Source: a virus
Lineage: Duplodnaviria > Heunggongvirae > Uroviricota > Caudoviricetes
Virus record (IMG/VR): IMGVR_UViG_2675903433_000022
Reading direction: 5' to 3' (one strand)
DNA length: 64,000 nt
The position numbers and the translations under genes were made by a program. How positions within the stretch are numbered: the stretch's first letter is position 1; every line of letters starts with the position of its first letter. Under the pieces are notes generated by a model. It saw only the letters and a program-made list of their open reading frames with translations. It ran no database searches and was not told the origin of the DNA. Shown one piece after another: positions 1 to 64,000 of this stretch.

Positions 1-95
1 CGGCTACCGCAACTTTCCACTTTGACGCCTTATTCGTACAACGATAATTAACACCAACAAGAAAACAATTTGTTATTTACGATAAGGAATTAATC

Positions 96-578
96 ATGAA
101 TTTTATCGCTACTGTAAACGCACCCGCACATGGCAATATCGTTGTAACGTTCTCTGACATTGAAAAACGAGTACTTGGTGCCTGGCGTCACAATGAGACG
201 GTAGAACTGTCAGAACAAGAAAAATGCATTATTTCACGCGACATCATTGGCAATCGTCGTTACTCGCGGGTATTTGAGAAAGCGTATGTGGTAAATTCTG
301 GATTCGGAACGTTCGTCTTTCCGGTGCGCTCCGGGCGATTCTGCCAGTCCAAGCTGATTGAGTTCGCTACGCAGATTTCTGTCTGGATTAAAACTCAATC
401 GTCGTTCAAATTTTCCGACGATGAAGCAGTATCGCAGGGGATGCGGATCGCCAACAATGCGATTAAATGCAAAAACATTACGTATACCGCTGGCGTTGAT
501 ACATGGAAACTGTTTTGCGCTAACTTTATGCTGAATGTATACGCAAGCAACCGCATCCACATCCTTGATGGCGTGTAA
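96..578 (+). CDS. hypothetical protein (160 aa)
   Basis: Intact ORF followed by a hairpin and T-run; no motif recognised. Confidence 0.45.
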   Translation: MNFIATVNAPAHGNIVVTFSDIEKRVLGAWRHNETVELSEQEKCIISRDIIGNRRYSRVFEKAYVVNSGFGTFVFPVRSGRFCQSKLIEFATQISVWIKTQSSFKFSDDEAVSQGMRIANNAIKCKNITYTAGVDTWKLFCANFMLNVYASNRIHILDGV

Positions 579-582
579 CTGA

Positions 583-610
583 GAAGAGGGCCAGAAACGG
601 CCCTTTCTCT
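583..610 (+). terminator. rho-independent terminator-like hairpin
   Basis: GGGCC-agaaac-GGCCC stem followed by tttctct, directly after stop of ORF 96..578. Confidence 0.5.
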
Positions 611-1118
611 ATAGCCACCAGCTGCCGCAGGGAAATTTTCAGAAACGGCGAGGAACGCATTCATGAGCCGACGGGAAACGGCCAGGATTTTTTCGGGAAA
701 CGGCTGCATTCGCCTTTGTGTAGAAAAAAACATCGGGAAGCTGGTGGAATCCAACCAGCGGTTGTCGGACAGGTGAGCGGGGAAAATTATGATGACTTTC
801 GTCGCCTGAGACATCCAGATTTCTTTCGTAGCGTAATCACATACGTGATTAAGTGGTGTGATTATGTGAAAAATCACGCGCACATAATACGCGAGCGGAT
901 ACGGAACAAAACAAAATGCCGATCCGCGCCGACAATTAAACGCGGACACATAGCAAGAATAAAAGCCAATGATTAACCATACACCATAACGCAATATAAC
1001 GCGATTTAAGCGCGTTAATGCGCTAAGTAATGGGTATGTACTGGTAAGGATATAAAAGCGCGTCTATGGCGTTATTTTGGCGCTTATTTTTATGTTGTTG
1101 GCTTGAGTCAAAGACAAT

Positions 1119-1142
1119 AAAAAAAGCGCCATCATTGGCGCG
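1119..1142 (-). terminator. terminator-like hairpin (second of tandem pair)
   Basis: GCGCCA-tcat-TGGCGC palindrome with A-run on plus strand (T-run on minus), downstream of minus-strand operon. Confidence 0.45.
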
Positions 1143-1164
1143 TTATGGTGGAAGTATTGGAAAC

Positions 1165-1189
1165 GAAAAAAGCGCCCATAGTGGGCGCT
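1165..1189 (-). terminator. rho-independent terminator of minus-strand operon
   Basis: AGCGCCCATAGTGGGCGCT hairpin; on minus strand followed by TTTTTTCGTTT, immediately after stop of ORF 1195..1425. Confidence 0.55.
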
Positions 1190-1194
1190 CGATT

Positions 1195-1425
1195 TTATTT
1201 GTGTAAACTGATTTTAAATCCCATTTCTACAAACGCTTTTAACATTAAAAATATATCAGCGTCGTTCACGTCTGCTTTTTTTCGCTCCTGGTCGCTCAAT
1301 AAGTCAATTTTGCGCGTCGTTTCATCTATAAGCTCGACTGCGCGCCCAGCGTAACCAGCGATCCCAGCGATGCGATTAACATAATATTCATTATGGACGT
1401 TAACGCCAGCGATAAGAACAAACAT
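1195..1425 (-). CDS. hypothetical small protein (76 aa)
   Basis: ORF track; last gene of a three-gene minus operon bounded by terminators. Confidence 0.4.
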   Translation of the reverse strand: MFVLIAGVNVHNEYYVNRIAGIAGYAGRAVELIDETTRKIDLLSDQERKKADVNDADIFLMLKAFVEMGFKISLHK

Positions 1426-1444
1426 GATTAAGCTCCTTAAAAAA

Positions 1445-1648
1445 TTAAATAGAATTTTGAAGTTTTCCGATTAATGCGCTTAAACGTAAGTATTCACGTT
1501 TACGCTTGCAATCTCGCTTGTTGTTAAGCAAATCAGAAAACGTAAAATTTAATTGGTCGCGTTGCGCGATCAAATCATCGATTAATTCCAGTTTATAAGC
1601 GCGATACTTTGCGCGATATTCCGCGCGGATCTTGTCATAGCTGACCAT
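1445..1648 (-). CDS. hypothetical small basic protein (about 67 aa)
   Basis: ORF 1445..1693 trimmed to internal Met (MVSYDKI) preceded by AAAGGAG; the upstream part of the ORF overlaps a hairpin. Confidence 0.4.
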   Translation of the reverse strand: MVSYDKIRAEYRAKYRAYKLELIDDLIAQRDQLNFTFSDLLNNKRDCKRKREYLRLSALIGKLQNSI

Positions 1649-1666
1649 CTTTAAAGCTCCTTTAAA

Positions 1667-1685
1667 GCGCCCACTATGGGCGCTT
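1667..1685 (-). promoter_or_regulatory. intergenic hairpin, exact inverted copy of hairpin at 1171..1189
   Basis: AGCGCCCACTATGGGCGCT is the reverse complement of the 1171..1189 hairpin; sits between two minus-strand genes just upstream of an RBS. Confidence 0.4.
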
Positions 1686-1696
1686 GATTCCATTAA

Positions 1697-2347
1697 TTAC
1701 GCTTTGAAAGCATCAGCTAAATAATTGTAGAAATCATTTTTAATGAAGCGATATTGCTGAGTACCAGCTTTCGCACTCCCAGCTCCTTTGACTTTTTCAA
1801 CAAGTCCAAGACGTTCGCAAAGATTGATCAACTGGTTGGCTTGAGTATAGCCAGCGTCCAATTTAATTTCACACGCTTTTTTAGCTTCATTCATTAAATC
1901 GAAAACAGCGCCATTGGTGAACGTGTCGATCTCGTCGTTAATCATATCGATTAAAGCGAATACACGAGATCCAGACATATCAGCGATGGAATAAACGCAT
2001 TTACCAGATTTAATTGATTTAACCAGATAAACCAGTTTTTCCAGAGAATAACTATTAGTCATTGCATCACGGAAAAATACTTCTGGCGCTTGTTTGCTTG
2101 CTTTAATCGCATAGTAGAAAACAGAGCATAATTTTTCGTCTTCAACAGCGTTTACAACGTTGTTGATGAAGTAAGCAAGTTTAGTGGTCGCAGCTTGCAT
2201 ATTTGCTTTGTCTGCTTTAGTGTGCGTACCATTTTTATAATGTTCGTTATATGTTTGAGTTGCCAGATCTGCTTTTTCGCGCAGTTCATCGGATACAATG
2301 GAAGCAGCTTCAATGATGGATTTTTTAGAAATGATAATGTTAGCCAT
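1697..2347 (-). CDS. hypothetical protein (216 aa)
   Basis: Intact ORF; first gene of minus operon downstream of an AT-rich region at 2348..2580. Confidence 0.5.
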   Translation of the reverse strand: MANIIISKKSIIEAASIVSDELREKADLATQTYNEHYKNGTHTKADKANMQAATTKLAYFINNVVNAVEDEKLCSVFYYAIKASKQAPEVFFRDAMTNSYSLEKLVYLVKSIKSGKCVYSIADMSGSRVFALIDMINDEIDTFTNGAVFDLMNEAKKACEIKLDAGYTQANQLINLCERLGLVEKVKGAGSAKAGTQQYRFIKNDFYNYLADAFKA

Positions 2348-2585
2348 GATAATTTTTCCTTATGTAAATTTAAAATTTATTGTCGTTAGCGTCTTCGCTT
2401 TCGACGAGTTCAATTATCGATACACGAAAAAAGATTGCAAGTGTTTTTTTAAAATTTTTTGCAGGGATGAAAGTCCTAGAAATAAAAGCGAGATCGTCGA
2501 AGGTGTTCCCTAAATAAATAATCGATTCCGACTTTCGACCTTATATATATTTAGATTATTTGATTTATAGATATAAAGAAGTGAT

Positions 2586-2615
2586 GTGAAAAATAATAAC
2601 CGGACTTAGCCGGTT
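2586..2615 (-). terminator. rho-independent terminator
   Basis: AACCGGACTTAGCCGGTT hairpin with T-run on minus strand, just after stop of ORF 2631..2939. Confidence 0.5.
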
Positions 2616-2630
2616 ATTAACCTTATAGAT

Positions 2631-2939
2631 TTATTGAACAGACTCTACAGCCTTACGATTGGTGTCAAATAGCGCATCAACGAACTGTGCCGATGACTCG
2701 CTAGATTCGCAATCCAACATTGCCCGTTCTTCATTTGCCACTTTCTTACACAGTTCCACATTCTCACCTATCGCTTTTCCTGCTTTTACGGCTGCCGAAA
2801 ATTGATACATGCAAACTGATACATTCTGAGACGTTGAGCACACGTCATTCATCAGCGACTGAATGACAGGCTTATAGTCCATTGCATTTGCCGCAACTGA
2901 GCAAAGTAAAAATAATGGTGGTAACAATATCGATTTCAT
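2631..2939 (-). CDS. secreted cysteine-rich small protein (102 aa)
   Basis: N-terminal signal peptide MKSILLPPLFLLCSVAANA; six Cys in mature part. Confidence 0.5.
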   Translation of the reverse strand: MKSILLPPLFLLCSVAANAMDYKPVIQSLMNDVCSTSQNVSVCMYQFSAAVKAGKAIGENVELCKKVANEERAMLDCESSESSAQFVDALFDTNRKAVESVQ

Positions 2940-2942
2940 AAC

Positions 2943-3467
2943 TCAAAAAGGCAAAATTCGCTCAACCCAATCGAACAAAACAACTATTTTTCTACCGTTC
3001 TCGACACGTAGTGTAACCTGACAAGCATCTGCGCCTGCTGACACTCCCTCAATTTCACGGCCATCCGCCATGTACACCCTTATAGATTTGTTTGCTTTGT
3101 AGGCTTGGTTGCAAATTGCAAAAAAATCGCGGCGTGATGGCCGATTATCGACATAATCAGGGTGAACTGTTAGTCGACCTTTGAAATCGTGAGCGATACT
3201 GTCAACCACACCTGATTCAATTGTACTAATGCGTTCAAGTGGGAGCCTTATACGATTTTCTTTATCAAAAGGGGCTGGGCAAAGGTCAACTTTGTTACGA
3301 GATGGCATGAGGCCATAAACGTACATGCAAAACGCCTGGCCATCTTCGAGAGTGACCCTTACAGGAATTTGTTCTCTGCGCCAGAACATCAGTAGTTTTT
3401 CAACGTTAGTGTAATCTCGCGGCCAGAGTTCAGCTTGGATACCGTAGGTAATATCTTTGGTTGTCAT
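2943..3467 (-). CDS. hypothetical protein (about 175 aa)
   Basis: ORF 2943..3545 trimmed to internal Met (MTTKD) to avoid overlap with upstream gene; no motif recognised. Confidence 0.4.
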   Translation of the reverse strand: MTTKDITYGIQAELWPRDYTNVEKLLMFWRREQIPVRVTLEDGQAFCMYVYGLMPSRNKVDLCPAPFDKENRIRLPLERISTIESGVVDSIAHDFKGRLTVHPDYVDNRPSRRDFFAICNQAYKANKSIRVYMADGREIEGVSAGADACQVTLRVENGRKIVVLFDWVERILPF

Positions 3468-3471
3468 GTCA

Positions 3472-3936
3472 TCACAGAGTTGTTGGCAGAATGTCGATGT
3501 CACCAGAATTGCTGGTGAACACCCTGAACGCTTTTGTGTCTCCATTCTTCAGAGTCGTTTCTCGCTCTTGACGAGCGGGGTTTAGAGCACATAAACCTGC
3601 ACCTTCAAGAGATGCACCCACAATTAATTCTCCGGCATTTAAATGGAAAGTCGCTTTTTCGCCTGTAGCCAGTTTTGCGACAGTTTCGCCGTTGATGAAA
3701 ATGGAAGCATCACATCCAGCTCCTACAAAACCTGTGTCTCTCATTACCACCAACGTAGCTGGCGCTGCGCTTTGATACTTGAACACTTTGGCCTGCGGTG
3801 CTGGTTTGGCGTCATGGATTGATATTGGGCGTGATTGGCACGCGGTAAGCATCAACACTGGTAACGTTAGTAGAGGGAGAAGCGAGTATTTCATGATAGT
3901 TTTAGAACAGAAAGTGAACAGTATGGGAGACTTCAT
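3472..3936 (-). CDS. putative lipoprotein
   Basis: Lipobox LTAC after hydrophobic stretch LLPLLTLPVLML; AGGGAGA RBS before ATG at 3936; alternative start at 3894 (MKYSLL). Confidence 0.5.
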   Translation of the reverse strand: MKSPILFTFCSKTIMKYSLLPLLTLPVLMLTACQSRPISIHDAKPAPQAKVFKYQSAAPATLVVMRDTGFVGAGCDASIFINGETVAKLATGEKATFHLNAGELIVGASLEGAGLCALNPARQERETTLKNGDTKAFRVFTSNSGDIDILPTTL

Positions 3937-3962
3937 CTTTGTCTCCCTAATTGATAGCGTGA

Positions 3963-4241
3963 TTATTTTAATCTGCTTAATAGCGTTTCGAGATCTTCCT
4001 TTGTCATATTAGAGTTCTCATAGATACGCATGATTTTCTCACGAGTCTTAGCGGAAGCCCCGACAGAAGATATAACCTTGTCAAAGTCGGCCATTGTCAA
4101 TTGTTCCAGAATGGTATTTATGACTTCAGCCTTAGACATTTTGATATTTTTTTCTTTTAGTTTCACTTGAAACTTTCCAAGTTTGTCATTGGCCTTATCA
4201 GACAATGCTACCTGACAATAAGTTGTTTTCTTTTCACTCAT
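3963..4241 (-). CDS. small protein, possibly ribbon-helix-helix DNA binding (92 aa)
   Basis: Lys-rich small protein immediately downstream of and in operon with the helicase; RHH assignment is a guess from composition. Confidence 0.35.
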   Translation of the reverse strand: MSEKKTTYCQVALSDKANDKLGKFQVKLKEKNIKMSKAEVINTILEQLTMADFDKVISSVGASAKTREKIMRIYENSNMTKEDLETLLSRLK

Positions 4242-4243
4242 AA

Positions 4244-5803
4244 CTAATCTCGTTTCAGAACTCCAAAATCGAATGCTCCATCAATAGGCAATACACCTTC
4301 TGCAAAGCCAGGTGTGGTGTCGATGATGTGTTTTCGCTCATAAGAGTGAGACAACAGGTATTTGTTGCTAATGTCAATGAAATCAGTGATAAAACACACG
4401 TTTGCCTGATTTTTTTTGGCTCGTAAGCCACGACCGACACGCTGCCTCATTTCAACTTCTGCTTTCCCACCACCAGCAAGAATGACCGCACCAACGCTTG
4501 GCACATCAACACCGACATCCAGAATAGTCGAGCCTATTAAAACATCTATTTCTCCAGACGCTAAACTGTTCAGCTTTGCTTGCCTTGTCGCCTGGTTAGA
4601 TTCCCCATAGATGAAGTCAACTCTAAGGCCGGACTCTTTCATCATTTCCATCAGGATTTGCCCGTGGCGTTTAAGACGAACCAGAGTCATACAATTGAGA
4701 GAATGTTGCTTATAGAGCAATGCTTCGCGAACAATGGCCTCGTTACGTCCCAAATTATACACGATCCCCAACTGATAAGCCTTTTGGTAGGCGGTGCTCA
4801 TACCAACTCTAAAATTGAGGTGTTTGTTGGCAAGTTCGGCCTTGATTCTGGCCTCGTCTGGCTTGTAGGCAACTTTATGATAAAGGAAGTACGGCTTTGC
4901 CAGAATGCCTCGATCAATCAGGTACTTTTCTGTGACTTTAATTTCAATTCGCCCGGCCACCGCCATCAGGCGCATGTTGGCTTCCGTCGAATCCTTCATG
5001 AACGGCGTGGCTGTAAGCGCCAGACGATAGTCTGCGTTCACACATAATCTGGCGATGTCATAGAAATTTGAGCCTGAAGACTCATGCGCCTCTTCCAGAA
5101 TAAGAAGAGAGACACTTGAAAGGAAGCGTTTCACCAACTCCCGACGTTTGAGGTGGTAGCTTTTCTTATCTGGTGTTGCATCGCGTGGTGGTTCTTCGAG
5201 GAAACTTGCAAGAGTTTGAACTGTAGCGACGTTGATATGTCGTGATACCTGGAACTCACCCGAGCCAATGACTCCAACCTTTTGGTCTTTTAACCACGGT
5301 TCGCCATTTTCGGCGCGGTAGTCGATGGATCTCTGGAAGTTTTCGGCCATTTGAAACATCAGAACAGAGCGGGTTGTTAAAAATAATGTCATTCGACCGA
5401 TACGTGCAGCTGCTTTGCAGGCAACGTTAGATTTCCCGCCACCAGTAGCGATCTGCGCAATCATCATTCCCTCTCGAACCAGTGTTTCCACAGTCTGATC
5501 CTGATACGCATAATCAGGATTGTATGGGAATGGGTTAACCGCCGGATTTGGTTTACCAAGCGCCGGGGCTTTGTCTTTGCGGATATGAACACATTTGATG
5601 CCCGCCTTGTTCAAGTTCGCCGCTACAGGCTTGGCAAAGCCAGCAGGGAACGAGTTTTTACTCCAGTTGAACATCGTGCTTGTGCCCTTCCAGTCGCCAG
5701 TCTCGACTTCGTAGCTCAACATTTGCTGCACCAGTTGCTTTACCTTGTCATCTGCGCCAGAAATAAGCGCATTTACTGCGTTAGATACAATCCGAACAGT
5801 CAT
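4244..5803 (-). CDS. SF2 DEAH-like helicase (519 aa)
   Basis: Motif I ATGGGKS, motif II LILEEAHES, motif III LTATPF, motif VI QRVGRGLR. Confidence 0.8.
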   Translation of the reverse strand: MTVRIVSNAVNALISGADDKVKQLVQQMLSYEVETGDWKGTSTMFNWSKNSFPAGFAKPVAANLNKAGIKCVHIRKDKAPALGKPNPAVNPFPYNPDYAYQDQTVETLVREGMMIAQIATGGGKSNVACKAAARIGRMTLFLTTRSVLMFQMAENFQRSIDYRAENGEPWLKDQKVGVIGSGEFQVSRHINVATVQTLASFLEEPPRDATPDKKSYHLKRRELVKRFLSSVSLLILEEAHESSGSNFYDIARLCVNADYRLALTATPFMKDSTEANMRLMAVAGRIEIKVTEKYLIDRGILAKPYFLYHKVAYKPDEARIKAELANKHLNFRVGMSTAYQKAYQLGIVYNLGRNEAIVREALLYKQHSLNCMTLVRLKRHGQILMEMMKESGLRVDFIYGESNQATRQAKLNSLASGEIDVLIGSTILDVGVDVPSVGAVILAGGGKAEVEMRQRVGRGLRAKKNQANVCFITDFIDISNKYLLSHSYERKHIIDTTPGFAEGVLPIDGAFDFGVLKRD

Positions 5804-5848
5804 AAACCTCTTTCCTTAGTGCCTTTTGTATGTTATTTGGCTATTATA

Positions 5849-5868
5849 ATAAGTAAGTGATTACTTAG
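5849..5868. promoter_or_regulatory. palindromic motif site ATAAGTAAGTGATTACTTAG
   Basis: TAAGTAA / TTACTTA inverted arms in divergent region between helicase and ParB-like operon. Confidence 0.4.
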
Positions 5869-6566
5869 TGGATTGTAGCAATAAAATGGATGTAAAAATC
5901 ACGATTTTGCAGGTTGATGTTGCCAACCTTCGCCCGAATACCTGGAACACCAATTCGGTTGGTGCGCAGAATTTTGAAAAACTGAAAGGTTCTATCGAAA
6001 AATTGGGCTTTTTTAAGCCAATTTTGGCTCGTGAACTTGAAGATGGATTTTTTGAAATCCTCGGCGGCGAACATCGCTGGCGTGCTGCTATTGAGCAAGG
6101 AATTTCAACGGTTCCGGTGCTTTCTGTGGGCAAAATTAGCGATGTCGTAGCTAAACAGATGTCACTGGTGGACAACGAGCGATACGGTGAAGACGACCAA
6201 ATCGCATTGCAACGCTTCATTGAAGAAATTCAGTCAGAACTTGACTATCAACTGTCTGAAATCGCCCCGTATGACGACGAAATCTCGATGGTTTTAGCAA
6301 AAGAGGCGGCAATCGACCTTGAAGCACTGGAGGCGTTGTCTCGTGGTAGTGATGAGCCTGTCGATACCGACAAACGAGAGAAAACCGAACGTGTGGGGGC
6401 GGAACATCAGACCATGCGCTTCAAAGTAACTTTCGATGCGTCAGATCGTGTTGCAGAAACCATAAAAAACATCATCAAAGAGCAGGCTATTAACACCGGT
6501 AATGAAATGGAGAACGCTGGTGAGGCTCTGGTGTGGCTGGTCGACTACTACAAGGAGCGTATGTAA
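5868..6566 (+). CDS. ParB/Srx-like N-terminal domain protein
   Basis: ParB box GGEHRWRAA; acidic C-terminal half; true start may be ATG at 5886. Confidence 0.65.
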   Translation: MDCSNKMDVKITILQVDVANLRPNTWNTNSVGAQNFEKLKGSIEKLGFFKPILARELEDGFFEILGGEHRWRAAIEQGISTVPVLSVGKISDVVAKQMSLVDNERYGEDDQIALQRFIEEIQSELDYQLSEIAPYDDEISMVLAKEAAIDLEALEALSRGSDEPVDTDKREKTERVGAEHQTMRFKVTFDASDRVAETIKNIIKEQAINTGNEMENAGEALVWLVDYYKERM

Positions 6567-7234
6567 TGACCAAAAAGTTTGAAATCGTATATCGCGACCC
6601 GGCAGATCTTATTCCCTATGAGATGAATGCCAAAAAGCATGATGAACAGCAGATCCGAGATCTGGCCGCAGCCATTAAAAAGCGCGGATTTGACCAGCCA
6701 ATTACGGTCGATAAGAACGACGTAATTATTACTGGCCACGGCCGCCGTGAGGCTGCAATTTTTGCTGGACTTGAGCGCGTGCCGGTTATTGTTCGCGATG
6801 ATCTCAGTGATGACGAGGTTCGTGCGAAGCGCCTTGAAGATAACCGACTTGCCAGCATTGATTACGATGCAATTAAGCTACAGAAAGAGCTTGAGTCGCT
6901 TGTTCTGGACGATATCGAGGTTTTCGGCTTTGAAGAGCGTGAGTTGAATGTTCTCGTTGGCAGTATGACAGAAGAAATGGACACCGACTCGCTAGTTATC
7001 GATCTTGGCGAAGAAACTAAACGACAGAAGGATGAACACACCGAGATCAGTCGCGAAGTTGCAGCGGAAGAAGTACGTGTTGTCGACGTATTGGGCTTTA
7101 AAACGCTTCCTGCTGGCTCTGCCATTGTTGTTGGTGATTTGCTTGCCCACATGGAAGAAATGACGGGAGAGAGCGGGGTAGACGCATTTGTGGCATATGC
7201 GGAGAAGATCTCTTCCGGGGAGATGGCTGCATGA
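6566..7234 (+). CDS. ParB/Srx-like N-terminal domain protein (second copy)
   Basis: ParB box GHGRREAA; start overlaps previous stop (TAATG). Confidence 0.65.
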   Translation: MTKKFEIVYRDPADLIPYEMNAKKHDEQQIRDLAAAIKKRGFDQPITVDKNDVIITGHGRREAAIFAGLERVPVIVRDDLSDDEVRAKRLEDNRLASIDYDAIKLQKELESLVLDDIEVFGFEERELNVLVGSMTEEMDTDSLVIDLGEETKRQKDEHTEISREVAAEEVRVVDVLGFKTLPAGSAIVVGDLLAHMEEMTGESGVDAFVAYAEKISSGEMAA

Positions 7235-7896
7235 GCAAATACATCATCAACGTATCGTTTCAGACTCGCGTAAATAAAACCACGCGCACATTGGAAATCG
7301 CTGAGTCGTTCGGGCTTGGCCTGGACGAAAAAGAGTGGACGCTTTACGACAATCTGGAGCTGGAAGTGAAGCAGGGCGATGTGGTGTACATCACCGGCCA
7401 ATCCGGTTCCGGCAAATCCGTTGTGCTGCGCGAGTTGCAACGACAGATGAAGGATGAAGGGCTGTCTGTAGCCTCCATCGATGATTTTACCTTCGATAAT
7501 GAGGTTAACGTCATCGATCAGTTGGGCAAAACGACCAGTGATGCGCTTGGGTTGTTATCTATGGCTGGTCTGAACGATGCATATCTGTTTGTTCGCAAGC
7601 CTTCTGAAATGTCAGACGGCCAGAAATATCGTCTCAAGATTGCCAAACTGATTGAGTCAGGCGCTAAAGTGTGGGCTGCTGACGAGTTCGGCGCTGTTCT
7701 CGACCGTGTAACCGCTCAGGTTGTGGCGTCTAACCTCCAGCGTGCCGCTCGAAAGGTTGGTGCGACGGTAATGGTGGCGACGACTCACGAAGACCTGAAG
7801 AACGCGCTGCGCCCGGATATGCAGATCACCAAGCACTACAAAGAACGCGTGAAGGTGGAATATCACAATGGTAGTCATGATGAGGTCCATTCATGA
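7231..7896 (+). CDS. ABC-type ATPase domain protein (221 aa)
   Basis: Walker A GQSGSGKS, signature-like SDGQKYR, Walker B VWAADEFGA, H-loop TTHED; ATGA overlap with upstream gene. Confidence 0.6.
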   Translation: MSKYIINVSFQTRVNKTTRTLEIAESFGLGLDEKEWTLYDNLELEVKQGDVVYITGQSGSGKSVVLRELQRQMKDEGLSVASIDDFTFDNEVNVIDQLGKTTSDALGLLSMAGLNDAYLFVRKPSEMSDGQKYRLKIAKLIESGAKVWAADEFGAVLDRVTAQVVASNLQRAARKVGATVMVATTHEDLKNALRPDMQITKHYKERVKVEYHNGSHDEVHS

Positions 7897-8783
7897 CGGA
7901 CATCATCATTAAACGCTACCGCCCTGAAGAGTTTCCGCGTCATCTGGACTTTCTGGAGCGAATGACTGTTACAAAGGGAACTGTAGAGGACTGGCACGCT
8001 CTTAAGTCGCTTCACTACAAAACAGACGGCAAACCTTTCGCGCCAACTTACTATCGCTGCGAACTTGATGACCGTCTGGTGGGCGTCGTGGTTATGGCTT
8101 ACCCGAAACTACTGTTGGCACCTCGCCACCGCATGTTTCCTAAGTTGAAACCAACCACTAATACCACCGTGGCTAACCAGTACTGGGGTCGGTACGTGAA
8201 TAACAACTTTGCGGTGATCAGTCGCTCAGTTGTGGATACTCAGTATCGTGGCGTAGGCGTCTCTTATCGAATGATTAACCTGGTTAGCAGGATGCATGAC
8301 CGGCCAATCATTGAGATCCAGTCCTCGATGAGCAAATACAATCCCTTCGCCATGAAAGCAGGGTTTAAGTTCATCCGCCCTGAGCGACCGAAGAGCTATG
8401 AAAGTGCACTGCGTGTATTCCAGCGCCATTTCCGTTCCGACCCGGGTGATAACGAGGCGATCGTCAAAGAGTTGTTCGCAATGAGCGAGTCTCGTCGTCG
8501 CCGTGCACTGCGTGATCTGGTGGCGGACTACCACAAGAACAGTTCCCTGGCAAAAGCTGGGCGGAATCGTGGCACTACGATTCAGGACATTGCCGACAGT
8601 CTGGTGGACGAGGCCAGCATTGTGAAGCTGCTCAAGGACATTCACAACCTGAGCTTTACGTCTCCGTTGTATGGTGTGTACCGAAACCCTGACTTTGGCC
8701 GTCGACTGCCTGACACGCTGCCACTGCTGGCATTCGACAAACAACCTTTGGATAAACCGTTAGAAATTGCTTTACCGGCATAA
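7893..8783 (+). CDS. GNAT-fold acetyltransferase-like protein with C-terminal extension
   Basis: Motif resembling acetyl-CoA binding (VVDTQYRGVGVSYRM) and NPFAMKAGFKFI; ATGA overlap with upstream gene. Confidence 0.4.
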   Translation: MTDIIIKRYRPEEFPRHLDFLERMTVTKGTVEDWHALKSLHYKTDGKPFAPTYYRCELDDRLVGVVVMAYPKLLLAPRHRMFPKLKPTTNTTVANQYWGRYVNNNFAVISRSVVDTQYRGVGVSYRMINLVSRMHDRPIIEIQSSMSKYNPFAMKAGFKFIRPERPKSYESALRVFQRHFRSDPGDNEAIVKELFAMSESRRRRALRDLVADYHKNSSLAKAGRNRGTTIQDIADSLVDEASIVKLLKDIHNLSFTSPLYGVYRNPDFGRRLPDTLPLLAFDKQPLDKPLEIALPA

Positions 8784-8792
8784 GGATTTGCC

Positions 8793-9059
8793 ATGACGTT
8801 AACCGACAAACAAAAGGACATCATCAAAACGCTCAATCTCGGTTATGAGCGAGGTCATCTACTTGATCTGGACGAATTGCTTGAAGTTTTGCCGTACAAG
8901 ACAACCAAGCAAAGTATCCAGTTCTCAATTCGCGCTCTGATAAAAAAGGGGCTGGTGGAGAAAGGGCATACGCGCCAACGCAGTGACAATCGCTATCACC
9001 GCCGGACTCTTGGGTTAACCACTTTAGGTCGAGCCAAAGCGAAGTTACTGGTGATGTAA
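8793..9059 (+). CDS. small basic protein, possible winged-helix (88 aa)
   Basis: ORF track; 9 bp after previous gene; basic C-terminus. Confidence 0.35.
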   Translation: MTLTDKQKDIIKTLNLGYERGHLLDLDELLEVLPYKTTKQSIQFSIRALIKKGLVEKGHTRQRSDNRYHRRTLGLTTLGRAKAKLLVM

Positions 9060-9083
9060 TCGGTCTGGGAGCTTATTTAAAGA

Positions 9084-9138
9084 CCTGCTTCTGTATATAT
9101 AAATAATAAGTAACTTATTAAATATATACGGAAGCAGG
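9084..9138. repeat. 55-bp near-perfect palindrome, copy 1
   Basis: CCTGCTTCTGTATATATAAATAATAAGT | AACTTATTAAATATATACGGAAGCAGG; a second copy at 42132..42186 is its reverse complement. Confidence 0.8.
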
Positions 9139-9254
9139 CTTCGTAAGACATGCCAGACCTAATTAAACACCCCAGAAAACAAGTTGGTTAGCAGATGCAG
9201 TAAACAAGTTGTTTTAGAGCGCATGGACGCGCTCTGTGTGTTTTAGAGGGATCT

Positions 9255-9887
9255 ATGACGGTCGAAAAAGACGAGGTAAAAACTCGCCTGACACCAGCGG
9301 AGTGGGCCGAAGCTGAAGCCAAATGGACGTCAGGCGAATATACACTCTCAAAGCTGGAGGAAGAGTACGGCATTCGTCGTGAAACACTCTCCAGACATTT
9401 CAAAAAGCGAGGATTAGAGAAAGGCGCGGACTCTGTTGGGAAGATGGTTCGTGAGTCTCTTAAATCTGACGCAGAGCTTCGCGCTAAAGCCCGTGCGGAA
9501 AAGATAGAAGAACGTCGTACACGTTATGACGGCTGGGCGTATGCGTTGGGGCAGATGGTGATGGTCGAAGTCACTACGGCCAAACGTGAGGGTAAGCCTT
9601 TAGGGGCGATTGAGGATTCTCTCAAGAGCTTACAGAGAGCCAGTAATACCCTTGCAAAATGCTTTGAAGTTTCGTCCAAAGCATTGGGCATGGATCATGC
9701 GGAAAATGACGAGGAAGAAATTCCGAACCTGGTATTTGGTGAGCTTACGCCTTCCCAGGTGGCGAAATTACGTCAGGAAGACGACGAGCCTGAAATCATC
9801 GATGACGAATTGCTTGAGACGTTGGAAGAAGAAGCTCTAAGCGAATTTGATGCGACAGATGATGGAATTGAAGGGGAGGACGAATAA
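9255..9887 (+). CDS. putative terminase small subunit
   Basis: Immediately upstream of and overlapping the terminase large subunit; N-terminal HTH-like region, acidic C-terminus. Confidence 0.45.
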   Translation: MTVEKDEVKTRLTPAEWAEAEAKWTSGEYTLSKLEEEYGIRRETLSRHFKKRGLEKGADSVGKMVRESLKSDAELRAKARAEKIEERRTRYDGWAYALGQMVMVEVTTAKREGKPLGAIEDSLKSLQRASNTLAKCFEVSSKALGMDHAENDEEEIPNLVFGELTPSQVAKLRQEDDEPEIIDDELLETLEEEALSEFDATDDGIEGEDE

Positions 9888-11143
9888 TGGCAATCCCGTC
9901 CTCGCTCAGTCTTGTGCAACTGCATTCTGGACAGATGAAAGTCTTCCAGTCTCCGCATCGATTTAAAGTTGTTTGTGCTGGTCGACGCTGGGGAAAATCC
10001 CGGTTGTCGATCTCCACTATTATTCGTGCGGCGGCAAAGGAAAAAAAGCAAAGAGTCTGGTATGTCGCTCCTACTTACCAGATGGCTCGCCAGATTTTGT
10101 GGGACGATCTACAGGAAGTTCTGCCTCGTAAGTGGGTTAGGAAAAAGAACGACACCACGATGACAATCGTGTTGAAGAACGGTTCGGAGATCGCCCTCAA
10201 AGGTGCTGATAAGCCTGACACTCTGCGCGGCGTAGCGTTGCATTTTGTAGTGCTTGATGAATTTCAGGATATGAAGGCTGACACCTGGTACAAGGTGTTA
10301 CGACCTACTCTTTCATCGACACGCGGCGGTGCACTGATCATTGGTACGCCAAAAGGCTTCTCGGAATTTCACAAACTGTGGACTATAGGCCAGAACGTAG
10401 AGCTGCAAAGAAAGGGACAGTGGAAGAGCTGGCAGTTTGTAACTGCCGATTCTCCGTTTGTACCTACGGCGGAAATTGAAGCTGCTAAGAATGATATGGA
10501 CCCGAAATCGTTCGCTCAGGAGTACCTGGCGAGCTTTGAGAACATGTCCGGGCGCGTTTACTACCCGTTCGATCGTAACGTGCATGTAAAACCGCTTCAG
10601 TTCAACCCTCGGTTGCCTATATGGGTAGGGCAGGACTTCAACATTGACCCGATGTCTTCAGTAATTTTGCAACCTCAGCCAAATGGTGAGCTATGGGCAA
10701 TTGATGAATTGGTGCTCTTTTCCTCTAACACGGCAGAGGTTTGTGATGAGCTTGAGAGACGCTTCTGGCGCTGGAAATCACAGATAACGGTATTTCCAGA
10801 TCCGGCAGGTGCTTATCGCCAACATGCTCGCGGGGAGTCTGACGTCGACATATTCAAAGAGAAGGGATTCTTACGTGTCGATTATTCGAAAAAGCACCCG
10901 CCAATTGCGGATCGTGTTAATGCTGTTAACCGAATGCTGATGACCGCATCTGGAGATATCCGGTTGTATATCGATCCGAAGTGCAAGCATTTGATTGATT
11001 CACTGGAAAAAGTCATCTACAAGCCTGGAACACGAGATATGGATAAGACAGGTGGCATTGAGCATAGTGCAGACGCATTGGGCTATCCAGTACATCGTAG
11101 GTATCCAGTCAAAAACCGTGTTATTCTTGGTGGTTCTCGATAG
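9887..11143 (+). CDS. terminase large subunit
   Basis: Walker A AGRRWGKS near N-terminus; 418 aa; followed by portal-sized gene. Confidence 0.75.
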   Translation: MAIPSSLSLVQLHSGQMKVFQSPHRFKVVCAGRRWGKSRLSISTIIRAAAKEKKQRVWYVAPTYQMARQILWDDLQEVLPRKWVRKKNDTTMTIVLKNGSEIALKGADKPDTLRGVALHFVVLDEFQDMKADTWYKVLRPTLSSTRGGALIIGTPKGFSEFHKLWTIGQNVELQRKGQWKSWQFVTADSPFVPTAEIEAAKNDMDPKSFAQEYLASFENMSGRVYYPFDRNVHVKPLQFNPRLPIWVGQDFNIDPMSSVILQPQPNGELWAIDELVLFSSNTAEVCDELERRFWRWKSQITVFPDPAGAYRQHARGESDVDIFKEKGFLRVDYSKKHPPIADRVNAVNRMLMTASGDIRLYIDPKCKHLIDSLEKVIYKPGTRDMDKTGGIEHSADALGYPVHRRYPVKNRVILGGSR

Positions 11144-11156
11144 GTAAGTAATTATC
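11139..11156. promoter_or_regulatory. palindromic motif site GATAGGTAAGTAATTATC
   Basis: Upstream of portal gene start. Confidence 0.35.
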
Positions 11157-11169
11157 TAAGGTTATTCAA

Positions 11170-12744
11170 ATGGAATTGAACGACAAACAAATTAAGGATC
11201 TGGTGGCGCGACGCCACCCGGAATACGAAAAGAAAAAAGAACATTGGGACTTCCTCGCCAGCACTTACGCTGGCGGGCGTGGTTGGTTTACAGACAATAT
11301 CTTTCGTTACTTTAAAGAGGGAGATCAGGAGTTTAAGGAGCGAGTTGAGCGTGCTTATCGCTTCAACCACACTCGTGAGGTGGTAAACCTCATCAACAAA
11401 TATCTCTTTAAAGAAGACATTCATAGAAATATCGAAGAGGCACCAGAGCAGATCCGCAATTTCTGGAAACGTGCGACTCGCCAGAATGCCTCTATTGACT
11501 CATTTATGGCCGCTATTGATTTGCAGTCGTCTATTTACGGTCGCATATGGGTTGTTGTCGATAGCACGATGAGTGGTGATGTTGAGTCAGTAGCTGACGA
11601 GAAAAAGAAAGATGCTCGCGCCTACGCCTACTGGATTTCACCTCAGCAAATGCTGGATGTGGCATGGGACGACGACGGGAATATGTTGTGGGCGTTAATT
11701 GTGGAAGTCGCTCGTGATGACGCAGATCCTTTTACTTCTACAGGTCAGGAATACCAACGTTATCGTCTGTGGACACAAAACGAGTGGTATCTGTTCCGTG
11801 AGGAAGTGAAGAAGGGCGCTGGTGGAGCAGGTCGCCGTCAGGCAAAAGTTATTTTAGAGGATAGCGGTGAGCATAATCTCGGCGTAGTTCCTGTGTTTCC
11901 TGTTGATTGTATTGGAGAAAGTGAATCACCGTATTTCAGCCCATCGTTGATCGATGATATCGCTTATCTTGATCGTGCGGTTGCAAACTATCTGTCAAAC
12001 CTTGATGCCATTATTCAGGATCAGACATTTAGCCAGTTGGCTATACCGGTACAGTCGCTTTTACCTGGTGATGAAAACCACACTAAAGTGCTTGAAATGG
12101 GCACAAAGCGAGTCTTCACCTACGATTCTGAAGGTGGAAACCAGCCGTTTTATCTGTCACCAGACCCGAAACAAGCTCAGATGATCATCACTACGATTAA
12201 GACGGTGATTAACGAAATCTACCATTCAGTTGGTGTAGCTGGTGAGCGAACGAAGCAGGACAACGCACAGGGAATCGATAACTCATCTGGTGCCGCAAAA
12301 ATGTATGACTTCCAGCGTGTAAATAGCTTGCTTGTCACAAAAGCAGAGCGTCTGGAAAGGGCTGAACGCCAAATCATGCTACTGGTTGCGAAATGGATGG
12401 GGGTAGATCTGGACGAAGACCACTCTTTAATTGCGTATCCAGAAAGTTTCGATATTCGTGGCCTTACAGATGAATTTTCTGTTGCCGAGAAACTGTCATT
12501 ACTTCAGGCACCGGACTCTGTACGTCGTCACCAGATGGAAATGCTTATTGAGAAGATTTTCCCGAACATTACTGAGGCGATGAAAAAGGAATTTGATAAA
12601 GATCTCTTGAATTTTCCGCCAAAAAATGATCTAAATACCCTTGAAAATAAGTCAGTACTTACTTATGATCGTGGTACAGCCCAAGAAAGCGGGCAAGATC
12701 AACCCCGAGGGAATGGGGACTCATCTACTCAAGAGAACGAGTGA
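11170..12744 (+). CDS. putative portal protein (524 aa)
   Basis: Size and position directly after terminase large subunit. Confidence 0.6.
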   Translation: MELNDKQIKDLVARRHPEYEKKKEHWDFLASTYAGGRGWFTDNIFRYFKEGDQEFKERVERAYRFNHTREVVNLINKYLFKEDIHRNIEEAPEQIRNFWKRATRQNASIDSFMAAIDLQSSIYGRIWVVVDSTMSGDVESVADEKKKDARAYAYWISPQQMLDVAWDDDGNMLWALIVEVARDDADPFTSTGQEYQRYRLWTQNEWYLFREEVKKGAGGAGRRQAKVILEDSGEHNLGVVPVFPVDCIGESESPYFSPSLIDDIAYLDRAVANYLSNLDAIIQDQTFSQLAIPVQSLLPGDENHTKVLEMGTKRVFTYDSEGGNQPFYLSPDPKQAQMIITTIKTVINEIYHSVGVAGERTKQDNAQGIDNSSGAAKMYDFQRVNSLLVTKAERLERAERQIMLLVAKWMGVDLDEDHSLIAYPESFDIRGLTDEFSVAEKLSLLQAPDSVRRHQMEMLIEKIFPNITEAMKKEFDKDLLNFPPKNDLNTLENKSVLTYDRGTAQESGQDQPRGNGDSSTQENE

Positions 12745-12752
12745 TAAGTAAC
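12743..12752. promoter_or_regulatory. motif half-site GATAAGTAAC
   Basis: 14 bp upstream of scaffold gene start. Confidence 0.25.
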
Positions 12753-12765
12753 AAAGGGAATTTTT

Positions 12766-13653
12766 ATGAAACTGTGGCAAATGCTTTTGGCCCGTCGTGG
12801 TCTGATGGATGTTGCTGAAGCGCATGAGCGTGGGGGCGCTGGCGGTGTAGCTGCTGATAATGAGCAGAGTACACAAGATCCTGACAAGCAGGGTGAACAA
12901 AAAGAGCAGCCGAAGGGTGATGACGAATACGCTGGCATGACTCATGAAGAGTTACTGGTCGAACTTCGCAAAACCAAGAAAGCTGGTGCTGAACTGCTGA
13001 AAGAGAACATGAAGCGCAAAGAGAAAGAGCGCACATTGGCCGATCAGCTTGCTCAGTACGGTGATATCGACCCGGCGCGTGCTCGCCAGCTTTTAGAAGC
13101 TGAACAGGCCGCAGAAAACGCACGTCGTGAGGCGGAGCAAGCTGAACTGGAGCGTCGTGGTGAGTTCGATGCTGTTAAAAAACAGATGATCGAAGCACAC
13201 CAGGCAGAGCTGGCACAGCGTGACGAACGTTATGCAGCACTGGAAAGTGAAAACGCATCACTGAAATCTCAATTAGTCGAGATGACCGTGGGCGCTTCCT
13301 TCAGTAACTCTCTCTTCCTACGTGACAAAGTTCTGATGACTCCGGCAAAAGCCCGCGTGATCTACGGTTCTCATTTTGAAGTGGGTGAAGACGGTAGCGT
13401 AGTGGGTTATGACAAACCGGCAGGTCATAAAGAACGAGCTGTTCTGGTTGACGGTGAAGGTAAGCCGTTGCCGTTTGAATCCGCGATTGAACGCATTGTG
13501 CGGGCAGATCCGGAAGCTGACGCATTGATGCGTAGCGAAGCCAAGCAGGGTGTAGGCTCACATTCCAAATCGACCTACACAATATCCCAACCGAAGAACA
13601 AGTCGACTATGGATAAGTTGGCCTCCGGTCTGGGGAAAATTGGACTTAAGTAA
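12766..13653 (+). CDS. putative scaffolding protein
   Basis: Charged, predicted coiled-coil-rich 295-aa protein between portal and capsid genes. Confidence 0.5.
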   Translation: MKLWQMLLARRGLMDVAEAHERGGAGGVAADNEQSTQDPDKQGEQKEQPKGDDEYAGMTHEELLVELRKTKKAGAELLKENMKRKEKERTLADQLAQYGDIDPARARQLLEAEQAAENARREAEQAELERRGEFDAVKKQMIEAHQAELAQRDERYAALESENASLKSQLVEMTVGASFSNSLFLRDKVLMTPAKARVIYGSHFEVGEDGSVVGYDKPAGHKERAVLVDGEGKPLPFESAIERIVRADPEADALMRSEAKQGVGSHSKSTYTISQPKNKSTMDKLASGLGKIGLK

Positions 13654-13678
13654 CATCTAAATCAAAGGGAATTGATAG

Positions 13679-14554
13679 ATGCCATTACTGCGTGAAGAAG
13701 CTGAAAAGCTGTCTAACAACGAACTTGAACAGGGTGTGATCGAAACTATCATCGATCGCGATGACCTGTTTGCCATCCTGCCTTTTATGAAAATTAATTC
13801 AAAGGCATATCTGTACAACCGTGAAAAAACGCTGAGTGAAGCTACCTTCATCGACGTTAACGACACCATCCCGGAAGGTGCAGCAACCTTCGAAGAATGC
13901 GTTGCGAAACTGCGTATTCTGGCTGGTGACGTAGACGTTGATAAATTCCTGGCAACCACTATGGCCGACACCAATAACCAGTTGGCTATTCAGGTTCGTC
14001 AGAAAGTTAAAGGTCTGGCTCGTGCGTTCCGTCGCAATCTGATTTTGGGTGACTCCAGCACCAACAACAAAGCGTTTGACGGCATTCCACGCCTGATGCA
14101 CGCAGATCAGAAGATCGATATCGCCGGTGCATCTATGACTTTCTCTATGTTCGACGAACTGGTCGATGCGGTGAAAGATCTTGGTGCTGACTGCATCATG
14201 ATGCGTTCAGAGCACCTTCGTGCTTACCGTGCGCTGCTGCGTACAGTAAACGTAGGTCCGTCTGAAATCATGATGGAGAACTTCGGTCGTCCGATGCTGT
14301 GTCATAACGGCGTTCCGTTCATCATCAACGACTTCATCCCGACCGATGCTGGCAAAGCAAGCATCTACTGCCTGCATCTGTCAGAAGAGAACGGCGTTAC
14401 TGGTCTGTATGGCGGCGACAACGCAGGTATCGTTGTTGAAAACATTGGTACTGTACAGAACAAAGACGCAGTACGTACCCGTGTGAAGTGGTACTGCTCT
14501 CTGGCGAATAAGCACGATAAGGCTATCGCTGCACTGACCAATGTAAAAATTTAA
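13679..14554 (+). CDS. putative major capsid protein (291 aa)
   Basis: Position after scaffold; followed by strong terminator 14587..14615. Confidence 0.6.
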   Translation: MPLLREEAEKLSNNELEQGVIETIIDRDDLFAILPFMKINSKAYLYNREKTLSEATFIDVNDTIPEGAATFEECVAKLRILAGDVDVDKFLATTMADTNNQLAIQVRQKVKGLARAFRRNLILGDSSTNNKAFDGIPRLMHADQKIDIAGASMTFSMFDELVDAVKDLGADCIMMRSEHLRAYRALLRTVNVGPSEIMMENFGRPMLCHNGVPFIINDFIPTDAGKASIYCLHLSEENGVTGLYGGDNAGIVVENIGTVQNKDAVRTRVKWYCSLANKHDKAIAALTNVKI

Positions 14555-14564
14555 TCAGTGTAGT

Positions 14565-14580
14565 AGATAGGTAGTTATCT
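14565..14580. promoter_or_regulatory. palindromic motif site AGATAGGTAGTTATCT
   Basis: Between capsid gene and decoration gene. Confidence 0.3.
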
Positions 14581-14586
14581 ATGTTA

Positions 14587-14615
14587 AAGGGTGGGCTATA
14601 CGCCCACCCTTTTTG
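14587..14615 (+). terminator. rho-independent terminator
   Basis: AAGGGTGGGC-tata-CGCCCACCCTT hairpin followed by TTTTTG. Confidence 0.7.
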
Positions 14616-14627
14616 TAGGAGCGAGAA

Positions 14628-15548
14628 ATGCCAGAACAAAAGATGAAGATTACGGAAGAGGCATTTTCGGATTTTACGGGGCATATGTGCCGTGCCGGAT
14701 TTACCAATTCTATCTCCGATGAACCTTTAACCGAGCGGCAACAAAGTCAGCTATCTGCTTGTTTGCAGGCGGTTCCCCTCTCCCAATCCGTAAACATAAC
14801 CCCGGCTTCACCGTCAGTTTTGGTTGGGAAAACTGTTCAACTTAGTGCAGGTATTAGTATGGGTAAGAGTGCCAGTTCATTCACCTGGAAGTCAGCCAAT
14901 GACCAAATTGCAACCGTTAACGGCACTGGATTAGTAACTGGCGTAGCACCAGGCAAAGTAAAAATTACTGCAACTGATCAGGAAACCCAGCTTTCCGCTT
15001 CAGTGGAAGTCACCGTAAATCCGGTAGCCGTTCAATCCGTAACGGTAACGCCAGAATCAACGTCTGTTGAGAAAGGGAAATCAGTCAGTCTGAAAGCGAA
15101 TGTTCAGCCGTCAAATGCGACGAATAAGGCTGTTACCTGGTCTTCCAAAAATGAAGATAAGGCAACGGTAGACCAGAGCGGGAACGTAACTGGTGTAGAA
15201 GTTGGCACTGCGACGATTGAGATCGTTTCCCAAGATGGTAGCAAAAAGGCAACTGCAACGGTGGAAGTAACTGCGCCTGTTGTGGCTGTTACCGGCGTCG
15301 AAATCGACCCAAATAGCACAACCGTTGAGGCAAACAAAACTGTTCAGCTGACCGCAAATGTCGAGCCGGCAGGAGCCACAAATAAAACCGTTACTTGGGA
15401 ATCCAAAAATACCGAGTTTGCAACGGTTGACAGCGAAACCGGTGTTGTAACTGGTGTTGCGGCTGGTACTGCCACAATCGAGGTTACTACCCAAGATGGT
15501 AGCCACAAAGCGACAGCAACTGTAGAAGTTACTGCCGCACAGGAATAA
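14628..15548 (+). CDS. Ig-like (Big_2-type) repeat protein, probable capsid decoration protein
   Basis: Three repeated segments of the form V..V.V.P....V..G..V.L.A; same repeat type as C-terminus of the major tail protein. Confidence 0.6.
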   Translation: MPEQKMKITEEAFSDFTGHMCRAGFTNSISDEPLTERQQSQLSACLQAVPLSQSVNITPASPSVLVGKTVQLSAGISMGKSASSFTWKSANDQIATVNGTGLVTGVAPGKVKITATDQETQLSASVEVTVNPVAVQSVTVTPESTSVEKGKSVSLKANVQPSNATNKAVTWSSKNEDKATVDQSGNVTGVEVGTATIEIVSQDGSKKATATVEVTAPVVAVTGVEIDPNSTTVEANKTVQLTANVEPAGATNKTVTWESKNTEFATVDSETGVVTGVAAGTATIEVTTQDGSHKATATVEVTAAQE

Positions 15549-15592
15549 CCGATATTGGGCGGCGAAAGCCGCCCAAGTGGAGAGAAAGCGTT

Positions 15593-16027
15593 ATGAAACC
15601 AGCAAAAATTGTTTTATTAGAACCGCAATTTTCCGGTTATTCGGGAATGCTGTGTGGCGTTCAGTTCGAGAACGGGGTATCCGTAGCAGAGTTGCCTTTT
15701 ATCGACCAGCAGAGGATTTGTGCTTCAATGCGAGCGTCAACAGTAGAGGGCAAAAATGTTTCTCCGTCTGCCGCATACAGTGATCGTGGTGAATTGACAG
15801 CAGACCTGATTACCGAGCCAGCAGCGCCTGACATTGTGCCAATGAAACGTGGGACACCAGATGAACCGGCCAAACAGATCCAGACTTTCACACGAGAAGA
15901 GCTGGAGTCAATTGCAGACAACGAAGGTATTGCCGGTCTACGAGTTATTGGTAATCAGGTTGGTGTCAAAGCGAAAGGAATTGTCGAAATGATTGAAGGC
16001 ATCCTGAAAGCACAAGGCGGTGAGTAA
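15593..16027 (+). CDS. hypothetical head-associated protein
   Basis: ORF track; positional. Confidence 0.4.
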   Translation: MKPAKIVLLEPQFSGYSGMLCGVQFENGVSVAELPFIDQQRICASMRASTVEGKNVSPSAAYSDRGELTADLITEPAAPDIVPMKRGTPDEPAKQIQTFTREELESIADNEGIAGLRVIGNQVGVKAKGIVEMIEGILKAQGGE

Positions 16028-16860
16028 TGGCGCAGATCGACTCGTATCGTAGCGGTGAAGCTGTTTCTCTTTCATTTGCCTTCAACGTGCTGGATATCGA
16101 ATCTGCCACCTACACAGTAAAGGACAGCACCGGGGCTATTCTCGTTGATGGCGAGCCGCTAGAAATTACCAGCGGTCAAATGTCGATTCCGGTTGTCGTG
16201 TCGGCTGAATATAACCAGCTCTCTGAGAAAGAGCGAGATCTGCGGTACGTCATTGTGAAGGCTGTTGCATCGGGCCTGACGCATGAAGAGCGTCAAATGT
16301 ATGTTCTGCTGAATAGTTTTGAACTGTCGATACCAGAACAGTCGTTTGCAACTGTCGCTGATGCTCAAATGCAGGCGATCGATATGCTGAATGGGGACAC
16401 TTTGCTGTCGGATGGTGAAGGCTTAATGCGCAAGCGTCTCATTGAGGCTACCAGACGAATTAAAACTTTACCGTTCTCAATCCGCAAAATTCTACGTATC
16501 GACTTTGACCGATACGATCGCCCTCAAAATATGCTGAATGTGTATGACATTCCGTGGGGAGCAGATGGAGCGTACCGGCATGATTTAGTCGATTGGGAAA
16601 AGATGACGCAGGAGAAGTTTGAAGAGTTCCCTGACTACTTCAAAGAAGCGTTGATGCTTGCCGTTGTCAACGAAGCGTGTGAGATCGCAAATGGCAATGA
16701 TGTTGCCGCAGCACGAGAAGATGGCATTTTGTCAGAGTCCATCGGTGAAACAACCAACATGTACCGTACCGGCAAAGCTGCAAACGTGCATGTGGCTCGC
16801 AGTACCTGGCGCTTGCTGGTCAGTTACATCAACAACCGTATGATTGTTCGCCGTGCGTAA
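16027..16860 (+). CDS. hypothetical head-tail joining region protein
   Basis: ORF track; start overlaps previous stop. Confidence 0.4.
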   Translation: MAQIDSYRSGEAVSLSFAFNVLDIESATYTVKDSTGAILVDGEPLEITSGQMSIPVVVSAEYNQLSEKERDLRYVIVKAVASGLTHEERQMYVLLNSFELSIPEQSFATVADAQMQAIDMLNGDTLLSDGEGLMRKRLIEATRRIKTLPFSIRKILRIDFDRYDRPQNMLNVYDIPWGADGAYRHDLVDWEKMTQEKFEEFPDYFKEALMLAVVNEACEIANGNDVAAAREDGILSESIGETTNMYRTGKAANVHVARSTWRLLVSYINNRMIVRRA

Positions 16861-16939
16861 CGCCAGTCGCATTATTTACTTTTGGTCGAAAGGTTTTTTG
16901 GCCAGTAATGAGAGCGACCGACAACAACAGGGAGAGAGC

Positions 16940-17284
16940 ATGAATATTTCATGGCAAACAGAAATTGCGATCTACCGCTTTGGCGCAAAGAACGTTTACG
17001 GTGAGGCGCAATTACAATTCGTCAGGAAGACGAATGTCGGCGTGGTTAAGTTCGAACAGAGTAATGAGAAATCGTCAGTTCGTGCTGATAGCTCTGGTAG
17101 TCGTGGTAAGGCGAGTCTGGAGCTGTTTGATGCTGTGTTAGTTGTCCCTTTAGAAGCGGCTGTACAACTTGATGATGTGCTGATCCTTGAAGGTCAAAAA
17201 TTAAAGGTGTCCAGTGTTCATCGTCGCTGGGGGCTACGAGGAAGACCAGGGCATCTTGAAGTGGGGGCGAATATATGGGTCTGA
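16940..17284 (+). CDS. hypothetical head-tail connector protein
   Basis: ORF 16844..17284 trimmed to Met (MNISWQTE) preceded by GGGAGAG RBS. Confidence 0.4.
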   Translation: MNISWQTEIAIYRFGAKNVYGEAQLQFVRKTNVGVVKFEQSNEKSSVRADSSGSRGKASLELFDAVLVVPLEAAVQLDDVLILEGQKLKVSSVHRRWGLRGRPGHLEVGANIWV

Positions 17285-17748
17285 AATACGATGCGCATCA
17301 GTTCAAACGTGCGGGGAATAGACTCAACAACAGCCAGAAAGCATTTAAGCGATATCTTATTCGGGACATGGAAAAGCTGGCGCGCTTGGTTGAGCGTCTT
17401 AGCCGTGCAATGGCCCCGCTGGAAACCGGATCTCTGGAGACAGCCATCTTTGCCAGGGTGATTAAAGAAGGTTATTCAGGGCTGCGCATTGAGCTTTCTG
17501 TGTCTGGAGCAAAACCACGTCAGGGGCATCCGGGTGTAGAAGTAGGTGACTATGCTAAGTACATGGAGCTGGGTAAATACCGACTCGGTTATCTTTCTCG
17601 AATGAAGAACGTGACAAACCCACCAATTGCCGGTGTTAAACCCCGTGTTGGGCCACACTTTCTGGAAAGAGCGGTGGAAATTAGCGAGAAGCAGTTCTCA
17701 GAAGCGATTCTTGAGGCTGCCAGAAAAGCCGGTTTTACGAGAGGTTAA
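17275..17748 (+). CDS. hypothetical head-tail connector protein
   Basis: ORF track; overlaps previous stop. Confidence 0.4.
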   Translation: MGLKYDAHQFKRAGNRLNNSQKAFKRYLIRDMEKLARLVERLSRAMAPLETGSLETAIFARVIKEGYSGLRIELSVSGAKPRQGHPGVEVGDYAKYMELGKYRLGYLSRMKNVTNPPIAGVKPRVGPHFLERAVEISEKQFSEAILEAARKAGFTRG

Positions 17749-17749
17749 T

Positions 17750-18133
17750 GTGTTTATCGAAGCGTTTGCAAGTTTGATGCAGAAGGCAAAGATTGGCACG
17801 GTCGGGGCTGACATTTTCTGTCACTACTTGCCTGCCAATGTGAAATCTGGCGTCCTGCTTATTAACCCAAATACCGGTATCAGCATCGATCATGAGCTAC
17901 AGGGCTTTTACCACGAATCATTCACAATAATTGTACGTGGTTCGTCAATCACTACGACGGTTGAGAAAGCCAATAAAATCATTGAGATGTTTCCAGTAGA
18001 GGAAACGGAATCTGGTGGTGTTTATTTTCGACTGGTACGACCGATGGCGATGCCAATCATTTATCCCAAAAATGATGGAGCATTAATAGAAGCAGGCATT
18101 CCTGTTGAATTTGCTGGCTATTTATTGAATTAA
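17750..18133 (+). CDS. hypothetical tail completion-like protein
   Basis: In-frame GTG with GAGAGG RBS immediately after previous stop; ORF-track start at 17627 overlaps the previous gene. Confidence 0.35.
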   Translation: MFIEAFASLMQKAKIGTVGADIFCHYLPANVKSGVLLINPNTGISIDHELQGFYHESFTIIVRGSSITTTVEKANKIIEMFPVEETESGGVYFRLVRPMAMPIIYPKNDGALIEAGIPVEFAGYLLN

Positions 18134-18141
18134 CTCAATTA

Positions 18142-18157
18142 GTAAGTATATACTTAC
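18142..18157. promoter_or_regulatory. perfect 16-bp palindrome GTAAGTATATACTTAC
   Basis: Upstream of major tail protein gene. Confidence 0.4.
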
Positions 18158-18207
18158 CATTAGCGCAATGAATGCGTAGAATTAACGGAAAAAGGAGTTT
18201 TCCATCA

Positions 18208-18954
18208 ATGTCTAATACCCATGTAAAAAACATCAAACTTGGTGCCTGTAAGGTGTCGTTTGGTGGTGTGGATTTGGGTTACACCAAAGGTGGTGTTCAG
18301 GTTGAAGTAGCCACTGAAACGCTGAAAGTCACCGTCGATCAGTTGGGGCAGACCGTAATTTCCGAATTAGTTCAGGGGCGCAACATTACCATCACCGCGC
18401 CTCTGGCTGAGTCTGTACTCCAAAACATGGTTGACCTGATGCCTGGTTCTACTCTGAGCGAAGATGACAACTCTGTCACGATCACATCTGCACAGGGCGT
18501 TAACCTGATTGATGTGGCGAAGGAGCTGGTTCTGACTCCGCAGGACACCACCGACTATGTGTTGACCATCCCGAAAGCGGCAACCGCGGGCAACTTCACT
18601 ATGACCTACCAGTCTGATGATGTTCGTGTGTTCTCTGTTCAGTTCAGCGCATACCCGGATGATGAAGGCGTTCTGGGCAAAATGAGCGGTCCTAAACCGG
18701 TAAAAACTGTGTCGATCTCACCGGAATCTCCAACCGTAAAAGCTGGAGAAACTGTGCAACTGACAGCCGAAATCACTCCAGCTGATGCCGCAGACAAAAC
18801 CGGTGTTTGGGAATCCGAAGACCAGGAAAAGGCCACGGTAGATCAAACGGGTCTTGTGCGCGGTGTGGCGCAGGGTACTGCAAACATCTCCTTCACCAGC
18901 AATAGCGGTTCTAAGAAGGCAACTAAGTCAGTAACGATTAACCCCGCAGATTAA
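18208..18954 (+). CDS. major tail protein (lambda gpV-like, C-terminal Ig-like domain)
   Basis: Start at MSNTHVK after AAAAGGAG; C-terminal Big_2-like repeat; followed by terminator and G/T chaperone genes. Confidence 0.7.
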   Translation: MSNTHVKNIKLGACKVSFGGVDLGYTKGGVQVEVATETLKVTVDQLGQTVISELVQGRNITITAPLAESVLQNMVDLMPGSTLSEDDNSVTITSAQGVNLIDVAKELVLTPQDTTDYVLTIPKAATAGNFTMTYQSDDVRVFSVQFSAYPDDEGVLGKMSGPKPVKTVSISPESPTVKAGETVQLTAEITPADAADKTGVWESEDQEKATVDQTGLVRGVAQGTANISFTSNSGSKKATKSVTINPAD

Positions 18955-18965
18955 TCAGTAATTAA

Positions 18966-18995
18966 GCAGAGGCTCAGGATGGGCCTCTCTTTTAA
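18966..18995 (+). terminator. rho-independent terminator
   Basis: AGAGGC-tcaggatg-GCCTCT hairpin followed by CTTTTAAAA. Confidence 0.55.
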
Positions 18996-19009
18996 AAGGA
19001 TTTTAACCA

Positions 19010-19327
19010 ATGACCAAATTACTCGATCTAGATTCCATTCTGCCTCCGAAGAAAAGCATCAAATTTGGCGGTCAGGAATATCCCATCGTTGAAATGACGG
19101 TAGGTCTGTTCGTTTCCATCAAGCAGATGGAAGGAAAAGATCTCATGAACATGTCTCCTGTTGAGCAAGTGACAGCTTATGCAGATCTGGTTCGTAAGGT
19201 TATCCCTTCAGTGCCTGATGAAGTTCTTGAAAAACTGACTGTTCCGCAACTCCAGCAGATCTTCACCTTCGCTATGGAAGTGATTGATGAAGAAAACGAA
19301 AAAGCGGCTGGCGAAGGGGCAAAGTAA
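19010..19327 (+). CDS. tail assembly chaperone (gpG-like)
   Basis: 105-aa acidic protein between major tail and tape measure genes. Confidence 0.5.
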   Translation: MTKLLDLDSILPPKKSIKFGGQEYPIVEMTVGLFVSIKQMEGKDLMNMSPVEQVTAYADLVRKVIPSVPDEVLEKLTVPQLQQIFTFAMEVIDEENEKAAGEGAK

Positions 19328-19407
19328 TTTCCCGCGATGAATCCGGGACAAGGACCGTCTCAATAGATCTCGGATTCTATTTCAGTCGTGTAGTTGCTCA
19401 CTACGCC

Positions 19408-19677
19408 GTGTCGCCATTAGAGCTACTGAACGTTCCTCTCACGATGTTCTGGATGCTCAGTCGCAATATAGACCGTCTGCGTGCGGAAGAGGATGTCCGC
19501 AACTTACAAGTCGCTCGTGCGTCCCAGGCGGATGGCGAGGCTGTGAAGGCGTTCATGGAGGGTTTGCAACTCAGGATTGGAAGACCAGTCGTAACAGATA
19601 AAGTCTACGATCCAAGCCAGGATAAGGCAGACCCTGACGCCAAAGAGCAACTGATGCAAATATTTGGCAGAGGATGA
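19408..19677 (+). CDS. tail assembly chaperone extension (gpT-like frame)
   Basis: ORF in -1 frame relative to G-like gene and ending at tape measure start; slippery site not identified. Confidence 0.3.
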   Translation: MSPLELLNVPLTMFWMLSRNIDRLRAEEDVRNLQVARASQADGEAVKAFMEGLQLRIGRPVVTDKVYDPSQDKADPDAKEQLMQIFGRG

Positions 19678-22600
19678 CAAGGGAATGTCACAAAACGTAG
19701 AGTTTATCCTGTCGCTGGAAGACAAACAGTTTACAGCGTCAATCGATCGTGCGGGGAAACTGCTTACTCGATTTGGTGAGCAGGTAACAAAGCCTGCTCA
19801 AAAAATCCAAACCTTTGAACGCTCTTTGGGTTCGGTCGCCCGTATCACTGGCGTTCTGGAAAGCAAGCTCGATTCTACGGCAGATAAACTACAGGATGTA
19901 GCTGCCGGTTTTGAGCTTGCTTCAGATGCTACGCGTAAAATGCGTGGCAACATCACCAGCCTCAATTCTGGTCTTAAAGCCCTGATTGAGCGCGTCGATA
20001 CGACAACTTCTTCAGTAGATAAACTCACCGCGTCATTACGTAAAGTGCAATCAGAGCTAAATGATTTCTCTGATTGGGCGACCTATGCAAGCAAAAGCGC
20101 AAGCCGCTTTGGTACGGAGGTCAAAGAAGCCTCTGCGTCCGTGAGTGGCATGAATACGCGCCTTAATACCACGACGAAGCGACTCAGTAATTGGGGTGTC
20201 ACAACGAGTCAGGCTGCCGAGGGACTGAAAAAGGTTCGTGAGCAGATGGACGAAGTTATCGGACGTCAGCAACTGATTAGCAAGCCGGTACGCGTTCGTA
20301 CATCTGGAAGTGGCGATGGTGGTAGCGGGCGGCGTAGCGGCGCTTCTGGCCATAGCGGTAAAAGTAACGAAGGAGGTATGTTCTCTGGCCTTCGTGGCAA
20401 CATTTTCCTGCTTGGCGAGATCGGAGATGCAGCCAGAACGGTTACTGACATCATGTTTGGGTGGCAGAAGCCTATTGTTGAAGCTGCGGCCGAAATGGAA
20501 CGTATGCGGGTGATGCTTCGAGGGTTGAATAAGGAGAAGTCCAACCCGGGCCAGGCTGCCGCTGATGATATGAAGTACATCGTAGACATGGCTCAAAATG
20601 CGCCGTTCGCGATGCAGGCGTTAACAGACTCCTTCGTGAAGTTTCGTTCTGCTGGCTTAGATCCAACCGATGGTTCTCTGAAGGCGCTGGTGGACTCCGT
20701 TGCTCGTTTTGGTGGTGATAGTGAGCTGTTGAAACGTGCGGCTGTGGCCGTTCAGCAGATGTCCGGTAAGGGCGTTGTGTCAATGGAAGAGCTACGTCAG
20801 CAATTAGGTGAAGCCGTTCCTAACGCGATGCAGGCAATGGCAGACGCCGCAGGCATCACTATGGGGGAACTGACTAAAGCCGTTGCCAGCGGTACGGTTG
20901 AGGCAAAACAGGCGTTGTCTCTGATGTTTGTTGGTCTGCGTGCGGAGAATGAGAACGCAGCGAAAGACATGATGCAAACCTACACAGGTGCGCTGGCGCA
21001 ACTTCAGACGTCATTCACGTTATTTGCTGATCGGGTTGGTCAGGCCGGATATCTGGATTCTCTATCGAAGGGGATGAAAGAACTGGCTTCAATCATGAAT
21101 AGCGCCGAAGGGATTTCGTTTGCCAATTCTTTAGGCTCGGGGTTAACGACGGCAATTGATGGGTTGCGTCAGCTTGCTCAATGGTTAGCAAAGAACCAAG
21201 AGCTGGTAATTAATCTCGGTAAGGTCGTGGCCGCGATGGTTGCGTTCAAACTGATGCGAGCAGGGATCATGGGGGTAGTTGGCGCAGGCAGCCAGATGGT
21301 TAGCACCTTTGCCACGATGGCGACCGCCATACAGACTCCATTTAACCTCGGCGCTACAGCAGTAACCCGATTCAATCGTGCGGCACGTATGGGGCTGGCT
21401 CCGATCCCCTCTCTTATTTTCGCCATCCGTGGGGCGATTACTGGGCTTAAAGGCGCTTTTGCTGGATTAACGGCGTTCATTGCAGCAAACCCTATAGGGG
21501 CAGCATTTACAGTTGCCACTGTAGCTGTTGCTGGCCTAATCACGTACATGACCATGCTCCGCAGCGAAACTTCAAAGGTCGTTGACGAGATTAGGAAAAT
21601 ACCAGAGGCGATGACGGCGGCCAAACGTGCACAAATGGCCGACCGCGCAGAAAAGCTCGAAAAGCAGATTCTTGCTGATCAACGAGCATTAAAAACTGGT
21701 GAGGGTGTTAATTACGTATCTAACTCTGCCGGTGTTATTACTCACAAAGAGTCGAAGGCTGACATCGAAGCACGCCTGAAAAAAAATCAGGAAGAGTATC
21801 AAAAGATAACCGGCACGATAGCTCTTGGTGACGGCGCTGTAGCAAAGCGTTTGGCTAAAGAGGCTGCCGAATCTCAGATTGAGAAAATTCGAGCGGAAAA
21901 CCAGATTTTCGCGGCAACATTCGTGAAAGCCCGGCAGGAGGCTCTGGAGAAGATCCAGAAAATCAATGATGACGGTTCACTTTCAGATGACGAAAAGAAC
22001 AAGCTATTGGCACCGTTACGTGAAACGGTAAACAAAAGCTATCTGGAGCCTGCGCAAAAACTGGTTGATTCACTTTCTTCTCGTAAGAATGCGACCGAGA
22101 AGCAAATCGCGACTCTTAATGATCAGCTTGAAAAAGCCAAAAAGGATGGAAATACCGAGCAGATCCAGAAACTGCAAGGCAGTATTCGTGGTTATCAGGA
22201 GCATTTGGAAGCCGTTGCTCAGGAGCTGACTCAGGCAGAGTTCGAGAGAGATAACGCGGCCAAAACTGGTAAGGGCGTAATGTCAAACCAGGGGACTGTT
22301 CTTGGGTTAGGTACAACTGATAAAGCTGCTCAGAAGGCGCTGGCGCAATATATGCGAAACCAGATGGATTCTGCGACTTATCAGCGTACTTTGCCTGACG
22401 GCACTCCGATGATGGACTTCGAAGGTAAGCCGATTATTGGGCCTAAACAACTCAAGACGCAGCTTAATTTGCAGAAAGCATCCAGTGCCAGCTCTCTGGA
22501 GAAAATGAGCGATGAAGAGCGTGCCGCAGCCATTGCTGCACTGACTAAAGCTCGTGAACAGGATGCAGCAGCTGCCGAGAAAGCAGCCCAACGATCAGCT

Positions 22601-24238
22601 AACGCCTCGCAGCGTGCGGCCAAGAAGGAACAGGCAGCGCAACAGAAACTGGCAGCCGGATACCAGAAGGCTCTGGACAAAGCCGATCAGCTTATGGGGC
22701 AAATGGGTGAAAGCTCTAAGGCTACGGTATCGTTTGATCAGTCTCTTCGCGATACAACGAAATCGCTGACAGATTTGGCTAATGCGGTTCCTAACGAGTT
22801 CATCACTCAAGAGATGATCGACAAGGCGAAAAAACGTCTTGAGGACCTCAAAAATGCGACACCTGAATATCGCGAGATGTTTAATCGCCGCAATGTTGAG
22901 CAGATGATCTCCACTTGGGCACCGGAGGCGGATTCCATTATTAGTGCTGGCTATACGCCGTCTCGTGAAGAGAAAGTTGCTGATTTCGAAGACACCTACA
23001 ACCGCAATCTTAAAGCGTTGATAGAACTTCGTGATAAGGCGTCTGATCCTAAAGTCGTGGCGCTTTATACAAAGAAAATCAATCAACTTATTGCTGCTGG
23101 CAATACCGCGCTTATTAAAGAGACGGGGACTGCGACGCAGAAGTTGGCACTGGAATACGAAAACCTGGCAGAGCAGATCGAAAGCACCTGGACTGATTTG
23201 TTTAGTGGCTTAACTGATGTCCTGACTGATTTCGTTATTAACGGGAAGATGAGCTTCTCCAGCCTATCTCAGTCCATTTTGAAAGATATCACCAATATGG
23301 TCGTGAAGTCGCAGATCACGCTGCCTCTAATGAACATGTTGGGGATGGGAACCACCGCAGCTGGTAGTTCACAGAGTGATAATTTGCTGACCGGGGTTGC
23401 TTCCGCCGTTGCCAATCAAGGTGTACGAATGGGTAACACTGTTAACGGCGACAAATCAGTAGGAGAAGCAACGAAGGAGACGTCCAGTTCGGTAACTGGA
23501 TTGGGGCAAACAACACAGCAGACCACCAGCGCAATTGGCACAGCAACAAATGCGATTGGTAGCTGGGTATCAGGGCTATTTGATAGCACTGAAGCCAAAG
23601 ATGCTGAGACAAAAGCAGTGAAGGATTCCATCTTCTCGATGCAGAACCTCAGCTCTGTTACCGGCGCGCTGTCTGCCGCGTTTGCAATGCTTGGAGCTAA
23701 TGCTTCCGGCTCTGGTAATAAGTGGTTGAGTTTTGGAGCAACGGTTGCATCTGGTCTTGTTTCAGCTTGGGCTGGCGGTGGTTTCGACAGCGTGACATCA
23801 AGCTCTGCTAAAACCGCAACCAGCAGTGTGGCTGACGGAACTAAAGGTATTCCTGCAATCCCGAAGTTTGCAAATGGAGGAATATTCGGAAAAGACGGCG
23901 TGATCCCGCTCCGGGCATACCAGAAAGGCGGTATTGCTAACTCACCTCAATTGGCGTTGTTTGGGGAAGGTTCTATGAATGAGGCGTATGTTCCATTGCC
24001 TGATGGTCGAACAATCCCTGTAACGCTCAGTACCGATGGTATGAGTGGAGGAGGAAATGTTCTTTCTCCGGTATCAATTGAGATCAACGTCCATAGTGAC
24101 GGTAGCACAACTGAATCCGGCGATACAGAAAGCATATGGAACAATGCCGCTCAACGGATGAAAGCAATCGCGCTTGAGACTATCGCTCAAGAGAAACGCC
24201 CTGGCGGATCACTCAACCCAAACACTCAACGTAACTAA
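19664..24238 (+). CDS. tail tape measure protein (1524 aa)
   Basis: Long predicted helical protein with Gly/Ala-rich hydrophobic segment and C-terminal lytic-like region; canonical position. Confidence 0.85.
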   Translation: MAEDDKGMSQNVEFILSLEDKQFTASIDRAGKLLTRFGEQVTKPAQKIQTFERSLGSVARITGVLESKLDSTADKLQDVAAGFELASDATRKMRGNITSLNSGLKALIERVDTTTSSVDKLTASLRKVQSELNDFSDWATYASKSASRFGTEVKEASASVSGMNTRLNTTTKRLSNWGVTTSQAAEGLKKVREQMDEVIGRQQLISKPVRVRTSGSGDGGSGRRSGASGHSGKSNEGGMFSGLRGNIFLLGEIGDAARTVTDIMFGWQKPIVEAAAEMERMRVMLRGLNKEKSNPGQAAADDMKYIVDMAQNAPFAMQALTDSFVKFRSAGLDPTDGSLKALVDSVARFGGDSELLKRAAVAVQQMSGKGVVSMEELRQQLGEAVPNAMQAMADAAGITMGELTKAVASGTVEAKQALSLMFVGLRAENENAAKDMMQTYTGALAQLQTSFTLFADRVGQAGYLDSLSKGMKELASIMNSAEGISFANSLGSGLTTAIDGLRQLAQWLAKNQELVINLGKVVAAMVAFKLMRAGIMGVVGAGSQMVSTFATMATAIQTPFNLGATAVTRFNRAARMGLAPIPSLIFAIRGAITGLKGAFAGLTAFIAANPIGAAFTVATVAVAGLITYMTMLRSETSKVVDEIRKIPEAMTAAKRAQMADRAEKLEKQILADQRALKTGEGVNYVSNSAGVITHKESKADIEARLKKNQEEYQKITGTIALGDGAVAKRLAKEAAESQIEKIRAENQIFAATFVKARQEALEKIQKINDDGSLSDDEKNKLLAPLRETVNKSYLEPAQKLVDSLSSRKNATEKQIATLNDQLEKAKKDGNTEQIQKLQGSIRGYQEHLEAVAQELTQAEFERDNAAKTGKGVMSNQGTVLGLGTTDKAAQKALAQYMRNQMDSATYQRTLPDGTPMMDFEGKPIIGPKQLKTQLNLQKASSASSLEKMSDEERAAAIAALTKAREQDAAAAEKAAQRSANASQRAAKKEQAAQQKLAAGYQKALDKADQLMGQMGESSKATVSFDQSLRDTTKSLTDLANAVPNEFITQEMIDKAKKRLEDLKNATPEYREMFNRRNVEQMISTWAPEADSIISAGYTPSREEKVADFEDTYNRNLKALIELRDKASDPKVVALYTKKINQLIAAGNTALIKETGTATQKLALEYENLAEQIESTWTDLFSGLTDVLTDFVINGKMSFSSLSQSILKDITNMVVKSQITLPLMNMLGMGTTAAGSSQSDNLLTGVASAVANQGVRMGNTVNGDKSVGEATKETSSSVTGLGQTTQQTTSAIGTATNAIGSWVSGLFDSTEAKDAETKAVKDSIFSMQNLSSVTGALSAAFAMLGANASGSGNKWLSFGATVASGLVSAWAGGGFDSVTSSSAKTATSSVADGTKGIPAIPKFANGGIFGKDGVIPLRAYQKGGIANSPQLALFGEGSMNEAYVPLPDGRTIPVTLSTDGMSGGGNVLSPVSIEINVHSDGSTTESGDTESIWNNAAQRMKAIALETIAQEKRPGGSLNPNTQRN

Positions 24239-24280
24239 CTATCGACTGCCCCGGTCGGGGCAGTCTCACAAGGATGTGAG

Positions 24281-24616
24281 ATGGAAAGACAAACGTTTAA
24301 TTGGTATCCAGATTACGAATCTGAAAAAAGCGTAAAACCGAATGTAACTGTACTTAATTTTGGTGATGACTACGAGCAGCGACAGGCTCAAGGTCTTAAT
24401 CGTATTAAAGAAGAATGGTCGTTAACCTTTACCAGATCATACAACGAAATTAATGCAATCGATGACTTCCTGACTGAGCGATCAGGCGTTGAATCGTTCT
24501 ATTGGGTTAATCCAAGAGGCAAGCAGATTGTAGTTGTATGTGACAGTCATACGGTCAAGCGATATCAGGGGTACTGTGTCTTAACAGCTACATTCAGACA
24601 AGTATTTGAAGCTTAA
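24281..24616 (+). CDS. minor tail protein (lambda gpM-like)
   Basis: 111 aa, first gene after tape measure. Confidence 0.55.
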   Translation: MERQTFNWYPDYESEKSVKPNVTVLNFGDDYEQRQAQGLNRIKEEWSLTFTRSYNEINAIDDFLTERSGVESFYWVNPRGKQIVVVCDSHTVKRYQGYCVLTATFRQVFEA

Positions 24617-24623
24617 GTATCTG

Positions 24624-24648
24624 GATAAGTAAGTACTAATTTACTATC
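24624..24648. promoter_or_regulatory. palindromic motif site GATAAGTAAGTACTAATTTACTATC
   Basis: Between M-like and L-like genes. Confidence 0.35.
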
Positions 24649-24698
24649 ATTGTGGCGCTGACAGGATGTTAGCGCCTACTTATTTCAAGGATGAAACA

Positions 24699-25397
24699 AT
24701 GGGAATTAAAGCTGATATTCAGAGCTTATCTCCCTCTGCACTCATTGAGTTGTTCGTACTGGATATGTCGAACACAACTTCAGGGGGGAAGCTATTCTTC
24801 CACGCCGGAACAAACGAACTGATGCAACCGGTCGTCTGGCAAGGGGTGACATACGAGCCGTGGCCAATCAAAGCATCAGGCTTTGACAAAACGGGCCAGG
24901 GAACGTTGCCACGTCCAAAAATTCAGGTATCGAACTTTGCCGGAACCGTCTCTGCGGAAGTTCAGGCGAACGACGATCTTGTTGGCTGCCGCATTATTCG
25001 CAAGATGACGCTGGCTCGCTTCCTCGATGCCGTTAATTTTAAAGACGGCAACCCAACAGCAGATCCAAACCAACATTTCCCGGATGAAATGTGGTTTATC
25101 GAACAGAAAACTCTCGAAACTCATCAGGTTGTCGAGTTTGAATTGTCCAGTGTGTTCGATTTGATGGGGGTGCAACTGCCGTATCGTCAGATCATTAAAA
25201 ACACCTGCCCGTGGAAATACCGAGGGCCAGAATGCGGCTATACCGGTCCATATTTCGACAAAAATAACCAGCAGACGTCTATGTCTGGTGCTGATTACTG
25301 CACAAAACGTTATGACGCCTGTAATGCGCGTCGGAATTATTTTGCCAACGGAGTGATCCATTTTGGCGGGTTTATTGGAGCTACGCGATATGGGTAA
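24699..25397 (+). CDS. minor tail protein (lambda gpL-like)
   Basis: C-terminal Cys cluster CPWKYRGPEC ... CTKRYDACNARRN, resembling the gpL Cys cluster; start at MGIKAD after AAGGATG. Confidence 0.65.
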   Translation: MGIKADIQSLSPSALIELFVLDMSNTTSGGKLFFHAGTNELMQPVVWQGVTYEPWPIKASGFDKTGQGTLPRPKIQVSNFAGTVSAEVQANDDLVGCRIIRKMTLARFLDAVNFKDGNPTADPNQHFPDEMWFIEQKTLETHQVVEFELSSVFDLMGVQLPYRQIIKNTCPWKYRGPECGYTGPYFDKNNQQTSMSGADYCTKRYDACNARRNYFANGVIHFGGFIGATRYG

Positions 25398-26187
25398 TAA
25401 AGCAATCCCTGAGCTTGGCTCTGACGTTATGCAGCAAATCTATCTCTGCGCCATAAATCGCTACCCTAATGAAGCGTGTGGCTTTCTGGTTAGAACTAAT
25501 GGCGACAAATATCGCTTTATGGAAGCGCGGAATGTTTCGGAGAACCCGCAGAACACTTTTGTAATGCACGTTGACGACATTATGGCGGCAGAGGATGCGG
25601 GTGATGTTATCGCAATCTGGCATTCACATACTGATGAATCAGCAGAAGCATCTGATGTCGATCGTGCAGGCTGCGAAGCGACGGAAGTTCCGTGGATGAT
25701 TCTGGCTATTCGCAAGAATGTTGAGGGAGATGCCCCTTTCCATTTTAGCGAGATGAATGTGATCACACCTGATGGTTTCGAAATGCCATACCTGGGCAGA
25801 CCGTATGTATTTGGCGTATTCGATTGCTGGATGTTGTGTCGGGATTATTTGAAGCGTGAGTTTAACGTCGAACTAAACCCGAACGCACACCTGCATATTC
25901 CATCGTGGTACACCGGCGATAACGACATTCTCGATCAGAACTACCGTAACGAGGGATTGGTGCGTCTTGCGCCCGGAACAGAGCCTCAACGTGGGGACGT
26001 ATTCTTTATCCAATACGGGAAAATGCCTGACCACTGCGCGGTTTATATCGGCGATGGAATGATTCTTCATCACCAGATCGACCGCCTAAGTTGTCGTGCT
26101 TATTACGGCGGAATGTATCAGAAACATACGACGCATCACTTGCGTCACAGAGACTTGCTCAAGGGAGATGAGACGTGTCTGAGTTAG
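25390..26187 (+). CDS. tail assembly protein (lambda gpK-like, MPN/JAMM plus NlpC/P60)
   Basis: JAMM motif HSHTDESAEASDVD; Cys-containing NlpC/P60-like segment DCWMLCRDY. Confidence 0.75.
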   Translation: MGNKAIPELGSDVMQQIYLCAINRYPNEACGFLVRTNGDKYRFMEARNVSENPQNTFVMHVDDIMAAEDAGDVIAIWHSHTDESAEASDVDRAGCEATEVPWMILAIRKNVEGDAPFHFSEMNVITPDGFEMPYLGRPYVFGVFDCWMLCRDYLKREFNVELNPNAHLHIPSWYTGDNDILDQNYRNEGLVRLAPGTEPQRGDVFFIQYGKMPDHCAVYIGDGMILHHQIDRLSCRAYYGGMYQKHTTHHLRHRDLLKGDETCLS

Positions 26188-26765
26188 TTCATGTGCAGCT
26201 TGGCGGCCCTATGGCCAAACATTTTGGCCGCCACTGGCATCTAAAGGTGCGTAATACAAAACAGGCTCTGGATTTAATTGAGGCCAACAAGCCTGGGTTT
26301 AAAGCATGGATGAAGCGCAATATCAAAACCTATGACAGATACCACATCCAGATCACCAATAAACAGGGCCACAAGTGGTCTGTGGACGAGAGTGAATATC
26401 AGATGATGGGGCAGTCTGACAACATAGCCAAAATCCGCATTACCCCTGTTCCGCGAGGAAGCGGCGGTTCTGCTTTTGGGTGGTTTCAGACGGTTGTTGG
26501 AGCAGTATTAATGGTTGCCTCGATATGGGTGCCCGCTCTTGCGCCTCTCGGTTTGTCACTGATGATGGGCGGTATAGCGCAAATCATATCTCCGCAAGCC
26601 ACTAACGAAAGTGTGAGGCAGGCGGATAACTCGAACTCTTATTACTTTGATGGACCTCAAAACACAACAAACCAGGGGAACCCTGTACAGCTTATCTATG
26701 GCGAGGAAATTTTAGTTGGCTCACAGGTCGTGAGTTCTTCTATCACCATCGACCAGCTTATGTAA
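26175..26765 (+). CDS. tail assembly protein (lambda gpI-like)
   Basis: 196 aa with C-terminal hydrophobic Gly-rich segment; position between K-like and J-like genes. Confidence 0.55.
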   Translation: MSELVHVQLGGPMAKHFGRHWHLKVRNTKQALDLIEANKPGFKAWMKRNIKTYDRYHIQITNKQGHKWSVDESEYQMMGQSDNIAKIRITPVPRGSGGSAFGWFQTVVGAVLMVASIWVPALAPLGLSLMMGGIAQIISPQATNESVRQADNSNSYYFDGPQNTTNQGNPVQLIYGEEILVGSQVVSSSITIDQLM

Positions 26766-26776
26766 TCAAGGATTTT

Positions 26777-29700
26777 TTGGACATGGAACAGTTCAAGAAG
26801 AAAAAATTACCGCTTTTTATTGCCGGTGCTGGTGGCAAGAAAAGTAAAAGCTCCAGCCGTACCCCGGTTGAAGCTGATGATACTGTCAATTCTCGTGCTA
26901 TGGCAGCCATCCTCGACCTTCTTGGCGAGGGGGTTATCGGTGGCCTGGTAAATGGCGCAAAGTCGATCTTCATCGACGATTTACCGATCTTGAATGAAGA
27001 TGGCTCTTCCAACTTCAGCGGTATTACATGGGATTTTCGTGACGGCTCACAAGACCAGACGCCAATGGCTGGTTTTGATTTTGTCGAAACGCCTAAGTCC
27101 GTAAATATTCAGCTTAAAAAAACACACGACGTTACGGTTTCAATCGATAACGATGAAGCTGATCGCGTTCGTGTCATCATGAAATTCCCCTCTTTACGTA
27201 GCGTTGATAAAAGCTCTGGCGATACAAATGGCACTACGGTGAAGTACAAATTCCAGATCGCCAACGGAGACGCAACATTTTCTGATGTAGTGGCAGAAGG
27301 TGAGAAAAGCGTTGATATCACGCTAACGGCAAAGAAAACCGGCGTGTATTACCGTAGCTATGAGCTGAAACTACCTAAGCCTGGTCGTGCATACAAGGTT
27401 AGGGTGATTCGTCTTACAGATGATAACAGTAGCCAGTACCTCTACAACGACACATGGGTTGATTCCATAGGTGAGATTGTCGACACGCCAATGAACTACC
27501 CTAACTCTGCTCTTGTTGGCTTGAAGGTCAATTCAGAGCAGTTTGGTAGCACAATGCCTTCCCGTTCGTATTTGGTGCGCGGTATCAAAATCCGAGTACC
27601 GTCAAACTACAACGAATACACCAATACTTATGTCGGCGTATGGGACGGTACTTTTAAGCTGTTGTCTTCTTCAAACCCTGCGTGGATTCTCTACGATTTG
27701 CTTACCAATACTCGGTATGGTCTTGGGCAATTTGTGTCGGAATCCATGATTGACCTCGGCCAGCTCTACCAGATTGGTCGATATTGTGACGAAGAGGTCG
27801 ATGATGGCTTTGGGGGTAAAGAGAAACGCTTTGCAATCAATACGCAGATCACCAGTCGACAAGACGCATACCGATTAATTCAGGATATTGCCGGTGCATT
27901 CCGCGGCATGGTGTTTTGGGCTGGTGGCATGGTTAACATCATGCAGGATAGCCCATCAGATCCAGTAATGATGTTTACCAACTCCAACGTCAAAGATGGA
28001 CTGTTTACCTATAAAGGTTCTGCGCGTAAAGATCGCCCATCCGTTGCGCTCGTAACCTACAACAACAAGGAGGACGGTTATAAGCAAAACATCGAGTACG
28101 TTGAAGATCAGGACGCAATGCGCCGTTATGGTGAGCGTAAAACAGAAGTCGTAGCATTTGGATGTACAAGCCGAGGCCAGGCTCACCGAGTTGGTTTGTG
28201 GCTTTTGTATACCGCCAGAATGGAGTCGGATGTAATTACATTTACTGCCGGCTTAGACGCCTCATTTCTGATGCCCGGTGAAACCGTTCTGATTCAGAAC
28301 AAATATCGTGCAGGTAAACGTAACTCCGGTCGAATTGTGGAGTTTACCAAAAACAGCATCACTCTCGATGCGCCTGTGTCGTTAGCTAAAAGCGGCAGCT
28401 TTATTCGGATATTGAATCAGGAAGGCAAAATCGTTGAGCGCGATGTTCTTGAAACTGGCGAAAACATAACAAAGGTTACGTTTTCAAAAGCTCTGTCGTC
28501 AGCGGAAACGCCTGTTTTGAACGGTGTCTGGACAATTACAGAACCAGATCTCGAACCTATGCGCGTTCGCATCGTTAACATCGCTCAGGGGGAAACGTCG
28601 GGTAGCTTTGACATCACCGCTGTTGAGAACAATCCGTCTAAATATGAGGCAATCGACAATGGTGCAACGCTTATCCCGCAGAATACGACGGTATTGGACC
28701 CGACTTACTCTAAGCCATCTAATTTGCAAATCACTGAAGGGACTTATCTCTCAAGCCCGGGCAACCTGTCAGTAAAACTGACTGCAACATGGGAAGGAAA
28801 ATCTCCAGAGTATTGGATTAGTTGGCGACGTTCTGATGAAAACAATGTATCGAACTGGCAATCGGCGCGTGTAACCGAAGAGCAATACGAAATCGTTAAT
28901 GTCGCGGAGAATGGACGCTACGACTTCCAACTGTATGCGGTTTCATTCAACGGTAAAAAAACAGAGATTATCAGTACCGTTTATCAGGTGTTGGGCACAA
29001 TGACACCGCCGGATGCCCCAACGTCATTAACGGCCGTTGGAGACTATCGTAATGTGATACTGAATTGGGTTAATCCAGATTCGGTAGACCTTGATCACAT
29101 TAATGTTTACGCATCCCAGACCAACAATCTGGATACAGCGAAACTGATCGCAGAGTCTGCAAGCACCACCTTTACACATGCTGGTCTTGGGGATAGCGAA
29201 ACGTGGTATTACTGGGTTCGAGCATCGAACAAGCGAGGTATGTTAAGCCCTCCGAACTCAAACTTGGGTACAGAGGCGACAACTCGCGATGTACTGTCGT
29301 TCCTGGCTGGCAAAATTACATCTTCCGAGCTTGGTCAGGCTCTGCTTGAGGACATCAACAGCAAAGCCTCTCAAGAAGCAGTTGACGAGTTAAATGAGCA
29401 TATCAACCAGAGCGTCGAATCTTTGGAGGGGTCGGTAAACGACGTTAAGGAAGATATAGCTGAATTAGATAAGCAGTTCAGCGATAACCTCGCGGGTTTT
29501 GAAATAAAATTCAACGAGCGTAGCGATGCTTTGGAGAACGCACAAACCGAGCTTAAAGGTGAGGTTTCGGCAACGATCGACAAGGTCAATGAAGCGTTTG
29601 AAAAAATTGATGCTGCTGATGCTGCAATTGTTGAAATCGAAAACACCGTATCTGAACACGATAAAGCTCTCGCTAATACAGTCGAGGCAATAAAGGCTGC

Positions 29701-31507
29701 AAGAGACGAAGCGGCGGCTCTTATTGCTAAGGAAAGCGAGGCTCGTGTAGAAGGTGATGCCGCAAACGCTAAACAACTGGAAGTGTTGCAGTCGACGGTA
29801 GAGGAAAGTTCCGCAGCCGTTGAAGAAATGAAAAAGACGGTTGCAGAGGTCGATCGTGCCAGTGCAGAACTGACTACGAACATTGAGGCGTTAGCCAAAA
29901 CAAATATTGACCTGGCTCTTCGTCAAGATGAAGACCAGCACAAGCAGATGGTCAATAACGCGAAGATCGCAACAACACAGAAAACCTTTGCTGATGATAT
30001 GTCTGCAATGGCCACGAAGGTTGAGGAAATTCGCGTAGAAATTGGCGAAGACATTAAGGCCAGTATTCTGGAAGAGTCCACCGCTCGTGCCGATGGCGAT
30101 GAAGCGTTGGCAAAGCGTGTCACTCAGCTGCAATCTAAGTTTGAAGGAGATATCAGCGCGGCGATTAGTACAGAACAGGAGGCTCGTACATCTGCCGATG
30201 AAGCTTTGACGAAACAAATAACTCAGCTTGAGTCGAAAGTAAGCAACGATATTGTCGCAGCCATTAAGGAAGAGCAAGAAGCCCGAGCAACGGAAGATTC
30301 GGCTCTGGCAAGCCAGATCACCCAACTTCAGGCAAAAGTTGATGATGATATTTCTGCTGCAATACGCAGTGAGCAGGAGGCGCGTGCGAGCGGAGACTCT
30401 GCGTTAGCTAAACAAATAAACCAGCTTCAAGCAAAGGTTGACGGTGATATATCCGCCGCCATCACTCAGGAGCAGGAGGCCAGAGCAAGTGCTGACGAGG
30501 CGCTCTCACGAGAAATTAACAGCCTGCGGGCGCAGACCGGAACTGACATTGCCGCAGCCGTTGCTGTAGAGACAAAGGCAAGGACTGACGCCGATAGTGC
30601 ATTGTCCAGCCAGATTACATCTCTTACAGCAAAAGCTAATGATCTCGAGGCGTCTCTTGCCAAAGAAACAACGGCTCGTGCAGATGGCGATACCGCTTTA
30701 ACAAAAGAGGTTTCAAGTTTAAAAGCACAGACAGCGAAAGATATTAGTGCGGCCGTTGCAGTGGAAACGCAGGCTCGAACTGATGCTGACTCGGCGCTAT
30801 CGTCTCAGATCACCAAGCTGACCTCTCAATACAAAGAGGATATTAAAGCGGCTGTAGCAACCGAAACGAAAACGCGTACAGAGCAAGATGCGGCACTGGC
30901 GACTCAAATCACAAACTTAGAGTCTCAAACAGCAGCCAACATTTCTGCGGCGGTCACAACTGAAACGACAGCGAGAACGCAGGCAGATAATGCACTAAGT
31001 GGGCGAATCGATACTCTGAAAGCAGAGGTGGATGGAAATACCGCGACAATTCAACAGCAGGCAACAGCCATTGCTGATACCAACAAAAAAGTCTCAACCG
31101 CGTGGACGTTGAAAATGGAGACTTCAACGAGCGGAGGGCAGAAGTATGTTGCCGGTATTGCGCTTGGTATCGACACCACCGGTCTTTCTCAGTTTTTGGT
31201 GCAGGCGGACAGATTTGGTTTGGTCAACTCTGTTAACGGGAAGATCACCACGCCATTTGTTATCGAAAACAGTATCGCCTATATGAATGGTGCGTATATC
31301 AAGGATGGCACAATCACCAATGCAAAAGTAGGCGATCTGCAATCTACCAATTTTGTTAGCGGTAGATCTGGATGGCGGTTCGGCAAAAATGGAACGCTTG
31401 AGATCAACGGTAATAGCGGCGGCAATGGGCGATTGGTTATAAATGGTCAGCGGATTGACGTTTATGACGATAACAACGTCCTACGAGTAAGAATTGGCCT
31501 TCTGTGA
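26777..31507 (+). CDS. tail tip / host specificity protein (lambda gpJ-like, 1576 aa)
   Basis: Size and position; C-terminal array of about 28-aa tandem repeats. Confidence 0.8.
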   Translation: MDMEQFKKKKLPLFIAGAGGKKSKSSSRTPVEADDTVNSRAMAAILDLLGEGVIGGLVNGAKSIFIDDLPILNEDGSSNFSGITWDFRDGSQDQTPMAGFDFVETPKSVNIQLKKTHDVTVSIDNDEADRVRVIMKFPSLRSVDKSSGDTNGTTVKYKFQIANGDATFSDVVAEGEKSVDITLTAKKTGVYYRSYELKLPKPGRAYKVRVIRLTDDNSSQYLYNDTWVDSIGEIVDTPMNYPNSALVGLKVNSEQFGSTMPSRSYLVRGIKIRVPSNYNEYTNTYVGVWDGTFKLLSSSNPAWILYDLLTNTRYGLGQFVSESMIDLGQLYQIGRYCDEEVDDGFGGKEKRFAINTQITSRQDAYRLIQDIAGAFRGMVFWAGGMVNIMQDSPSDPVMMFTNSNVKDGLFTYKGSARKDRPSVALVTYNNKEDGYKQNIEYVEDQDAMRRYGERKTEVVAFGCTSRGQAHRVGLWLLYTARMESDVITFTAGLDASFLMPGETVLIQNKYRAGKRNSGRIVEFTKNSITLDAPVSLAKSGSFIRILNQEGKIVERDVLETGENITKVTFSKALSSAETPVLNGVWTITEPDLEPMRVRIVNIAQGETSGSFDITAVENNPSKYEAIDNGATLIPQNTTVLDPTYSKPSNLQITEGTYLSSPGNLSVKLTATWEGKSPEYWISWRRSDENNVSNWQSARVTEEQYEIVNVAENGRYDFQLYAVSFNGKKTEIISTVYQVLGTMTPPDAPTSLTAVGDYRNVILNWVNPDSVDLDHINVYASQTNNLDTAKLIAESASTTFTHAGLGDSETWYYWVRASNKRGMLSPPNSNLGTEATTRDVLSFLAGKITSSELGQALLEDINSKASQEAVDELNEHINQSVESLEGSVNDVKEDIAELDKQFSDNLAGFEIKFNERSDALENAQTELKGEVSATIDKVNEAFEKIDAADAAIVEIENTVSEHDKALANTVEAIKAARDEAAALIAKESEARVEGDAANAKQLEVLQSTVEESSAAVEEMKKTVAEVDRASAELTTNIEALAKTNIDLALRQDEDQHKQMVNNAKIATTQKTFADDMSAMATKVEEIRVEIGEDIKASILEESTARADGDEALAKRVTQLQSKFEGDISAAISTEQEARTSADEALTKQITQLESKVSNDIVAAIKEEQEARATEDSALASQITQLQAKVDDDISAAIRSEQEARASGDSALAKQINQLQAKVDGDISAAITQEQEARASADEALSREINSLRAQTGTDIAAAVAVETKARTDADSALSSQITSLTAKANDLEASLAKETTARADGDTALTKEVSSLKAQTAKDISAAVAVETQARTDADSALSSQITKLTSQYKEDIKAAVATETKTRTEQDAALATQITNLESQTAANISAAVTTETTARTQADNALSGRIDTLKAEVDGNTATIQQQATAIADTNKKVSTAWTLKMETSTSGGQKYVAGIALGIDTTGLSQFLVQADRFGLVNSVNGKITTPFVIENSIAYMNGAYIKDGTITNAKVGDLQSTNFVSGRSGWRFGKNGTLEINGNSGGNGRLVINGQRIDVYDDNNVLRVRIGLL
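30098..31035 (+). repeat. in-frame tandem peptide repeats inside J-like gene
   Basis: About 11 copies of a roughly 28-aa unit ([DE]ALAKQITQLQAKVDGDISAAI..EQEARA..D.AL variants). Confidence 0.7.
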
Positions 31508-31537
31508 TGGTAGAAAAAAATATTTATATCGGTAAAA

Positions 31538-31558
31538 ATAAGTAGGTAATTACTTAAT
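31538..31558. promoter_or_regulatory. palindromic motif site ATAAGTAGGTAATTACTTAAT
   Basis: About 45 bp upstream of tail fibre gene. Confidence 0.4.
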
Positions 31559-31600
31559 GGTGGGCAAGAATAGCCCACCAAATCAAGGAGCATATTCAAC

Positions 31601-34600
31601 ATGTGGTACAGGGAAGGTACTATCACATTTACACAGGGCAGCAATACTCTGGTTGGGGCAGGGACAGCCTGGAACGTAACAGCTAATGGTGTGTTGCCGG
31701 GGATGATCGTCATTGGCCCCGACAACAAGCTGTATGAGATCAAGCGCGTAACCAGTGATACGAACATTGTTCTCTCAGAACCTTATACCGGCGAAACTCA
31801 GTCTGAAGTTCCGTGCCGAATCATTACGACCTATGAAGGCGACTTAACACAGTTTAGCGCGCGCTTTACTGCACTAATGTCGCGTATGTCGGCTGATTCC
31901 AAGTCCATGCGCAGTTGGTTGACTGCTCTGGATGAGGTGACAATCGAGCGTGAAGACGGTACAGAAGTGACCGTTAAGCCGCTAATGCAGATCGTCAACG
32001 AGCACAACGAAAACGTTGAGTGGTATAAAAATAACACTGACGCGATTAATGCTGCTGGCGACAAAGCTAGTGAGGCGGCGGCCAGTGCTGCCGCAGCAGC
32101 AGAAAGCGCCAATACCGCTGGAGAAAAAGCCTCTCAAGCGTCTCAAAGTGCATCCGCTGCGGCATCTTCACAAAGTGCTGCAAGTGCGAGCGCAACTGCT
32201 GCGAAAAAATCTGAAACGAACGCACAAGCTGCAAAAGAAGCGGCAGCAGAATCAGCATCTGTAGCGTCGGCCAAAGCATCGGAGGCAGCAACATCTGCGT
32301 CCAGTGCCTCTGCGTCTAAGGATGCAGCCAAAGCATCAGAGACTAACGCTTCATCGAGTGCAAACGCGGCGGCATCATCGGCAACAGAAGCTGCAAATTC
32401 GTCTAAGGCAGCAAAAACGTCAGAGACAAACGCAAAAGCATCTGAAACGGCAGCCGAACAAAGTGCATCGTCTGCAAACAGTTCGAAATCTGCGGCAGAA
32501 GCATCAGCGAGCGCAGCCTCAGCAAGTGCGGTTAGTGCTTCATCAAGTGCAACAGCGGCAGGAAAATCTGCGGATAGTGCATCGTCATCAGCGACAATAG
32601 CTACCACAAAAGCGACAGAGGCGACAAGTCAGGCTACAGCTGCTAAAAATTCAGCATCGGCAGCAAAAACCTCTGAAACAAATGCAAAGGTCTCAGAAGA
32701 CAATGCGGCTTCCTCTAAGGCGGCAGCTGCTGAATCTGCAAGTTCTGCGTCTGCATCAGCCACCTCAGCATCCGCTTCAAAAGATGAGGCGACCAAGCAG
32801 GCATCAGCAGCGAAGGGTAGTGCTTCAACGGCATCCACGAAAGCAACAGAGGCGGCAGGCAGTGCGACGGCTGCATCTCAGAGCAAAGCTGCTGCTGAAT
32901 CCGCTGCGACCCGTGCAGAAGCTGCCGCTGATCGTGCTGAAGAGATTGCCGGTGCAGTTGCGATGGAAGATGCAAGCCTTACCACCAAAGGTGTTGTGAA
33001 ACTTAGCAGTGCTGTCGACAGCACCAGTGAATCTTTAGCCGCGACACCAAAAGCAGTTAAGACCGCATATGATAATGCTGAAAAACGACTACAGAAGGAT
33101 CAGAATGGTGCTGATATCCCCGACAAGGGCCGCTTCCTGAATAACATTAATGTTTACAGCAAAGGTGAAGTGGATAAGAAAAAGGGGATGCGATACGTTG
33201 TGGTAAATGCCCCGGCGGGTGTCCAGGAAGGTAAATATTATCCGTTAGTGATAAAAAGGAATGACAGCCATCGGGCATCCCGCGTTGTCATTTCAACGCC
33301 AAGTCGCACAGCTAATCACAGAATGAATAACTGTGAGTTTAATGGTTTTGTTTGCGCAGGCGGCTGGACGGACCGGGGTAGCTATGCCTGTGGTATGTTC
33401 TGGGCTTATTCATCATCGGAACGCGCTATTCATTCCATTCTGATGAGTAATAAAGGCGATACCGTAGACAGCGTATTCTATATAGAAGGTGGGGCATTTC
33501 CCGTAGAGGTCTTTTTAGAAGAAGGACTCTCCGTTACTGCACCTGCTTCTGATTATGTTGTTGCTGAAACGACTTATAAATTTGGCGCAACTGATCCTTA
33601 TTCTGAATCAGTTGCGGTAAATTTAATTTTAGATTTTAAACAAGGCAATGGATTTTATAGTTCGTATCCTGTTTTGAGTAAGTCAGACATTAGCGGTAAT
33701 AAGGTTTACGCTAATGATGAAGTTATTGTCCGTAGTCAGAATGCGTTAAGGATGATTGCTGGCGATTACGGTGTCATATGGCGAAATGATGGAGCAAATA
33801 CTTACTTGCTGATGACTGATAAAGGCGACCAGTACGGTGGCTGGAACGGTCTTCGACCATTTGCTGTAGATAACGCAACAGGTGAAGTTACGATCAATAC
33901 ACCACTTAATTCTCCAAAAGGGGTTAAGGGGAATTCTGATACAGCTACGAAACTTCAGACTGCAAGAAAAATATCCGGTGTTCCATTTGATGGCTCTACT
34001 GATATCACTTTAACCGCCGCGCATGTTGCCGCTTTCGCAAGAAGAGCAACAGGGTCATATGCGGATGCTGATGGTGGCGTGCCGTGGAATGCTGAATCTG
34101 GTGCTTACAATGTAACTAGAACAGGCGACAGTTATATTCTTGCCAACTTTTATACCGGTGTAGGTAGTTGCCGTACGCTTCAAATTAAAGCTCACTATAA
34201 AAATGGTGGTCTGTTCTACCGTTCCTCAAGAGATGGCTATGGTTTTGAAAGTGGTTGGGAGCAGGTTTACACGACTGGATTTATGCCTCAGCCGGCTGAT
34301 ATAAACGCACCAACCGCTGCCGCTGGATGGTTAAATAGTGGTAACGGAACGGCATTTACGACTGCTCAATTTATAACTTGGCTAAATAATCAGGGGGCAT
34401 TTACAAACAAACATTGGATCGCACGGTGCTCATGGACTTACGCCAACAATAATTATATAGACGACACTGGTTGCGGTAGGATCGATCTATCTGGTTCCGT
34501 GATTGAGGTGTTTAGTAATAAGGCAACAAGCCACTACACTATTCGTGTTACAACGACAACAACATCAGGTCATGGTGGTGTTAATAATGCGGAATTTATT

Positions 34601-36019
34601 TATGTGTACAATGGGAGTGATTATGCGCCAGGCTGGCGTCGTTCTTATAACACCAGAAACAAACCAACAGCTTCTGATGTAGGAGCATTACCGCTTTCAG
34701 GTGGCACATTATCTGGGGGGTTAACGTCTTCTGGTGAGATCGTTTCAAAATATGCAAATGGTTTCCGCATTGCTTACGGTAACTATGGGTTCTTTATCCG
34801 TAATGACGGCGGCAGCACATATTTCATGCTAACAGCATCAGGAGATACGTTAGGTTCATGGAACAGTTTGCGACCGATTACAATTAATAATACCAGCGGT
34901 GTTGTGTCTATTGGTAATGGACTAAATGTTACTGGTGGCGTAAATGGTAGCTTGAATGGCAATGCTTCAACAGCTACGAAGTTACAAACAGCGAGAAACA
35001 TCAATGGTGTTAAGTTTGATGGTTCAGGCGATATCAATATTAATACATTGGTTTCTCGTGGCCGAGTTACGGCTTTAAGCGGTTCTACTCAAGGTACTGC
35101 TGGCATTCAAATGTACGAGGCGTACAACAATAGCTACCCGACCACGTATGGCAACGTATTGCACATGAAAGGGGCGAGTGCTGCTGGTGAGGGCGAGTTG
35201 CTTATTGGCTGGAGTGGTACGAGCGGTGCACATGCGCCGGTTTTCATTCGCTCCCGAAGAGATACCACTGATGCGGCATGGTCAGCGTGGGCGCAGGTAT
35301 ATACTGCTAAGGATTCAATTCCTGGTGTGAATACAACCGGTAATCAGAACACTACTGGTAATGCCGCAACCGCCACAAAATTGCAGACAGCAAGGAAAAT
35401 TGCTGGTGTGGCGTTTGATGGCTCTGCCGATATTACTTTGACTGCGGCTAACCTTAATGCCTATACGAAAACAGAGGTAACAAACCTTCTAAGTTCCTAT
35501 GCAACCAGATCATCACTGACAGGCTATAGTGGCAACCTGGATATTATTGCTGAAACACTGGTTGTCAAATCAGGCGGTAGTGGAGGGTTTGCTATATGGG
35601 ATATTGGCACAACTACTAGCGGTGCCAATATGTACATTGATCCAAACCCAGGTATCAATACAGTTTGGCGTTCAACATCTTCAAGGCGCTATAAAAAGGA
35701 TATTGAAACATTACAAGATCGATATGCTGATGAACTTTTGTCATTAAGACCTGTTTGGTATCGTTCAATTTGTCGAGGTGACCGAAAGGATTGGGGGTAT
35801 TACGGCCTTATTGCTGAAGAGGTTGGTGAGATTGCCCCGCAATATGTCCATTGGCGTGAACCAACAAATAATGATTCTCCAGAAGATATTTCCTCAAATG
35901 GTATGGTCGCTGAAGGGGTGATGTATGAGCGTTTGGTTGTACCACTCATTCATCATATTCAGCAATTGACCAAAAGGGTTGAGGAGCTTGAAACGAAGTT
36001 AAATTCACCTAAAGAATAA
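31601..36019 (+). CDS. side tail fibre protein with C-terminal intramolecular chaperone domain
   Basis: About 300-aa Ala/Ser-rich low-complexity segment; three copies of TATKLQTARKI.GV.FDGS.DI motif; C-terminal YKKDIETL ... ELETKL region resembling the auto-cleaving S74-type chaperone domain. Confidence 0.75.
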   Translation: MWYREGTITFTQGSNTLVGAGTAWNVTANGVLPGMIVIGPDNKLYEIKRVTSDTNIVLSEPYTGETQSEVPCRIITTYEGDLTQFSARFTALMSRMSADSKSMRSWLTALDEVTIEREDGTEVTVKPLMQIVNEHNENVEWYKNNTDAINAAGDKASEAAASAAAAAESANTAGEKASQASQSASAAASSQSAASASATAAKKSETNAQAAKEAAAESASVASAKASEAATSASSASASKDAAKASETNASSSANAAASSATEAANSSKAAKTSETNAKASETAAEQSASSANSSKSAAEASASAASASAVSASSSATAAGKSADSASSSATIATTKATEATSQATAAKNSASAAKTSETNAKVSEDNAASSKAAAAESASSASASATSASASKDEATKQASAAKGSASTASTKATEAAGSATAASQSKAAAESAATRAEAAADRAEEIAGAVAMEDASLTTKGVVKLSSAVDSTSESLAATPKAVKTAYDNAEKRLQKDQNGADIPDKGRFLNNINVYSKGEVDKKKGMRYVVVNAPAGVQEGKYYPLVIKRNDSHRASRVVISTPSRTANHRMNNCEFNGFVCAGGWTDRGSYACGMFWAYSSSERAIHSILMSNKGDTVDSVFYIEGGAFPVEVFLEEGLSVTAPASDYVVAETTYKFGATDPYSESVAVNLILDFKQGNGFYSSYPVLSKSDISGNKVYANDEVIVRSQNALRMIAGDYGVIWRNDGANTYLLMTDKGDQYGGWNGLRPFAVDNATGEVTINTPLNSPKGVKGNSDTATKLQTARKISGVPFDGSTDITLTAAHVAAFARRATGSYADADGGVPWNAESGAYNVTRTGDSYILANFYTGVGSCRTLQIKAHYKNGGLFYRSSRDGYGFESGWEQVYTTGFMPQPADINAPTAAAGWLNSGNGTAFTTAQFITWLNNQGAFTNKHWIARCSWTYANNNYIDDTGCGRIDLSGSVIEVFSNKATSHYTIRVTTTTTSGHGGVNNAEFIYVYNGSDYAPGWRRSYNTRNKPTASDVGALPLSGGTLSGGLTSSGEIVSKYANGFRIAYGNYGFFIRNDGGSTYFMLTASGDTLGSWNSLRPITINNTSGVVSIGNGLNVTGGVNGSLNGNASTATKLQTARNINGVKFDGSGDININTLVSRGRVTALSGSTQGTAGIQMYEAYNNSYPTTYGNVLHMKGASAAGEGELLIGWSGTSGAHAPVFIRSRRDTTDAAWSAWAQVYTAKDSIPGVNTTGNQNTTGNAATATKLQTARKIAGVAFDGSADITLTAANLNAYTKTEVTNLLSSYATRSSLTGYSGNLDIIAETLVVKSGGSGGFAIWDIGTTTSGANMYIDPNPGINTVWRSTSSRRYKKDIETLQDRYADELLSLRPVWYRSICRGDRKDWGYYGLIAEEVGEIAPQYVHWREPTNNDSPEDISSNGMVAEGVMYERLVVPLIHHIQQLTKRVEELETKLNSPKE

Positions 36020-36031
36020 ACAACTTCAATC

Positions 36032-36054
36032 GGGGCTGGAACTAAACCAGCCCC
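36032..36054 (+). terminator. hairpin after tail fibre gene
   Basis: GGGGCTGG-aactaaa-CCAGCCCC; no clear T-run. Confidence 0.35.
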
Positions 36055-36079
36055 TGCTTAAAAGTATAAGGATATATTT

Positions 36080-36334
36080 ATGAGCTATGGTGCACAGGTA
36101 TGGTCGCCATCAAGACAGGAGATGGTCGATGCGTTGGCCCCTGTTTATTACCTCGATTATTTTACTCCCTCTGGTTCTGGAAGTAGAACATATGAGGTTG
36201 AGGCGGGATTGGGAATCGACTATTACATAATGGACGTAACCAATGGGAAATACACAAGTCTTACGGTTTCTGGAAATACCATTTCATGGTCTGGAGCTAG
36301 TGGCAATTTAAACATATTGGTTTTTCAAAAATAA
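36080..36334 (+). CDS. hypothetical protein (84 aa)
   Basis: ORF track. Confidence 0.35.
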   Translation: MSYGAQVWSPSRQEMVDALAPVYYLDYFTPSGSGSRTYEVEAGLGIDYYIMDVTNGKYTSLTVSGNTISWSGASGNLNILVFQK

Positions 36335-36942
36335 TGTACGGAAGCAAGATATATCGATCTGACGGGAAGGTCTGGATGTCTCCTTCTTTGTCTCCTATCG
36401 TTTTTCAGAGAAAGCAGGTTGTTTCTTTGTCTGGCGGGACAGAGTTTAACACCCAAATATCTCCAGATCGTTCACCGATGATTTTTGTTGCCTATTCGAA
36501 AGCTGTTTCATTAATAGCCAACAGAATAGTGCGTAACAACCAGGTGATTTACAGTTTCGGAGGTCAGGGTAGCGACTCTAGTGCCACGATATACGTATTT
36601 TCGAAAGGTATAGCCAAAAAAGAAACTTGGGGCATGAGTTTTTTCAATGCGCGAGGAGAGGAGATCTATAATACGGCAAATATCCCACTTTCATTTACCT
36701 TTCTTAATAATACGGAGTGGAACAGTTCTGGAGGGCATGTTTTTGATTACCCGCCAGCGATAATCCCAACATATGCAAATGTGTTCGCGGTTCCAGTACC
36801 GGGCGGGGCCATGACAATGGTTTATGGATATGCGGCATATGGAAATACTGTTAGTTCCATATTCGTAAACCAACTTAATGGCGGCCATAGTTTTAGCGTA
36901 AATGGCAGAGTACCGGTAATAAATAGAAATCTGTATAACTGA
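36334..36942 (+). CDS. hypothetical protein (202 aa)
   Basis: ORF track; overlaps previous stop. Confidence 0.4.
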   Translation: MYGSKIYRSDGKVWMSPSLSPIVFQRKQVVSLSGGTEFNTQISPDRSPMIFVAYSKAVSLIANRIVRNNQVIYSFGGQGSDSSATIYVFSKGIAKKETWGMSFFNARGEEIYNTANIPLSFTFLNNTEWNSSGGHVFDYPPAIIPTYANVFAVPVPGGAMTMVYGYAAYGNTVSSIFVNQLNGGHSFSVNGRVPVINRNLYN

Positions 36943-36952
36943 TGAGTAAACG

Positions 36953-37183
36953 ATGAAAAGATTATTTCTAACAATAGCTGTTGTTCTCTCTCTTACTGGC
37001 TGTCAGAAATTGCCGACACCCATATGTTATGGTGAGGCTATCATTGGTGGACAGGAGACAGTCATACCTATATATGCTGTTAAAAAGGTTAACGGCTATA
37101 CCTTATACAAAGCGGGTAGCATCTATAACTGGCGATGGGTTGGAGTAGGTGCTTTCTCATCAGTGCGTTGCAATGCTGAATGA
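36953..37183 (+). CDS. small lipoprotein (76 aa)
   Basis: Signal peptide with lipobox LTGC. Confidence 0.45.
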   Translation: MKRLFLTIAVVLSLTGCQKLPTPICYGEAIIGGQETVIPIYAVKKVNGYTLYKAGSIYNWRWVGVGAFSSVRCNAE

Positions 37184-37202
37184 TAAGTAAGTACATACCT
37201 AC
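37182..37202. promoter_or_regulatory. motif site GATAAGTAAGTACATACCTAC
   Basis: Upstream of lysis-region genes. Confidence 0.35.
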
Positions 37203-37252
37203 AACAAGAAGGTGAAATGTGATATAAATCCGCCATCCCGATTTGACTTTTC

Positions 37253-37588
37253 ATGGAGGAAAACATGTCGAACGAGATGGCGGGCGTTACAACAGAGCAA
37301 GTTGAGCGTATTGCCGCGATCGTTGCTCGGGAGGTTGTTGGCAAATTAGGCAAAGAGCTACGTGAAGAAATTGGCCAGGAGGTCAATGATCAGCTGAAAA
37401 CCTACTTTGGTGATATGACCCCGGCGCAACATAGTATTCAACACTCCAACCTGGACAAGCTCCTTAACCGGTTAGATTCCATCTCCAGTGGGTTCTTTGG
37501 CGGCATTGTTTCTAAAATAACGTCGTTCATTATTACCGCACTGCTTTTGGGGTTAGCCGCGTATGGCGTAAAAAATGGACTGCAATAA
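37253..37588 (+). CDS. membrane protein with single C-terminal TM, possible holin-like
   Basis: C-terminal hydrophobic segment ITSFIITALLLGLAAYGV; topology is atypical for holins. Confidence 0.3.
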   Translation: MEENMSNEMAGVTTEQVERIAAIVAREVVGKLGKELREEIGQEVNDQLKTYFGDMTPAQHSIQHSNLDKLLNRLDSISSGFFGGIVSKITSFIITALLLGLAAYGVKNGLQ

Positions 37589-37601
37589 CAGGAGATCAAG
37601 G

Positions 37602-38294
37602 ATGAAGACTCCGAGAGGCATTCGTAATAATAACCCCGGTAATCTTGATAAAGGATCACCGTGGCAAGGTCTGGTTGCGAATCCAGACGAACCGCGTTTT
37701 TGCACGTTTAAAGACCCTGTTTGGGGGATTCGTGCGCTGGCGGTGACTCTAATTACCTACCACGACAAACGTCGCGCAAAAGACGGCTCAAGTATCGATA
37801 CCATTCGTGAAGTTATTGAACGTTGGGCACCGCCGAATGAAAACAACACTGACGCCTACATTAATGAGGTGTCTAAAGCCGTTGGTGTAACCGCAGACAT
37901 GATCATCGATCTGCATGATTACGACATCCTTCGACCTTTGGTTGAGGCAATCATTCGCCACGAGAATGGCCGGGGTCCGCTAAAAACGCTGAACACCTGG
38001 TATGCGGCAGAAGTTATTGAGGAAGGTCTGCGTCGAGCTGGCGTTGTTAAGCCGGTGAAAACCGTGAAGGCTGTTCCTGTAACTAAAGAAACAGCAGGCG
38101 CAACTGTTACAGCAGGTATTGGTCTGGCGCAACTGGCCGATGTTATGCCGCAGGTTTCCGCTGCTATGGATAAGGCACAAGGCCATATCTCTAGCGGGGA
38201 TACAGTACGCATCATCTTCGGTATTGCCACTATTGTTGTGGCCGGATTCATTGCCTGGTCGCAGGTAAGAAAACACCAGAAAGGGATGGTCTAA
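37602..38294 (+). CDS. putative lysis protein / peptidoglycan hydrolase candidate with C-terminal TM
   Basis: Start at MKTPRG after AGGAG; conserved-looking GIRNNNPGNL motif; C-terminal TM; located directly before the spanin pair. Function is inferred from context only. Confidence 0.35.
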   Translation: MKTPRGIRNNNPGNLDKGSPWQGLVANPDEPRFCTFKDPVWGIRALAVTLITYHDKRRAKDGSSIDTIREVIERWAPPNENNTDAYINEVSKAVGVTADMIIDLHDYDILRPLVEAIIRHENGRGPLKTLNTWYAAEVIEEGLRRAGVVKPVKTVKAVPVTKETAGATVTAGIGLAQLADVMPQVSAAMDKAQGHISSGDTVRIIFGIATIVVAGFIAWSQVRKHQKGMV

Positions 38295-38295
38295 T

Positions 38296-38547
38296 ATGCT
38301 AGGCAGCCTGATGACAAAGCTAAAAGTTGCTTTGATTACGCTGGCTGCCGTTCTTTTCGTTCTGGTCGGCGCTTACACGATGGGCGGGAATGCAGCACGA
38401 CGAGCAATGGAAGAGAAGGCAAAACAGGAAGACAGAAAACGACTTCAAAGCACAGTGGACGTCAAAAATGAAACACTTGATGAGTTACGGCGCAAGGATG
38501 CTTCTTCTGTTCATCATGAGTTGCACAATAAGTGGTTGCGTGATTAA
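38296..38547 (+). CDS. i-spanin-like protein (Rz-like)
   Basis: N-terminal TM LKVALITLAAVLFVLVGAY then charged, predicted helical periplasmic region. Confidence 0.5.
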   Translation: MLGSLMTKLKVALITLAAVLFVLVGAYTMGGNAARRAMEEKAKQEDRKRLQSTVDVKNETLDELRRKDASSVHHELHNKWLRD

Positions 38548-38698
38548 GCCTCAACCCGCTGGTGTGCTTTTCTGCGATGCGGCTACACCGCTATACATCA
38601 GCCGTGATGATCTCATGACCGAAGAGACTGAAAGAGAGGTGCTTTTTCACAATATGATAGGGGAGCGATTGTGTGGATGGGGCAGAAAAGTACCATAA
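38468..38698 (+). CDS. o-spanin-like lipoprotein (Rz1-like) in alternative frame
   Basis: Lipobox ISGC after hydrophobic segment; reading frame overlaps the 3' end of the i-spanin gene; exact start uncertain. Confidence 0.45.
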   Translation: MKHLMSYGARMLLLFIMSCTISGCVIKPQPAGVLFCDAATPLYISRDDLMTEETEREVLFHNMIGERLCGWGRKVP

Positions 38699-38875
38699 CA
38701 GAAGAGGAGTTTTCTAACATAAAATTTGCATATTATTAGAGCACAAGGTAGATTTGGCACATGGATGTCAAGTAAATCATCCCTTGCATTAATGCTGCGA
38801 CGCATACTCGTAGCCTCTAAACCCTGACAAGGGTCGCCGCTATGACATTAAGTTAATACCGGCTAAGGTGGACAC

Positions 38876-39259
38876 ATGCTGAACGAAAAACGTTCTATAC
38901 AAACAATTCGCGATTGCACGAGTGTTATCGCAACTCATGTGCTGAATAAGCGCAAACTTGAGGTGCGTAAACTTAACAACGATGCGACTGCGCCAAAAGA
39001 CACTCGCTTCATCGTAACTTTCAAAGACGATGTTGAGAATGCTGGTGCCAGTGTAAAACCGTTGGCTGAAGCGATTTTCCTGAACGATCGTGTTCGTTTC
39101 ATTGTGAAGCCAGCAAAACAATACCCTGAATTAGCACGGTTTAGTGACCAATTCTCTGAAATTATTGAGAGTGCAATTCGCCGCTTTCTTAATACTCATG
39201 GTAGCATTGTCAGCAATACAACTGCTGATGGTACTGCTCTAAGATGGCACCTACACTAG
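38876..39259 (+). CDS. hypothetical protein (127 aa)
   Basis: ORF track; preceded by 180-bp intergenic region. Confidence 0.4.
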   Translation: MLNEKRSIQTIRDCTSVIATHVLNKRKLEVRKLNNDATAPKDTRFIVTFKDDVENAGASVKPLAEAIFLNDRVRFIVKPAKQYPELARFSDQFSEIIESAIRRFLNTHGSIVSNTTADGTALRWHLH

Positions 39260-39996
39260 AACGCACATACTCTAAAAATCTTTATGAGTTTCCTCACCGT
39301 GGGGAAACTCGCGTTTCACGTTTTGGCTACCTCATCAACGAAGCATCGCTTTTCAAAATATCTGAAATAACCATTATCGAGCCTGATGATGATATCTGTC
39401 TGTATATCCTGATGGAGAAAGTTGGAGCACGAGATCAGGGTGAACTGATGGACTTCATTCTGGACAGAGGCGAAGATGGAATGTCTGATTCGGACATTAT
39501 TCAAGCAATTCTGCGTTCCGACATGCTCGATCAGAGCAGAAACACGATAGCAGGCAGAATTGCCTTGCGTGAATACACATTCATCGAGGATGGGGTAGAG
39601 ATTGACTGCTATCAGATTGCAGGTGTTGAAACAGAAAGAGCAATAAGGCAAAGGGGACTGTGCAACCTCACGTATCGCTTCCTCCTTCATTGGTACGAAC
39701 ATCTTGTCTGTGATTACAATCAGACCATTCCTGGCGCAAAAATCTGGGCCGGTCCATTAATGCGAACAGGTGATGTAAGAATTTACAACGCAAAAACTGA
39801 GACGTTCGAGGATGTGTTAGGCGAATATGGGATGGGAAAAGAAACCGGCTTTTTGCCGTGGAACAGAGGATTGTTACTTGATCCAGAATTAAGCTCTTGG
39901 TTTCCAAATAAGGTGCAAGTTAACGTTGAGAAATTTATCGTACTTATCATCTCCCGCAAAACAAGAACCCCAGTTGGTTTATATCTAAAAGATTAA
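39244..39996 (+). CDS. hypothetical protein (250 aa)
   Basis: ORF track; overlaps previous gene by 16 bp; followed by terminator. Confidence 0.45.
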   Translation: MAPTLERTYSKNLYEFPHRGETRVSRFGYLINEASLFKISEITIIEPDDDICLYILMEKVGARDQGELMDFILDRGEDGMSDSDIIQAILRSDMLDQSRNTIAGRIALREYTFIEDGVEIDCYQIAGVETERAIRQRGLCNLTYRFLLHWYEHLVCDYNQTIPGAKIWAGPLMRTGDVRIYNAKTETFEDVLGEYGMGKETGFLPWNRGLLLDPELSSWFPNKVQVNVEKFIVLIISRKTRTPVGLYLKD

Positions 39997-40001
39997 CAAT
40001 T

Positions 40002-40026
40002 AGGCGACTTCTGTCGCCTTTTTTGT
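40002..40026 (+). terminator. rho-independent terminator
   Basis: AGGCGAC-ttct-GTCGCCT followed by TTTTTTG. Confidence 0.65.
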
Positions 40027-40172
40027 TAACAGCCATTGATTCTCGCCTAAAAATTCTAAGGCAGCACCTACCATTTAACCTTTACACAGCAGCCGTAGGC
40101 ATTTAGGCTATATCACATATAAGAAAACAAGTTGTTTCAGACAATAATAATAGACGCAAAGGGAACTCTCCA

Positions 40173-40841
40173 ATGACCAAGATCTTTGTGGTTGGCGGCA
40201 CAAAGGGCGGGCCTGGCAAATCCACTGTTGCCCAGCAAATTGCCGTTTGCCTGAAAGTCAAAAAGAAGAAGAAGGTTTATATCACTGATATAGATATTCA
40301 GCGCACGACAACAAGCTGGTGTGAAGACCGTCGACAGAACGAAGACCTTGAGCTGATTCCTTTTGCCTACGTTCAGGATGACATCATTAAGCACCTAAAA
40401 TCGCTTCAGGGTAGAGCTGAGTTTGTAGTGGTAGATGCTGGTGGCTTTGACTCCGAAATTCAGCGACAAGCGATGCTGATGGCCGACGTTATCATTATCC
40501 CGCTGCGTCCTAAGCGTCGTGATTTGAAATCTCTGCGTGACATCGATCCTATTATCGACAATGTTCGTAATGTAAACGATAAAGTGAAGGTCCGCGCGGT
40601 CATGAACCAGTGCCCGGCTTTGCCATCACAAGTGTCTCGCATTCTGGCGGCTAAAGAGATTGTCGAGACGTTTGGCATCGAGTCTGCGCCAGTCAATCTA
40701 TATAACCGCAACGTCTACGATGATGCGGAAGAGTCTGGTCGTTCTATCTTCGAAATGACCGGTAGCGAGCGCGACAAAAAGGCTGAAGCCGAGTTTGAAG
40801 AATTTGTAGATTATCTGTTGAGTCTGGAGGAAGAAGAATAA
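40173..40841 (+). CDS. parA: ParA-family partition ATPase (small, type Ib-like)
   Basis: Deviant Walker A GGTKGGPGKST at N-terminus; 222 aa. Confidence 0.75.
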   Translation: MTKIFVVGGTKGGPGKSTVAQQIAVCLKVKKKKKVYITDIDIQRTTTSWCEDRRQNEDLELIPFAYVQDDIIKHLKSLQGRAEFVVVDAGGFDSEIQRQAMLMADVIIIPLRPKRRDLKSLRDIDPIIDNVRNVNDKVKVRAVMNQCPALPSQVSRILAAKEIVETFGIESAPVNLYNRNVYDDAEESGRSIFEMTGSERDKKAEAEFEEFVDYLLSLEEEE

Positions 40842-41200
40842 TGTCCATGAAAATGGGTGACCTAGCAAAGCGCAAAGAGCCTGATGCACCGGCTAAGAAC
40901 ACAACTCCTTTGCGCCAACCAGTCAGACCACAGGGACGCCCGACTCGTGGCAAAGAGAAAATTAAGAGCCGCACGATGTCACTGGAGGACGAATACTTCG
41001 AACTGCTGGAGATGATGAAGTTCATCCCTCGTTTCGAGAAATTCACCCGTTCAGACGTGATTCGCGCAGCCATTTTCCATCTGGCAGAGAAGTCACCGCA
41101 GGAAATCGAGGACATCGTGAAACTTAACGAGGCGATCACAGCTGCCGATGTCACGATGCGTACCGATGAAATCAAACGAGAGTTGATGAAAAAAGGTTAA
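40841..41200 (+). CDS. small partition partner protein (ParG/ParB-like)
   Basis: 119 aa, overlaps parA stop; basic disordered N-terminus. Confidence 0.45.
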   Translation: MSMKMGDLAKRKEPDAPAKNTTPLRQPVRPQGRPTRGKEKIKSRTMSLEDEYFELLEMMKFIPRFEKFTRSDVIRAAIFHLAEKSPQEIEDIVKLNEAITAADVTMRTDEIKRELMKKG

Positions 41201-41252
41201 AAATCATGCATTGGCGCAATGTACGCGCCAATGCATAACTACAGTGTCAGCT

Positions 41253-42020
41253 TTATGCCGCGCTAACACTATGTTCAGTCCTAACCACCCCAACCTTCAC
41301 AAAAGGGCTACCGTAGCTTGGTGGCTTCTTGATTAATTTGCCTACATACAGTTTTCTAATATGCTCATCGGCTATTCTGCCAACAAATTCATAACGTTTT
41401 GTGTCGGGGCCAAGAGCTATATCCCTTGTAAAGTACTGCTGAGAACCGGCTTTGACCCAGCATTCAATCCGATAAACTTCCATTATCAGCCCACCATATG
41501 TAGCGTAGGCATATTTGAGATTCTCGTCTCTTGGAACCTTTGCCCATACGCCACGCGTAGCTTCATATAATGCCAGAGCGGACATTCCTGACTTGTAGGT
41601 GCTGTTTAGCAGGAAGGCAAGACCGGCGTGCTCAGGAGCAATTTCAGTTTCCTCTTGCAGCACTAAGTGATGGTAGGCGTCCAGTGATATTCTGCCCATC
41701 ATGGAACCACTTCCTCGTACCTTATTCGTAAGCTCTCCGACCCCCATAAGGTCGATGCATGTCGCCTCAACAAGTTTGGCTGTGGTTTCATCCATACCAT
41801 GACGAAGTATATCTATGCCTAATTTTTTATTAGCCAAAAGTTCTTTGATCCGCATGGATTTGGGAGAGTCATCGGGATACTTGATGTGATCGAGACAACG
41901 AGTCGATTTGCCTTTTCCTATGTAAAACGGTCTTTTCATCTTGTCTTCTGTATCATAGAGACAGTAAACATAGTATTTAGCCTTATCCAATGATCTCGCG
42001 TATACCGATAAATCGTCCAT
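41253..42020 (-). CDS. GIY-YIG nuclease domain protein with uncharacterised C-terminal domain
   Basis: N-terminal YYVYCLYD ... PFYIGKGKSTRCLDH (GIY-YIG-like); about 170-aa C-terminal region unknown. Confidence 0.5.
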   Translation of the reverse strand: MDDLSVYARSLDKAKYYVYCLYDTEDKMKRPFYIGKGKSTRCLDHIKYPDDSPKSMRIKELLANKKLGIDILRHGMDETTAKLVEATCIDLMGVGELTNKVRGSGSMMGRISLDAYHHLVLQEETEIAPEHAGLAFLLNSTYKSGMSALALYEATRGVWAKVPRDENLKYAYATYGGLIMEVYRIECWVKAGSQQYFTRDIALGPDTKRYEFVGRIADEHIRKLYVGKLIKKPPSYGSPFVKVGVVRTEHSVSAA

Positions 42021-42131
42021 TATTGCATCTCTTAGCTACTGACTAATGCGTTCTATTTTACACATAAGTTTTTAATCAATTTAACAGGCTCAAAGTGTAG
42101 AGCTTCTGGGCGTCTAAGACGACAAGTTATG

Positions 42132-42186
42132 CCTGCTTCCGTATATATAAATAATAAGTAACTTATTAAATATATACAGAAGCAGG
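42132..42186. repeat. 55-bp near-perfect palindrome, copy 2
   Basis: Reverse complement of the element at 9084..9138. Confidence 0.8.
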
Positions 42187-42269
42187 TCTTTTAAAAGACA
42201 CCACCAGAACAACTCCCTTCCGTTTCCACTTCCAAAAACTGCCACCAGTCGCTATCATCCGCTCATTGT

Positions 42270-42290
42270 GATAAGTAAGTAACTACCTAC
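42270..42290. promoter_or_regulatory. motif site GATAAGTAAGTAACTACCTAC
   Basis: Just upstream of replication-module gene 42294..43043; near-identical to site at 37182. Confidence 0.4.
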
Positions 42291-42293
42291 CAG

Positions 42294-43043
42294 GTGAGCC
42301 ACATGAGCCAAATCTTTTTCGATACCATCGACAACGACCAGTACGACTTCATGACAGAGTGGAATACCGCTGTTATGGACAAGTGGGTCGCTGAAAACAT
42401 TGGTTTGTCGCGCTGTAAAGACGAGGCTGAACTCTTCGAGACGAAGTGGTTTGATTATCGCGACATGCATCCTCTCATGGCCACCTGTCTTTTTACGGAG
42501 GCATACAAACGTCAGTACTCAAATATCATGCTGACGCACGGTCGCGAACACTTTGAAACAGCTCCGTTCACCACCGGGTTAAAACGCCTGCCTTATCAGG
42601 AGTTGTCGACTGCCAATAAAACGTCGCTATGGAAAGCACGCCAGTTTGCTGACCGCTATTGCTGCTCATACGACTACTTTATCTCCACCGTTCTTTCCGC
42701 AGCTGCACGACGACTGTGGGACAAGCTGCCGCGTCCGCAGCATTTGTGGCAGCCAGAACTGATTGAGATATTCGAAGATAAATTAGCCAGACGCGCAACA
42801 ACCCGTCTGGATGACTCTCTGGTTAGCTTTAAGCATATGGGAGACATGCAGTTCAACCCGATTCAGGAAAGCTATTTTGAGTGGATTCTTGAGCGTTTAC
42901 GCGCCATCCCCCGCAGCAAGCGCATACGCGCAATTTTCTCCGCTATCTGGCTAATGGAAATCGTTCCAGAGCGCCTTATTTCCGCCCACTTTCCAGAAGA
43001 ACTGGAAGAAGCACGGCGGTTTATTGATCCCCTATCTAATTAA
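42294..43043 (+). CDS. hypothetical protein (249 aa), first gene of replication module
   Basis: ORF track; positional. Confidence 0.45.
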   Translation: MSHMSQIFFDTIDNDQYDFMTEWNTAVMDKWVAENIGLSRCKDEAELFETKWFDYRDMHPLMATCLFTEAYKRQYSNIMLTHGREHFETAPFTTGLKRLPYQELSTANKTSLWKARQFADRYCCSYDYFISTVLSAAARRLWDKLPRPQHLWQPELIEIFEDKLARRATTRLDDSLVSFKHMGDMQFNPIQESYFEWILERLRAIPRSKRIRAIFSAIWLMEIVPERLISAHFPEELEEARRFIDPLSN

Positions 43044-43086
43044 CTAATACTAGAAAACAATTTGTTTAAAAAACAAAGGAAAGCAC

Positions 43087-44427
43087 ATGACCGAACTTTG
43101 CCATACAGGACGCGGGCTGTCCGAAGAGTTTGATGAAGATTTCCAGAACAGACTGACGGCATATTTTTGTCGTGATCACGAGTTTCTTACTCGTGCGGGA
43201 GATCTGGTTGTGCCTAGCCAATTTGCCAATGCGGCCAATGCCATATTGGTTAATATGGTTTCGGGCTATTACCGTATGTACAAGAGCGCGCCCTCTTCAT
43301 CTGCAATTCTGGATATGCTTAAGCGTGCGAAACGCGATAAGACTATCCGTGAGGAACTATTCGCCGATGTTGTTGCTGCGTTTAAGCGCATCCTTGCAGA
43401 AAAATTGTCCGATACCTCGTACATGGTTGACCAGGTATCAACCTTCGCAAAAAGCGTAGCGTTTGATGATGCTCTGATTAAGGCTGCTGAACTGAAAGAG
43501 AAAGGCGACTTTCAGGGGGCGATGGCAATCATGGCCAAGGTTCAGCAGATTGGATCGAACGAAGCGACCGGAATCTATGACTACTACACCTCCGCAAGTG
43601 AGCGATTGAAAGCGCGTGAATATGAGGCTTCAGAGGAGTATGTGCCAAACAGCATTACAACTGGACTCCCTCTGCTCGATAGGTTGCTGTACCAAAAAGG
43701 CTGGGCGAAGCGTGAAATGGTGCTCTTCATGGGGTTCGCTAAATCCGGTAAATCGACCGCAATGGGTGAATTTTCCATAAACGCAACGCTTGCTGGCTAC
43801 AATGTTCTGTATCTCTCGCTGGAGGTTCACACCACCATTTTATCCGACCGTTTTGATGCAAGATTGTCGGAGACAGAAATGTCCAAGCTGGTGGAACGGC
43901 GCGATGAGGTTCATCGTAAGTTGGCAGAGTTGGGAGCCACGAAGGGGATTGGTAGTTTGTGGGTGGTTGAGCGTCCGTCAGGAAGTATGTCACCGGCAGA
44001 TCTGGACCGTATGCTTAACAGCATGAAAGCCAACGGCATGGTGCCTGACATGGTTGTTGTCGACTACGCAGATTTGATGCGTGCCAGTTATGACCTTCGT
44101 GATGATCGCGCCAACATTCGTAGTATCTACACCGATTTGCGCGCTCTTTATGACAAGCATAACGTTGCTGGTATCACGGCATCGCAGACAAACCGTGAAG
44201 GTGGCGCGTCAGAAGTTGCCACAATGATGCACGCTGCCGACAACATCGAAAAAGTACGTATTGCTGACCTGGTAATAACGATCAACAAAACCGAAGAAGA
44301 AGAAGCGAAAGGAGAGGCTCGTCTCTACTTTGCTGGTTCACGTAACCAGCAGGGAGGGATCAGCATTCGCGTTAAACAAAACCTCGAACAAATGCGCTTC
44401 ATTGAGCGAATCTTAGACGTTACCTAA
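43087..44427 (+). CDS. DnaB-like replicative helicase
   Basis: Walker A GFAKSGKST in C-terminal RecA-like domain; 446 aa. Confidence 0.7.
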   Translation: MTELCHTGRGLSEEFDEDFQNRLTAYFCRDHEFLTRAGDLVVPSQFANAANAILVNMVSGYYRMYKSAPSSSAILDMLKRAKRDKTIREELFADVVAAFKRILAEKLSDTSYMVDQVSTFAKSVAFDDALIKAAELKEKGDFQGAMAIMAKVQQIGSNEATGIYDYYTSASERLKAREYEASEEYVPNSITTGLPLLDRLLYQKGWAKREMVLFMGFAKSGKSTAMGEFSINATLAGYNVLYLSLEVHTTILSDRFDARLSETEMSKLVERRDEVHRKLAELGATKGIGSLWVVERPSGSMSPADLDRMLNSMKANGMVPDMVVVDYADLMRASYDLRDDRANIRSIYTDLRALYDKHNVAGITASQTNREGGASEVATMMHAADNIEKVRIADLVITINKTEEEEAKGEARLYFAGSRNQQGGISIRVKQNLEQMRFIERILDVT

Positions 44428-44436
44428 AAAATAAGC

Positions 44437-45690
44437 GTGGAGAACACCTCCACGCTTGATTCATTGGTGAAACAACTTTTCTTTTGCCAAACCACAAAAG
44501 AAAAACACATGAGCCTTTATGTTATATCAACATTTAGGTTGGTCACAATATTGCCTGTTAAAAGTGGAATTATCGTGAGCGAGCTGAAAGAGCTAATTAC
44601 CGAATTAGATTTTGAACAATGGTTGGACACTGAAGGTATCGTTTATCGACGTGGAGGCGTGAGTGCTCGCGGTCGTGAAGTGAATATCAAGGAGTGTCCG
44701 GTATGCGGCAGCTCCAACTGGAAGGTATATTTCAATCTGACCAGTGGTGTCGGCAAATGCTTCGCTGGTGATCATCCCGAAGAGATTCAGTTTAATAAGC
44801 TGGTCTTCCTCAAGCACTACAGCGGTAAATCACGACGACAGTTCGAGGAATATGTGCAGAACGCTCTTCTTTCCCAGGGGTGGGCACCAAAGAAAGAAGA
44901 GATAGTGCTTGCAAGCACAGTCGAGTTAGAGGGACCACTTGCACTCCCTCGTCATTACGAACTTCCTATAGATGGCCGTCTTCCAGACTATCTGGTTGAA
45001 CGAAACATATCGCCTGAAATGGCAAAGTATTTTGACCTACGATACTGCGTCGAAGGCAAGCACGCTTATGTAGATCCGTATACAGATCAGGTTAAAGGAC
45101 AGATATTCGATATGCGAATACTGATACCGGTTTACGATCTGGATGGGGTAATGAAGACATTTCAGGGACGAGACATTACCGGTACAGCAGAACGCCGCTA
45201 CCTCTTTCCTATGCAGCTTCCAGCTTCAGGTAAGTTTCTCTACAACGGCCATAATGCGGTCGGCAAACAGACTGTAGTTGTCTGTGAGGGGGCATTCGAT
45301 GTTATGGGGGTTAAACGAGCTATTTTTGATGAAGAAACATTACGTGATTACGTGGAACCAATAGGAACGTTCGGGATGCATCTATCTGGTAACACCACTC
45401 AGGATGCAGAAGATCAGTTAGGCGCGTTCCTGACGCTCAAGGCGCGTGGGTTACGTAATGTGATCATGATGTGGGATAGTGAAAAGCAAGCTATACGCAA
45501 CACTATGGCCGCAGCCAGGCGACTGACCAGTATCGGTCTTAATGTCAAAGTGGCGTGTTTGGGCGAGGAAGGACTCGACCCGGGCGATGCAACGCCAGAG
45601 CAAATCATCAAAGCCTATTATCGGGCAAAACCGTATACCAAGCAGTTGGAGTTACAAAGCAAGGTTTTGGGCATTAAGGCTCTATCATAA
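44437..45690 (+). CDS. DNA primase (zinc-ribbon plus TOPRIM-like)
   Basis: CPVCGSS ... C zinc-ribbon-like; acidic motifs; directly after helicase; true start may be downstream of 44437. Confidence 0.6.
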   Translation: MENTSTLDSLVKQLFFCQTTKEKHMSLYVISTFRLVTILPVKSGIIVSELKELITELDFEQWLDTEGIVYRRGGVSARGREVNIKECPVCGSSNWKVYFNLTSGVGKCFAGDHPEEIQFNKLVFLKHYSGKSRRQFEEYVQNALLSQGWAPKKEEIVLASTVELEGPLALPRHYELPIDGRLPDYLVERNISPEMAKYFDLRYCVEGKHAYVDPYTDQVKGQIFDMRILIPVYDLDGVMKTFQGRDITGTAERRYLFPMQLPASGKFLYNGHNAVGKQTVVVCEGAFDVMGVKRAIFDEETLRDYVEPIGTFGMHLSGNTTQDAEDQLGAFLTLKARGLRNVIMMWDSEKQAIRNTMAAARRLTSIGLNVKVACLGEEGLDPGDATPEQIIKAYYRAKPYTKQLELQSKVLGIKALS

Positions 45691-45704
45691 CAATCACCTT
45701 TAAA

Positions 45705-45724
45705 ATAAGTAGATGATTACTTAT
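45705..45724. promoter_or_regulatory. palindromic motif site ATAAGTAGATGATTACTTAT
   Basis: Upstream of gene 45766. Confidence 0.4.
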
Positions 45725-45765
45725 CTTTCTGTGAGAATACTTTCATCTGTTAGCTAGGAGTTGGT

Positions 45766-46548
45766 ATGAAAGACGAAATTCAGAAATTAGCCTGCGACAT
45801 CATTGATAAAACTGGTTTAGAAATCAGCGAGAGCAATCGGCTAGACATCATTGAAAAAGCCGTAAAAACAGCAATGGATCATATCGCCACTCGTTTGGTC
45901 GAGATCCCGCTACCGGGGCTACCTTATCTGAAGGTTAAGTTACACGTATGGGGTGAACCTTCTTGTGCACGGCGTTCTGCATTAGTTGTTTTTATTAGCA
46001 AAGAAAACCCGATCAGTCTTAAAGTGCAGGTTGGGGCATGGATGGATGGCAAAGTGATCTACACAAATACCGTTTTTTGTGCGTCAAATGACAGTATTAT
46101 TGAAGAGGCTATTCAAGAATCACTTCTAACTATGCATAGCTTAGTTTTGCTGGAAGACAAGCAAAACTACGAAGAGTACTTACGGTCGATAAAAGGTGAG
46201 AGAACATTGTCACTTAAAGCCGATTTCGTTACCCCGACAAACCTGTTGGAAGTCTTGCTTAATAAAGGGGCTAATGATGCCGTAAATGTAATCAGAGAGA
46301 GTGAGTATGCGTCTCTTTGCGACATGTGCAAAAGCCAGTTGGATCTGGTGCATATCGTTATTGATGCTGGGAAGGCATGTGATGGCGTAATGGCGGAATT
46401 TGCTGGGAAGATGGTCAGGATTGCTAACGAATTACCGATGATAGAGCAAGAGGCTAAATCATACGCCACCAATCATGTCACAGAGCTTCTTGTCCCCTAT
46501 CGCTTAGAAAGCAATCAGCGCAAGATGATTAGCTGGGGAAGTTGGTAA
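45766..46548 (+). CDS. hypothetical protein (260 aa)
   Basis: ORF track. Confidence 0.45.
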   Translation: MKDEIQKLACDIIDKTGLEISESNRLDIIEKAVKTAMDHIATRLVEIPLPGLPYLKVKLHVWGEPSCARRSALVVFISKENPISLKVQVGAWMDGKVIYTNTVFCASNDSIIEEAIQESLLTMHSLVLLEDKQNYEEYLRSIKGERTLSLKADFVTPTNLLEVLLNKGANDAVNVIRESEYASLCDMCKSQLDLVHIVIDAGKACDGVMAEFAGKMVRIANELPMIEQEAKSYATNHVTELLVPYRLESNQRKMISWGSW

Positions 46549-46582
46549 TCTCTCCGCGCGTCGTTTTTTTTACGCAAACAAT

Positions 46583-46595
46583 GATAGGTAAGTAC
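46583..46595. promoter_or_regulatory. motif site GATAGGTAAGTAC
   Basis: Upstream of gene 46606. Confidence 0.3.
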
Positions 46596-46605
46596 AAGAT
46601 TATTT

Positions 46606-47088
46606 ATGGCGATAGTTGTGAAAGCTGATTTGTCAAAAATCCCCTCTATTTCAGGAAATAATGGTTATTCACTTCGTTGTGAGGAAGTAAAGATAAACGG
46701 TGAGTCGGCATATTGCAGTTACTCCGTTTGCCAGCACACCATTCTTGCCTTCAAAGAAAGCCGTCTTCCTCGAACTTCTTTCCAGTCGTGCGCAACCGCT
46801 ATTAAAGCAGGCAAATGCAAGGCGTTAAAAATGATGGTTGAAGAGATTCGTAAAGGAGAATCTCTGTATTTCGAAGATATGACCGCACTCATTAAGGAGG
46901 TTGAAGAACGGAATAAACAAGCCAGAACTATAAAACGAAAACGTGACAGTGTAACGATTAATAGCATGGTTAAGAAGAGCGCCACATCACAAACAGCGAT
47001 CACTGACGTGTATGCGGCGTTGCTTGAAGAAACAACAAAAGAAACACATGAGCAAATCGATCAACATATGGAGGCAAAACAACAATGA
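46606..47088 (+). CDS. hypothetical protein (160 aa)
   Basis: ORF track. Confidence 0.4.
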   Translation: MAIVVKADLSKIPSISGNNGYSLRCEEVKINGESAYCSYSVCQHTILAFKESRLPRTSFQSCATAIKAGKCKALKMMVEEIRKGESLYFEDMTALIKEVEERNKQARTIKRKRDSVTINSMVKKSATSQTAITDVYAALLEETTKETHEQIDQHMEAKQQ

Positions 47089-48407
47089 AAAAGTTGATCG
47101 CACTTAAGCATAAGCTGGACGAAATGAAAGCTATGGGAACCAATGCAAAAAAAGAGGCATTGGCCAACATGGATGACTTTGAACAAAGCATGGTTTCATT
47201 GATGCTCAACCCTTTCATCCGTTTTGGGGTAAAGAAATACAAAGTGGCAGAGCCGCTTAGTGAGTCCGTCCTAAGTGACGAAAAAGCCATTGATGTACTG
47301 AATAAGCTGGCCTCTCGCGAGCTGACGGGGAGCGCAGCAATAGTTGCTGTTGAGTCTATCGTGGCGTCAATGTGCGCCGATGGGCAGGACGTCTTCCGTC
47401 GTTTCCTCTTAAAAGATCCGAAAGCTGGCGTTGGGATTAGCCTATGTAACAAGGTTTTTGAAAATCCCATTCCGAAATTCGAGGTGCAGCTGGCGTCACC
47501 GTATAAAGAAAAAGGCGACAAATACCCCTTCAAGCCAAATCCTAAAGCCAAATGGCCGATGATTGGCAGCCTTAAGCTCGATGGTTTGCGAGTAATTTGT
47601 GAGGTTATTGTTGACGAGGAAGAGGTTAACTTCCTTTCTCGTACTGGTAATCCAATCACGTCTCTCGATCACCTAAAGCCAGCCATGCTCGAATTAGGCA
47701 AACTTTCAGGCCACAAACACATCTTCTTCGATGGTGAAGGAACAGCCGGTTCATTTAACCAGTCCATATCTGCATTGCGCAAAAAGAACGTGCAGGCAAT
47801 TGGCGCTATTTATCATGTTTTCGACTTCTTCCTACCGGAATGGCGAGCACAGGCTAAATCCAAAGAGTATGCAAAGACAGGTATGAAGCTGAAAGAGCGC
47901 CTGGCTATGCTGGTGGCGTTGTTCAAAAACGATCGCAGTGAAGGCTACACACAAGACATTCACCTGCATCCGTTCTATATCATCCATAGCCACGAAGACT
48001 TCATCGAACGCTTCATGAAACGCCTGGACGATAACGAAGAAGGGGAGATGGGCAAAGATCCGAACTCTGTTTACGAGTTTAAACGTACCCGCAGCTGGTG
48101 GAAGTTAAAAGACGAAGATTCAGAAGATGGTGAAATTATCGACTTTGAGCCGGGCGACCCGGACTCTGGTTTTGCCAACACACTTGGAAAAATTGTTATT
48201 CGTCTTGAAAACGGCGTCATCGTTCGTGCGAGCGGCATTAAGCATAAATATCTGGACGAGATCTGGAACAACAAAGAGAAGTACCGTGGTCGTATTGTCG
48301 AGGTTCATTGTCACGAGAAAACACCGGACGGCAGCTTACGCCACCCACGACTGAAATGGCCGCGTTGCTTACGCGATACAGAAGATCGAATCGGAGATAA
48401 AGAATGA
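47085..48407 (+). CDS. ATP-dependent DNA ligase
   Basis: Adenylation motif I KLDGLR (KxDG) and downstream nucleotidyltransferase-like motifs; 440 aa. Confidence 0.75.
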   Translation: MKKLIALKHKLDEMKAMGTNAKKEALANMDDFEQSMVSLMLNPFIRFGVKKYKVAEPLSESVLSDEKAIDVLNKLASRELTGSAAIVAVESIVASMCADGQDVFRRFLLKDPKAGVGISLCNKVFENPIPKFEVQLASPYKEKGDKYPFKPNPKAKWPMIGSLKLDGLRVICEVIVDEEEVNFLSRTGNPITSLDHLKPAMLELGKLSGHKHIFFDGEGTAGSFNQSISALRKKNVQAIGAIYHVFDFFLPEWRAQAKSKEYAKTGMKLKERLAMLVALFKNDRSEGYTQDIHLHPFYIIHSHEDFIERFMKRLDDNEEGEMGKDPNSVYEFKRTRSWWKLKDEDSEDGEIIDFEPGDPDSGFANTLGKIVIRLENGVIVRASGIKHKYLDEIWNNKEKYRGRIVEVHCHEKTPDGSLRHPRLKWPRCLRDTEDRIGDKE

Positions 48408-48583
48408 TGCTCGGCTGGATGATTGCATTTTTAGCGGTTGGTTTTTTAATCGGTATTGTGGTGATGTCCAGTTGCATCAATGACTACATTAAAAGCGGTG
48501 TTATAGAACGACGCGGTCGTATTTATCGCATTGTAGAAATAACCCACACAGTGAAGGAGATTAAGGATGATCGTATTAAGTAA
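48404..48583 (+). CDS. small membrane protein (59 aa), not in ORF track
   Basis: ATG overlapping ligase stop; TM LGWMIAFLAVGFLIGIVVM then RGRIYRIVEITHTVK. Confidence 0.4.
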   Translation: MMLGWMIAFLAVGFLIGIVVMSSCINDYIKSGVIERRGRIYRIVEITHTVKEIKDDRIK

Positions 48584-48782
48584 GCGGGAGAAGGAAACGC
48601 TTCATGAAATCAGTAAGTGGCCGGAGTTCCCTGAGTACTGGAAGCCTAAAACGCGAGCTAAGTTAGAGCGTTTAGGGTTGGTTGCAAACGTTTCTGAAAC
48701 GAAGTGTTCGGCCAACTACCAGTTAACTGATAAAGGGAAAGTATTGCTACAGCAATTAGTAGAATCAGGAGTGTTAAAATGA
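48567..48782 (+). CDS. hypothetical small protein (71 aa)
   Basis: ORF track; overlaps neighbours. Confidence 0.35.
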   Translation: MIVLSKREKETLHEISKWPEFPEYWKPKTRAKLERLGLVANVSETKCSANYQLTDKGKVLLQQLVESGVLK

Positions 48783-48931
48783 TTCCATACATCTCATTAG
48801 CTTTTATGGGTGGCTTCCTTATTGGCTTCGGCATCTGTCGTGATTTAATTAAGCAGGAACTTAAAACCAAAACACTGTGCATCGGAAAGCGTGTGTATCG
48901 GGTAGTTCATGAAACAAAGGTTAGAAAATGA
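48779..48931 (+). CDS. small membrane protein (50 aa), paralogue-like of 48404..48583
   Basis: ATGA overlap with previous stop; TM ISLAFMGGFLIGFGI then GKRVYRVVHETKV, matching the motif of the 59-aa protein. Confidence 0.4.
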   Translation: MIPYISLAFMGGFLIGFGICRDLIKQELKTKTLCIGKRVYRVVHETKVRK

Positions 48932-49218
48932 TCAATTTAACTTCTTGGAACTGGTGGTTGGCCACCTATTTCTTAGCGGCCGGAGTCGCATTCGCCTTTT
49001 ACGTAGGTCAGTTAGTCGTAAAACTGTTGCTGATTAAATTTGCTAGTCATAAACGTATCGATGATGGTCTGTGGCGTCTTGGCACCTTGGTGGAAACTCG
49101 CTACGGGCAACTTAAGGAGAACGAAACCATTACTATCCAAGCGAAACGATTCACTGCCACCATCACAAGAACACCTAGTCGTAGAGTGGCCTTGATCAAA
49201 AAAGTTACAACCGAATAA
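48928..49218 (+). CDS. membrane protein (96 aa)
   Basis: N-terminal TM WWLATYFLAAGVAFAFYV; ATGA overlap with previous gene. Confidence 0.4.
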   Translation: MINLTSWNWWLATYFLAAGVAFAFYVGQLVVKLLLIKFASHKRIDDGLWRLGTLVETRYGQLKENETITIQAKRFTATITRTPSRRVALIKKVTTE

Positions 49219-49226
49219 AAATACAA

Positions 49227-49250
49227 TGATAAGTATTTACTTACTTATCA
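49227..49250. promoter_or_regulatory. palindromic motif site TGATAAGTATTTACTTACTTATCA
   Basis: Strongly palindromic; at start of the 780-bp non-coding region before the tRNAs. Confidence 0.4.
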
Positions 49251-49608
49251 TTTATGTATAAGATGACTTTGTTTTCGTTGAGACGCGACTGTTTGAACTT
49301 AAATACAAGTGCAAACGAAGAAGTCTATCTGGCAGTAGCCTAATAAGCCAAACACCAGCGAGGTCAGTTTCCAGCCTCGTTACCGAAATGGGACACACTG
49401 AGCGAGTGTGATTGCAGAACGCAGGAGGGAACATTCATGTTCCCTCCGATGAAGTAACAGAATGGGCGGTTGGTATATTTTCAACTCCATATGACTCCCG
49501 GATTCTTAGCCACTGACCGCCCATCCTGTTACGTCATTTTGTTCAATTATGTCGTTTATACTGGGTTAAAAAGCGGCGACGTAGCCCGGCTGGTATGGTT
49601 AGCCAGCA

Positions 49609-49730
49609 CACAACGTTGAGGCCATTACATTTTTATCAATTCTAAGGTTCTATTCACAGAGATACCGGCGAGCGTTGATATGTAACATGTTGGGCAAACA
49701 TTCAATCGGAGTAGTGGCCTCAACGTTGTG
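49609..49730. repeat. 16-bp perfect inverted repeat pair (CACAACGTTGAGGCCA / TGGCCTCAACGTTGTG) with about 90-bp spacer
   Basis: Arms at 49609..49624 and 49715..49730; arm sequence related to the pair at 50464..50541. Confidence 0.6.
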
Positions 49731-49997
49731 AAGACAGGATTGTTGTGTAGGTTTAACCACTGTTGCCATTGGTGCCTGTTTTCACAACAAATGATTCCAT
49801 ACATCACATTGTATAAATTATAAAGTAGGTGCTGCCCTCAGAAACATCATCTACTTAAAGATTTTGCCTTCTACTATTGAGCGAAGTCGAAAGCGTCTGG
49901 CACTAACGGAAAGTGCAAGTAGCGGTGCGTTTCCTGGCAGAAACTAACACCGCCGCGATTGGCACTGTTGAGTAATAAATACAGGCAGTGCTGAATT

Positions 49998-50072
49998 GAT
50001 GGTGTAGCTCAGCGGTAGAGCAGTTGGCTGTTAACCAACTGGTCGGTGGTTCGAATCCACCCACCATCGCCA
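49998..50072 (+). tRNA. tRNA-Asn (anticodon GTT)
   Basis: Cloverleaf folded by hand: acceptor GATGGTG/CACCATC, D-stem GCTC/GAGC, anticodon loop CTGTTAA, T-loop GGTGG-TTCGAAT-CCACC, then G-CCA. Confidence 0.75.
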
Positions 50073-50074
50073 AT

Positions 50075-50150
50075 GCCGGTTTAGCTCAGTTGGTAGAGCA
50101 CCTGCCTTGTAAGCAGGATGTCAGCGGTTCGAGTCCGTTAACCGGCACCA
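50075..50150 (+). tRNA. tRNA-Thr (anticodon TGT)
   Basis: Acceptor GCCGGTT/AACCGGC, D-arm GCTC-AGTTGGTA-GAGC, anticodon loop CTTGTAA, T-arm AGCGG-TTCGAGT-CCGTT, A-CCA. Confidence 0.75.
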
Positions 50151-50374
50151 ATACAACGATAAGATCATTACGGTTAATCGTCGTTCATGTGCACAATGAC
50201 TGGTCGAAAGGTAGTGATCTTACCGTTGTGGTGGATTCGCAGACTGATGCGATAGCTTTCTTGGATGTTAGGGAAATGCGGCCGCAAATCTTCCCTTTCG
50301 CGAGCGGTGATCGTCCGTAGTCCTAATTGGCTGCACCGTATGCCGGAGATTCAGTACCGGCCACCACAACGGCC

Positions 50375-50461
50375 GGAGAGTAGGGAGCATGGTGCTCAAG
50401 CGGTCTTGAAAACCGTCCCATTGCGCAAGCGATGATGGTTCGATTCCATTACTCTCCGCCA
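50375..50461 (+). tRNA. putative type II tRNA-Ser (anticodon TGA), atypical
   Basis: Acceptor GGAGAGT/ACTCTCC, anticodon stem-loop GCGGT-CTTGAAA-ACCGT, long variable arm, T-arm GATGG-TTCGATT-CCATT, G-CCA; position 8 is A rather than U and D-stem is only 3 bp. Confidence 0.45.
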
Positions 50462-50463
50462 GA

Positions 50464-50541
50464 CACAGCGTTGAGCGGTTTGGCCTTTTAATCAACTCGA
50501 TTAAGACTCCGCTAACATAAACCAGACCGCTCAACGCTGTG
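50464..50541. repeat. 20-bp inverted repeat pair (CACAGCGTTGAGCGGTTTGG / rc) directly after tRNA-Ser
   Basis: Arms at 50464..50483 and 50522..50541, 19 of 20 matching; arms resemble the 49609/49715 pair (CACA[AG]CGTTGAG). Confidence 0.55.
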
Positions 50542-50615
50542 ATAGACAATTACGGCAGACGTTCTTAACCATAGCTTGCTAACATCCTAGCAACACTTTT
50601 TTCAGCGCAAAATTC

Positions 50616-50639
50616 AAAGGGGCTTCGGCCCCTTTTTTG
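50616..50639 (+). terminator. rho-independent terminator
   Basis: AAAGGGGC-ttcg-GCCCCTTTTTTG. Confidence 0.75.
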
Positions 50640-50681
50640 CAACTGAAAGAGTCAAGTCTACGAACTTTGTAGGAAGAAATA

Positions 50682-51032
50682 ATGACCAGCAAAGAGAACA
50701 CACCACTAAAAGTCACCTCTGAACACATTGAACAACTCATTCAAAGTGAACATTATTTCACTGCATATGATGCCAGCCACGGGGATAACTTCATCTCTGT
50801 TTACAATTCAAAAACAGATATCGACAACGGTCATGAGTCGTTAAAACTCTTAACGTTCTGCGTTATGATTCTCAAAAATGGATATACCGTAACGGGAAAA
50901 TCTGCGTGCGTAAGACCAGAAATCTTCAACTTTGATGTTGGTCGCGAGTACGCTCGAAAAGATGCTATCGATCAAATCTGGCCCCTGGAAGGCTATCTCC
51001 TGAAGCAAAAGTGGCATGAGGCAAAGCAATGA
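50682..51032 (+). CDS. hypothetical protein (116 aa)
   Basis: ORF track. Confidence 0.45.
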   Translation: MTSKENTPLKVTSEHIEQLIQSEHYFTAYDASHGDNFISVYNSKTDIDNGHESLKLLTFCVMILKNGYTVTGKSACVRPEIFNFDVGREYARKDAIDQIWPLEGYLLKQKWHEAKQ

Positions 51033-51274
51033 CGATCACTATCTACGGACGAGATAACTGCTCATACTGCAAACGTGCGGTCGAGCTGGCGAAGCAACTA
51101 AAGGGACATGGCTACGGTGATTATGAGTACATCGACATCACCACTGCCGGTATCGACAAGAAAAAACTAAGTGAAATTGTTGGTAAACCGGTAGAGACTA
51201 TCCCCCAGGTACTGATCGATGGCCAACCGATTGGCGGATACACTGAACTGGCTGCATACGTCAGCACCCTCTGA
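51029..51274 (+). CDS. glutaredoxin/NrdH-like redoxin
   Basis: CSYC active-site motif near N-terminus; 81 aa; ATGA overlap with upstream gene. Confidence 0.6.
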   Translation: MTITIYGRDNCSYCKRAVELAKQLKGHGYGDYEYIDITTAGIDKKKLSEIVGKPVETIPQVLIDGQPIGGYTELAAYVSTL

Positions 51275-51280
51275 TTTTAA

Positions 51281-51303
51281 CGGCTCACAGGAGCCGTTTT
51301 TCT
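51281..51303 (+). terminator. rho-independent terminator
   Basis: CGGCTC-acag-GAGCCG followed by TTTTTCTT. Confidence 0.6.
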
Positions 51304-51484
51304 TCCCACCAAACTCACTCCCGTTTCCCTTAAAATTCAAAAAACAACGTCAAAATGATTCCATACCTACTATGTATGGAATCATTACTGAAAATGAGTT
51401 ACTTTTACTCTTGATCCTATAAGAATCTATGCCTAATATACTGTTTACTTATACAGTGCATCGGCGTAACTCGGTGATTGTCAT

Positions 51485-52588
51485 ATGAAAAATAGCTTTG
51501 ACAGAGCACGCGCTGCGGAGAACACCTCAAAAGAGGCGATTGAGTATCTCGAAAGAGCATCTCAAATGCAGGCCGTTATGATCTCGCAGGTTAGCAATGA
51601 CATGAGATTCTCGGACGCATTCATGTTATTCACTCGCTTATCTCTGCTGATAACCAGACGTCGGCCAGAGATCGCTGTTCATTGTATTTTGATACATGTT
51701 TTGCCGCACATTGCCGATGTAAAAGTAAGTGATATTAATAGGTTCATGGTGAACCAACTGGTCAACCCACTAATACTGGATGGCAAAATTGTTATGGGCC
51801 GCCGCGTTTTCTCTCTGATGAAGCAGTTCCTTAGCTGGTGCGCCTTCCAGGGGATGATCGACGTGTCACCGTTAAACGATATGTCACTTAACAAAGTTGC
51901 CGGTGGCGCAAAGCCCACACCTCGCGAGCGGAAGCTAACCGACGCAGAGGTATGGGTGTTCTGGAATATATGGGACTACTTCAATGTGTGTGCTGGTACA
52001 AAATGGGCGGCCAGGCTATGTCTTGTATCCGCAAGACGACCTGACGAAGTACTGCGGGCTAAAAAAAGTGAGTTCAATCTTAAGCGTGGGGTTTGGAATC
52101 AAGGCAAGAGGAACAAATCTGCCCGTGAGCATTCTCTGCCTTTAAGCTCATTAATGCGCACATGTATTGAAGAGTTGTTCGAATATGGTAAAGACAGCCA
52201 GTGGCTCGTGCCTTCGAATAAAAAAATCGGGAAAGACCTTCCTATGTCTAAAGTGGCAATAGCCCAGGCATTACGTCGTATTCTGGAACGACCAGAACTG
52301 ATGGAGCTTGAGCCATTTACACCCCGAGATTTGCGCCGTACTGCGCGTAGTTACTTCCCAGCATTAGGCATAAGCCAGGAGGTATCACGTAAAATCATGA
52401 ACCACAGTCTTGAGGGGATAGATCGGGTCTACGACCGGCACGATTATATGGACGAGATGCGAGACGCCTTAGAAAGTTTCTCGACGTACATCGCATCAAT
52501 CGTAGAGCAACCGGATTTAGACGAAATTGACCACAAATTTAAGGGAGATCGTCTATCAACAGAGCTTATTCGTGTAAATTTTTCATAG
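51485..52588 (+). CDS. int: tyrosine recombinase / integrase
   Basis: C-terminal catalytic residues in RDLRRTARS ... HSLEGIDRVYDRHDY context (R, H, R, Y). Confidence 0.75.
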   Translation: MKNSFDRARAAENTSKEAIEYLERASQMQAVMISQVSNDMRFSDAFMLFTRLSLLITRRRPEIAVHCILIHVLPHIADVKVSDINRFMVNQLVNPLILDGKIVMGRRVFSLMKQFLSWCAFQGMIDVSPLNDMSLNKVAGGAKPTPRERKLTDAEVWVFWNIWDYFNVCAGTKWAARLCLVSARRPDEVLRAKKSEFNLKRGVWNQGKRNKSAREHSLPLSSLMRTCIEELFEYGKDSQWLVPSNKKIGKDLPMSKVAIAQALRRILERPELMELEPFTPRDLRRTARSYFPALGISQEVSRKIMNHSLEGIDRVYDRHDYMDEMRDALESFSTYIASIVEQPDLDEIDHKFKGDRLSTELIRVNFS

Positions 52589-52969
52589 AGACTTTATGGC
52601 CTCAACAACCTTTTGTGATGCGCCTTTCTCTTTACCGAATCGCTCGTTATATGCAGCAAGAACCTGTTTTTCGTCCTCGTTAAGAGGAGCAGTGCCTTCT
52701 TTGTATAAAAATGCTGCGAGCTCGGGTTGGCGTTCTTCCAGCACCATCATCATAAGACGACTTGGCTCAATACCCAGTGCCAGCGCCAGCGGACGAACCT
52801 TATCGATAGGCAAAGGAATTTTGCCGCTTTTAATTAAAGAAAGGTTGTTGGCGTTTTTATACCCAATTGTTTTGGCTATCTGGGCCTGGCTCATAGGTGA
52901 GGATTCAATCAACCCTGCGATAAAAGCAGCGTAGCGACTTTCTATAAATTCAATCTTGTTATCAGACAT
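52583..52969 (-). CDS. XRE-family HTH transcriptional repressor (cI-like)
   Basis: HTH MSQAQIAKTIGYKNANNLSLIKSG; divergent from small gene at 53221. Confidence 0.65.
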   Translation of the reverse strand: MSDNKIEFIESRYAAFIAGLIESSPMSQAQIAKTIGYKNANNLSLIKSGKIPLPIDKVRPLALALGIEPSRLMMMVLEERQPELAAFLYKEGTAPLNEDEKQVLAAYNERFGKEKGASQKVVEAIKSL

Positions 52970-53000
52970 GGTTACAACCTTTGCGCGTTCAATTCTCTCT

Positions 53001-53014
53001 GGTAAGTGCTTACC
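53001..53014. promoter_or_regulatory. palindrome GGTAAGTGCTTACC in repressor divergent region (candidate operator)
   Basis: Located 32 bp upstream of repressor start; shares GTAAGT/ACTTAC arms with the recurrent motif. Confidence 0.4.
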
Positions 53015-53220
53015 GATATTACATCAAAGGTTAGGGTTGTAAAGCTATTATCATTTTTTTCGATAGGCACTTAAAAGACCGGTTAAAGGCCATTGCACGG
53101 AGAAAAATTAGCCCAAAACAGGTAAGAAAATTAACTTGCATGTGATATGAATGTATTCAGTATTGATACAAATTTTAGTAGTATTCCTTACCATAGTATA
53201 AGTTAGAATGGATTGATTGA

Positions 53221-53433
53221 ATGAACACCACTATTTCCAGCCTAATCGCTCTTGAGATCGGACACGTACAGAAATTAGCTGATGAGTGTGTAGCTGACAT
53301 CCTCACCGATCTACCGAATGAGCAGATTCAGGTTGGTGTGAATGACACAACTGGTTTTATATTCGAACTTAACAACAAACGCTTCACGCTTCTCAATACC
53401 GGCTCCGGGTCTTTAGCCGTCAGAATCTGTTAA
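53221..53433 (+). CDS. small protein divergent from repressor (Cro-position)
   Basis: Position only. Confidence 0.3.
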   Translation: MNTTISSLIALEIGHVQKLADECVADILTDLPNEQIQVGVNDTTGFIFELNNKRFTLLNTGSGSLAVRIC

Positions 53434-53531
53434 CCCCTCTTCTCCCTGCGCGAATGGCTTAGTTCCCTGTTCGCGCAGTGCTACATTAAACACACTAGTA
53501 AATAATTTGTTTTCATAACAAAGGATTAGCC

Positions 53532-55640
53532 ATGTCTAAAAAACGTTCCATCAAAGAGGTTCAGGACTTCCGTGACAGTGTAAAACGAGTAGTCGCTCTC
53601 CTTTCAGGTAAAAACATCCCTGTTGCAGAACGAGGGGACGACGCTTATGTACGCTATAACGATGATGGAGAGCCAATTCTCGTAAACATCCCATCAATCC
53701 CGGATAACGCAACACCGGCATTGATGAATGCTGTGCGCGGATTTCTCGATCATGAGGTTGCTCACATTTTGTTTACCGATATTCGTGTGTCCAACAAAAT
53801 GAGAGAAAAAGGACGCGTTCCTTCCTGGTCGCTATGGAATGCCTTAGAAGACGTGTTCATCGAGCGAAAAATGGGTCAGGTCTTTAACGGAACAAGACGT
53901 AATCTGATGGCAACTCAGCGCCTTATTATCGAAAAAGTCTTTAAACCAAAGGCTTCAGAGGCTATTGCTTATTGTGGCAAAGATCAGCGCGCGCTTTTTC
54001 TAAACTTCTTTCTCTGTCCGGTTGTAAGAGCCTGGGATGGCCAAGCACCGTTCGTAGATTTCATGGATGAATATTGGCCTGTCATTGAGAAACCAATTTC
54101 ATTATTAAAAGAACATGGTATCGATGTGGCCGTGCGTAACATGTCTTGCACCGAGGATTGTGTAAAGGTGGCTGCGACCATAGCTAAGATCCTCAAAGAC
54201 ACTGAAAGTGAAAGCAAAGGTAAGGAGTCAGCTCCGGGAAAAACTTCCGATCCTTCAGACGCTGACCAGACGGATTCCTCTGGAGAAAACAATGAAGATA
54301 ACGAAGATCATGAGACACCCTCAGCGTTAGATAATCACAAATCTATCAAATCAGAATCACACAGTAAGCACAAACATGATAATAACGACAGTGATGATTC
54401 AGATAATTCTGAATCATCAGAAACAATATTCGATGATACAGAAAATGATAAAGAGGTATCAGATTCTGATGCTTCTGATAACGCGGTGTCAGAATCATTT
54501 ACCGCTGACCACGAAAAAAGAAAAACGACAGAAGACGGCTCTTCAGATATTCCAACTCCGTCAAAAATGAGTCTGGAAGAGGCTTTAGAGGAGCTGGATA
54601 GCATAGAAGATGAAGTCGGAGGCATGACAGAAGATGCTCTATCCGAAACGATTAAAAGCGAGTTAACAGAAAGCTCGAAAAGCGAATACAGGCCATACAA
54701 TCGCTCATACGACTTCATCGGCTCGATTGATCAGGCAGAAGCCCATATCAAACGGCTTATTAAAACATTCTCCGATATTGATTTAGGAGGATATCCAATC
54801 AGCCGCTATCGCATCGTTCCTGAAGGCAACCAGCTCTTCGACAAATATATTGAAAAGCATCTTTCGTCAGGTGTTTCGTCGACGCTGGCAAAAGACCTGG
54901 AGCGAGCAATAGCAAGCAGAAACAGAGTTCAGTTTATACCGGGCCAGCGTCGGGGGCGCATTCATGGTTCTAGTATCTACAGATTAGCAATGAATGATGA
55001 TCGCGTGTTTCGTAAAAAAGAAGAATCTAAAGCCGTTAACGCCTGTGTTCAACAAGTGATTGATTTATCAGGTTCAATGAGTGGTATAACGATACAATTG
55101 GCTCTTGCAAGTGCATATACCATCGCCGATGCCCTTGATCGAATAAATGTTCCCAACATTATCACCGGCTTCACTACATTTGGTAGTCATATGGCGGCAG
55201 GAGAACTTAAGGCTGTCAAGTATGAGTTCTCTCGCTTTGAATCTTTAATGCTACCTATCATCAAAAATTGGAATGAAAAGGTAAATTCTCGCGAAGTTCG
55301 CTCACGTATGGGGTGCGTAGGCTACACATTCCCACTTCTTAATAATGTGGATGGTGAAAGCATAGCCAGCCTTGCATCGTTGTTTTCCGGTCGCATGGAG
55401 GACAGGAAGATCATGCTTGTTCTGAGTGATGGCGCGCCGTGGGCTGTTGGGAGAGGTTTTGACGCTCATTTGCGTTCGGTTGCGAAGCAAATTGAAACGC
55501 AGACTGACATTGATTTGATGGCAATTGGCATCATGACTGACGCACCGGAGAGATTTTACTCAAATCATGCCCTGGTAACGAGCGTTGATAGTCTTGGTTC
55601 ATCTGTAGTTACTGAACTATCTCGTATCATTTTAAAGTGA
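53532..55640 (+). CDS. vWA-domain protein (CobT-like) with long acidic Ser/Asp-rich linker
   Basis: C-terminal MIDAS-like DLSGSMSG; central low-complexity acidic region. Confidence 0.6.
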   Translation: MSKKRSIKEVQDFRDSVKRVVALLSGKNIPVAERGDDAYVRYNDDGEPILVNIPSIPDNATPALMNAVRGFLDHEVAHILFTDIRVSNKMREKGRVPSWSLWNALEDVFIERKMGQVFNGTRRNLMATQRLIIEKVFKPKASEAIAYCGKDQRALFLNFFLCPVVRAWDGQAPFVDFMDEYWPVIEKPISLLKEHGIDVAVRNMSCTEDCVKVAATIAKILKDTESESKGKESAPGKTSDPSDADQTDSSGENNEDNEDHETPSALDNHKSIKSESHSKHKHDNNDSDDSDNSESSETIFDDTENDKEVSDSDASDNAVSESFTADHEKRKTTEDGSSDIPTPSKMSLEEALEELDSIEDEVGGMTEDALSETIKSELTESSKSEYRPYNRSYDFIGSIDQAEAHIKRLIKTFSDIDLGGYPISRYRIVPEGNQLFDKYIEKHLSSGVSSTLAKDLERAIASRNRVQFIPGQRRGRIHGSSIYRLAMNDDRVFRKKEESKAVNACVQQVIDLSGSMSGITIQLALASAYTIADALDRINVPNIITGFTTFGSHMAAGELKAVKYEFSRFESLMLPIIKNWNEKVNSREVRSRMGCVGYTFPLLNNVDGESIASLASLFSGRMEDRKIMLVLSDGAPWAVGRGFDAHLRSVAKQIETQTDIDLMAIGIMTDAPERFYSNHALVTSVDSLGSSVVTELSRIILK

Positions 55641-55655
55641 ACAAAACAGCCTTAA

Positions 55656-55678
55656 CGATAAGTAACCACTTACGATAG
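55656..55678. promoter_or_regulatory. motif site CGATAAGTAACCACTTACGATAG
   Basis: Upstream of AAA+ ATPase gene. Confidence 0.35.
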
Positions 55679-55735
55679 TTAATGATATATTTATATAAGA
55701 AGTTGAACGCTCATTAGAAAACAAAGGAAAAACGC

Positions 55736-56971
55736 ATGACTACTACTGCACTGCAAAATGAAAAAAATCCTTCTGATTACCTTGTTTGCAAGTGGTGCGG
55801 AAAATCATTTCACTATTTTAAGTCCCATGTAGCCAATGGTAATTGCGAGGGCATTCCTGAGTCAGTAAAAGATGCCGATCCTGACACCGTACTGAAAATG
55901 TACACAACACAGTTTCCAGATGAGCCAACGCTATCGAAAAAGGCACTTGATGCAATTCAAGCTAAACGTGCCGAGCAAAAAAGCGAAATGGCCAAATCAT
56001 CTGGCGTGACCAGTAGCCCAGGCTACACAGGCACAGTTGAGTACAAGACAGATCTGGTCGCAGCTCACGAACTGCTAAATGTAACAGTGGAAGAACTCGG
56101 AACAAAACGTGGGACGCCGCTCATGGTTAGCGTCAACGTCAATACGCCGTATCCAGAGTTCGTTCCCGAAGTGAAGAAAGGCTACGTATATGGCGACTTC
56201 GAACTGATCAAGGATATTTTCATGATGCTTGAACTTGGCATACCTGGCTATTTGTGGGGTCATGCAGGAACAGGCAAATCGTCATTGCCTACACAACTAT
56301 GTGCTTTGCTCAATCGTCCGTTGATCCGTGCCCAACATACAGCATCAATGGAAGAGGCACATGTTACGGGGCAAATTCTGGCGCGTGATGGCTCTACGTA
56401 TTTCGAGCCTGGCTTGCTTGCGCTCGCAATGAAGCATGGCTGGGTTTACCTCGCGGATGAATACGACTTTGCGTTTCCACAAATTCTTGGCGTGTATCAG
56501 CCAGTGCTGGAAGGTGAAGCGTTAGTCATCAAAGAGGCGACTCCAGAATGGCGTCGCATTACTCCGCATGAACGGTTTGCTTTCATTGGCACTGGCAACA
56601 CGAACGGATCTGGTGATGAAACCGGCTTGTACCAGGGTACAAACATCCAGAACGCCGCGAACTTTTCGCGTTTTGGCATCGTTTCGAATGTGAAATACAT
56701 GAGCAAAGAGGCAGAGATCAACATGTTGATAAATGCCGGTATCGTGGATGAATACGCAGAAAAGATGGTTAAGTTTGCCGATATCGTTCGCGATGGATAC
56801 GAAGAACACCTTATCAGTCAGCCAATTGGCCCTCGTGAACTTTTGTTGTCGGCCAAGATTGGAATGATGCGAGGCGACTTTGTGACAGGTATTGAGCGTT
56901 CTTTCATTAACAAACTCCCTTCAGCTTCTGCACAAGCGGCTCGTGAAGTTGTTCAAAAAATATTTGGTTGA
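55736..56971 (+). CDS. AAA+ ATPase (MoxR/CobS-like)
   Basis: Walker A GHAGTGKSS, Walker B-like VYLADEYD; N-terminal Cys/His cluster CKWCGK ... H. Confidence 0.65.
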   Translation: MTTTALQNEKNPSDYLVCKWCGKSFHYFKSHVANGNCEGIPESVKDADPDTVLKMYTTQFPDEPTLSKKALDAIQAKRAEQKSEMAKSSGVTSSPGYTGTVEYKTDLVAAHELLNVTVEELGTKRGTPLMVSVNVNTPYPEFVPEVKKGYVYGDFELIKDIFMMLELGIPGYLWGHAGTGKSSLPTQLCALLNRPLIRAQHTASMEEAHVTGQILARDGSTYFEPGLLALAMKHGWVYLADEYDFAFPQILGVYQPVLEGEALVIKEATPEWRRITPHERFAFIGTGNTNGSGDETGLYQGTNIQNAANFSRFGIVSNVKYMSKEAEINMLINAGIVDEYAEKMVKFADIVRDGYEEHLISQPIGPRELLLSAKIGMMRGDFVTGIERSFINKLPSASAQAAREVVQKIFG

Positions 56972-57177
56972 TCGTGCGTAAAGGATGTTTCGGCTCTCTT
57001 ATCGCTGCTTCTGAAACTGGTAAGGCTTGTCTGGTGTGTCCAGACAAGCCCGATTGTCACCAATCAGCAAAAGAAGTTGCGATTTCGATGCATGGGAAGT
57101 TCGTAGGCTTCCCCAATGACAAAATCAAAAAAACCAGAAAGGTAAAAACACATGAAGGCACTGATGGTTCGAACTGA
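56968..57177 (+). CDS. small Cys-rich protein (69 aa)
   Basis: CLVCPDKPDC motif; overlaps neighbours; coding status uncertain. Confidence 0.25.
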   Translation: MIVRKGCFGSLIAASETGKACLVCPDKPDCHQSAKEVAISMHGKFVGFPNDKIKKTRKVKTHEGTDGSN

Positions 57178-60100
57178 CTTCTCACTTGGGGAGTCGGCTC
57201 TAAAAGCAGAAAACGCGGTGAAGATTGCCAGAGAAGCTGGCTACACCGCTGTAATTTCAGCAGATAGCATGAATATTGCGAGCGTTATTCCACTACAACG
57301 TGCCGCTGGTGACGACATGGCGGTTATTTGTGGTGTGAAACTAAACATTGTTGATGATCCCACATACGAGCACCGGGCTAAACTTGCTAAAGAATCTATG
57401 AGATGTATGGAATCATTAGAGCGGGGACGTAACTACTCGTTTACCGCTCTAATTAAAAATGAGCAAGGATATCGCGACATCTGCGAACTAATGACGGTGG
57501 CCAACACACGAGAACAGTTCTACTTTGTACCGCGTCTCTCGCTCGAACAGTTGGTTTCTACATATGCCAAAGGCAACATCATCCTGCTCACTTCCGACAT
57601 CGGTAGCGTGTTCCAACGCAACGATTTTGCAAAAATCATAAGCTCACTGATTACAGCGGGCGGGAAAGACAACTTCTATAGCGTGGTTTATCCGCACCCT
57701 ACCCCATTCTACGACCAGATTAACGTCCGAGCGATGAAAGTAGCCAGCGCACTGAAAATAGAGCCAGTAGCGTTCTATCCCGCTTATTACGAATCGATCG
57801 ACGATGCAGACATTAAAGACATTGCGCACATGGTTACGAACAACATAAAAATCGACCAGCCGCATCGTCTGCGTATCCCCCACCAGCGAGATAACGCCGT
57901 CAATGGTCGCCGCCATCTCCTTGAGGCGCTTAAAGCCTTCTCCGTTCGCATGGATGTGCCGGTAACAGCTGCAATGGCCTCAACAACGCAGGACTCCATT
58001 ATCGAAGCCTGTACATGGCGCTGGCATGAATTGCCACCAGCACTGCCCAAGATGGCAGACGACGAGCCTGCAACGCTGATGAAACTGGCTGTTGCAGGGC
58101 TGCGCAAACGTCTTACCACAAAAGAGTTTGGCTACACACCACCGGCTTCTGAGAACAGGGTTTATGTTGAGCGACTTAAGTACGAAATGGACACGCTTAC
58201 TCGCCTGGGATTTTGTGGTTACTTCCTGATGGTACGCGATCTGATGAATCACAGCCGTGAAACTGACATTCCTGTCGGGCCTGGTCGTGGTTCCTCTGCC
58301 GGTTCTCTGGTGGCGTGGTGCATAGGCATAACCAACGTCGACCCAATCCGTCACGGTCTTCTGTTTGAGCGTTTCATCAACCCTGAGCGTCTCGACTTGC
58401 CGGATGCGGACTTGGACTTCAGCCAGGCACGTCGCCATGAGGTGATCGAGTATCTGAATGAACGCTACGGCGAAGATTACGTTGCAGGCATTCCGAACTT
58501 CACCTACCTGGGCGCAGCCTCTGCACTACGTGATACCGCTCGTATTTATGGTGTGGAGTCCGCAGATATGGCGGTATCAAAAGAACTGAAGAACGTCGAG
58601 GATGATAGCCTTCCATTGGAAGAGCTGCGCGAACAACTGGCAAGTCTCGACAAATACGCAACAAAATATCCTGATGCATTCAATGCAGCCTGCAAGTTAC
58701 AAAGCCTTATGCGTGGCTTTGGTAGACATGCGGCAGGGATGATCGTAGCAGGTGTTCCTCTGACAGAACGTACACCGGTTGAGCGCCGTGGTGACGCGCG
58801 TTGTATCGCATTTGACAAGCGTTACTGCGAGGCTATGGGCCTAATTAAGCTGGACGTGCTTGGCCTGGCAACTCTCGATTTGCTCGATAGTGCAAAACGC
58901 TACATAAAAGAGAACACAGGTGAAGATATCAATCTTGATGCCATTTCTCTTGAAGATCGCAAGGTGCTGGATGGTTTTGCTGCTGGGTACACTCAAGGTG
59001 TTTTCCAGCTTGAATCAGGCCCAATGCGCAAGCTGCTTAAAGATTTAGGTGGTGGAATTGAGCCAATGAGCTTTAAAACGGTCGTCGCTACGACTGCACT
59101 CTTCCGGCCGGGGCCAATTCAGTCAGGCATGTTGGATGATTATGTTTCTGTCGCCAAAGGCTTTATGACGCCGGAATCATTACATCCCGTTCTTGATGAA
59201 CTTACCGCAGAAACAAATGGCGTGATTCTCTATCAGGAACAGACGATGAACGCGACTCGATTGCTTGCTGGCTTCACAATGGCTGAAGCTGACGGCGTTC
59301 GTAAAGCGATCGGCAAAAAAGACATGGAAAAAATGAAGAGCATGGGCGAGAAGTTCATCGTTCAGGCTCAAGCTGGCTGGATAGACGTTGAGCTGGAAGA
59401 TGGCACTACACAGCGCATTCACCGTGCGGAACATTTTAAATGCGAAGACGGAACTCTGAAAACTGTCGAAGAGGCACTTGAGCACGGCGCAAAACTACCT
59501 ATAAACGCAGTACGCGTTACAGCGTCACATCCAGGGCTATCAGAGATGAAAGCGAAGGAGATCTGGACCGCATTCGAAAAAAATGGTGCCTACCAGTTCA
59601 ACAAATCACACTCTGTTGCTTACTCCTTAATCAGTTATCAATCTATGTGGTTGAAAACTCATTATCCCGCAGAGTTTTTCGCTGCTGCTCTCACTATTCT
59701 TGGCGAAGATAAACACCAAGGGCTGGTTAAAGATGCGCTGACCTATGGTATTCGCGTATTGCCACCAGACGTTAACGTGTCATCTAACCGAATCGAGATC
59801 CGCACGCTTGAAGATGGCAGCCAGGTGCTGTATGCGCCCTTCTCTGCTGTGAAGGGGTGTTCTGAGAATGGCTGCCAGGCCATCATGAGAGCGCGAGAAA
59901 AGGTTGGTGGCAAATTCGAGTCACTTGCGCAATTCGAAGAAGCTGTCGAGAAACGTGCCTGTAATAGTCGAGTGCGCGAATCGCTACAAAAAGTAGGGGC
60001 GTTTGCATCCATCGAGCCAGGTAGTCTGCCAGCAACTGATCCAGAGCGCCTACGCGACCAGGCTGAATTGATGGGAAACCTTGTCATAGACGCAGTTAAA

Positions 60101-60670
60101 GCCTCACGTCCGTTTGAGATGAACCCCAAACGTTCGGCTGAGATTAACGTGCTCATGACACGGATAGCGGCTGAAATGGGCTTAGGTGATGAACTAATCC
60201 GCCCCAGCATTGGTATTAAGCCGAAAATCATGATCATTCTGGACAATGCGAACGGCAATGATGCTCGAACCGGTTACTTTATGGAGAACGGATACGACGA
60301 TTTTAAGGCCAAGCTGTTGACGGCTGGAGATTTGCGCATGGGCGATCTGTATGTCACAGGCGTTTGCAAAAAGGTGAAAGACAAAGAAAAGGACTACACC
60401 AAAGACGAGATCGGCCAGTTCACCGACTTTATGCGTGAAGAGATCAATCTGGTACGTCCGACCTATGTGCTGACGTGTGGCAGTCGGGCAACGGCATTGT
60501 TTAACAACAAAAACAAGCCATCCGATTTAGTCGGTAGGAAGGAGTATCTTCCAGACCTTGACGTTACAGTCTTTTACGGGTTTAACCCCAACATTCTTTA
60601 CTTCAGACCTGAAGAGGGAGAACGACTAGAAGCGATATTAGCCGACGTAGCAGAAACTATTAAGTCGTGA
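57152..60670 (+). CDS. DNA polymerase III alpha-like (DnaE-family) replicative polymerase
   Basis: DnaE-like segment GPGRGSSAGSLVAWCIGITNVDPI; 1172 aa. Confidence 0.8.
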   Translation: MKALMVRTDFSLGESALKAENAVKIAREAGYTAVISADSMNIASVIPLQRAAGDDMAVICGVKLNIVDDPTYEHRAKLAKESMRCMESLERGRNYSFTALIKNEQGYRDICELMTVANTREQFYFVPRLSLEQLVSTYAKGNIILLTSDIGSVFQRNDFAKIISSLITAGGKDNFYSVVYPHPTPFYDQINVRAMKVASALKIEPVAFYPAYYESIDDADIKDIAHMVTNNIKIDQPHRLRIPHQRDNAVNGRRHLLEALKAFSVRMDVPVTAAMASTTQDSIIEACTWRWHELPPALPKMADDEPATLMKLAVAGLRKRLTTKEFGYTPPASENRVYVERLKYEMDTLTRLGFCGYFLMVRDLMNHSRETDIPVGPGRGSSAGSLVAWCIGITNVDPIRHGLLFERFINPERLDLPDADLDFSQARRHEVIEYLNERYGEDYVAGIPNFTYLGAASALRDTARIYGVESADMAVSKELKNVEDDSLPLEELREQLASLDKYATKYPDAFNAACKLQSLMRGFGRHAAGMIVAGVPLTERTPVERRGDARCIAFDKRYCEAMGLIKLDVLGLATLDLLDSAKRYIKENTGEDINLDAISLEDRKVLDGFAAGYTQGVFQLESGPMRKLLKDLGGGIEPMSFKTVVATTALFRPGPIQSGMLDDYVSVAKGFMTPESLHPVLDELTAETNGVILYQEQTMNATRLLAGFTMAEADGVRKAIGKKDMEKMKSMGEKFIVQAQAGWIDVELEDGTTQRIHRAEHFKCEDGTLKTVEEALEHGAKLPINAVRVTASHPGLSEMKAKEIWTAFEKNGAYQFNKSHSVAYSLISYQSMWLKTHYPAEFFAAALTILGEDKHQGLVKDALTYGIRVLPPDVNVSSNRIEIRTLEDGSQVLYAPFSAVKGCSENGCQAIMRAREKVGGKFESLAQFEEAVEKRACNSRVRESLQKVGAFASIEPGSLPATDPERLRDQAELMGNLVIDAVKASRPFEMNPKRSAEINVLMTRIAAEMGLGDELIRPSIGIKPKIMIILDNANGNDARTGYFMENGYDDFKAKLLTAGDLRMGDLYVTGVCKKVKDKEKDYTKDEIGQFTDFMREEINLVRPTYVLTCGSRATALFNNKNKPSDLVGRKEYLPDLDVTVFYGFNPNILYFRPEEGERLEAILADVAETIKS

Positions 60671-60677
60671 TCCAATA

Positions 60678-60707
60678 AACATGGCCTCTATGGCCATGTT
60701 TTCTCTT
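60678..60707 (+). terminator. rho-independent terminator
   Basis: AACATGGCC-tcta-TGGCCATGTT followed by TTCTCTT. Confidence 0.6.
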
Positions 60708-60796
60708 ATCCCCTCATATCCCCTATCCTCGAACTCCTTGCCTCATCATTACAATGATATAATCAATACAAAATGATAAGTGATAAGGAAATGTGC

Positions 60797-61228
60797 ATGA
60801 TCGCCGATATTTACGAGAAAATAATGTCTGATCTCGAGTTTGACCGAGACAATCTGGAAGAAGTCTGGCGTAGACAACCCCGCCTGTTGATGGAATATGG
60901 CTCAAAACTCGCCCATGCAGAAAGAAGTGTCGCAGAAGCAAAACTTAACCTTGAAGCTGTTGAAGCAAAGCTATACGACACAGAGCGTAAGAACTTGAGT
61001 ATGAACGGCATTAAGTTCAACGAATCTGTACTGGACGCTAAGGTTAAAACAAACCCACAGTATCTGTCTAAACGGCAGAAGTTGGATGAAGCACGGCACA
61101 TCGCAGACATATACAAACATGCTGTCGCCGCCTTTTCGCATCGCCGAGACATGATCGTTCAGGCGTCAAAGATGGCCATCGTTGAATTAGAGCGATTAGG
61201 CTCTGAACGCTTTATTACTCCCCGTTGA
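60797..61228 (+). CDS. hypothetical protein, possibly a UvsY-like recombination mediator
   Basis: Start chosen at third Met after AAGGAA RBS; predicted helical 143-aa protein next to SSB gene; UvsY resemblance is weak. Confidence 0.3.
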   Translation: MIADIYEKIMSDLEFDRDNLEEVWRRQPRLLMEYGSKLAHAERSVAEAKLNLEAVEAKLYDTERKNLSMNGIKFNESVLDAKVKTNPQYLSKRQKLDEARHIADIYKHAVAAFSHRRDMIVQASKMAIVELERLGSERFITPR

Positions 61229-61232
61229 TTTT

Positions 61233-61263
61233 TGATAGATAATAAGTAAGTACTGATCTATCA
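61233..61263. promoter_or_regulatory. palindromic motif site TGATAGAT-AATAAGTAAGTACT-GATCTATCA
   Basis: Upstream of SSB gene. Confidence 0.4.
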
Positions 61264-61345
61264 TTTAACAGCTCGAAAGAGCCACGAATGAACGAAAGCC
61301 CAACGCGCATAGCGCCATCGGCCAAATCACAACAAGGAGAAACAC

Positions 61346-62374
61346 ATGTCTAAGACATTACTTGATTTGCTTAACAAAACTCGTGAAGACATTGCCGCCA
61401 AACGTGGCAACAACGTTGATCTGACTCGCTTAAAAGACGGCGTCAACTATATCCGCATCTTCCCGAATAAAGACGACCCAAACGGTAAGTTCTTCCAGAC
61501 TTTCGGTATGCACTACGTTAAGTATCAGAACGAGGAAGGTAAAGAAGCAACCAACGCTTATATTTGTGAGCAACATACTCACGGTCGCGCTTGTCAGCTA
61601 TGCGAAATGGTGATGGAAGGTCGCGCTCGTCACAAGGGTAACAAAGCAATGGAAGAACGCATCGGTCAAATGCGTGCCACTCCTCGCTACCTGGTCAACG
61701 GCATTCTTTCTGCTCGTGAGGATTTCGCAGATGCTGAGAAATGCCAGTTAATCGAGCTGCCGTCTACTGTATTCGATGATATCTGCAAAGCAATCACCGA
61801 AGACATCGCTGATGATATCGGCAATCCACTGAGCAAAGAGGAAGGCTACGCATTCCTGATTAAACGTACTGGCTCTGGTCGCGATACCAAATATGACGTC
61901 TCGCCTAAGCGTAAAGTCTACAAAGGCGATATCGAAGATAAATTCTGGAACACCCAGCATGATCTGATCGCATACGCAAATCAGGCTGATGAAACTCGTC
62001 TTCTGTCGACAGTTCGCACTATGGGTCGTCTGATTGGCATCGCTGCACCAACTGCCGCAGCATCTGCACCAGCAATTTCCTCTACCGCGAAAACATCGGC
62101 CGCGGCACTGCCTGGATTTGGCTCTGTCACTGGTCATACGGAGGGTGCGACTGCTGTAGCTACCGCTCACACCCCAGCTTCTGAACCAACCAGTCTGGTT
62201 GATGAAGAAATCCTCCGTGCCGTTGAAACTGAATTTAAACCAGAGGCAAGTTCCGCTGCCGTTGCAGTATCAGTCAAAGAGTCTGAAGCAGTCGCAGCGA
62301 CATCTGTAGCAGCCGCATCTGCGACGGAAGATGAAGGTCTGGATGACCTACTGAGAGAGCTGGACTCTCTGTAA
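61346..62374 (+). CDS. single-stranded DNA-binding protein (T4 gp32-like)
   Basis: Zn-binding-like C-x2-H-x5-C-x2-C (CEQHTHGRACQLC); acidic C-terminal tail EDEGLDDLLRELDSL. Confidence 0.55.
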   Translation: MSKTLLDLLNKTREDIAAKRGNNVDLTRLKDGVNYIRIFPNKDDPNGKFFQTFGMHYVKYQNEEGKEATNAYICEQHTHGRACQLCEMVMEGRARHKGNKAMEERIGQMRATPRYLVNGILSAREDFADAEKCQLIELPSTVFDDICKAITEDIADDIGNPLSKEEGYAFLIKRTGSGRDTKYDVSPKRKVYKGDIEDKFWNTQHDLIAYANQADETRLLSTVRTMGRLIGIAAPTAAASAPAISSTAKTSAAALPGFGSVTGHTEGATAVATAHTPASEPTSLVDEEILRAVETEFKPEASSAAVAVSVKESEAVAATSVAAASATEDEGLDDLLRELDSL

Positions 62375-62390
62375 TCCCATTACGTGACCA

Positions 62391-62420
62391 GTAAGGCGTC
62401 TACGGACGCCTTACTTTTTG
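62391..62420 (+). terminator. rho-independent terminator after SSB gene
   Basis: GTAAGGCGTC-tacg-GACGCCTTAC followed by TTTTTGG; lies inside the 5' end of ORF-track ORF 62384..62707. Confidence 0.6.
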
Positions 62421-62434
62421 GAAGGAATGTACCG

Positions 62435-62704
62435 GTGAATTATCTCTTCGTAGATGGCAATAGCCTGGGTTATTACCACCAACAATCTGACAAATTGCAC
62501 AACGGTGAAATGGAAGTACAGGCTGCTTTCGGCTTTGTTAAGAACGTCCGTCGTTATGCCTCCATCCTCCATGCCCGACCTATGATTCTTTGGGATGGAT
62601 TTAGTGACAAGCGTCGCGACTTTTACCCGGACTACAAAGCAAATCGCGACGACGATCCTGATATGAAAAAGATGAAGGAAGGCTTTGCTATCCAGAAGCC
62701 ATAC
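62435..62704 (+). pseudogene. 5'-3' exonuclease / flap endonuclease (T5 D15-like), truncated by IS insertion
   Basis: GTG start after GGAAGG RBS; N-terminal motifs NYLFVDGNSLGY and YKANRDDDP; reading frame ends in the TGA formed by the IS terminus at 62705..62707. Confidence 0.65.
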
Positions 62705-62746
62705 TGAACCGCCCCGGGTTTCCTGGAGAGTATTTTATCTGTGAAC

Positions 62747-63634
62747 TCAGGCTGCCAGATCATTATTTCCGATGGAAGCATAATAAGCTTTTTCTGCTTC
62801 TGCCGGAGGAATATGGCCCAGCCTTTCCAGCAATCGTCGATTGTTATACCAGTCCACCCACGTTAGTGTGGCCAGTTCCACTTCTGTCCGGTTTTTCCAG
62901 CTCTTACGGTGTATTACCTCCGCTTTGTAAAGACCATTGATGCTCTCAGCCATCGCGTTGTCATACGAGTCGCCAGTACTCCCTGTTGATGCCAGTAATC
63001 CGGCTTCCTTAAGCCGCTGCGTGTAGGCCAGCGATACATACTGAGAACCTTTATCACTGTGATGGATTGTGCCGGACGGCCGACGGGCCCACAACGCCTG
63101 CTCCAGTGCATCCAGCACGAATGTTGTTTCCATGGATGATGAGACCTGCCATCCCACGATGTATCCGGCGAACACATCAATGATGAACGCCACATAAACG
63201 AAGCCCTGCCATGTGCTTACCCAGGTAAAATCAGCCACCCACAACTGGTCTGGACGTTCTGCCACGAACTGACGGTTTACGCGGTCGCATGCGGCAACGG
63301 CTTTCCGGCTGACGGTAGTGCGGACCTTTTTACCCCGGAGAACACCGGCAAGTCCCATAACTGCCATGAGACGTGCCACAGTGCATCTGGCCACTCTGAT
63401 ACCTTCCCGTAACAACTGACGCCAGACTTTACGCACACCGTATACCTGGTGATTTTCATCGTATACGCGCTGTATCTCTTTCTTCAGCCAGTCATCGTGC
63501 TGCGCACGGGCACTGCGTTTATCCGGATGATGTCGCTGTTGCTGACAATGGTAATACGTTGACGGGGCAATATGCAGTTCGCTGCATACCGGTCCGACCC
63601 CGTACTGCTCACGCAGCTTATCCAGCAGTGGCAT
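62747..63634 (-). CDS. IS3-family transposase OrfB (DDE integrase domain)
   Basis: 295-aa ORF with DDE-transposase-like segments (WVADFTW ... DKGSQY ... DNAMAES). Confidence 0.8.
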   Translation of the reverse strand: MPLLDKLREQYGVGPVCSELHIAPSTYYHCQQQRHHPDKRSARAQHDDWLKKEIQRVYDENHQVYGVRKVWRQLLREGIRVARCTVARLMAVMGLAGVLRGKKVRTTVSRKAVAACDRVNRQFVAERPDQLWVADFTWVSTWQGFVYVAFIIDVFAGYIVGWQVSSSMETTFVLDALEQALWARRPSGTIHHSDKGSQYVSLAYTQRLKEAGLLASTGSTGDSYDNAMAESINGLYKAEVIHRKSWKNRTEVELATLTWVDWYNNRRLLERLGHIPPAEAEKAYYASIGNNDLAA

Positions 63635-63960
63635 TATTTTTTCCAGAGGCGGTCGAACTCCGCCTTCGCAAAATAAGCGGAAGCCTGGCGAAGGATATCG
63701 TTACTGCGGCGCAGTTCACGATTTTCACGTTCCAGCTCTTTCAGACGCTGACGTTCAGCGGTGGTGAGTCCACCATCACCACTCCCGGTATCCCGCTCAT
63801 GCTGACGAACCCACACACGCAGAGTCTCTGGTGTACAGCCAATCTTTGGGGCAATGGAACAAATTGCCGCCCATTGTGAGTCATATTCGCCCTGACTTTC
63901 CAGAACCATACGAACTGCCCGTTGACGGACCTCGGGGGAAAAACGTGTATTTTTAGTCAT
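63634..63960 (-). CDS. IS3-family transposase OrfA (HTH)
   Basis: 108 aa with HTH and leucine-zipper-like C-terminus; overlaps orfB start as expected for -1 frameshift fusion. Confidence 0.8.
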
Positions 63961-64000
63961 CCTGTTTACCTCTTTCTCAGGGAGTTTAGTCTCCAGGATT

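What the first reader, a model, noticed from the sequence alone, without database searches (positions are those of the whole stretch)
48404..49218. Run of overlapping tiny membrane-protein genes after the ligase, two missed by the ORF track
Four consecutive small genes with ATGA-type overlaps follow the ligase. Two of them (59 aa at 48404..48583 and 50 aa at 48779..48931) are below the 60-aa ORF cutoff and share the same architecture: one N-terminal TM helix then a basic motif (RGRIYRIVEITHTVK / GKRVYRVVHETKV). A 96-aa TM protein follows. Paralogous mini-membrane proteins in a replication module could be host-takeover or membrane-depolarising toxin-like peptides or immunity factors.
Basis: seen in the sequence. 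Interest (0 to 1): 0.45.

Follow-up and report, generated by a model that had tools for sequence, protein, structure and literature searches.

The report
Small membrane-protein genes after phage ligase
Four tiny overlapping genes behind the DNA ligase of an SSU5-like phage-plasmid are real, conserved genes: two related mini membrane proteins, a third membrane protein and a small probable DNA-binding protein. They are already annotated as hypothetical proteins in relatives, and their function is still unknown.

Summary
The window is an SSU5-like phage-plasmid, 98% identical to Escherichia phage Cyrano. The four ORFs exist as described. Each has a Shine-Dalgarno sequence, and three of the four junctions are ATGA overlaps. 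All four frames are under purifying selection (dN/dS 0.05-0.2) against SSU5, Y. pestis pMT1 and Klebsiella relatives. They are not new: SSU5_045-048, PHROGs 4381/4054/6302/4507, and RefSeq now names orf1 "AplA, after-plasmid-ligase protein".

What I add:
- orf1 and orf3 are true paralogs (hhalign 93.6%, E 2e-7), and distant lineages carry one copy or two in tandem.
- The conserved core is ligase, then one or two mini-TM proteins, then an orf4-like single-TM protein, always with overlapping starts and stops. The winged-helix-like orf2 is optional.
- The family is tiny: 25 clusters among 1.84 billion representative proteins.
- These proteins evolve much faster than the ligase and are often deleted.
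- They are transcriptionally silent in the Cyrano lysogen.

No match was found to any toxin, holin, defence or solved-structure family. The best reading is a lytic-phase inner-membrane complex with cytoplasmic tails; its function is inferred, not shown. A role as an immunity factor in the lysogen is disfavoured.

An unrelated ~370-nt structured non-coding RNA candidate lies just downstream.

The parts
47085..48407 (+). ATP-dependent DNA ligase. It is the upstream gene of the operon, and its stop codon overlaps the orf1 start.
   Evidence: Annotated as DNA ligase in Cyrano, SSU5 and pMT1. PF01068 on orthologues. dN/dS 0.02-0.03.
48404..48583 (+). orf1, mini-TM protein type 1 (59 aa, or 58 aa from the ATG at 48407). 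Equals SSU5_045, PHROG 4381 and RefSeq 'AplA, after-plasmid-ligase protein'. It has a TM helix (residues ~6-24) with GxxxG, followed by a cytoplasmic tail carrying RGRIYRIVEIT.
48567..48782 (+). orf2, a soluble 71-aa probable small winged-helix protein (SSU5_046, PHROG 4054; 'putative transcriptional regulator' in Cyrano). It is absent from some lineages.
   Evidence: Sub-threshold matches from four libraries, all to residues ~33-66: Pfam HTH_45/EarA, NCBIfam SSO5209, PADLOC Csa3 wHTH, and PDB HxlR/MarR/AspA/TubR. Absent in L091, L094 and L096.
48779..48931 (+). orf3, mini-TM protein type 2 (50 aa; SSU5_047, PHROG 6302), a paralog of orf1. It has the N-terminus MIPY, a TM helix with GxxxG, and the tail GKRVYRVVHET.
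48928..49218 (+). orf4, a 96-aa single-TM protein (SSU5_048, PHROG 4507). Public records misname it 'C-type natriuretic protein'. The model shows a TM helix continuing into a cytoplasmic helix, then a beta-hairpin (TITIQAKRFTATIT) and a basic tail.
   Evidence: (AF2 pLDDT 64: helix 6-61, strands 67-72 and 75-80).
48389..48408 (+). First copy of an imperfect direct repeat, GGAGATAAAGAATGAT, which carries the Shine-Dalgarno sequence and start of orf1. Recombination with the second copy explains the clean orf1 deletion seen in many E. coli relatives.
   Evidence: the junction in L004 is CGGAGATAAAGAATGATCGTATT.
48555..48571 (+). Second copy of the direct repeat, GGAGATTAAGGATGAT, which carries the Shine-Dalgarno sequence and start of orf2.

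Best explanation
The four genes form the translationally coupled tail of the lytic-phase replication operon (helicase, primase, ligase) of an SSU5-supergroup phage-plasmid.

orf1 and orf3 are paralogs of one tiny, lineage-restricted family. Members share a short uncharged N-terminus, one TM helix with a conserved glycine (GxxxG), and a cytoplasmic tail ending in G-[KR]-R-[IV]-Y-R-[IV]-V-x-x-T.

orf4 belongs to a second family with a TM helix, a cytoplasmic helix and a beta-hairpin. In every lineage it follows a mini-TM gene with an overlapping start.

I infer that a mini-TM protein and orf4 insert with the N-terminus out and the C-terminus in, and assemble into a small inner-membrane complex whose working parts are the cytoplasmic tails. 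I further infer that the complex acts during lytic growth, not in the lysogen, as an accessory and fast-evolving factor. It would either modulate a host membrane or cytoplasmic target (host takeover) or hold a replication-related partner at the membrane. orf2 is an optional small winged-helix DNA-binding partner or regulator.

Shown: the genes are real, selected, paralogous, syntenic, silent in lysogeny and frequently lost.

Inferred: topology, complex formation and function.
For: Coding and selection:
- dN/dS is 0.05-0.2 with third-position excess in all four frames.
- Shine-Dalgarno sequences and overlapping stops/starts are present.
- No sigma-70-like promoter or terminator-like site separates the genes from the ligase.

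Paralogy:
- hhalign 93.6%, E 2e-7.
- 37% identity over 46 ungapped residues within the divergent Klebsiella lineage L012.
- An ungapped family alignment shows a graded series between the two types.
- Tandem copies occur in L096, and single copies in L091 and L094.

Module conservation:
- The order ligase, orf1, orf2, orf3, orf4 with identical spacing is seen in most of 77 IMG/VR loci and in the plasmid loci.
- A mini-TM gene followed by an overlapping orf4-like gene is present in all eight lineages examined.

Topology:
- N-flanks are neutral or negative, and C-flanks mostly positive (net -1 to +4).

Expression:
- CYRAN_36-39 have log2(FPKM+5) of 2.3-3.0 in LB lysogen cultures, where the floor is 2.32. 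They are not among the genes scored as expressed in lysogeny (PMC9928086).

Accessory and fast-evolving character:
- Across lineages the ligase is 72-74% identical, against 30-54% for the mini-TM proteins and 18-36% for the orf4-like proteins.
- orf1 is missing from roughly a third of Escherichia relatives: 139 records have orf1, against 218 with orf3 and 226 with the region.
- Other variants are a TM deletion in L011, a degraded orf3 TM in L008, and replacement of the orf3 tail plus orf4 in L010/L011.
Against: - There is no direct evidence of translation, membrane insertion, interaction or phenotype.
- The AF2 models are low-confidence. orf1 has pLDDT 70 and is modelled as one long helix. orf4 has pLDDT 64. 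The tail structures and any complex are therefore unproven.
- Conserved gene order in a phage module can reflect ancestry alone rather than function.
- Natural deletions may simply mark defective phage-plasmids that survive as plasmids. One relative also carries a ligase pseudogene, so the deletions do not prove dispensability for lytic growth.
- The RNA-seq data come from one lysogen without induction, so lytic-phase expression is inferred from the operon context, not observed.
Confidence: 0.4

Rival explanations
1. Membrane tether for replication. As with phi29 p16.7 and p1, the small single-TM proteins, together with the winged-helix orf2, would hold the replicating phage-plasmid DNA or a replisome or ligase component at the inner membrane during lytic replication.
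For: The genes always lie immediately after the ligase and are translationally coupled to it, in eight lineages. The predicted tails are cytoplasmic and basic. A probable DNA-binding winged-helix protein sits between the two paralogs. The genes are silent in lysogeny, like the replication genes.
Against: orf2 is missing from three lineages. orf3 and orf4 are kept in a Klebsiella plasmid that has lost the ligase, orf1 and orf2 (L009). These proteins evolve far faster than the replication enzymes. There is no sequence or fold similarity to p16.7 or p1, or to any DNA-binding domain in the tails. This comparison rests on my own knowledge of phi29, not on a test.
Confidence: 0.2
2. Toxic small membrane peptides, like type I toxins or holins, that depolarise or permeabilise the inner membrane. 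They would act in lysis timing, abortive killing or plasmid addiction.
For: They are small, have a single TM helix and carry basic tails. There are weak TM-only matches to holin profiles: PHROG 2359 at E 0.019 for orf4, and Phage_holin_5_2 at E 0.048 for one mini-TM member. TM segments are recurrently lost or damaged in plasmid-state relatives, which could reflect selection against leaky toxicity.
Against: There is no match to Hok/Gef, Ldr, TisB, Ibs, Fst or any holin family at meaningful E-values. There is no own promoter, antisense RNA gene or antitoxin arrangement; the genes are embedded in the replication operon. The endolysin-like gene lies about 10 kb away at 37575-38294. The most conserved part is the cytoplasmic tail motif rather than the TM segment, which is unusual for pore-forming peptides.
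Confidence: 0.15
3. Superinfection exclusion or immunity proteins that block DNA entry by related phages.
For: Small inner-membrane proteins are typical exclusion factors (from my own knowledge: T4 Imm and Sp, P22 SieA). Fast evolution and presence/absence variation fit an arms-race role.
Against: The genes are at the detection floor in the lysogen, where exclusion would be needed most. They are not among the lysogeny-expressed genes of Cyrano. There are no PADLOC matches. The predicted tails face the cytoplasm rather than the periplasm.
Confidence: 0.1
4. Chance ORFs or an annotation artefact, meaning the small frames are not genes.
For: They are short, and the Cyrano record does not annotate orf1.
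Against: Purifying selection acts on all four frames across relatives whose synonymous sites are near saturation. Start contexts are conserved, including a TTG start that preserves the MIPY N-terminus in L012. Length and synteny are conserved in about 90 loci.
Confidence: 0.02

Closest known systems
RefSeq/PGAP 'AplA, after-plasmid-ligase protein' and PHROGs 4381, 4054, 6302, 4507 (SSU5_045-048; pMT1 and pHCM2-type orthologues)
   Same: These are the same genes. orf1 is 95-100% identical to proteins now labelled AplA. Each of the four proteins matches its PHROG end to end, with E-values from 1e-37 to 1e-57.
   Different: These labels are positional or 'unknown function'. No paper mentions the AplA name. 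None of the records states that orf1 and orf3 are paralogs or that they pair with orf4.
Bacillus phage phi29 p16.7 and p1, small membrane proteins of the early replication operons (from my own knowledge)
   Same: They are small single-TM phage proteins encoded among replication genes. They have an N-terminal TM helix followed by a cytoplasmic helical and C-terminal part, and they are expressed with the replication genes.
   Different: No sequence or fold similarity was detected. The host and phage type are different. DNA or terminal-protein binding has not been tested here.
Type I toxins such as Hok/Gef (from my own knowledge of the family; Pfam PF01848)
   Same: About 50 aa, one N-terminal TM helix and a charged C-terminal part, carried on plasmids of Enterobacterales.
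   Different: There is no Pfam match even at E <= 1. There is no antisense RNA, mok-like leader or own promoter. The genes sit in a lytic operon that is silent in the plasmid state.
Small host-takeover membrane proteins of lytic phages, such as SPO1 gp56 (from my own knowledge)
   Same: They are short single-TM proteins in early operons, accessory and lineage-restricted.
   Different: There is no homology, and the target and phenotype are unknown here.

Membership tests
Mini-TM family (AplA / PHROG 4381 + PHROG 6302) | Full-length match to the family profile | tested here: met
   orf1 vs PHROG 4381: E 8e-39 over 1-59/59. orf3 vs PHROG 6302: E 8e-37 over 1-50/50. RefSeq labels the orf1 orthologue aplA.
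Mini-TM family (AplA / PHROG 4381 + PHROG 6302) | orf1-type and orf3-type belong to one family (common descent) | tested here: met
   hhalign 93.6%, E 2e-7. BLASTP E 2e-7 within L012. Intermediates P0116, P0120 and P0108 exist. The negative control with orf4 gives 1% and 0.2%.
Mini-TM family (AplA / PHROG 4381 + PHROG 6302) | Position directly downstream of the phage-plasmid ATP-dependent ligase | tested here: met
Single-TM (bitopic) inner-membrane protein, N-out/C-in | One hydrophobic segment of about 19 or more residues | tested here: met
   Kyte-Doolittle 19-mer scores of 1.6-2.6 in all members of both families. These segments have the highest pLDDT in the AF2 helices.
Single-TM (bitopic) inner-membrane protein, N-out/C-in | Experimentally shown membrane insertion and orientation | not testable with these tools
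   Only the positive-inside rule was applied.
Type I toxin (Hok/Gef and others) | Sequence membership in a toxin family | tested here: not met
   No Hok, Ldr, TisB, Ibs or Fst hit at E <= 1 or 0.5.
Type I toxin (Hok/Gef and others) | Own promoter with a cis-antisense RNA antitoxin | tested here: not met
   There is no promoter-like site in 47000-49300 and no Rfam antitoxin RNA. The genes overlap their neighbours in a long operon.
Type I toxin (Hok/Gef and others) | Toxicity on expression | not testable with these tools
   This requires an induction experiment.
Holin | Match to a holin family beyond the TM segment | tested here: not met
   Only TM-limited weak hits were found: PHROG 2359 at E 0.019 over residues 7-34, and Phage_holin_5_2 at E 0.048 in 1 of 15 members.
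Holin | Adjacency to the endolysin or lysis cassette | tested here: not met
   The endolysin-like gene is at 37575-38294, about 10 kb upstream in another module.
Winged-helix DNA-binding protein (orf2) | Significant match to a winged-helix family | tested here: inconclusive
   Only sub-threshold matches were found, but all fall on residues 33-66. They are HTH_45 E 0.067, EarA 0.056, SSO5209 0.008, Csa3 winged-helix 0.001, and PDB HxlR, MarR, AspA and TubR at 0.13-1.
Anti-phage defence or exclusion system | Match to a known defence protein model | tested here: not met
   PADLOC gave nothing for orf1, orf3 or orf4.
Anti-phage defence or exclusion system | Expression in the lysogen | tested here: not met
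   CYRAN_37-39 are at the floor in LB and are not listed as morons (PMC9928086).

The most novel reading that the evidence does not exclude
The mini-TM/orf4 pair is a previously unrecognised two-component membrane module specific to SSU5-supergroup phage-plasmids. Its conserved cytoplasmic R-x-Y-R-x-V tail would capture a defined partner at the inner membrane during lytic growth. Candidate partners are the ligase or replisome, the winged-helix orf2 bound to DNA, or a host factor. That would make it a new mechanism for compartmentalising replication or for host takeover in the elements that include Y. pestis pMT1 and S. Typhi pHCM2.
Probability: 0.15. Interest if true: 0.55.

Novelty: new member of a known kind. 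Interest (0 to 1): 0.3.

Why it matters
SSU5-like phage-plasmids are widespread in clinical Enterobacterales. The region matched 792 plasmid records and 235 of 5,426 complete E. coli genomes, and the group includes Y. pestis pMT1. Nothing is known about these conserved small genes.

Three results turn four 'hypothetical proteins' into a testable unit:
- Two of the genes are paralogs.
- A mini-TM gene always pairs with an orf4-like gene.
- They are lytic-phase genes and are frequently lost.

As it stands, however, this is an ordinary case of small uncharacterised phage membrane proteins. It is not a new kind of system.

Tried and rejected
- **Family searches.** Pfam, NCBIfam, PADLOC and PDB-sequence searches of single proteins and of family alignments gave no significant hit for the mini-TM or orf4 families.
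- **Structure prediction.** The orf1 model is a single long helix (pLDDT 70) and says nothing about the tail. The orf4 model has pLDDT 64, and the Foldseek search against PDB returned only E > 5 noise.
- **orf4 as a third paralog.** The idea came from the look-alike AKRFTATITRT, but hhalign gave 1% and 0.2% and the tail shuffles gave p of 0.87-0.99, so I rejected it.
- **Exhaustive profile search.** A search of 1.84 billion representatives found only 25 clusters, all from the same group of elements, so no informative distant relatives turned up.
- **Literature.** No paper mentions 'after-plasmid-ligase', and every 'AplA' hit listed concerned antiphospholipid antibodies or an unrelated abbreviation. 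The phage-plasmid genomics paper I opened does not discuss this region, and a further keyword search found nothing on these genes. The supplements of a Y. pestis proteome paper were not available.
- **'C-type natriuretic protein'.** This label on orf4 has no support in any library and is a propagated misannotation.
- **Covariance model.** I did not build one for the neighbouring RNA because the alignment exceeds the 400-column limit.
Full report
**What the window is.** Bases 47000-50000 are 98% identical to Escherichia phage Cyrano (the pLF82 phage-plasmid) and 79% identical to Salmonella phage SSU5. The 1-kb region of the finding matches 792 plasmid records in Klebsiella, Escherichia, Enterobacter, Salmonella, Yersinia pestis pMT1, Citrobacter and Cronobacter. 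It also matches 235 of 5,426 complete E. coli genomes, always on plasmids. The upstream genes are a DnaB-like helicase, a primase, two unknown genes and an ATP-dependent ligase, all on the + strand and tightly packed. Three tRNA genes and an integrase follow.

**Checking the observation.**
- All four ORFs are present at the stated coordinates.
- Ligase/orf1, orf2/orf3 and orf3/orf4 overlap as ATGA. orf1/orf2 overlap by 17 nt.
- Each start has a Shine-Dalgarno sequence 7-8 nt upstream.
- orf1, orf3 and orf4 each carry one strongly hydrophobic N-terminal 19-mer (Kyte-Doolittle 2.6, 1.84 and 2.0). orf2 has none.
- The two sub-60-aa genes were missed only because of the length cutoff. They are annotated as SSU5_045 and SSU5_047 and in pMT1.

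**Are they genes?** I aligned each gene codon by codon against up to eight relatives. dN/dS is 0.05-0.20 for all four frames where dS could be estimated, and where it could not pS (0.76-0.92) far exceeds pN (0.18-0.29). Third-position differences dominate, and synonymous sites are at or near saturation. In a divergent Klebsiella lineage orf3 starts with TTG yet keeps the MIPY N-terminus and a TTGA overlap. No promoter-like or convincing terminator-like site separates these genes from the ligase, so they read as the tail of the replication operon.

**Paralogy of orf1 and orf3.**
- Pairwise BLASTP gives 33% identity over 45 aa, E 2e-5.
- Shuffling gives p about 5e-5, or about 9e-4 when the TM segment and the tail are shuffled separately.
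- With broader family alignments, hhalign gives 93.6% probability, E 2e-7, over 50 ungapped columns.
- The orf4 family scores 1% and 0.2% against the same profiles, so the signal is not just shared hydrophobicity.
- Within lineage L012 the two copies are 37% identical over 46 ungapped residues.
- The merged alignment is collinear. G13, R39 and Y41 are invariant, and R42, V44 and T47 nearly so. G17 is nearly invariant within the SSU5/Cyrano-type members, giving GxxxG.

**The family beyond SSU5.** An exhaustive profile search of 1.84 billion representative proteins found only 25 clusters. Contigs encoding three of the most divergent members showed other ~105-112 kb phage-plasmid lineages:
- L096 has the two mini-TM types in tandem with no orf2, followed by an orf4-like gene.
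- L091 and L094 have a single mini-TM gene followed by an orf4-like gene.
- L090 has an orf1-type gene, orf2 and an orf4-like gene, but no orf3.

The conserved core is therefore the ligase, then at least one mini-TM gene, then an orf4-like gene, always with overlapping starts and stops. orf2 is optional.

Across these lineages the ligase stays 72-74% identical. The mini-TM proteins fall to 30-54% and the orf4-like proteins to 18-36%, yet every member keeps its hydrophobic segment and a charge distribution that favours N-out/C-in.

**What the proteins look like.**
- AF2 models orf4 as a helix spanning residues 6-61 plus a beta-hairpin at 67-80 (pLDDT 64). The hairpin sequence pattern recurs in the distant orf4-like proteins.
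- The orf1 model is one long helix of low confidence in the tail, so it says nothing about the motif.
- Foldseek against PDB, and profile searches against PDB and Pfam, found nothing significant for either family.
- orf2 gives sub-threshold hits from four independent libraries. All are to winged-helix domains and all cover residues 33-66. This agrees with Cyrano's 'putative transcriptional regulator' label.

**Expression.** The published LF82 transcriptomes (PMC9928086, S1 Table) report log2(FPKM+5).

| Gene | LB overnight |
|---|---|
| CYRAN_36 (ligase) | 2.45 / 2.66 |
| CYRAN_37 (orf2) | 2.97 / 2.32 |
| CYRAN_38 (orf3) | 2.32 / 2.32 |
| CYRAN_39 (orf4) | 2.83 / 3.0 |

The floor is 2.32. None of these genes is on the list of genes expressed in lysogeny. 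In the other conditions they rise modestly, to about 5-6, together with their neighbours. This argues against a role in the lysogen such as immunity, exclusion or addiction, and places them with the lytic replication genes. Lytic-phase expression itself was not measured.

**Natural variants.**
- About a third of Escherichia relatives lack orf1: 139 records have orf1, against 218 with orf3 and 226 with the region.
- The deletion junction shows recombination between two imperfect direct repeats, GGAGAT[A/T]AAG[A/G]ATGAT. These repeats are the Shine-Dalgarno sequence and start of orf1 and of orf2. After the deletion orf2 inherits orf1's coupling to the ligase.
- Other relatives lost the orf1 TM segment (L011), or fused the ligase N-terminus to the orf2 C-terminus while keeping orf3 and orf4 (L009).
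- Others replaced the orf3 tail together with orf4 (L010, L011), or degraded the orf3 TM segment with relaxed dN/dS of 0.46 (L008).
- Several database 'orf4' proteins are frameshift products.

The cassette is thus accessory in the plasmid state. Whether it is dispensable for lytic growth cannot be told, because defective phage-plasmids persist as plasmids.

**Interpretation.** With high confidence, these are real, co-transcribed, lytic-module genes encoding three single-TM proteins, two of them paralogs, plus a small soluble and probably DNA-binding protein.

With moderate confidence, a mini-TM protein and orf4 work together at the inner membrane with cytoplasmic tails. The grounds are universal adjacency, conserved coupling, joint loss in L010/L011, a conserved TM glycine and a conserved tail motif.

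The function is inferred only. I favour a lytic-phase accessory membrane complex acting on a host or replication-related partner. The rivals are a phi29 p16.7-like replication tether, toxic or holin-like peptides, and exclusion factors, in decreasing order of support.

**Comparison with what is known.** The genes themselves are already catalogued: SSU5_045-048, four PHROGs of unknown function, and RefSeq's positional name AplA for orf1. No publication mentions the AplA name. They are not members of any characterised toxin, holin, defence or DNA-binding family tested here. In kind, they resemble the small single-TM proteins found in the early operons of many phages. The finding is correct but ordinary, and I score it 0.3.

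**A neighbour worth a separate look.** Directly after orf4, about 49229-49624 is non-coding yet better conserved than the small genes. It is 79-82% identical to SSU5, pMT1 and Klebsiella relatives, and 72.6% identical to L094, where the orf4-like protein is only 36% identical. An 11-sequence alignment folds into ten helices closed by a long-range stem, about 49271-49640.
- 97.4% of cells pair, against 35-46% when the partners are slid.
- 18 pairs show compensatory changes, against 7.3 +/- 1.8 in shuffles (0 of 500 reach the observed value).
- Many invariant G-U pairs point to the + strand.
- No Rfam family matches.

This looks like an undescribed ~370-nt structured RNA lying between the replication operon and the tRNA cluster.

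Noticed in passing
window 49229-49640 (+): A conserved non-coding element lies right after orf4 and is more conserved than the small genes: 79-82% nt identity to SSU5, pMT1 and Klebsiella relatives, and 72.6% to the distant lineage L094. RNAalifold gives 98 pairs in 10 helices closed by a long-range stem. 97.4% of cells pair against 35-46% in slid controls, and 18 pairs show compensatory changes (0/500 shuffles reach this). Invariant G-U pairs favour the + strand. No Rfam 15 family matches; there are only weak tmRNA-like hits below threshold. This is a candidate undescribed ~370-nt structured RNA upstream of the tRNA cluster.
   Followed up: partly
window 49225-49252: A perfect 11-bp AT-rich inverted repeat (AATGATAAGTA / TACTTATCATT) starts 7 nt after the orf4 stop. 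Its core is conserved, with compensating changes in L094 (AGGTA/TACCT). No T-run follows, so it is not a classical terminator.
   Followed up: partly
window 48389-48408 and 48555-48571; locus L004 1581-1626: Imperfect direct repeats that carry the Shine-Dalgarno sequence and start of orf1 and of orf2 mediate a clean, in-frame loss of orf1. This deletion is seen in about a third of Escherichia relatives.
   Followed up: yes
window 48928-49218 and public records: orf4 orthologues are widely labelled 'C-type natriuretic protein' in GenBank and RefSeq. No library supports this, so it is a propagated misannotation. Several database versions (for example P0088, P0091, P0105) are frameshift products that read into the +1 frame.
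   Followed up: yes
RefSeq E. coli plasmids, for example L097 1608-1784: PGAP now names the orf1 orthologue 'aplA, after-plasmid-ligase protein AplA'. However, the NCBIfam release 20.0 library available here gave no hit for orf1, and no paper uses the name.
   Followed up: partly
window 49998-50461; L001 5999-6246; L097 3198-3748: The tRNA cluster varies between close relatives. The window has Asn, Thr and Ser with a ~220-bp gap before Ser. Cyrano has them contiguous. Another E. coli plasmid adds a tRNA-Tyr. Rfam scores the tRNA-Ser as tRNA-Sec at 46.6 bits, just under the threshold of 47.
   Followed up: no
downstream of the conserved RNA: L005 2949-3854, L002 6221-8566, L009 3286-4158: The stretch just beyond the conserved non-coding element is a cargo insertion site. 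It holds the caf1 (F1 capsule) operon in Y. pestis pMT1, genes annotated 'porphyrin biosynthesis' in SSU5, and an AbiH-family abortive-infection gene in a Klebsiella plasmid.
   Followed up: no
LF82 RNA-seq, CYRAN_37-39 vs CYRAN_36: Outside LB, the three small genes reach roughly 2-4 times the FPKM of the ligase (log2 values of about 5.3-6.3 against about 3.9-4.3). This could mean an internal promoter or greater stability of the 3' end of the transcript. Levels are low and the genes are short, so it may be noise.
   Followed up: no

What the first reader, a model, noticed from the sequence alone, without database searches (positions are those of the whole stretch)
49227..50639. Structured non-coding region and tRNA cluster with repeated CACA[AG]CGTTGAG inverted-repeat arms
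About 1.4 kb without credible ORFs holds three tRNAs (Asn-GTT, Thr-TGT, an atypical long-variable-arm Ser-TGA candidate) and several hairpins: a perfect 11-bp stem (GGAGGGAACAT/ATGTTCCCTCC, 49423..49447); an imperfect pair at 49457/49515; a 16-bp perfect pair at 49609/49715; a 13-bp pair ACCGTTGTGGTGG/CCACCACAACGG at 50222/50361; and a 20-bp pair right after tRNA-Ser. Two of the pairs share the arm CACA[AG]CGTTGAG with an internal CAACGTTG palindrome. With an integrase 1 kb downstream, this is a candidate attP region with arm-type sites, or a set of structured non-coding RNAs or processing signals for the tRNA transcript.
Basis: seen in the sequence. Interest (0 to 1): 0.55.

Follow-up and report, generated by a model that had tools for sequence, protein, structure and literature searches.

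The report
Phage RNA operon with headless tmRNA
The hairpins and tRNAs belong to one conserved phage operon of structured RNAs, and its first member looks like the message half of the bacterial ribosome-rescue RNA (tmRNA) without the tRNA half; this form sits unannotated in hundreds of enterobacterial phages, including P1.

Summary
ARAGORN finds three tRNAs, and four of the six hairpins with at least 20 pairs in the 64-kb window lie in this 1.4 kb. The attP reading fails: this SSU5-like phage-plasmid is extrachromosomal in all 246 E. coli genomes that carry it. The stems keep pairing through compensatory and G.U changes that fit only the + strand.

The region reads as a stable-RNA operon made of:
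- a promoter-like site;
- a 177-nt tmRNA-like module (tag ANEEVYLAVA, two stops, no start codon, two covarying pseudoknots) that lacks any tRNA-like domain;
- 'cassettes' with stems of about 20 bp around variable inserts;
- tRNA-Asn and tRNA-Thr;
- a tRNA-like module with an insert in place of the anticodon arm;
- tRNA-Ser;
- a terminator.

The same parts recur, unannotated, in 766 of 50,697 phage records: P1, P7, HK620, Felix O1-like, Vi01-like, N4-like and others. Neither Rfam, ARAGORN nor the tmRNA surveys I could read describe a form without the tRNA-like domain.

How the tag frame is used is unknown. Codon-level conservation suggests it is translated. Calling the stems processing and insulating helices is an inference. 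I rate this a new variant of a known kind, of high interest.

The parts
49225..49252 (.). Palindrome AATGATAAGTA-N6-TACTTATCATT overlapping the -35 hexamer. It may be an operator, or the end of the upstream gene's transcript.
   Evidence: I12. SSU5-like relatives keep the palindrome with paired changes, TAAGTA..TACTTA versus TAGGTA..TACCTA. No function was tested.
49236..49264 (+). Promoter-like site: TTTACT, 17-nt spacer, TAAGAT. It ends 6 nt before the conserved GUUUUCG.
   Evidence: Read directly. The same position holds TTGACA-N17-TAAGAT in Michonne, TTGACA-N17-TAGATT in L009, TTTACC-N17-TATAGT in L013 and TTTACT-N17-TATGAT in L006. The tool's consensus scan, which needs at least 9 of 12 matches, did not report it; the window's site matches 8 of 12.
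49271..49447 (+). tmRNA-like module without a tRNA-like domain. It comprises the 5' GUUUUCG (49271-77); an upstream hairpin; the resume-type codon GCA and tag frame 49311-49340 (ANEEVYLAVA); stops TAA TAA at 49341-46 inside a hairpin (CUGG 49329-32 / CCAG 49355-58); pseudoknot a (CGAGG 49359-63 / CCUCG 49375-79, loop UUCC 49369-72 / GGGA 49390-93); pseudoknot b (CACACU 49394-99 / AGUGUG 49405-10, loop GCG 49402-04 / CGC 49420-22); and the terminal hairpin 49424-47.
   Evidence: ARAGORN reports no tmRNA.
49449..49537 (+). Hairpin cassette 1: stem of 21-22 bp with one conserved mismatch, insert of 37-45 nt.
   Evidence: z = -5.1. It sits at the same position in SSU5-like relatives with compensatory changes, e.g. 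AACAGAAUGGG/CCCAUCCUGUU versus AACGAGAUGGG/CCCAUCUCGUU.
49609..49730 (+). Hairpin cassette 2: 20-bp stem CACAACGUUGAGGCCAUUAC / GUAGUGGCCUCAACGUUGUG, 82-nt insert.
   Evidence: z = -6.7. In alignment A2, 19 pairs are 98.5% paired, two pairs change on both sides, and three pairs change on one side to G.U.
49725..49788 (+). Hairpin GUUGUGAAGACAGG / CCUGUUUUCACAAC. It shares GUUGUG with the 3' arm of cassette 2.
   Evidence: z = -3.3. Relatives have different stems at the same position: CGTTGTGGCCACGG/TCGTGGCCACAACG and GTTGTGAAAGCAGG/CCTGGTTTCACAAC.
49998..50072 (+). tRNA-Asn (GUU).
50075..50150 (+). tRNA-Thr (UGU).
50148..50234 (+). Hairpin cassette 3: 20-24 bp stem, 39-nt insert. Its 5' arm starts in the CCA of tRNA-Thr.
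   Evidence: z = -4.8. Its arms GAUAAGAUCAUUAC/GUAGUGAUCUUAC are homologous to the widespread GGUAAGAGCAUUG/CAGUGCUCUUACC arms. It is absent from phage Cyrano.
50228..50368 (+). tRNA-like module. It has an acceptor-type stem GUGGUGG/CCACCAC, a D-arm UCGC-AGACUGAU-GCGA, an insert of about 90 nt where the anticodon arm would be, a T-like arm GCCGG-AGAUUCAGUA-CCGGC, and an A after the stem. No CCA is encoded and the 3:70 pair is G:C. In the precursor the stem can extend to 50222-50372.
   Evidence: The D-stem covaries (GCGC/GCGC, GCGU/ACGU, UCGC/GCGA) and so does the T-like stem (GCCGG/CCGGC, GCAGG/CCUGC, GUCGG/CCGAC). P7 and D6 carry copies about 95% identical. The module is absent from Cyrano. 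Neither ARAGORN nor Rfam calls it.
50375..50461 (+). tRNA-Ser (UGA): type II, with a short D-loop and an encoded CCA.
   Evidence: The same gene is annotated in D6 with the note that tRNAscan-SE did not call the amino acid.
50464..50541 (+). Hairpin cassette 4: 20-bp stem CACAGCGUUGAGCGGUUUGG / CCAGACCGCUCAACGCUGUG, 38-nt insert. It starts 3 nt after the CCA of tRNA-Ser.
   Evidence: z = -9.9. Relative L017 has CACAGCGCTGAACGGTTTGG/CCAGACCGTTCAACGCTGTG, a compensatory variant.
50619..50638 (+). Intrinsic terminator: GGGGC-UUCG-GCCCC followed by six U.
   Evidence: Read directly. Rfam gives a partial hit there to the terminator end of an unrelated sRNA model. The tool's scan did not list it.

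Best explanation
Window 49236-50638 is one + strand operon of stable, structured RNAs in an SSU5-like phage-plasmid. It is not an attachment site.

Transcription most likely starts at the conserved GUUUUCG (about 49271) and ends at the terminator at 50619-38. The transcript carries, in order:
1. A 177-nt tmRNA-derived 'message' module: a 10-codon SsrA-like tag frame with no start codon and a double stop inside a hairpin, followed by two H-type pseudoknots. It has no acceptor stem, no T-arm and no CCA.
2. Hairpin cassettes, in which a stem of about 20 bp from one homologous family encloses a variable insert.
3. tRNA-Asn and tRNA-Thr.
4. A tRNA-like module whose anticodon arm is replaced by an insert.
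5. tRNA-Ser, then a last cassette.

I infer that they let each module fold on its own and mark where the polycistronic precursor is cut. Two helical turns is the size of an RNase III substrate, and several stems abut tRNA ends. The shared CACAAC/GUUGUG ends also serve as joints at which modules are gained, lost and swapped between phages.

Shown here: the elements, their conservation, their covariation and their strand. Inferred: the transcription start, the processing enzyme, and any use of the tag frame in translation. I put RNase III processing specifically at about 0.4.
For: Replicon and strand:
- The region is 98% identical to phages Cyrano and CMS-2020a.
- The tRNAs lie on the + strand.
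- One-sided changes in cassette 2 give G.U on the + strand; they would be A.C on the other strand.
- The widespread arm pair GGUAAGAGCAUUG/CAGUGCUCUUUCC keeps a U.G and a U.U at fixed positions.

tmRNA-like module:
- It matches E. coli ssrA only across the tag, from position -3 to the double stop, and gives sub-threshold tmRNA hits in Rfam over the same stretch.
- All tags have 10 codons: AN[DE]xx[YF]LAVA, ANDDLMMVAA (P1), ANDDLMMAAA (P7), ANDDYKLAAA, ANDDLMLAAA and ANDDVVLMAA.
- Identical peptides are encoded by different codons. ANDNTFLAVA, for example, is GCA AAC GAT AAT... in one copy and GCT AAT GAT AAC... in another.
- Pairwise codon differences are 403 synonymous to 651 non-synonymous in the tag frame, against 58/877 and 98/771 in the other two frames.
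- No start codon is conserved upstream.
- The pseudoknots form 19 pairs that are 99.4% paired. Five pairs and 24 cells change on both sides, against at most 1 in every slid control. The P1 version keeps the same architecture with unrelated sequence.

Cassettes:
- Folding z-scores run from -3.3 to -9.9.
- SSU5-like lineages keep them at the same positions with compensatory changes.
- 59 distinct inserts sit between near-constant arms in other phages.

Modularity: Cyrano lacks exactly cassette 3 plus the tRNA-like module, and the junction falls at ACAAC motifs. P7 and D6 have further cassettes in the same grammar.

Operon ends: the promoter hexamers hold the same position in five lineages, and the terminator can be read.

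Distribution: 766 phage records match, and the rows listed carry no RNA annotation (almost all 'none').
Against: - I found no expression data, so transcript ends and processing are inferred.
- The consensus promoter scan reports nothing in the region at its threshold.
- Near-perfect inverted repeats fold on either strand, and cassette 1 is slightly more stable on the - strand (-38.3 versus -34.6 kcal/mol). Strand assignment therefore rests on the G.U pattern and the tRNA orientation.
- The DNA itself could also form these hairpins.
- No known mechanism translates a tmRNA-type frame without a tRNA-like domain. No Ala-identity (G3:U70) tRNA-like partner lies in the window or next to any copy.
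- The codon test is partly circular, because the collection scan fixed many first and second codon positions.
- The Rfam tmRNA scores are far below the gathering scores.
Confidence: 0.72

Rival explanations
1. The region is the attP of the downstream tyrosine integrase. The repeated arms are arm-type binding sites and the crossover core lies at a tRNA 3' end.
For: A tyrosine recombinase lies at 51485-52588 (PF00589, E = 2.9e-10). tRNA genes are common attB targets (general knowledge).
Against: None of the 257 copies in 246 complete E. coli genomes is chromosomal. Host chromosomes match 49990-50645 only as generic tRNA similarity of about 79%. The repeats are long hairpin arms kept by compensatory and G.U changes, not short reiterated protein sites. 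Homologous arrays sit in lytic Felix O1-like, Vi01-like and N4-like phages, in the HK620 late leader and in the P1 ban leader, all away from any integrase.
Confidence: 0.03
2. The arms act at the DNA level. They are terminal inverted repeats of small mobile cassettes (MITE-like or attC-like) or recombination joints, and the RNA structure is incidental.
For: Modules come and go between near-identical genomes at CACAAC motifs. The inserts are hypervariable between constant arms. Unrelated cargo, an ibs/Sib toxin-antitoxin, is inserted in one array. The AAC...GTT ends faintly recall integron attC ends (from memory).
Against: The one-sided changes are G.U on the transcribed strand only. The arms abut tRNA ends and always have the tRNA orientation. 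No transposase or integron integrase accompanies the arrays. The motifs do not fit the attC consensus RYYYAAC/GTTRRRY (read from the sequence). This rival is compatible with the main explanation as a second role of the arms.
Confidence: 0.12
3. The non-tRNA parts are decaying remnants of tRNA and tmRNA genes picked up from hosts, with no present function.
For: Some cassette inserts keep canonical T-arms, which suggests descent from tRNAs. The tmRNA-like module lacks the part needed for the known tmRNA function.
Against: The module is present in 766 phage records from unrelated families. The pseudoknots and stems covary. The 10-codon frame stays intact with synonymous changes. The promoter position is conserved.
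Confidence: 0.06
4. The hairpins are ordinary transcription terminators or attenuators between tRNA genes.
For: They are stable stem-loops in a non-coding region. One true terminator ends the region at 50619-38.
Against: None of the cassette stems is followed by a U-run. The scan's only internal 'terminator' is the D-arm of the tRNA-like module. The loops are 37-82 nt, far larger than terminator loops.
Confidence: 0.03

Closest known systems
tmRNA (SsrA; Rfam RF00023 and clan CL00001)
   Same: Both have a 10-codon tag frame starting with GCA (Ala) and no start codon, preceded by an A/U-rich AUAAAU-type context. The tag has the proteobacterial pattern AND(E/D)...(L/V/A)A(A/V)A. The stop codons sit in a hairpin loop. 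Pseudoknots flank the frame.
   Different: The phage module has no acceptor stem, no T-arm, no CCA and no long P2 helix. It has two downstream pseudoknots rather than three. ARAGORN does not call it, and Rfam scores are 14-26 bits against gathering scores of 47-84. Nucleotide similarity to E. coli ssrA is limited to the tag.
Coding piece of two-piece (permuted) tmRNA of alpha-proteobacteria and others
   Same: Both are separate RNAs that carry the tag frame and pseudoknots. The best sub-threshold Rfam hits are to the permuted and beta-proteobacterial models.
   Different: The known coding piece supplies the 5' acceptor strand and pairs with an acceptor piece (from memory). Here the RNA appears to start at GUUUUCG. 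I found no acceptor piece with Ala identity in the window or beside any copy.
CDS-less (tRNA-like-domain-only) tmRNAs: mycobacteriophage DS6A, jakobid mitochondria, some plastids
   Same: These are also half-tmRNAs, and one of them is carried by a phage (PMC4131195; PMC11915505).
   Different: They are the mirror image. They keep the tRNA-like half and lose the tag, while this family keeps the tag and loses the tRNA-like half. Neither survey reports such a form.
Processing stalks of rRNA operons and RNase III sites of phage T7/lambda transcripts
   Same: Both are long helices, about two turns, formed by sequences flanking a functional RNA within a polycistronic precursor (from memory). The cassette stems are 20-22 bp.
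   Different: Cleavage was not tested here. The enclosed inserts are only 37-82 nt in this window.
Small stable RNAs in the phage T4 tRNA gene cluster (species 1 and 2, also called RNA C and D)
   Same: Both are non-tRNA structured RNAs co-located and co-oriented with phage tRNA genes (from memory).
   Different: I could not compare sequences, because these RNAs are not in the libraries available here. I know of no report of a tag frame in them.
GOLLD and ROOL large RNAs of phages and prophages
   Same: Both are ornate non-coding RNAs found next to phage tRNA genes (from memory).
   Different: No Rfam match reached E <= 1 in the window or in seven related loci. This region is a string of small modules, not one large fold.

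Membership tests
tmRNA | tRNA-like domain: acceptor stem with G3:U70, T-arm, 3' CCA | tested here: not met
   ARAGORN finds no tmRNA in the window or in 33 representative loci, though it does find E. coli ssrA. The window has no T-arm with a CCA apart from the three tRNAs. Near any copy, the only G3:U70 acceptors found belong to ordinary tRNA-sized genes.
tmRNA | Tag reading frame without a start codon that begins at an Ala resume codon and ends in an A-rich C-terminus | tested here: met
   The window's tag is ANEEVYLAVA followed by TAA TAA. Sixteen different 10-codon tags were seen, with synonymous variation.
tmRNA | Pseudoknots flanking the tag frame | tested here: met
   Two H-type pseudoknots lie downstream: 19 pairs, 99.4% paired, 5 pairs changed on both sides. 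The upstream element is a hairpin or a possible pseudoknot and is not resolved.
tmRNA | Reaches the Rfam gathering score of a tmRNA model | tested here: not met
   Scores are 14-26 bits against gathering scores of 47-84.
tmRNA | Aminoacylation, SmpB binding and trans-translation | not testable with these tools
   These need biochemistry, or mass spectrometry of tagged proteins.
phage attP | Integrated copies flanked by attL/attR in host chromosomes | tested here: not met
   There are 257 places in 246 E. coli genomes, all on plasmids.
phage attP | A core identical to a host attB, typically a tRNA 3' end | tested here: not met
   Chromosomal matches to 49990-50645 are generic tRNA similarity of about 77-85% over 54-125 nt in the rows listed.
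phage attP | An adjacent tyrosine or serine recombinase | tested here: met
   PF00589 matches 51485-52588. This is necessary but not sufficient, since plasmid prophages use such enzymes for dimer resolution (general knowledge, e.g. P1 Cre).
tRNA (the three genes) | Cloverleaf called by ARAGORN and by the Rfam tRNA clan | tested here: met
   The Ser gene is atypical: it has a short D-loop and scores best on the tRNA-Sec model at 46.6 bits against a gathering score of 47.
RNase III processing stalk | Cleavage of the helix by RNase III in vivo or in vitro | not testable with these tools
   Only the length (20-22 bp) and the flanking position are shown.
Y RNA / YrlA | Match to the Rfam YrlA model, and a Ro (Rsr) partner | tested here: not met
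   The only hit, 24.1 bits against a gathering score of 69, spans the junction between the tRNA-Asn T-arm and the tRNA-Thr D-arm. It is an artefact of two adjacent tRNAs.
integron attC | RYYYAAC ... GTTRRRY ends together with an IntI integrase | tested here: not met
   The ends are CACAAC...GTTGTG(G), which break the consensus at two positions each (read). No integron integrase lies in any neighbourhood examined.

The most novel reading that the evidence does not exclude
The module is the template half of a split trans-translation system. Phages of Enterobacterales would supply their own tag frame (...LAVA, ...MVAA, ...LAAA) without a tRNA-like domain. The frame would be loaded onto stalled ribosomes with the help of host SmpB/tmRNA or one of the co-encoded tRNA-like modules, so that the phage rewrites what ribosome rescue appends to proteins during infection. 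Alternatively it acts as a decoy that blocks rescue. The neighbouring cassettes and the tRNA-like module would then be a general phage device for expressing many small RNAs on tRNA-like or long-stem scaffolds.
Probability: 0.2. Interest if true: 0.95.

Novelty: new variant of a known kind. Interest (0 to 1): 0.8.

Why it matters
tmRNA has been catalogued exhaustively, and every known form has the tRNA-like half. Forms that lost the tag are known, but the two tmRNA surveys I could read report none that lost the tRNA half.

If this family is what it looks like, it is a tag-encoding RNA with covarying pseudoknots and a frame kept at the codon level. It is present in about 1.5% of sequenced phage genomes, including the model phages P1, P7 and HK620 and the therapy-relevant Felix O1-like, Vi01-like and N4-like groups. 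That poses a concrete question: how, if at all, is a tmRNA-type frame used without a tRNA-like domain? The question can be tested directly with P1 genetics.

The finding also has three practical consequences:
- The 'empty' 0.5-1.5 kb gaps in phage tRNA clusters and late leaders are organised arrays of structured RNAs built from a shared grammar of stems.
- This bears on phage annotation. Spurious ORFs are currently called there, such as 'C-type natriuretic protein' in SSU5.
- It bears on how phage tRNA transcripts are processed, and on the search for RNA-based counter-defence.

Tried and rejected
- Rfam, both at gathering scores and at E <= 10, on the window and on seven related loci. Apart from tRNA and one Sib RNA, no family reached its gathering score. 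The YrlA, miRNA and plastid hits are chance matches or tRNA artefacts.
- A search for a hidden tRNA-like domain: ARAGORN on all representatives, a T-arm plus CCA scan of the whole window, and a scan of all loci for acceptor/T-arm modules with G3:U70. Only ordinary tRNAs turned up.
- Reading the tag in the other frames, or from the AUG/GUG that overlaps the resume codon. That start is not conserved (AUG, GUG, CUG, CAG) and those frames show 6-11% synonymous differences against 38% in the tag frame.
- A MAFFT alignment of all 103 copies misaligned the pseudoknot strands between subfamilies. I therefore counted pairs on an equal-length subset and by fixed offsets. My offsets for two helices of the SSU5 subfamily were off by one. 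Those two tallies are void; the pairs can be read.
- The idea that the ...LAVA end makes a protease-resistant tag. I dropped it because LVA-type ends are good ClpX degrons (bioRxiv 10.1101/2024.01.29.576913).
- Nine literature searches found no description of these elements. The P1 genome paper could not be opened.
- The integron attC, retron, CRISPR-repeat and spliceosomal-site resemblances of the arms (CAG|GUAAG ... CUCUUUCCAG) were considered and set aside as coincidental.
Full report
**1. What is there**

ARAGORN finds three tRNA genes in the whole 64-kb window, all on the + strand: Asn-gtt 49998-50072, Thr-tgt 50075-50150 and Ser-tga 50375-50461. Rfam agrees. The Ser gene scores best on the tRNA-Sec model, at 46.6 bits against a gathering score of 47, but its anticodon is UGA and it has a long variable arm.

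As RNA the hairpins fold with z-scores from -3.3 to -9.9 against dinucleotide shuffles. In a scan of the whole window for hairpins with at least 20 pairs (G.U allowed, one mismatch), four of the six distinct hits lie between 49454 and 50543. No ORF in the region is credible.

**2. The replicon, and the attP idea**

The region is 98% identical to Escherichia phages Cyrano and CMS-2020a and about 79% identical to Salmonella phage SSU5. The window therefore comes from an SSU5-like phage-plasmid.

In 5,426 complete E. coli genomes, the 771 nt upstream of the tRNAs occur in 246 genomes at 257 places. All are on plasmids and none on a chromosome. One plasmid is 100% identical over 49990-50645.

The ORF at 51485-52588 is a tyrosine recombinase (PF00589). 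However, there are no integrated copies, and host chromosomes match the tRNA part only as generic tRNA similarity. The homologous arrays described below also sit in lytic phages and in operon leaders far from any integrase. I reject the attP reading.

**3. A tmRNA-like module without a tRNA-like domain (49271-49447)**

A sensitive blastn of 49200-50000 gave 317 phage records. The matches outside the SSU5 group all fall on about 110-150 nt of unannotated DNA in very different phages.

Read in frame, 49311-49346 is GCA AAC GAA GAA GUC UAU CUG GCA GUA GCC UAA UAA. This spells ANEEVYLAVA followed by two stops, next to E. coli's ANDENYALAA. Rfam gives only sub-threshold hits of the beta-proteobacterial and permuted tmRNA models over exactly this stretch. 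A local alignment with E. coli ssrA covers the tag from -3 to the double stop and nothing else.

Together with annotated phages and species-representative genomes, I saw these tags, always 10 codons long:
- ANEEVYLAVA, ANEEMYLAVA, ANDNQYLAVA, ANDEQFLAVA, ANDDQFLAVA
- ANEDTYLAVA, ANEDAYLAVA, ANEDSYLAVA
- ANDNVFLAVA, ANDNTFLAVA, ANDTQYLAVA
- ANDDLMMVAA (P1), ANDDLMMAAA (P7)
- ANDDYKLAAA, ANDDLMLAAA, ANDDVVLMAA

.

The same peptide is written with different codons. ANDNTFLAVA is GCA AAC GAT AAT ACG... in IMG/VR copies and GCT AAT GAT AAC ACG... in Kuttervirus SP1. Pairwise codon differences are 403 synonymous to 651 non-synonymous in the tag frame, against 58/877 and 98/771 in the other two frames. 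This test is partly circular, because the scan pattern fixed several first and second codon positions. The BLAST-derived copies are free of that bias.

No start codon is conserved. The triplet overlapping the resume codon is AUG, GUG, CUG or CAG in different lineages and is out of frame.

Downstream lie two H-type pseudoknots. On 18 distinct equal-length copies their 19 pairs are 99.4% paired, with 5 pairs and 24 cells changed on both sides. Every slid control gives at most 1. The other subfamilies keep the same pairings with other sequences:
- Pseudoknot a, stem 1: CAAGG/CCUUG, CAGGG/CCCUG, CGAGG/CCUCG, UGAGG/CCUCA.
- Pseudoknot a, loop pairing: CCGA/UCGG, CCAG/CUGG, CCAA/UUGG. In the window's subfamily: UUCC/GGGA, UUCC/GGAA, CUCC/GGAG.
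- Pseudoknot b, stem 1: GCACU/GGUGU, GCAGU/GCUGU, GCAUU/GAUGU, GUACU/GGUAU. In the window's subfamily: CACACU/AGUGUG and CAGACU/AGUCUG.

. P1 keeps the architecture with unrelated sequence.

Relatives have GGAGAGGGCAUG/CAUGCCCUCUCC, GGAUAGGGCAUG/CAUGCCCUAUUC and others at the same place.

What is missing is the whole tRNA-like half. ARAGORN calls no tmRNA in the window or in 33 representative loci, although it calls E. coli ssrA. The window has no T-arm followed by CCA other than the three tRNAs. No acceptor/T-arm module with the alanine identity pair G3:U70 lies near any copy, apart from ordinary tRNA-sized genes.

**4. The hairpins are members of one stem family (the 'cassettes')**

In lambdoid, sipho and other phages the module is flanked by units with a fixed form: an outer stem, an inner stem, and a hypervariable insert of 40-110 nt. 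The outer stem is CACAAC/GUUGUG, AACUAUC/GAUAGUU or CGAAAUC/GUUUUCG. The inner stem is GGUAAGrGCAyUG/CAGUGCUCUUUCC. I counted 59 distinct units. The inner stem carries a fixed U.G and a fixed U.U. Some inserts contain canonical T-arms.

The window's arms are diverged members of this family:
- GUUGAGGCCAUUAC/GUAGUGGCCUCAAC
- GAUAAGAUCAUUAC/GUAGUGAUCUUAC
- GUUGAGCGGUUUGG/CCAGACCGCUCAAC
- cassette 1 (49449-49537), with its single mismatch

They keep the U.G at the same place.

Within the SSU5-like group the cassettes hold their positions while the stems change in a compensatory way. For cassette 2, 19 pairs are 98.5% paired. Two pairs change on both sides, and three change on one side to G.U or U.G, which pair only on the + strand. 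The arms are therefore RNA helices on the tRNA strand or, less likely, hairpins in + strand single-stranded DNA.

**5. The tRNA-like module (50228-50368)**

- an acceptor-type stem GUGGUG(G/A)/CACCAC;
- two nucleotides;
- a D-arm, GCGC-AGGCUGAU-GCGC in most phages and UCGC-AGACUGAU-GCGA here, with GCGU/ACGU also seen;
- an insert of 40-190 nt where the anticodon arm should be;
- a T-like arm, GCCGG-AGWUCAGCA-CCGGC, with GCAGG/CCUGC and GUCGG/CCGAC variants;
- an A after the stem, and no encoded CCA.

. The 3:70 pair is G:C, so the module does not have alanine identity.

The module sits directly before tRNA-Ser here, in P7, in D6 and in Klebsiella phage Carvaje. Phage Cyrano, otherwise 98% identical, lacks exactly cassette 3 plus this module: its tRNA-Thr and tRNA-Ser are 8 nt apart, and the junction falls at ACAAC motifs. 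The modules therefore behave as units that are gained and lost.

**6. Operon boundaries**

A site reading TTTACT-N17-TAAGAT (49236-64) ends 6 nt before the conserved GUUUUCG. Four other lineages have sigma-70-type hexamers at the same place, including TTGACA-N17-TAAGAT in Michonne. The tool's scan, with its threshold of 9 of 12 matches, does not report the window's site, which matches 8 of 12.

In arrays without a promoter, the module is preceded by the 3' arm of a cassette ending ...CUUUCCA. The region ends with GGGGC-UUCG-GCCCC followed by six U (50619-38).

Elsewhere the arrays sit in strongly transcribed places:
- between qut and the late terminator of HK620;
- after the major head gene of Carvaje;
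- inside the tRNA cluster of Felix O1-like and Moogle viruses;
- in the C1-controlled ban-operon leader of P1 and P7, after the annotated 'dicF-like region'.

**7. Distribution, and whether it is already known**

The HK620 copy of the module finds 766 of 50,697 phage records. They include Kuttervirus, Gamaleyavirus, Felixounavirus, lambdoid and P22-like phages, Klebsiella and Erwinia phages and P1-like plasmids. Nearly every row listed reads 'none' for annotation. The HK620-type array is in prophages of 154 of the 5,426 E. coli genomes, unannotated in all but two of the rows listed. Among species-representative genomes the hosts are Escherichia, Kluyvera, Buttiauxella, Pseudocitrobacter, Pantoea and Rosenbergiella.

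The 2014 tmRNA survey found phage ssrA only in mycobacteriophages and Bacillus phage G, with DS6A as a form that has only the tRNA-like domain (PMC4131195). The 2025 database update scanned RefSeq viruses and reports CDS-less forms, but nothing that lacks the tRNA-like domain (PMC11915505). My other searches found nothing. I could not read the P1 genome paper, so I cannot exclude an earlier remark there.

**8. How it most likely works**

Shown here: a set of conserved, covarying RNA structures on the tRNA strand, arranged as modules between a conserved promoter position and a terminator.

Inferred:
- One precursor is made.
- The helices of about 20 bp let each module fold independently and give a double-strand-specific nuclease its entry sites. 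RNase III is the obvious candidate, by analogy with rRNA operon stalks and T7 early RNA (established knowledge, not tested here).
- RNase P and the 3' processing enzymes release the tRNAs, and perhaps the tRNA-like module.

For the tag module, the codon-level conservation says the frame is read. The absence of a start codon says it is read in the tmRNA manner. The absence of a tRNA-like domain says a partner is needed. I could not identify one, and I give the split trans-translation reading about 0.2.

The C-termini (...AVA...VAA...AAA) resemble ClpX degrons, and LVA ends are recognised by ClpX. I therefore make no claim that the tags resist degradation.

**9. Verdict**

The finding is real. 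The attP interpretation is wrong, and the 'structured RNA / processing signal' interpretation is right but too modest.

The tmRNA membership test fails on the defining tRNA-like domain. I therefore describe the module as tmRNA-derived and tmRNA-like, not as a tmRNA. It is a new variant of a known kind, embedded in an undescribed modular array.

Noticed in passing
window 9081-9141 and 42131-42187: Two near-identical palindromes, AGACCTGCTTCTGTATATAT...ATATATACGGAAGCAGGCTT and GCCTGCTTCCGTATATAT...ATATATACAGAAGCAGGT, lie 33 kb apart. They are among the few hairpins with 18-20 pairs outside the studied region. They could be repeated operators, terminators or replication/partition sites.
   Followed up: no
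L127 (phage P1, NC_005856) 486-660; L125 (P7) 741-930: The model phages P1 and P7 carry an unannotated copy of the tmRNA-like module (tags ANDDLMMVAA and ANDDLMMAAA). It sits in the C1-controlled ban-operon leader, directly after the annotated 'dicF-like region' and before a CACAAC-AGGTAAGGGCGC cassette and trnA/trnT.
   Followed up: partly
L143 (Escherichia phage St11Ph5, N4-like) 1320-2800: A 1.4-kb stretch without annotated genes holds a 'tRNA-Ala(cgc)' with a U3:A70 pair and no CCA, the tmRNA-like module (tag ANDDVVLMAA), and cassettes. It also holds at least two tRNA-like units with canonical T-arms and encoded A-CCA ends (UCCGGUG...CGCCGGA-A-CCA and UACCAGU...ACUGGUA-A-CCA) that ARAGORN does not call.
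   Followed up: partly
L055 1600-1748 (IMG/VR prophage): A Sib antitoxin RNA (Rfam SIB_RNA, 107.8 bits), presumably with its ibs toxin, is inserted between the tmRNA-like module and the next cassette of a lambdoid late-leader array. The arrays therefore also collect unrelated small-RNA genes.
   Followed up: no
window 50375-50461; L126 (D6) 1821-1907: The phage tRNA-Ser(UGA) has a very short D-loop. It scores higher on Rfam tRNA-Sec (46.6 bits, gathering score 47) than on the general tRNA model. The D6 record notes that tRNAscan-SE would not name its amino acid. Close copies occur in many unrelated phages, and the hit list includes records named as Campylobacter phages.
   Followed up: partly
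window 50040-50100: The sub-threshold Rfam YrlA (Y RNA-like) hit is produced by the T-arm of tRNA-Asn followed by the D-arm of tRNA-Thr. Any two closely spaced tRNAs can mimic that model.
   Followed up: yes
SSU5 record NC_018843 41644-42359; Cyrano CYRAN_40 (L001 5022-5234): Public records place protein annotations over this RNA region: 'C-type natriuretic protein' and 'hypothetical protein' over the tmRNA-like module and cassettes, and a minus-strand ORF across tRNA-Thr and tRNA-Ser. These are probably spurious calls.
   Followed up: partly
L142 (Salmonella phage SP1, Kuttervirus) 1475-3020: A 1.5-kb stretch without annotated genes runs from an HNH endonuclease gene to tRNA-Met. It begins with the tmRNA-like module, whose GUUUUCG motif is duplicated. 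It continues with several T-arm-containing units and long-stem cassettes, e.g. CACAUCUUAGAGGACAUUG...CAGUGUCCUCUAAGAUGUG around a T-arm.
   Followed up: partly

Follow-up and report, generated by a model that had tools for sequence, protein, structure and literature searches.

At the right-hand end of the DNA stretch analyzed here (the window, 64,000 nt), a plus-strand reading frame for a 5'-3' exonuclease of the flap-endonuclease family stops exactly where an insertion sequence begins, which raises the questions of how the gene came to be interrupted, where the rest of it lies, and what its loss would mean for the element that carries it. A preliminary description of this DNA had attributed the truncation to an IS629-like element and had placed the remainder of the gene beyond it, past the window edge. 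Here we report that the exonuclease gene is indeed truncated by a copy of IS629, and we consider it highly probable that this is an ordinary insertion between codons 90 and 91 of the exonuclease gene of an SSU5/Cyrano-like phage-plasmid in Escherichia coli.

The remnant of the gene occupies positions 62435..62704 on the plus strand and comprises codons 1-90 of 314. Read over 61800-64000, the plus-strand frame includes ...NYLFVDGNSLGY...YKANRDDDPDMKKMKEGFAIQKPY, ends in ...FAIQKPY, and is closed, in the sequence as in the list of open reading frames, by a TGA at 62705..62707 on the same strand. The terminal inverted repeat of IS629 contributes this stop with its first three bases, so a frame of about 90 codons ending in an IS-derived TGA, as originally proposed, is what the DNA contains. 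The proposed start at position 62384 has to be revised. The GTG at 62384 is the start of the longest possible frame and lies upstream of a hairpin at 62391-62419, which that frame crosses, whereas the GTG at 62435 corresponds to the annotated start in relatives and is preceded at 62420-62427 by a Shine-Dalgarno sequence, GGAAGGAA. The hairpin (62391..62419, plus strand) is strong and terminator-like, with a 10-bp stem GTAAGGCGTC/GACGCCTTAC and a TACG loop followed by a run of five T residues, and the fold of 62376-62430 has an energy of -21.9 kcal/mol (z=-4.3); a terminator consensus scan did not pick it up because too few T residues follow the stem. It most likely terminates the gene directly upstream within the replication module, which encodes a gp32-like single-strand DNA-binding protein of 342 aa (61346..62374, plus strand; PF08804 gp32, E=1.7e-66) and is conserved in relatives. 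Against PF02739, the profile of the 5'-3' exonuclease N-terminal domain, the exonuclease remnant aligns to positions 2-80 of 164 (E=2.8e-8) with 34.1 bits, just below the gathering cut-off of 34.3 because half of the domain is missing from the truncated product. The 90-aa product is an exact match to CTZ88318.1, annotated as 'exonuclease [Escherichia coli]'.

The inserted element belongs to the IS3 family, lies on the minus strand, and fills the window from 62705 to 64000, with 1296 of its 1310 bp present. Its visible end begins at 62705 with the motif TGAACCGCCCCGGG, and comparison with an identical full-length copy delimits the terminal inverted repeat of the orfB-proximal end, TGAACCGCCCCGGGTTTCCTGGAGAG, at 62705..62730 (plus strand); the repeat of the opposite end reads TGAACCGCCCCGGAAATCCTGGAGAC in that copy, and the last 14 nt missing from the window are TCCGGGGCGGTTCA. 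Both transposase genes are on the minus strand, as first described: orfB (62747..63634), counted from an internal ATG, encodes 295 aa with the catalytic part of a DDE transposase (rve, E=1.5e-26, together with HTH_21 and rve_3), and orfA (63634..63960) encodes 108 aa with an HTH_Tnp_1 domain (PF01527, E=1.4e-12), the product being named 'OrfA of IS629' in phage BP-4795. An ALIL pseudoknot at 63563..63679 on the same strand, which signals the programmed -1 frameshift joining orfA to orfB, matches the Rfam family RF01497 over its full length (120.3 bits versus a gathering score of 50). The domains, the sequence identity and the frameshift signal all agree with the original assignment to an IS629-like element. 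Over its 1296 bp, the element shows 100% identity to IS3-family loci in the complete chromosomes of several STEC-type E. coli; its identity to the 'IS629 OrfA/OrfB' copy of BP-4795, which is flanked by an ACC duplication, is 98.7%. These two identities justify the label IS629. The identical copy in NZ_CP027591.1 is complete at 1310 bp, with the ends TGAACCGCCCCGGGTTTCC... and ...GGATTTCCGGGGCGGTTCA, both repeats and a CAT duplication, and RefSeq annotates it as one IS3 family transposase with a programmed frameshift, corresponding to 62747-63960.

The copy in the window thus does not differ from IS629 as known, with its isoforms IS1203 and IS3411, from E. coli O157/STEC and Shigella sonnei: it shares the DDE (rve) transposase and the -1 frameshift that joins orfA to orfB, with its A-run and ALIL pseudoknot, and its visible end, taken with the other end of the identical full-length copy, fits the TGA...TCA ends and the imperfect repeats of about 25 bp; its location alone is particular. 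IS629-related sequence occurs in 4257 of the 5426 complete E. coli genomes, and no further copy was found elsewhere in the 64-kb window. An Escherichia or Shigella background, which the preliminary description had deduced from the element, is borne out by the annotation of the two exonuclease products (CTZ88318.1 and CTZ87312.1, the latter described below) as E. coli proteins. IS629 is reported to generate duplications of 3-4 bp, to have no sequence-specific target, to be strongly associated with prophages and plasmids, and to have hit one gene, gne, repeatedly (PMC3271280). Excision of IS629 promoted by IEE has also been described (PMC9943667).

Comparison with IS-free relatives, which had been suggested as a check on the truncation, reveals what the gene looks like when uninterrupted. 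The 2 kb upstream of the IS have matches in 779 plasmid records. Most of these plasmids are non-mobilizable and about 110 kb in size, their hosts including Escherichia, Klebsiella and Salmonella, and the E. coli records are 98-99% identical. The IS-free relatives, which number in the hundreds among SSU5/Cyrano-like phage-plasmids, carry a 945-bp gene for a protein of 314 aa, annotated as '5'-3' exonuclease H3TH domain-containing protein', and over their first 270 nt these intact genes share 99.7% identity with the remnant. They align base for base up to position 62704 and diverge exactly there, continuing with ATCCTCAAAATGATG... (ATCCTCAAAATGATGACC...) where the window has the IS. Positions 1-62704 of the window are collinear with the IS-free plasmid pIso00225_02 (circular, 110,850 bp), mostly at 95-98% identity, except for one segment at 86.6% and some short stretches that are not shared. 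The collinear modules include terminase, portal, capsid and tail genes, a DnaB-like helicase, an integrase, a CobT/AAA module, a DnaE-like polymerase and the single-strand DNA-binding protein. The 5' end of the exonuclease gene is also 99.3-99.7% identical to those of the phages Cyrano, CMS-2020a and PhiR41_1, and Cyrano (pLF82) is an SSU5-like phage-plasmid that produces virions (PMC9928086). Judged by its collinear modules and its relation to plasmids of about 110 kb, the window element is an SSU5/Cyrano-like phage-plasmid. It has the same terminase, portal, capsid, tail, DnaE-like polymerase, DnaB-like helicase, gp32-like single-strand DNA-binding protein and exonuclease as elements of the SSU5/Cyrano (pLF82)/pHCM2 type, from which it differs in the IS629 insertion, in its tail-fibre region, and in a GIY-YIG reading frame at one variable spot.

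In the explanation that we favor, a transposition-competent copy of IS629 entered the exonuclease gene between codons 90 and 91 through the transposition usual for the IS3 family. It came to lie antisense to the gene, whose reading frame is closed by the terminal TGA of the IS. Two parts of the gene result, an N-terminal stub of 90 aa and a C-terminal remainder of residues 91-314 whose annotation begins at M95, and the target duplication would be the 3-bp sequence TAC.

Insertions into the same part of the gene were detected in other elements. In the complete plasmid pRM9131-1 (NZ_CP028430.1, a phage-plasmid from an E. coli cattle isolate), an IS629/IS1203 copy is inserted 24 bp upstream of the window's site, after codon 82, in the same orientation, with a GAA duplication and with the remainder of the gene directly after the IS. 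This copy is annotated as IS1203 family and is 94.9% identical to the window IS629, and therefore represents a different isoform; the backbone of the window differs as well from that of pRM9131-1, which has cspG-side genes upstream and an IncFIB typing. A megablast search of the window junction against PLSDB plasmids, complete E. coli genomes and phages recovered only pRM9131-1 and no identical junction, a synthetic junction in the opposite orientation had no match in plasmids, and the exact left and right junction patterns were not found in viral, metagenome or species-representative genome collections. Among Logan contigs, L005 (SRR9967562) carries the same IS end at exactly the insertion site of the window, and L004 carries the opposite IS end (TGAACCGCCCCGGAAATCC...) at exactly that site. 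Given its opposite orientation, L004 was not inherited from the same insertion event. In both contigs the backbone diverges by about 2% from that of the window, and the upstream gene content is different as well. Exact truncated products of 90 aa occur on 8-17 contigs and those of 82 aa on 5 contigs, compared with 0-2 contigs for each of the lengths 85, 87-89, 91-93 and 95 aa, and a partial protein of Shigella sonnei, lying at a contig edge, has Y90 as its first residue. Seven further contigs with the 90-aa product (L006-L012) were set aside as evidence for an IS, since they end 0-2 nt after codon 90 with the IS-free sequence CATACAT.

These observations permit a reading in which the event is recurrent, either because codons 82-90 are a preferred target of IS629 or because selection favors losing the exonuclease, for instance during domestication into a plain plasmid. 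We regard it as plausible, though somewhat short of an even chance. In its favor, the same phosphodiester bond was hit in both orientations (the window and L005 versus L004) in backbones that differ from each other, pRM9131-1 adds a third insertion 24 bp upstream, the 90-aa and 82-aa products outnumber those of the other lengths between 85 and 95 aa, and the S. sonnei protein begins at Y90. However, the queries covered this site only, which introduces an ascertainment bias, and products of 82 and 90 aa, being closed by a genuine stop codon, are more readily recorded than partial proteins at contig edges. The local DNA offers no obvious attractant: a target mimicking the IS629 inverted repeat, a kind of target recognized for certain IS3-family elements, was considered and rejected, as 35% of background windows score at least as high as the local maximum of 7, and so was a DNA hairpin or other structure marking the site (z=-0.55). 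Published work on IS629 contains no target consensus (PMC3271280), and selection for exonuclease loss would be expected to spread insertions over the gene rather than direct them to one bond. The stronger statement, that codons 82-90 are a genuine IS629 hotspot with at least three independent hits, owing to an unrecognized target preference or to selection that repeatedly favors losing the flap endonuclease, is one that we put forward tentatively and are inclined to doubt.

The location of the rest of the gene bears on whether the window copy reflects a simple insertion. The window corresponds to positions 46,677-110,676 of the E. coli draft contig CYGC01000020.1 (GCA_001283185.1, 110,676 bp), the final 11,566 bp of which are matched exactly by the tail of the window. 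The IS is therefore incomplete at position 64000, in agreement with the preliminary description, but it cannot be followed past the window edge as supposed there, since the contig itself ends at this position, 14 nt short of the IS629 end. The expected remainder of the exonuclease gene, which is not present elsewhere in the 64-kb window, does exist, though not within reach beyond 64000: an exact look-up of the C-terminal fragment MTALGVTQ...FERYC, residues 95-314 (220 aa), identified CTZ87312.1, again annotated as 'exonuclease [Escherichia coli]'. This protein is found on one contig only, which at 110,676 bp has the size of CYGC01000020.1, and the longest contig with the N-terminal stub CTZ88318.1 also measures 110,676 bp; the placement of the C-terminal fragment on the same contig is read from this equal size, not from coordinates. 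The two accession numbers are 1006 apart, which speaks against a shared contig in that one contig holds only about 130 genes; such a gap can be reconciled with a single contig only if the numbering did not follow positional order. The part of pIso00225_02 that is not covered by the window amounts to 46,399 bp, close to the 46,676 bp of the contig that lie upstream of the window, and from these matching sizes the contig is taken to be a complete circular element opened inside the IS. There is thus a strong case that the far end of this contig holds the exonuclease remainder, the circle having been linearized within a repeat by a short-read assembler. The contig start should then carry the IS end followed by TACATCCTCAAAATGATGACC... 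and the rest of the exonuclease gene; in order, one would read ...GGTTCA, then TACATCCTCAAAATGATGACCGCG..., with 672 nt of the gene left, and the circle would consist of about 109.4 kb plus the 1310 bp of the IS.

An IS-mediated deletion or rearrangement, by which the downstream part of the exonuclease gene and perhaps more would have been lost or moved, is very unlikely. Such an event took place at the second IS629 of pRM9131-1, which has non-matching flanks (GTAG and CTTT) and no target duplication and has deleted and replaced the recombinase region next to repA, and the right junction of the window IS629 lies beyond the contig end. Against this reading, a C-terminal fragment starting from M95, 5 codons after the insertion, is on a contig of identical length, and the 110,676 bp of the contig fit a complete element. 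Still less credible is an assembly artefact, in which the real molecule would have an intact exonuclease gene and the IS would have been wrongly appended where a repeat begins. In favor of it, the contig ends within a multicopy repeat, as is typical for short-read assemblies, and complete E. coli genomes abound in IS629-like sequence. Against it, the junction is covered by unique sequence to either side of the 13-nt repeat end that is shared, a second read set gave the identical junction in an independent assembly (L005), an intact gene would have let the contig run through, and the exonuclease is annotated as two separate pieces.

The metal ligands of the T5 flap endonuclease (FEN) are D26, D68, E128, D130, D153, D155, D201 and D204, and their counterparts indicate what the insertion would do to the enzyme. 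The intact 314-aa homologue aligns over residues 2-217 with T5 FEN (1EXN, 5HMM, 1UT5; E ~1e-15), as well as with the 5' nuclease domains of Taq and Pol I, and cluster relatives of the full-length exonuclease carry PF02739 and PF01367. Together with the PF02739 match of the remnant, these alignments bear out the first description of the gene as T5 D15/Pol I 5'-nuclease-like. The motifs of the intact protein are VDG (D7), WDG (D54), YKANR (67-71), EADD (108-112), GDSD (135-138), GDKSDN (186-191) and the H3TH motif GVGGIG (194-199), so that it shares both the acidic motifs and the H3TH of the T5 D15 FEN/Pol I 5' nuclease family (PF02739 plus PF01367), of which the window copy keeps residues 1-90 only. 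By alignment with T5 FEN, the stub retains two of the eight metal-binding acidic residues (D7 and D54) and the lysine and arginine of YKANR, and the remainder holds the other six acidic ligands and the H3TH DNA-binding motif. The window copy lacks the full ligand set and the H3TH, with EADD, GDSD, GDKSDN and GVGGIG all located after the insertion point; since only the first two ligands precede that point, the window encodes a pseudogene fragment and not a functional member of the family. Neither the stub nor the remainder should be active as a nuclease, and loss of the enzyme's activity is all but certain. A search of the literature found no activity assay for an exonuclease of an SSU5-like phage-plasmid.

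With the insertion as reconstructed above, the phage-plasmid would lose its own primer and flap removal activity, and the element may be defective for exonuclease-dependent replication or recombination, an effect that host Pol I may buffer. Its maintenance in the plasmid mode would be unaffected, because this mode relies on RepA and host enzymes, and the survival of IS-disrupted alleles, which occur in one complete plasmid and in several assemblies, argues that maintenance can do without the exonuclease. When the element replicates lytically with its own DnaE-type polymerase, primers and flaps probably have to be removed. The 5' nuclease of host Pol I substitutes for T4 RNase H, and by analogy it may provide this function in the lytic replication of the phage-plasmid. 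If so, lytic replication would be at most weakened.

The locus represents a standard insertion of a well-known IS into a well-known family of phage-plasmids, already deposited and annotated. It accounts for the presence of two separate 'exonuclease' genes (CTZ88318.1 and CTZ87312.1) in the draft assembly and for the position at which the contig ends, and it marks this phage-plasmid copy as one that is predicted to be without its own nuclease for primer and flap removal, in an IS629-rich E. coli host. Its importance beyond annotation is small, the possible hotspot being the only mildly unusual aspect. If the hotspot is true, codons 82-90 of the exonuclease gene would provide a defined natural target for studies of IS629 site choice, and the disrupted copies would be natural knock-outs for assessing the need for the exonuclease in the lytic growth of SSU5-like phage-plasmids.

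The bond after codon 90 of the 5'-3' exonuclease gene carries IS629 in both orientations, as found in two Logan contigs from separate read sets (L004, 3356-3397; L005, 3356-3396), and a third copy of the element lies 24 bp upstream of this bond in the complete plasmid pRM9131-1 (NZ_CP028430.1, L002 in our set; 4260-5600). The exonuclease gene may contain a hotspot for IS629. The pRM9131-1 record contains six IS629 matches, among them a second IS629/IS1203 copy (6926-8235), which adjoins repA and stands in place of the recombinase gene of the relatives. The flanks of this copy, GTAG and CTTT, do not match, and this mismatch, together with the position at the recombinase gene, points to a deletion or rearrangement mediated by the IS.

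At the predicted right junction of the IS629 copy in the window, which lies outside the window and was reconstructed assuming a 3-bp target duplication, the reading frame of the exonuclease remainder extends upstream into the IS end for 135 nt without a stop codon and includes a TTG codon at -93. A chimeric IS-exonuclease ORF is in principle present on this junction; no record of such a chimeric protein was found in the protein collection searched. The gap that separates the exonuclease start from the gp32-like gene contains a strong hairpin followed by a T5 tract (62391-62419; z = -4.3), with a 10-bp GC-rich stem and a TACG loop. This structure, which was not picked up by a consensus scan for terminators, probably acts as an intrinsic terminator or as an attenuator within the replication operon.

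Elsewhere in the window, the segment 41198-42144 is absent from the close relative pIso00225_02 and includes a 255-aa ORF on the minus strand (41253-42020), in which a GIY-YIG nuclease domain of the LEM-3-like type is recognised (PF22945, 30.1 bits). It may be an insert of the homing-endonuclease or defence type at a variable site. The 1472-aa tail-fibre ORF (31601-36019) combines Gp34_trimer repeats with a C-terminal Peptidase_S74 chaperone; its centre, especially 33082-34541, is unmatched in the relative, where a far shorter fibre is annotated, and this difference is host-range module variation. A cluster of three tRNA genes (49998-50461; Asn-GTT, Thr-TGT, and Ser-TGA), only two of which reach the Rfam tRNA threshold, is flanked by a region (50074-51040) that is shared only in part with the relative.

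In the look-up of the C-terminal exonuclease fragment, the protein-cluster table mixes gp32-like 'regulator' proteins with exonucleases, presumably due to a fused representative. Two Shigella sonnei proteins are also fragments of the exonuclease, namely the N-terminal 66 aa (MLK22687.1) and a partial product starting from Y90 (MLK22327.1), and they may come from one assembly. If they do, an IS and an adjacent 72-nt deletion may occupy the same spot.
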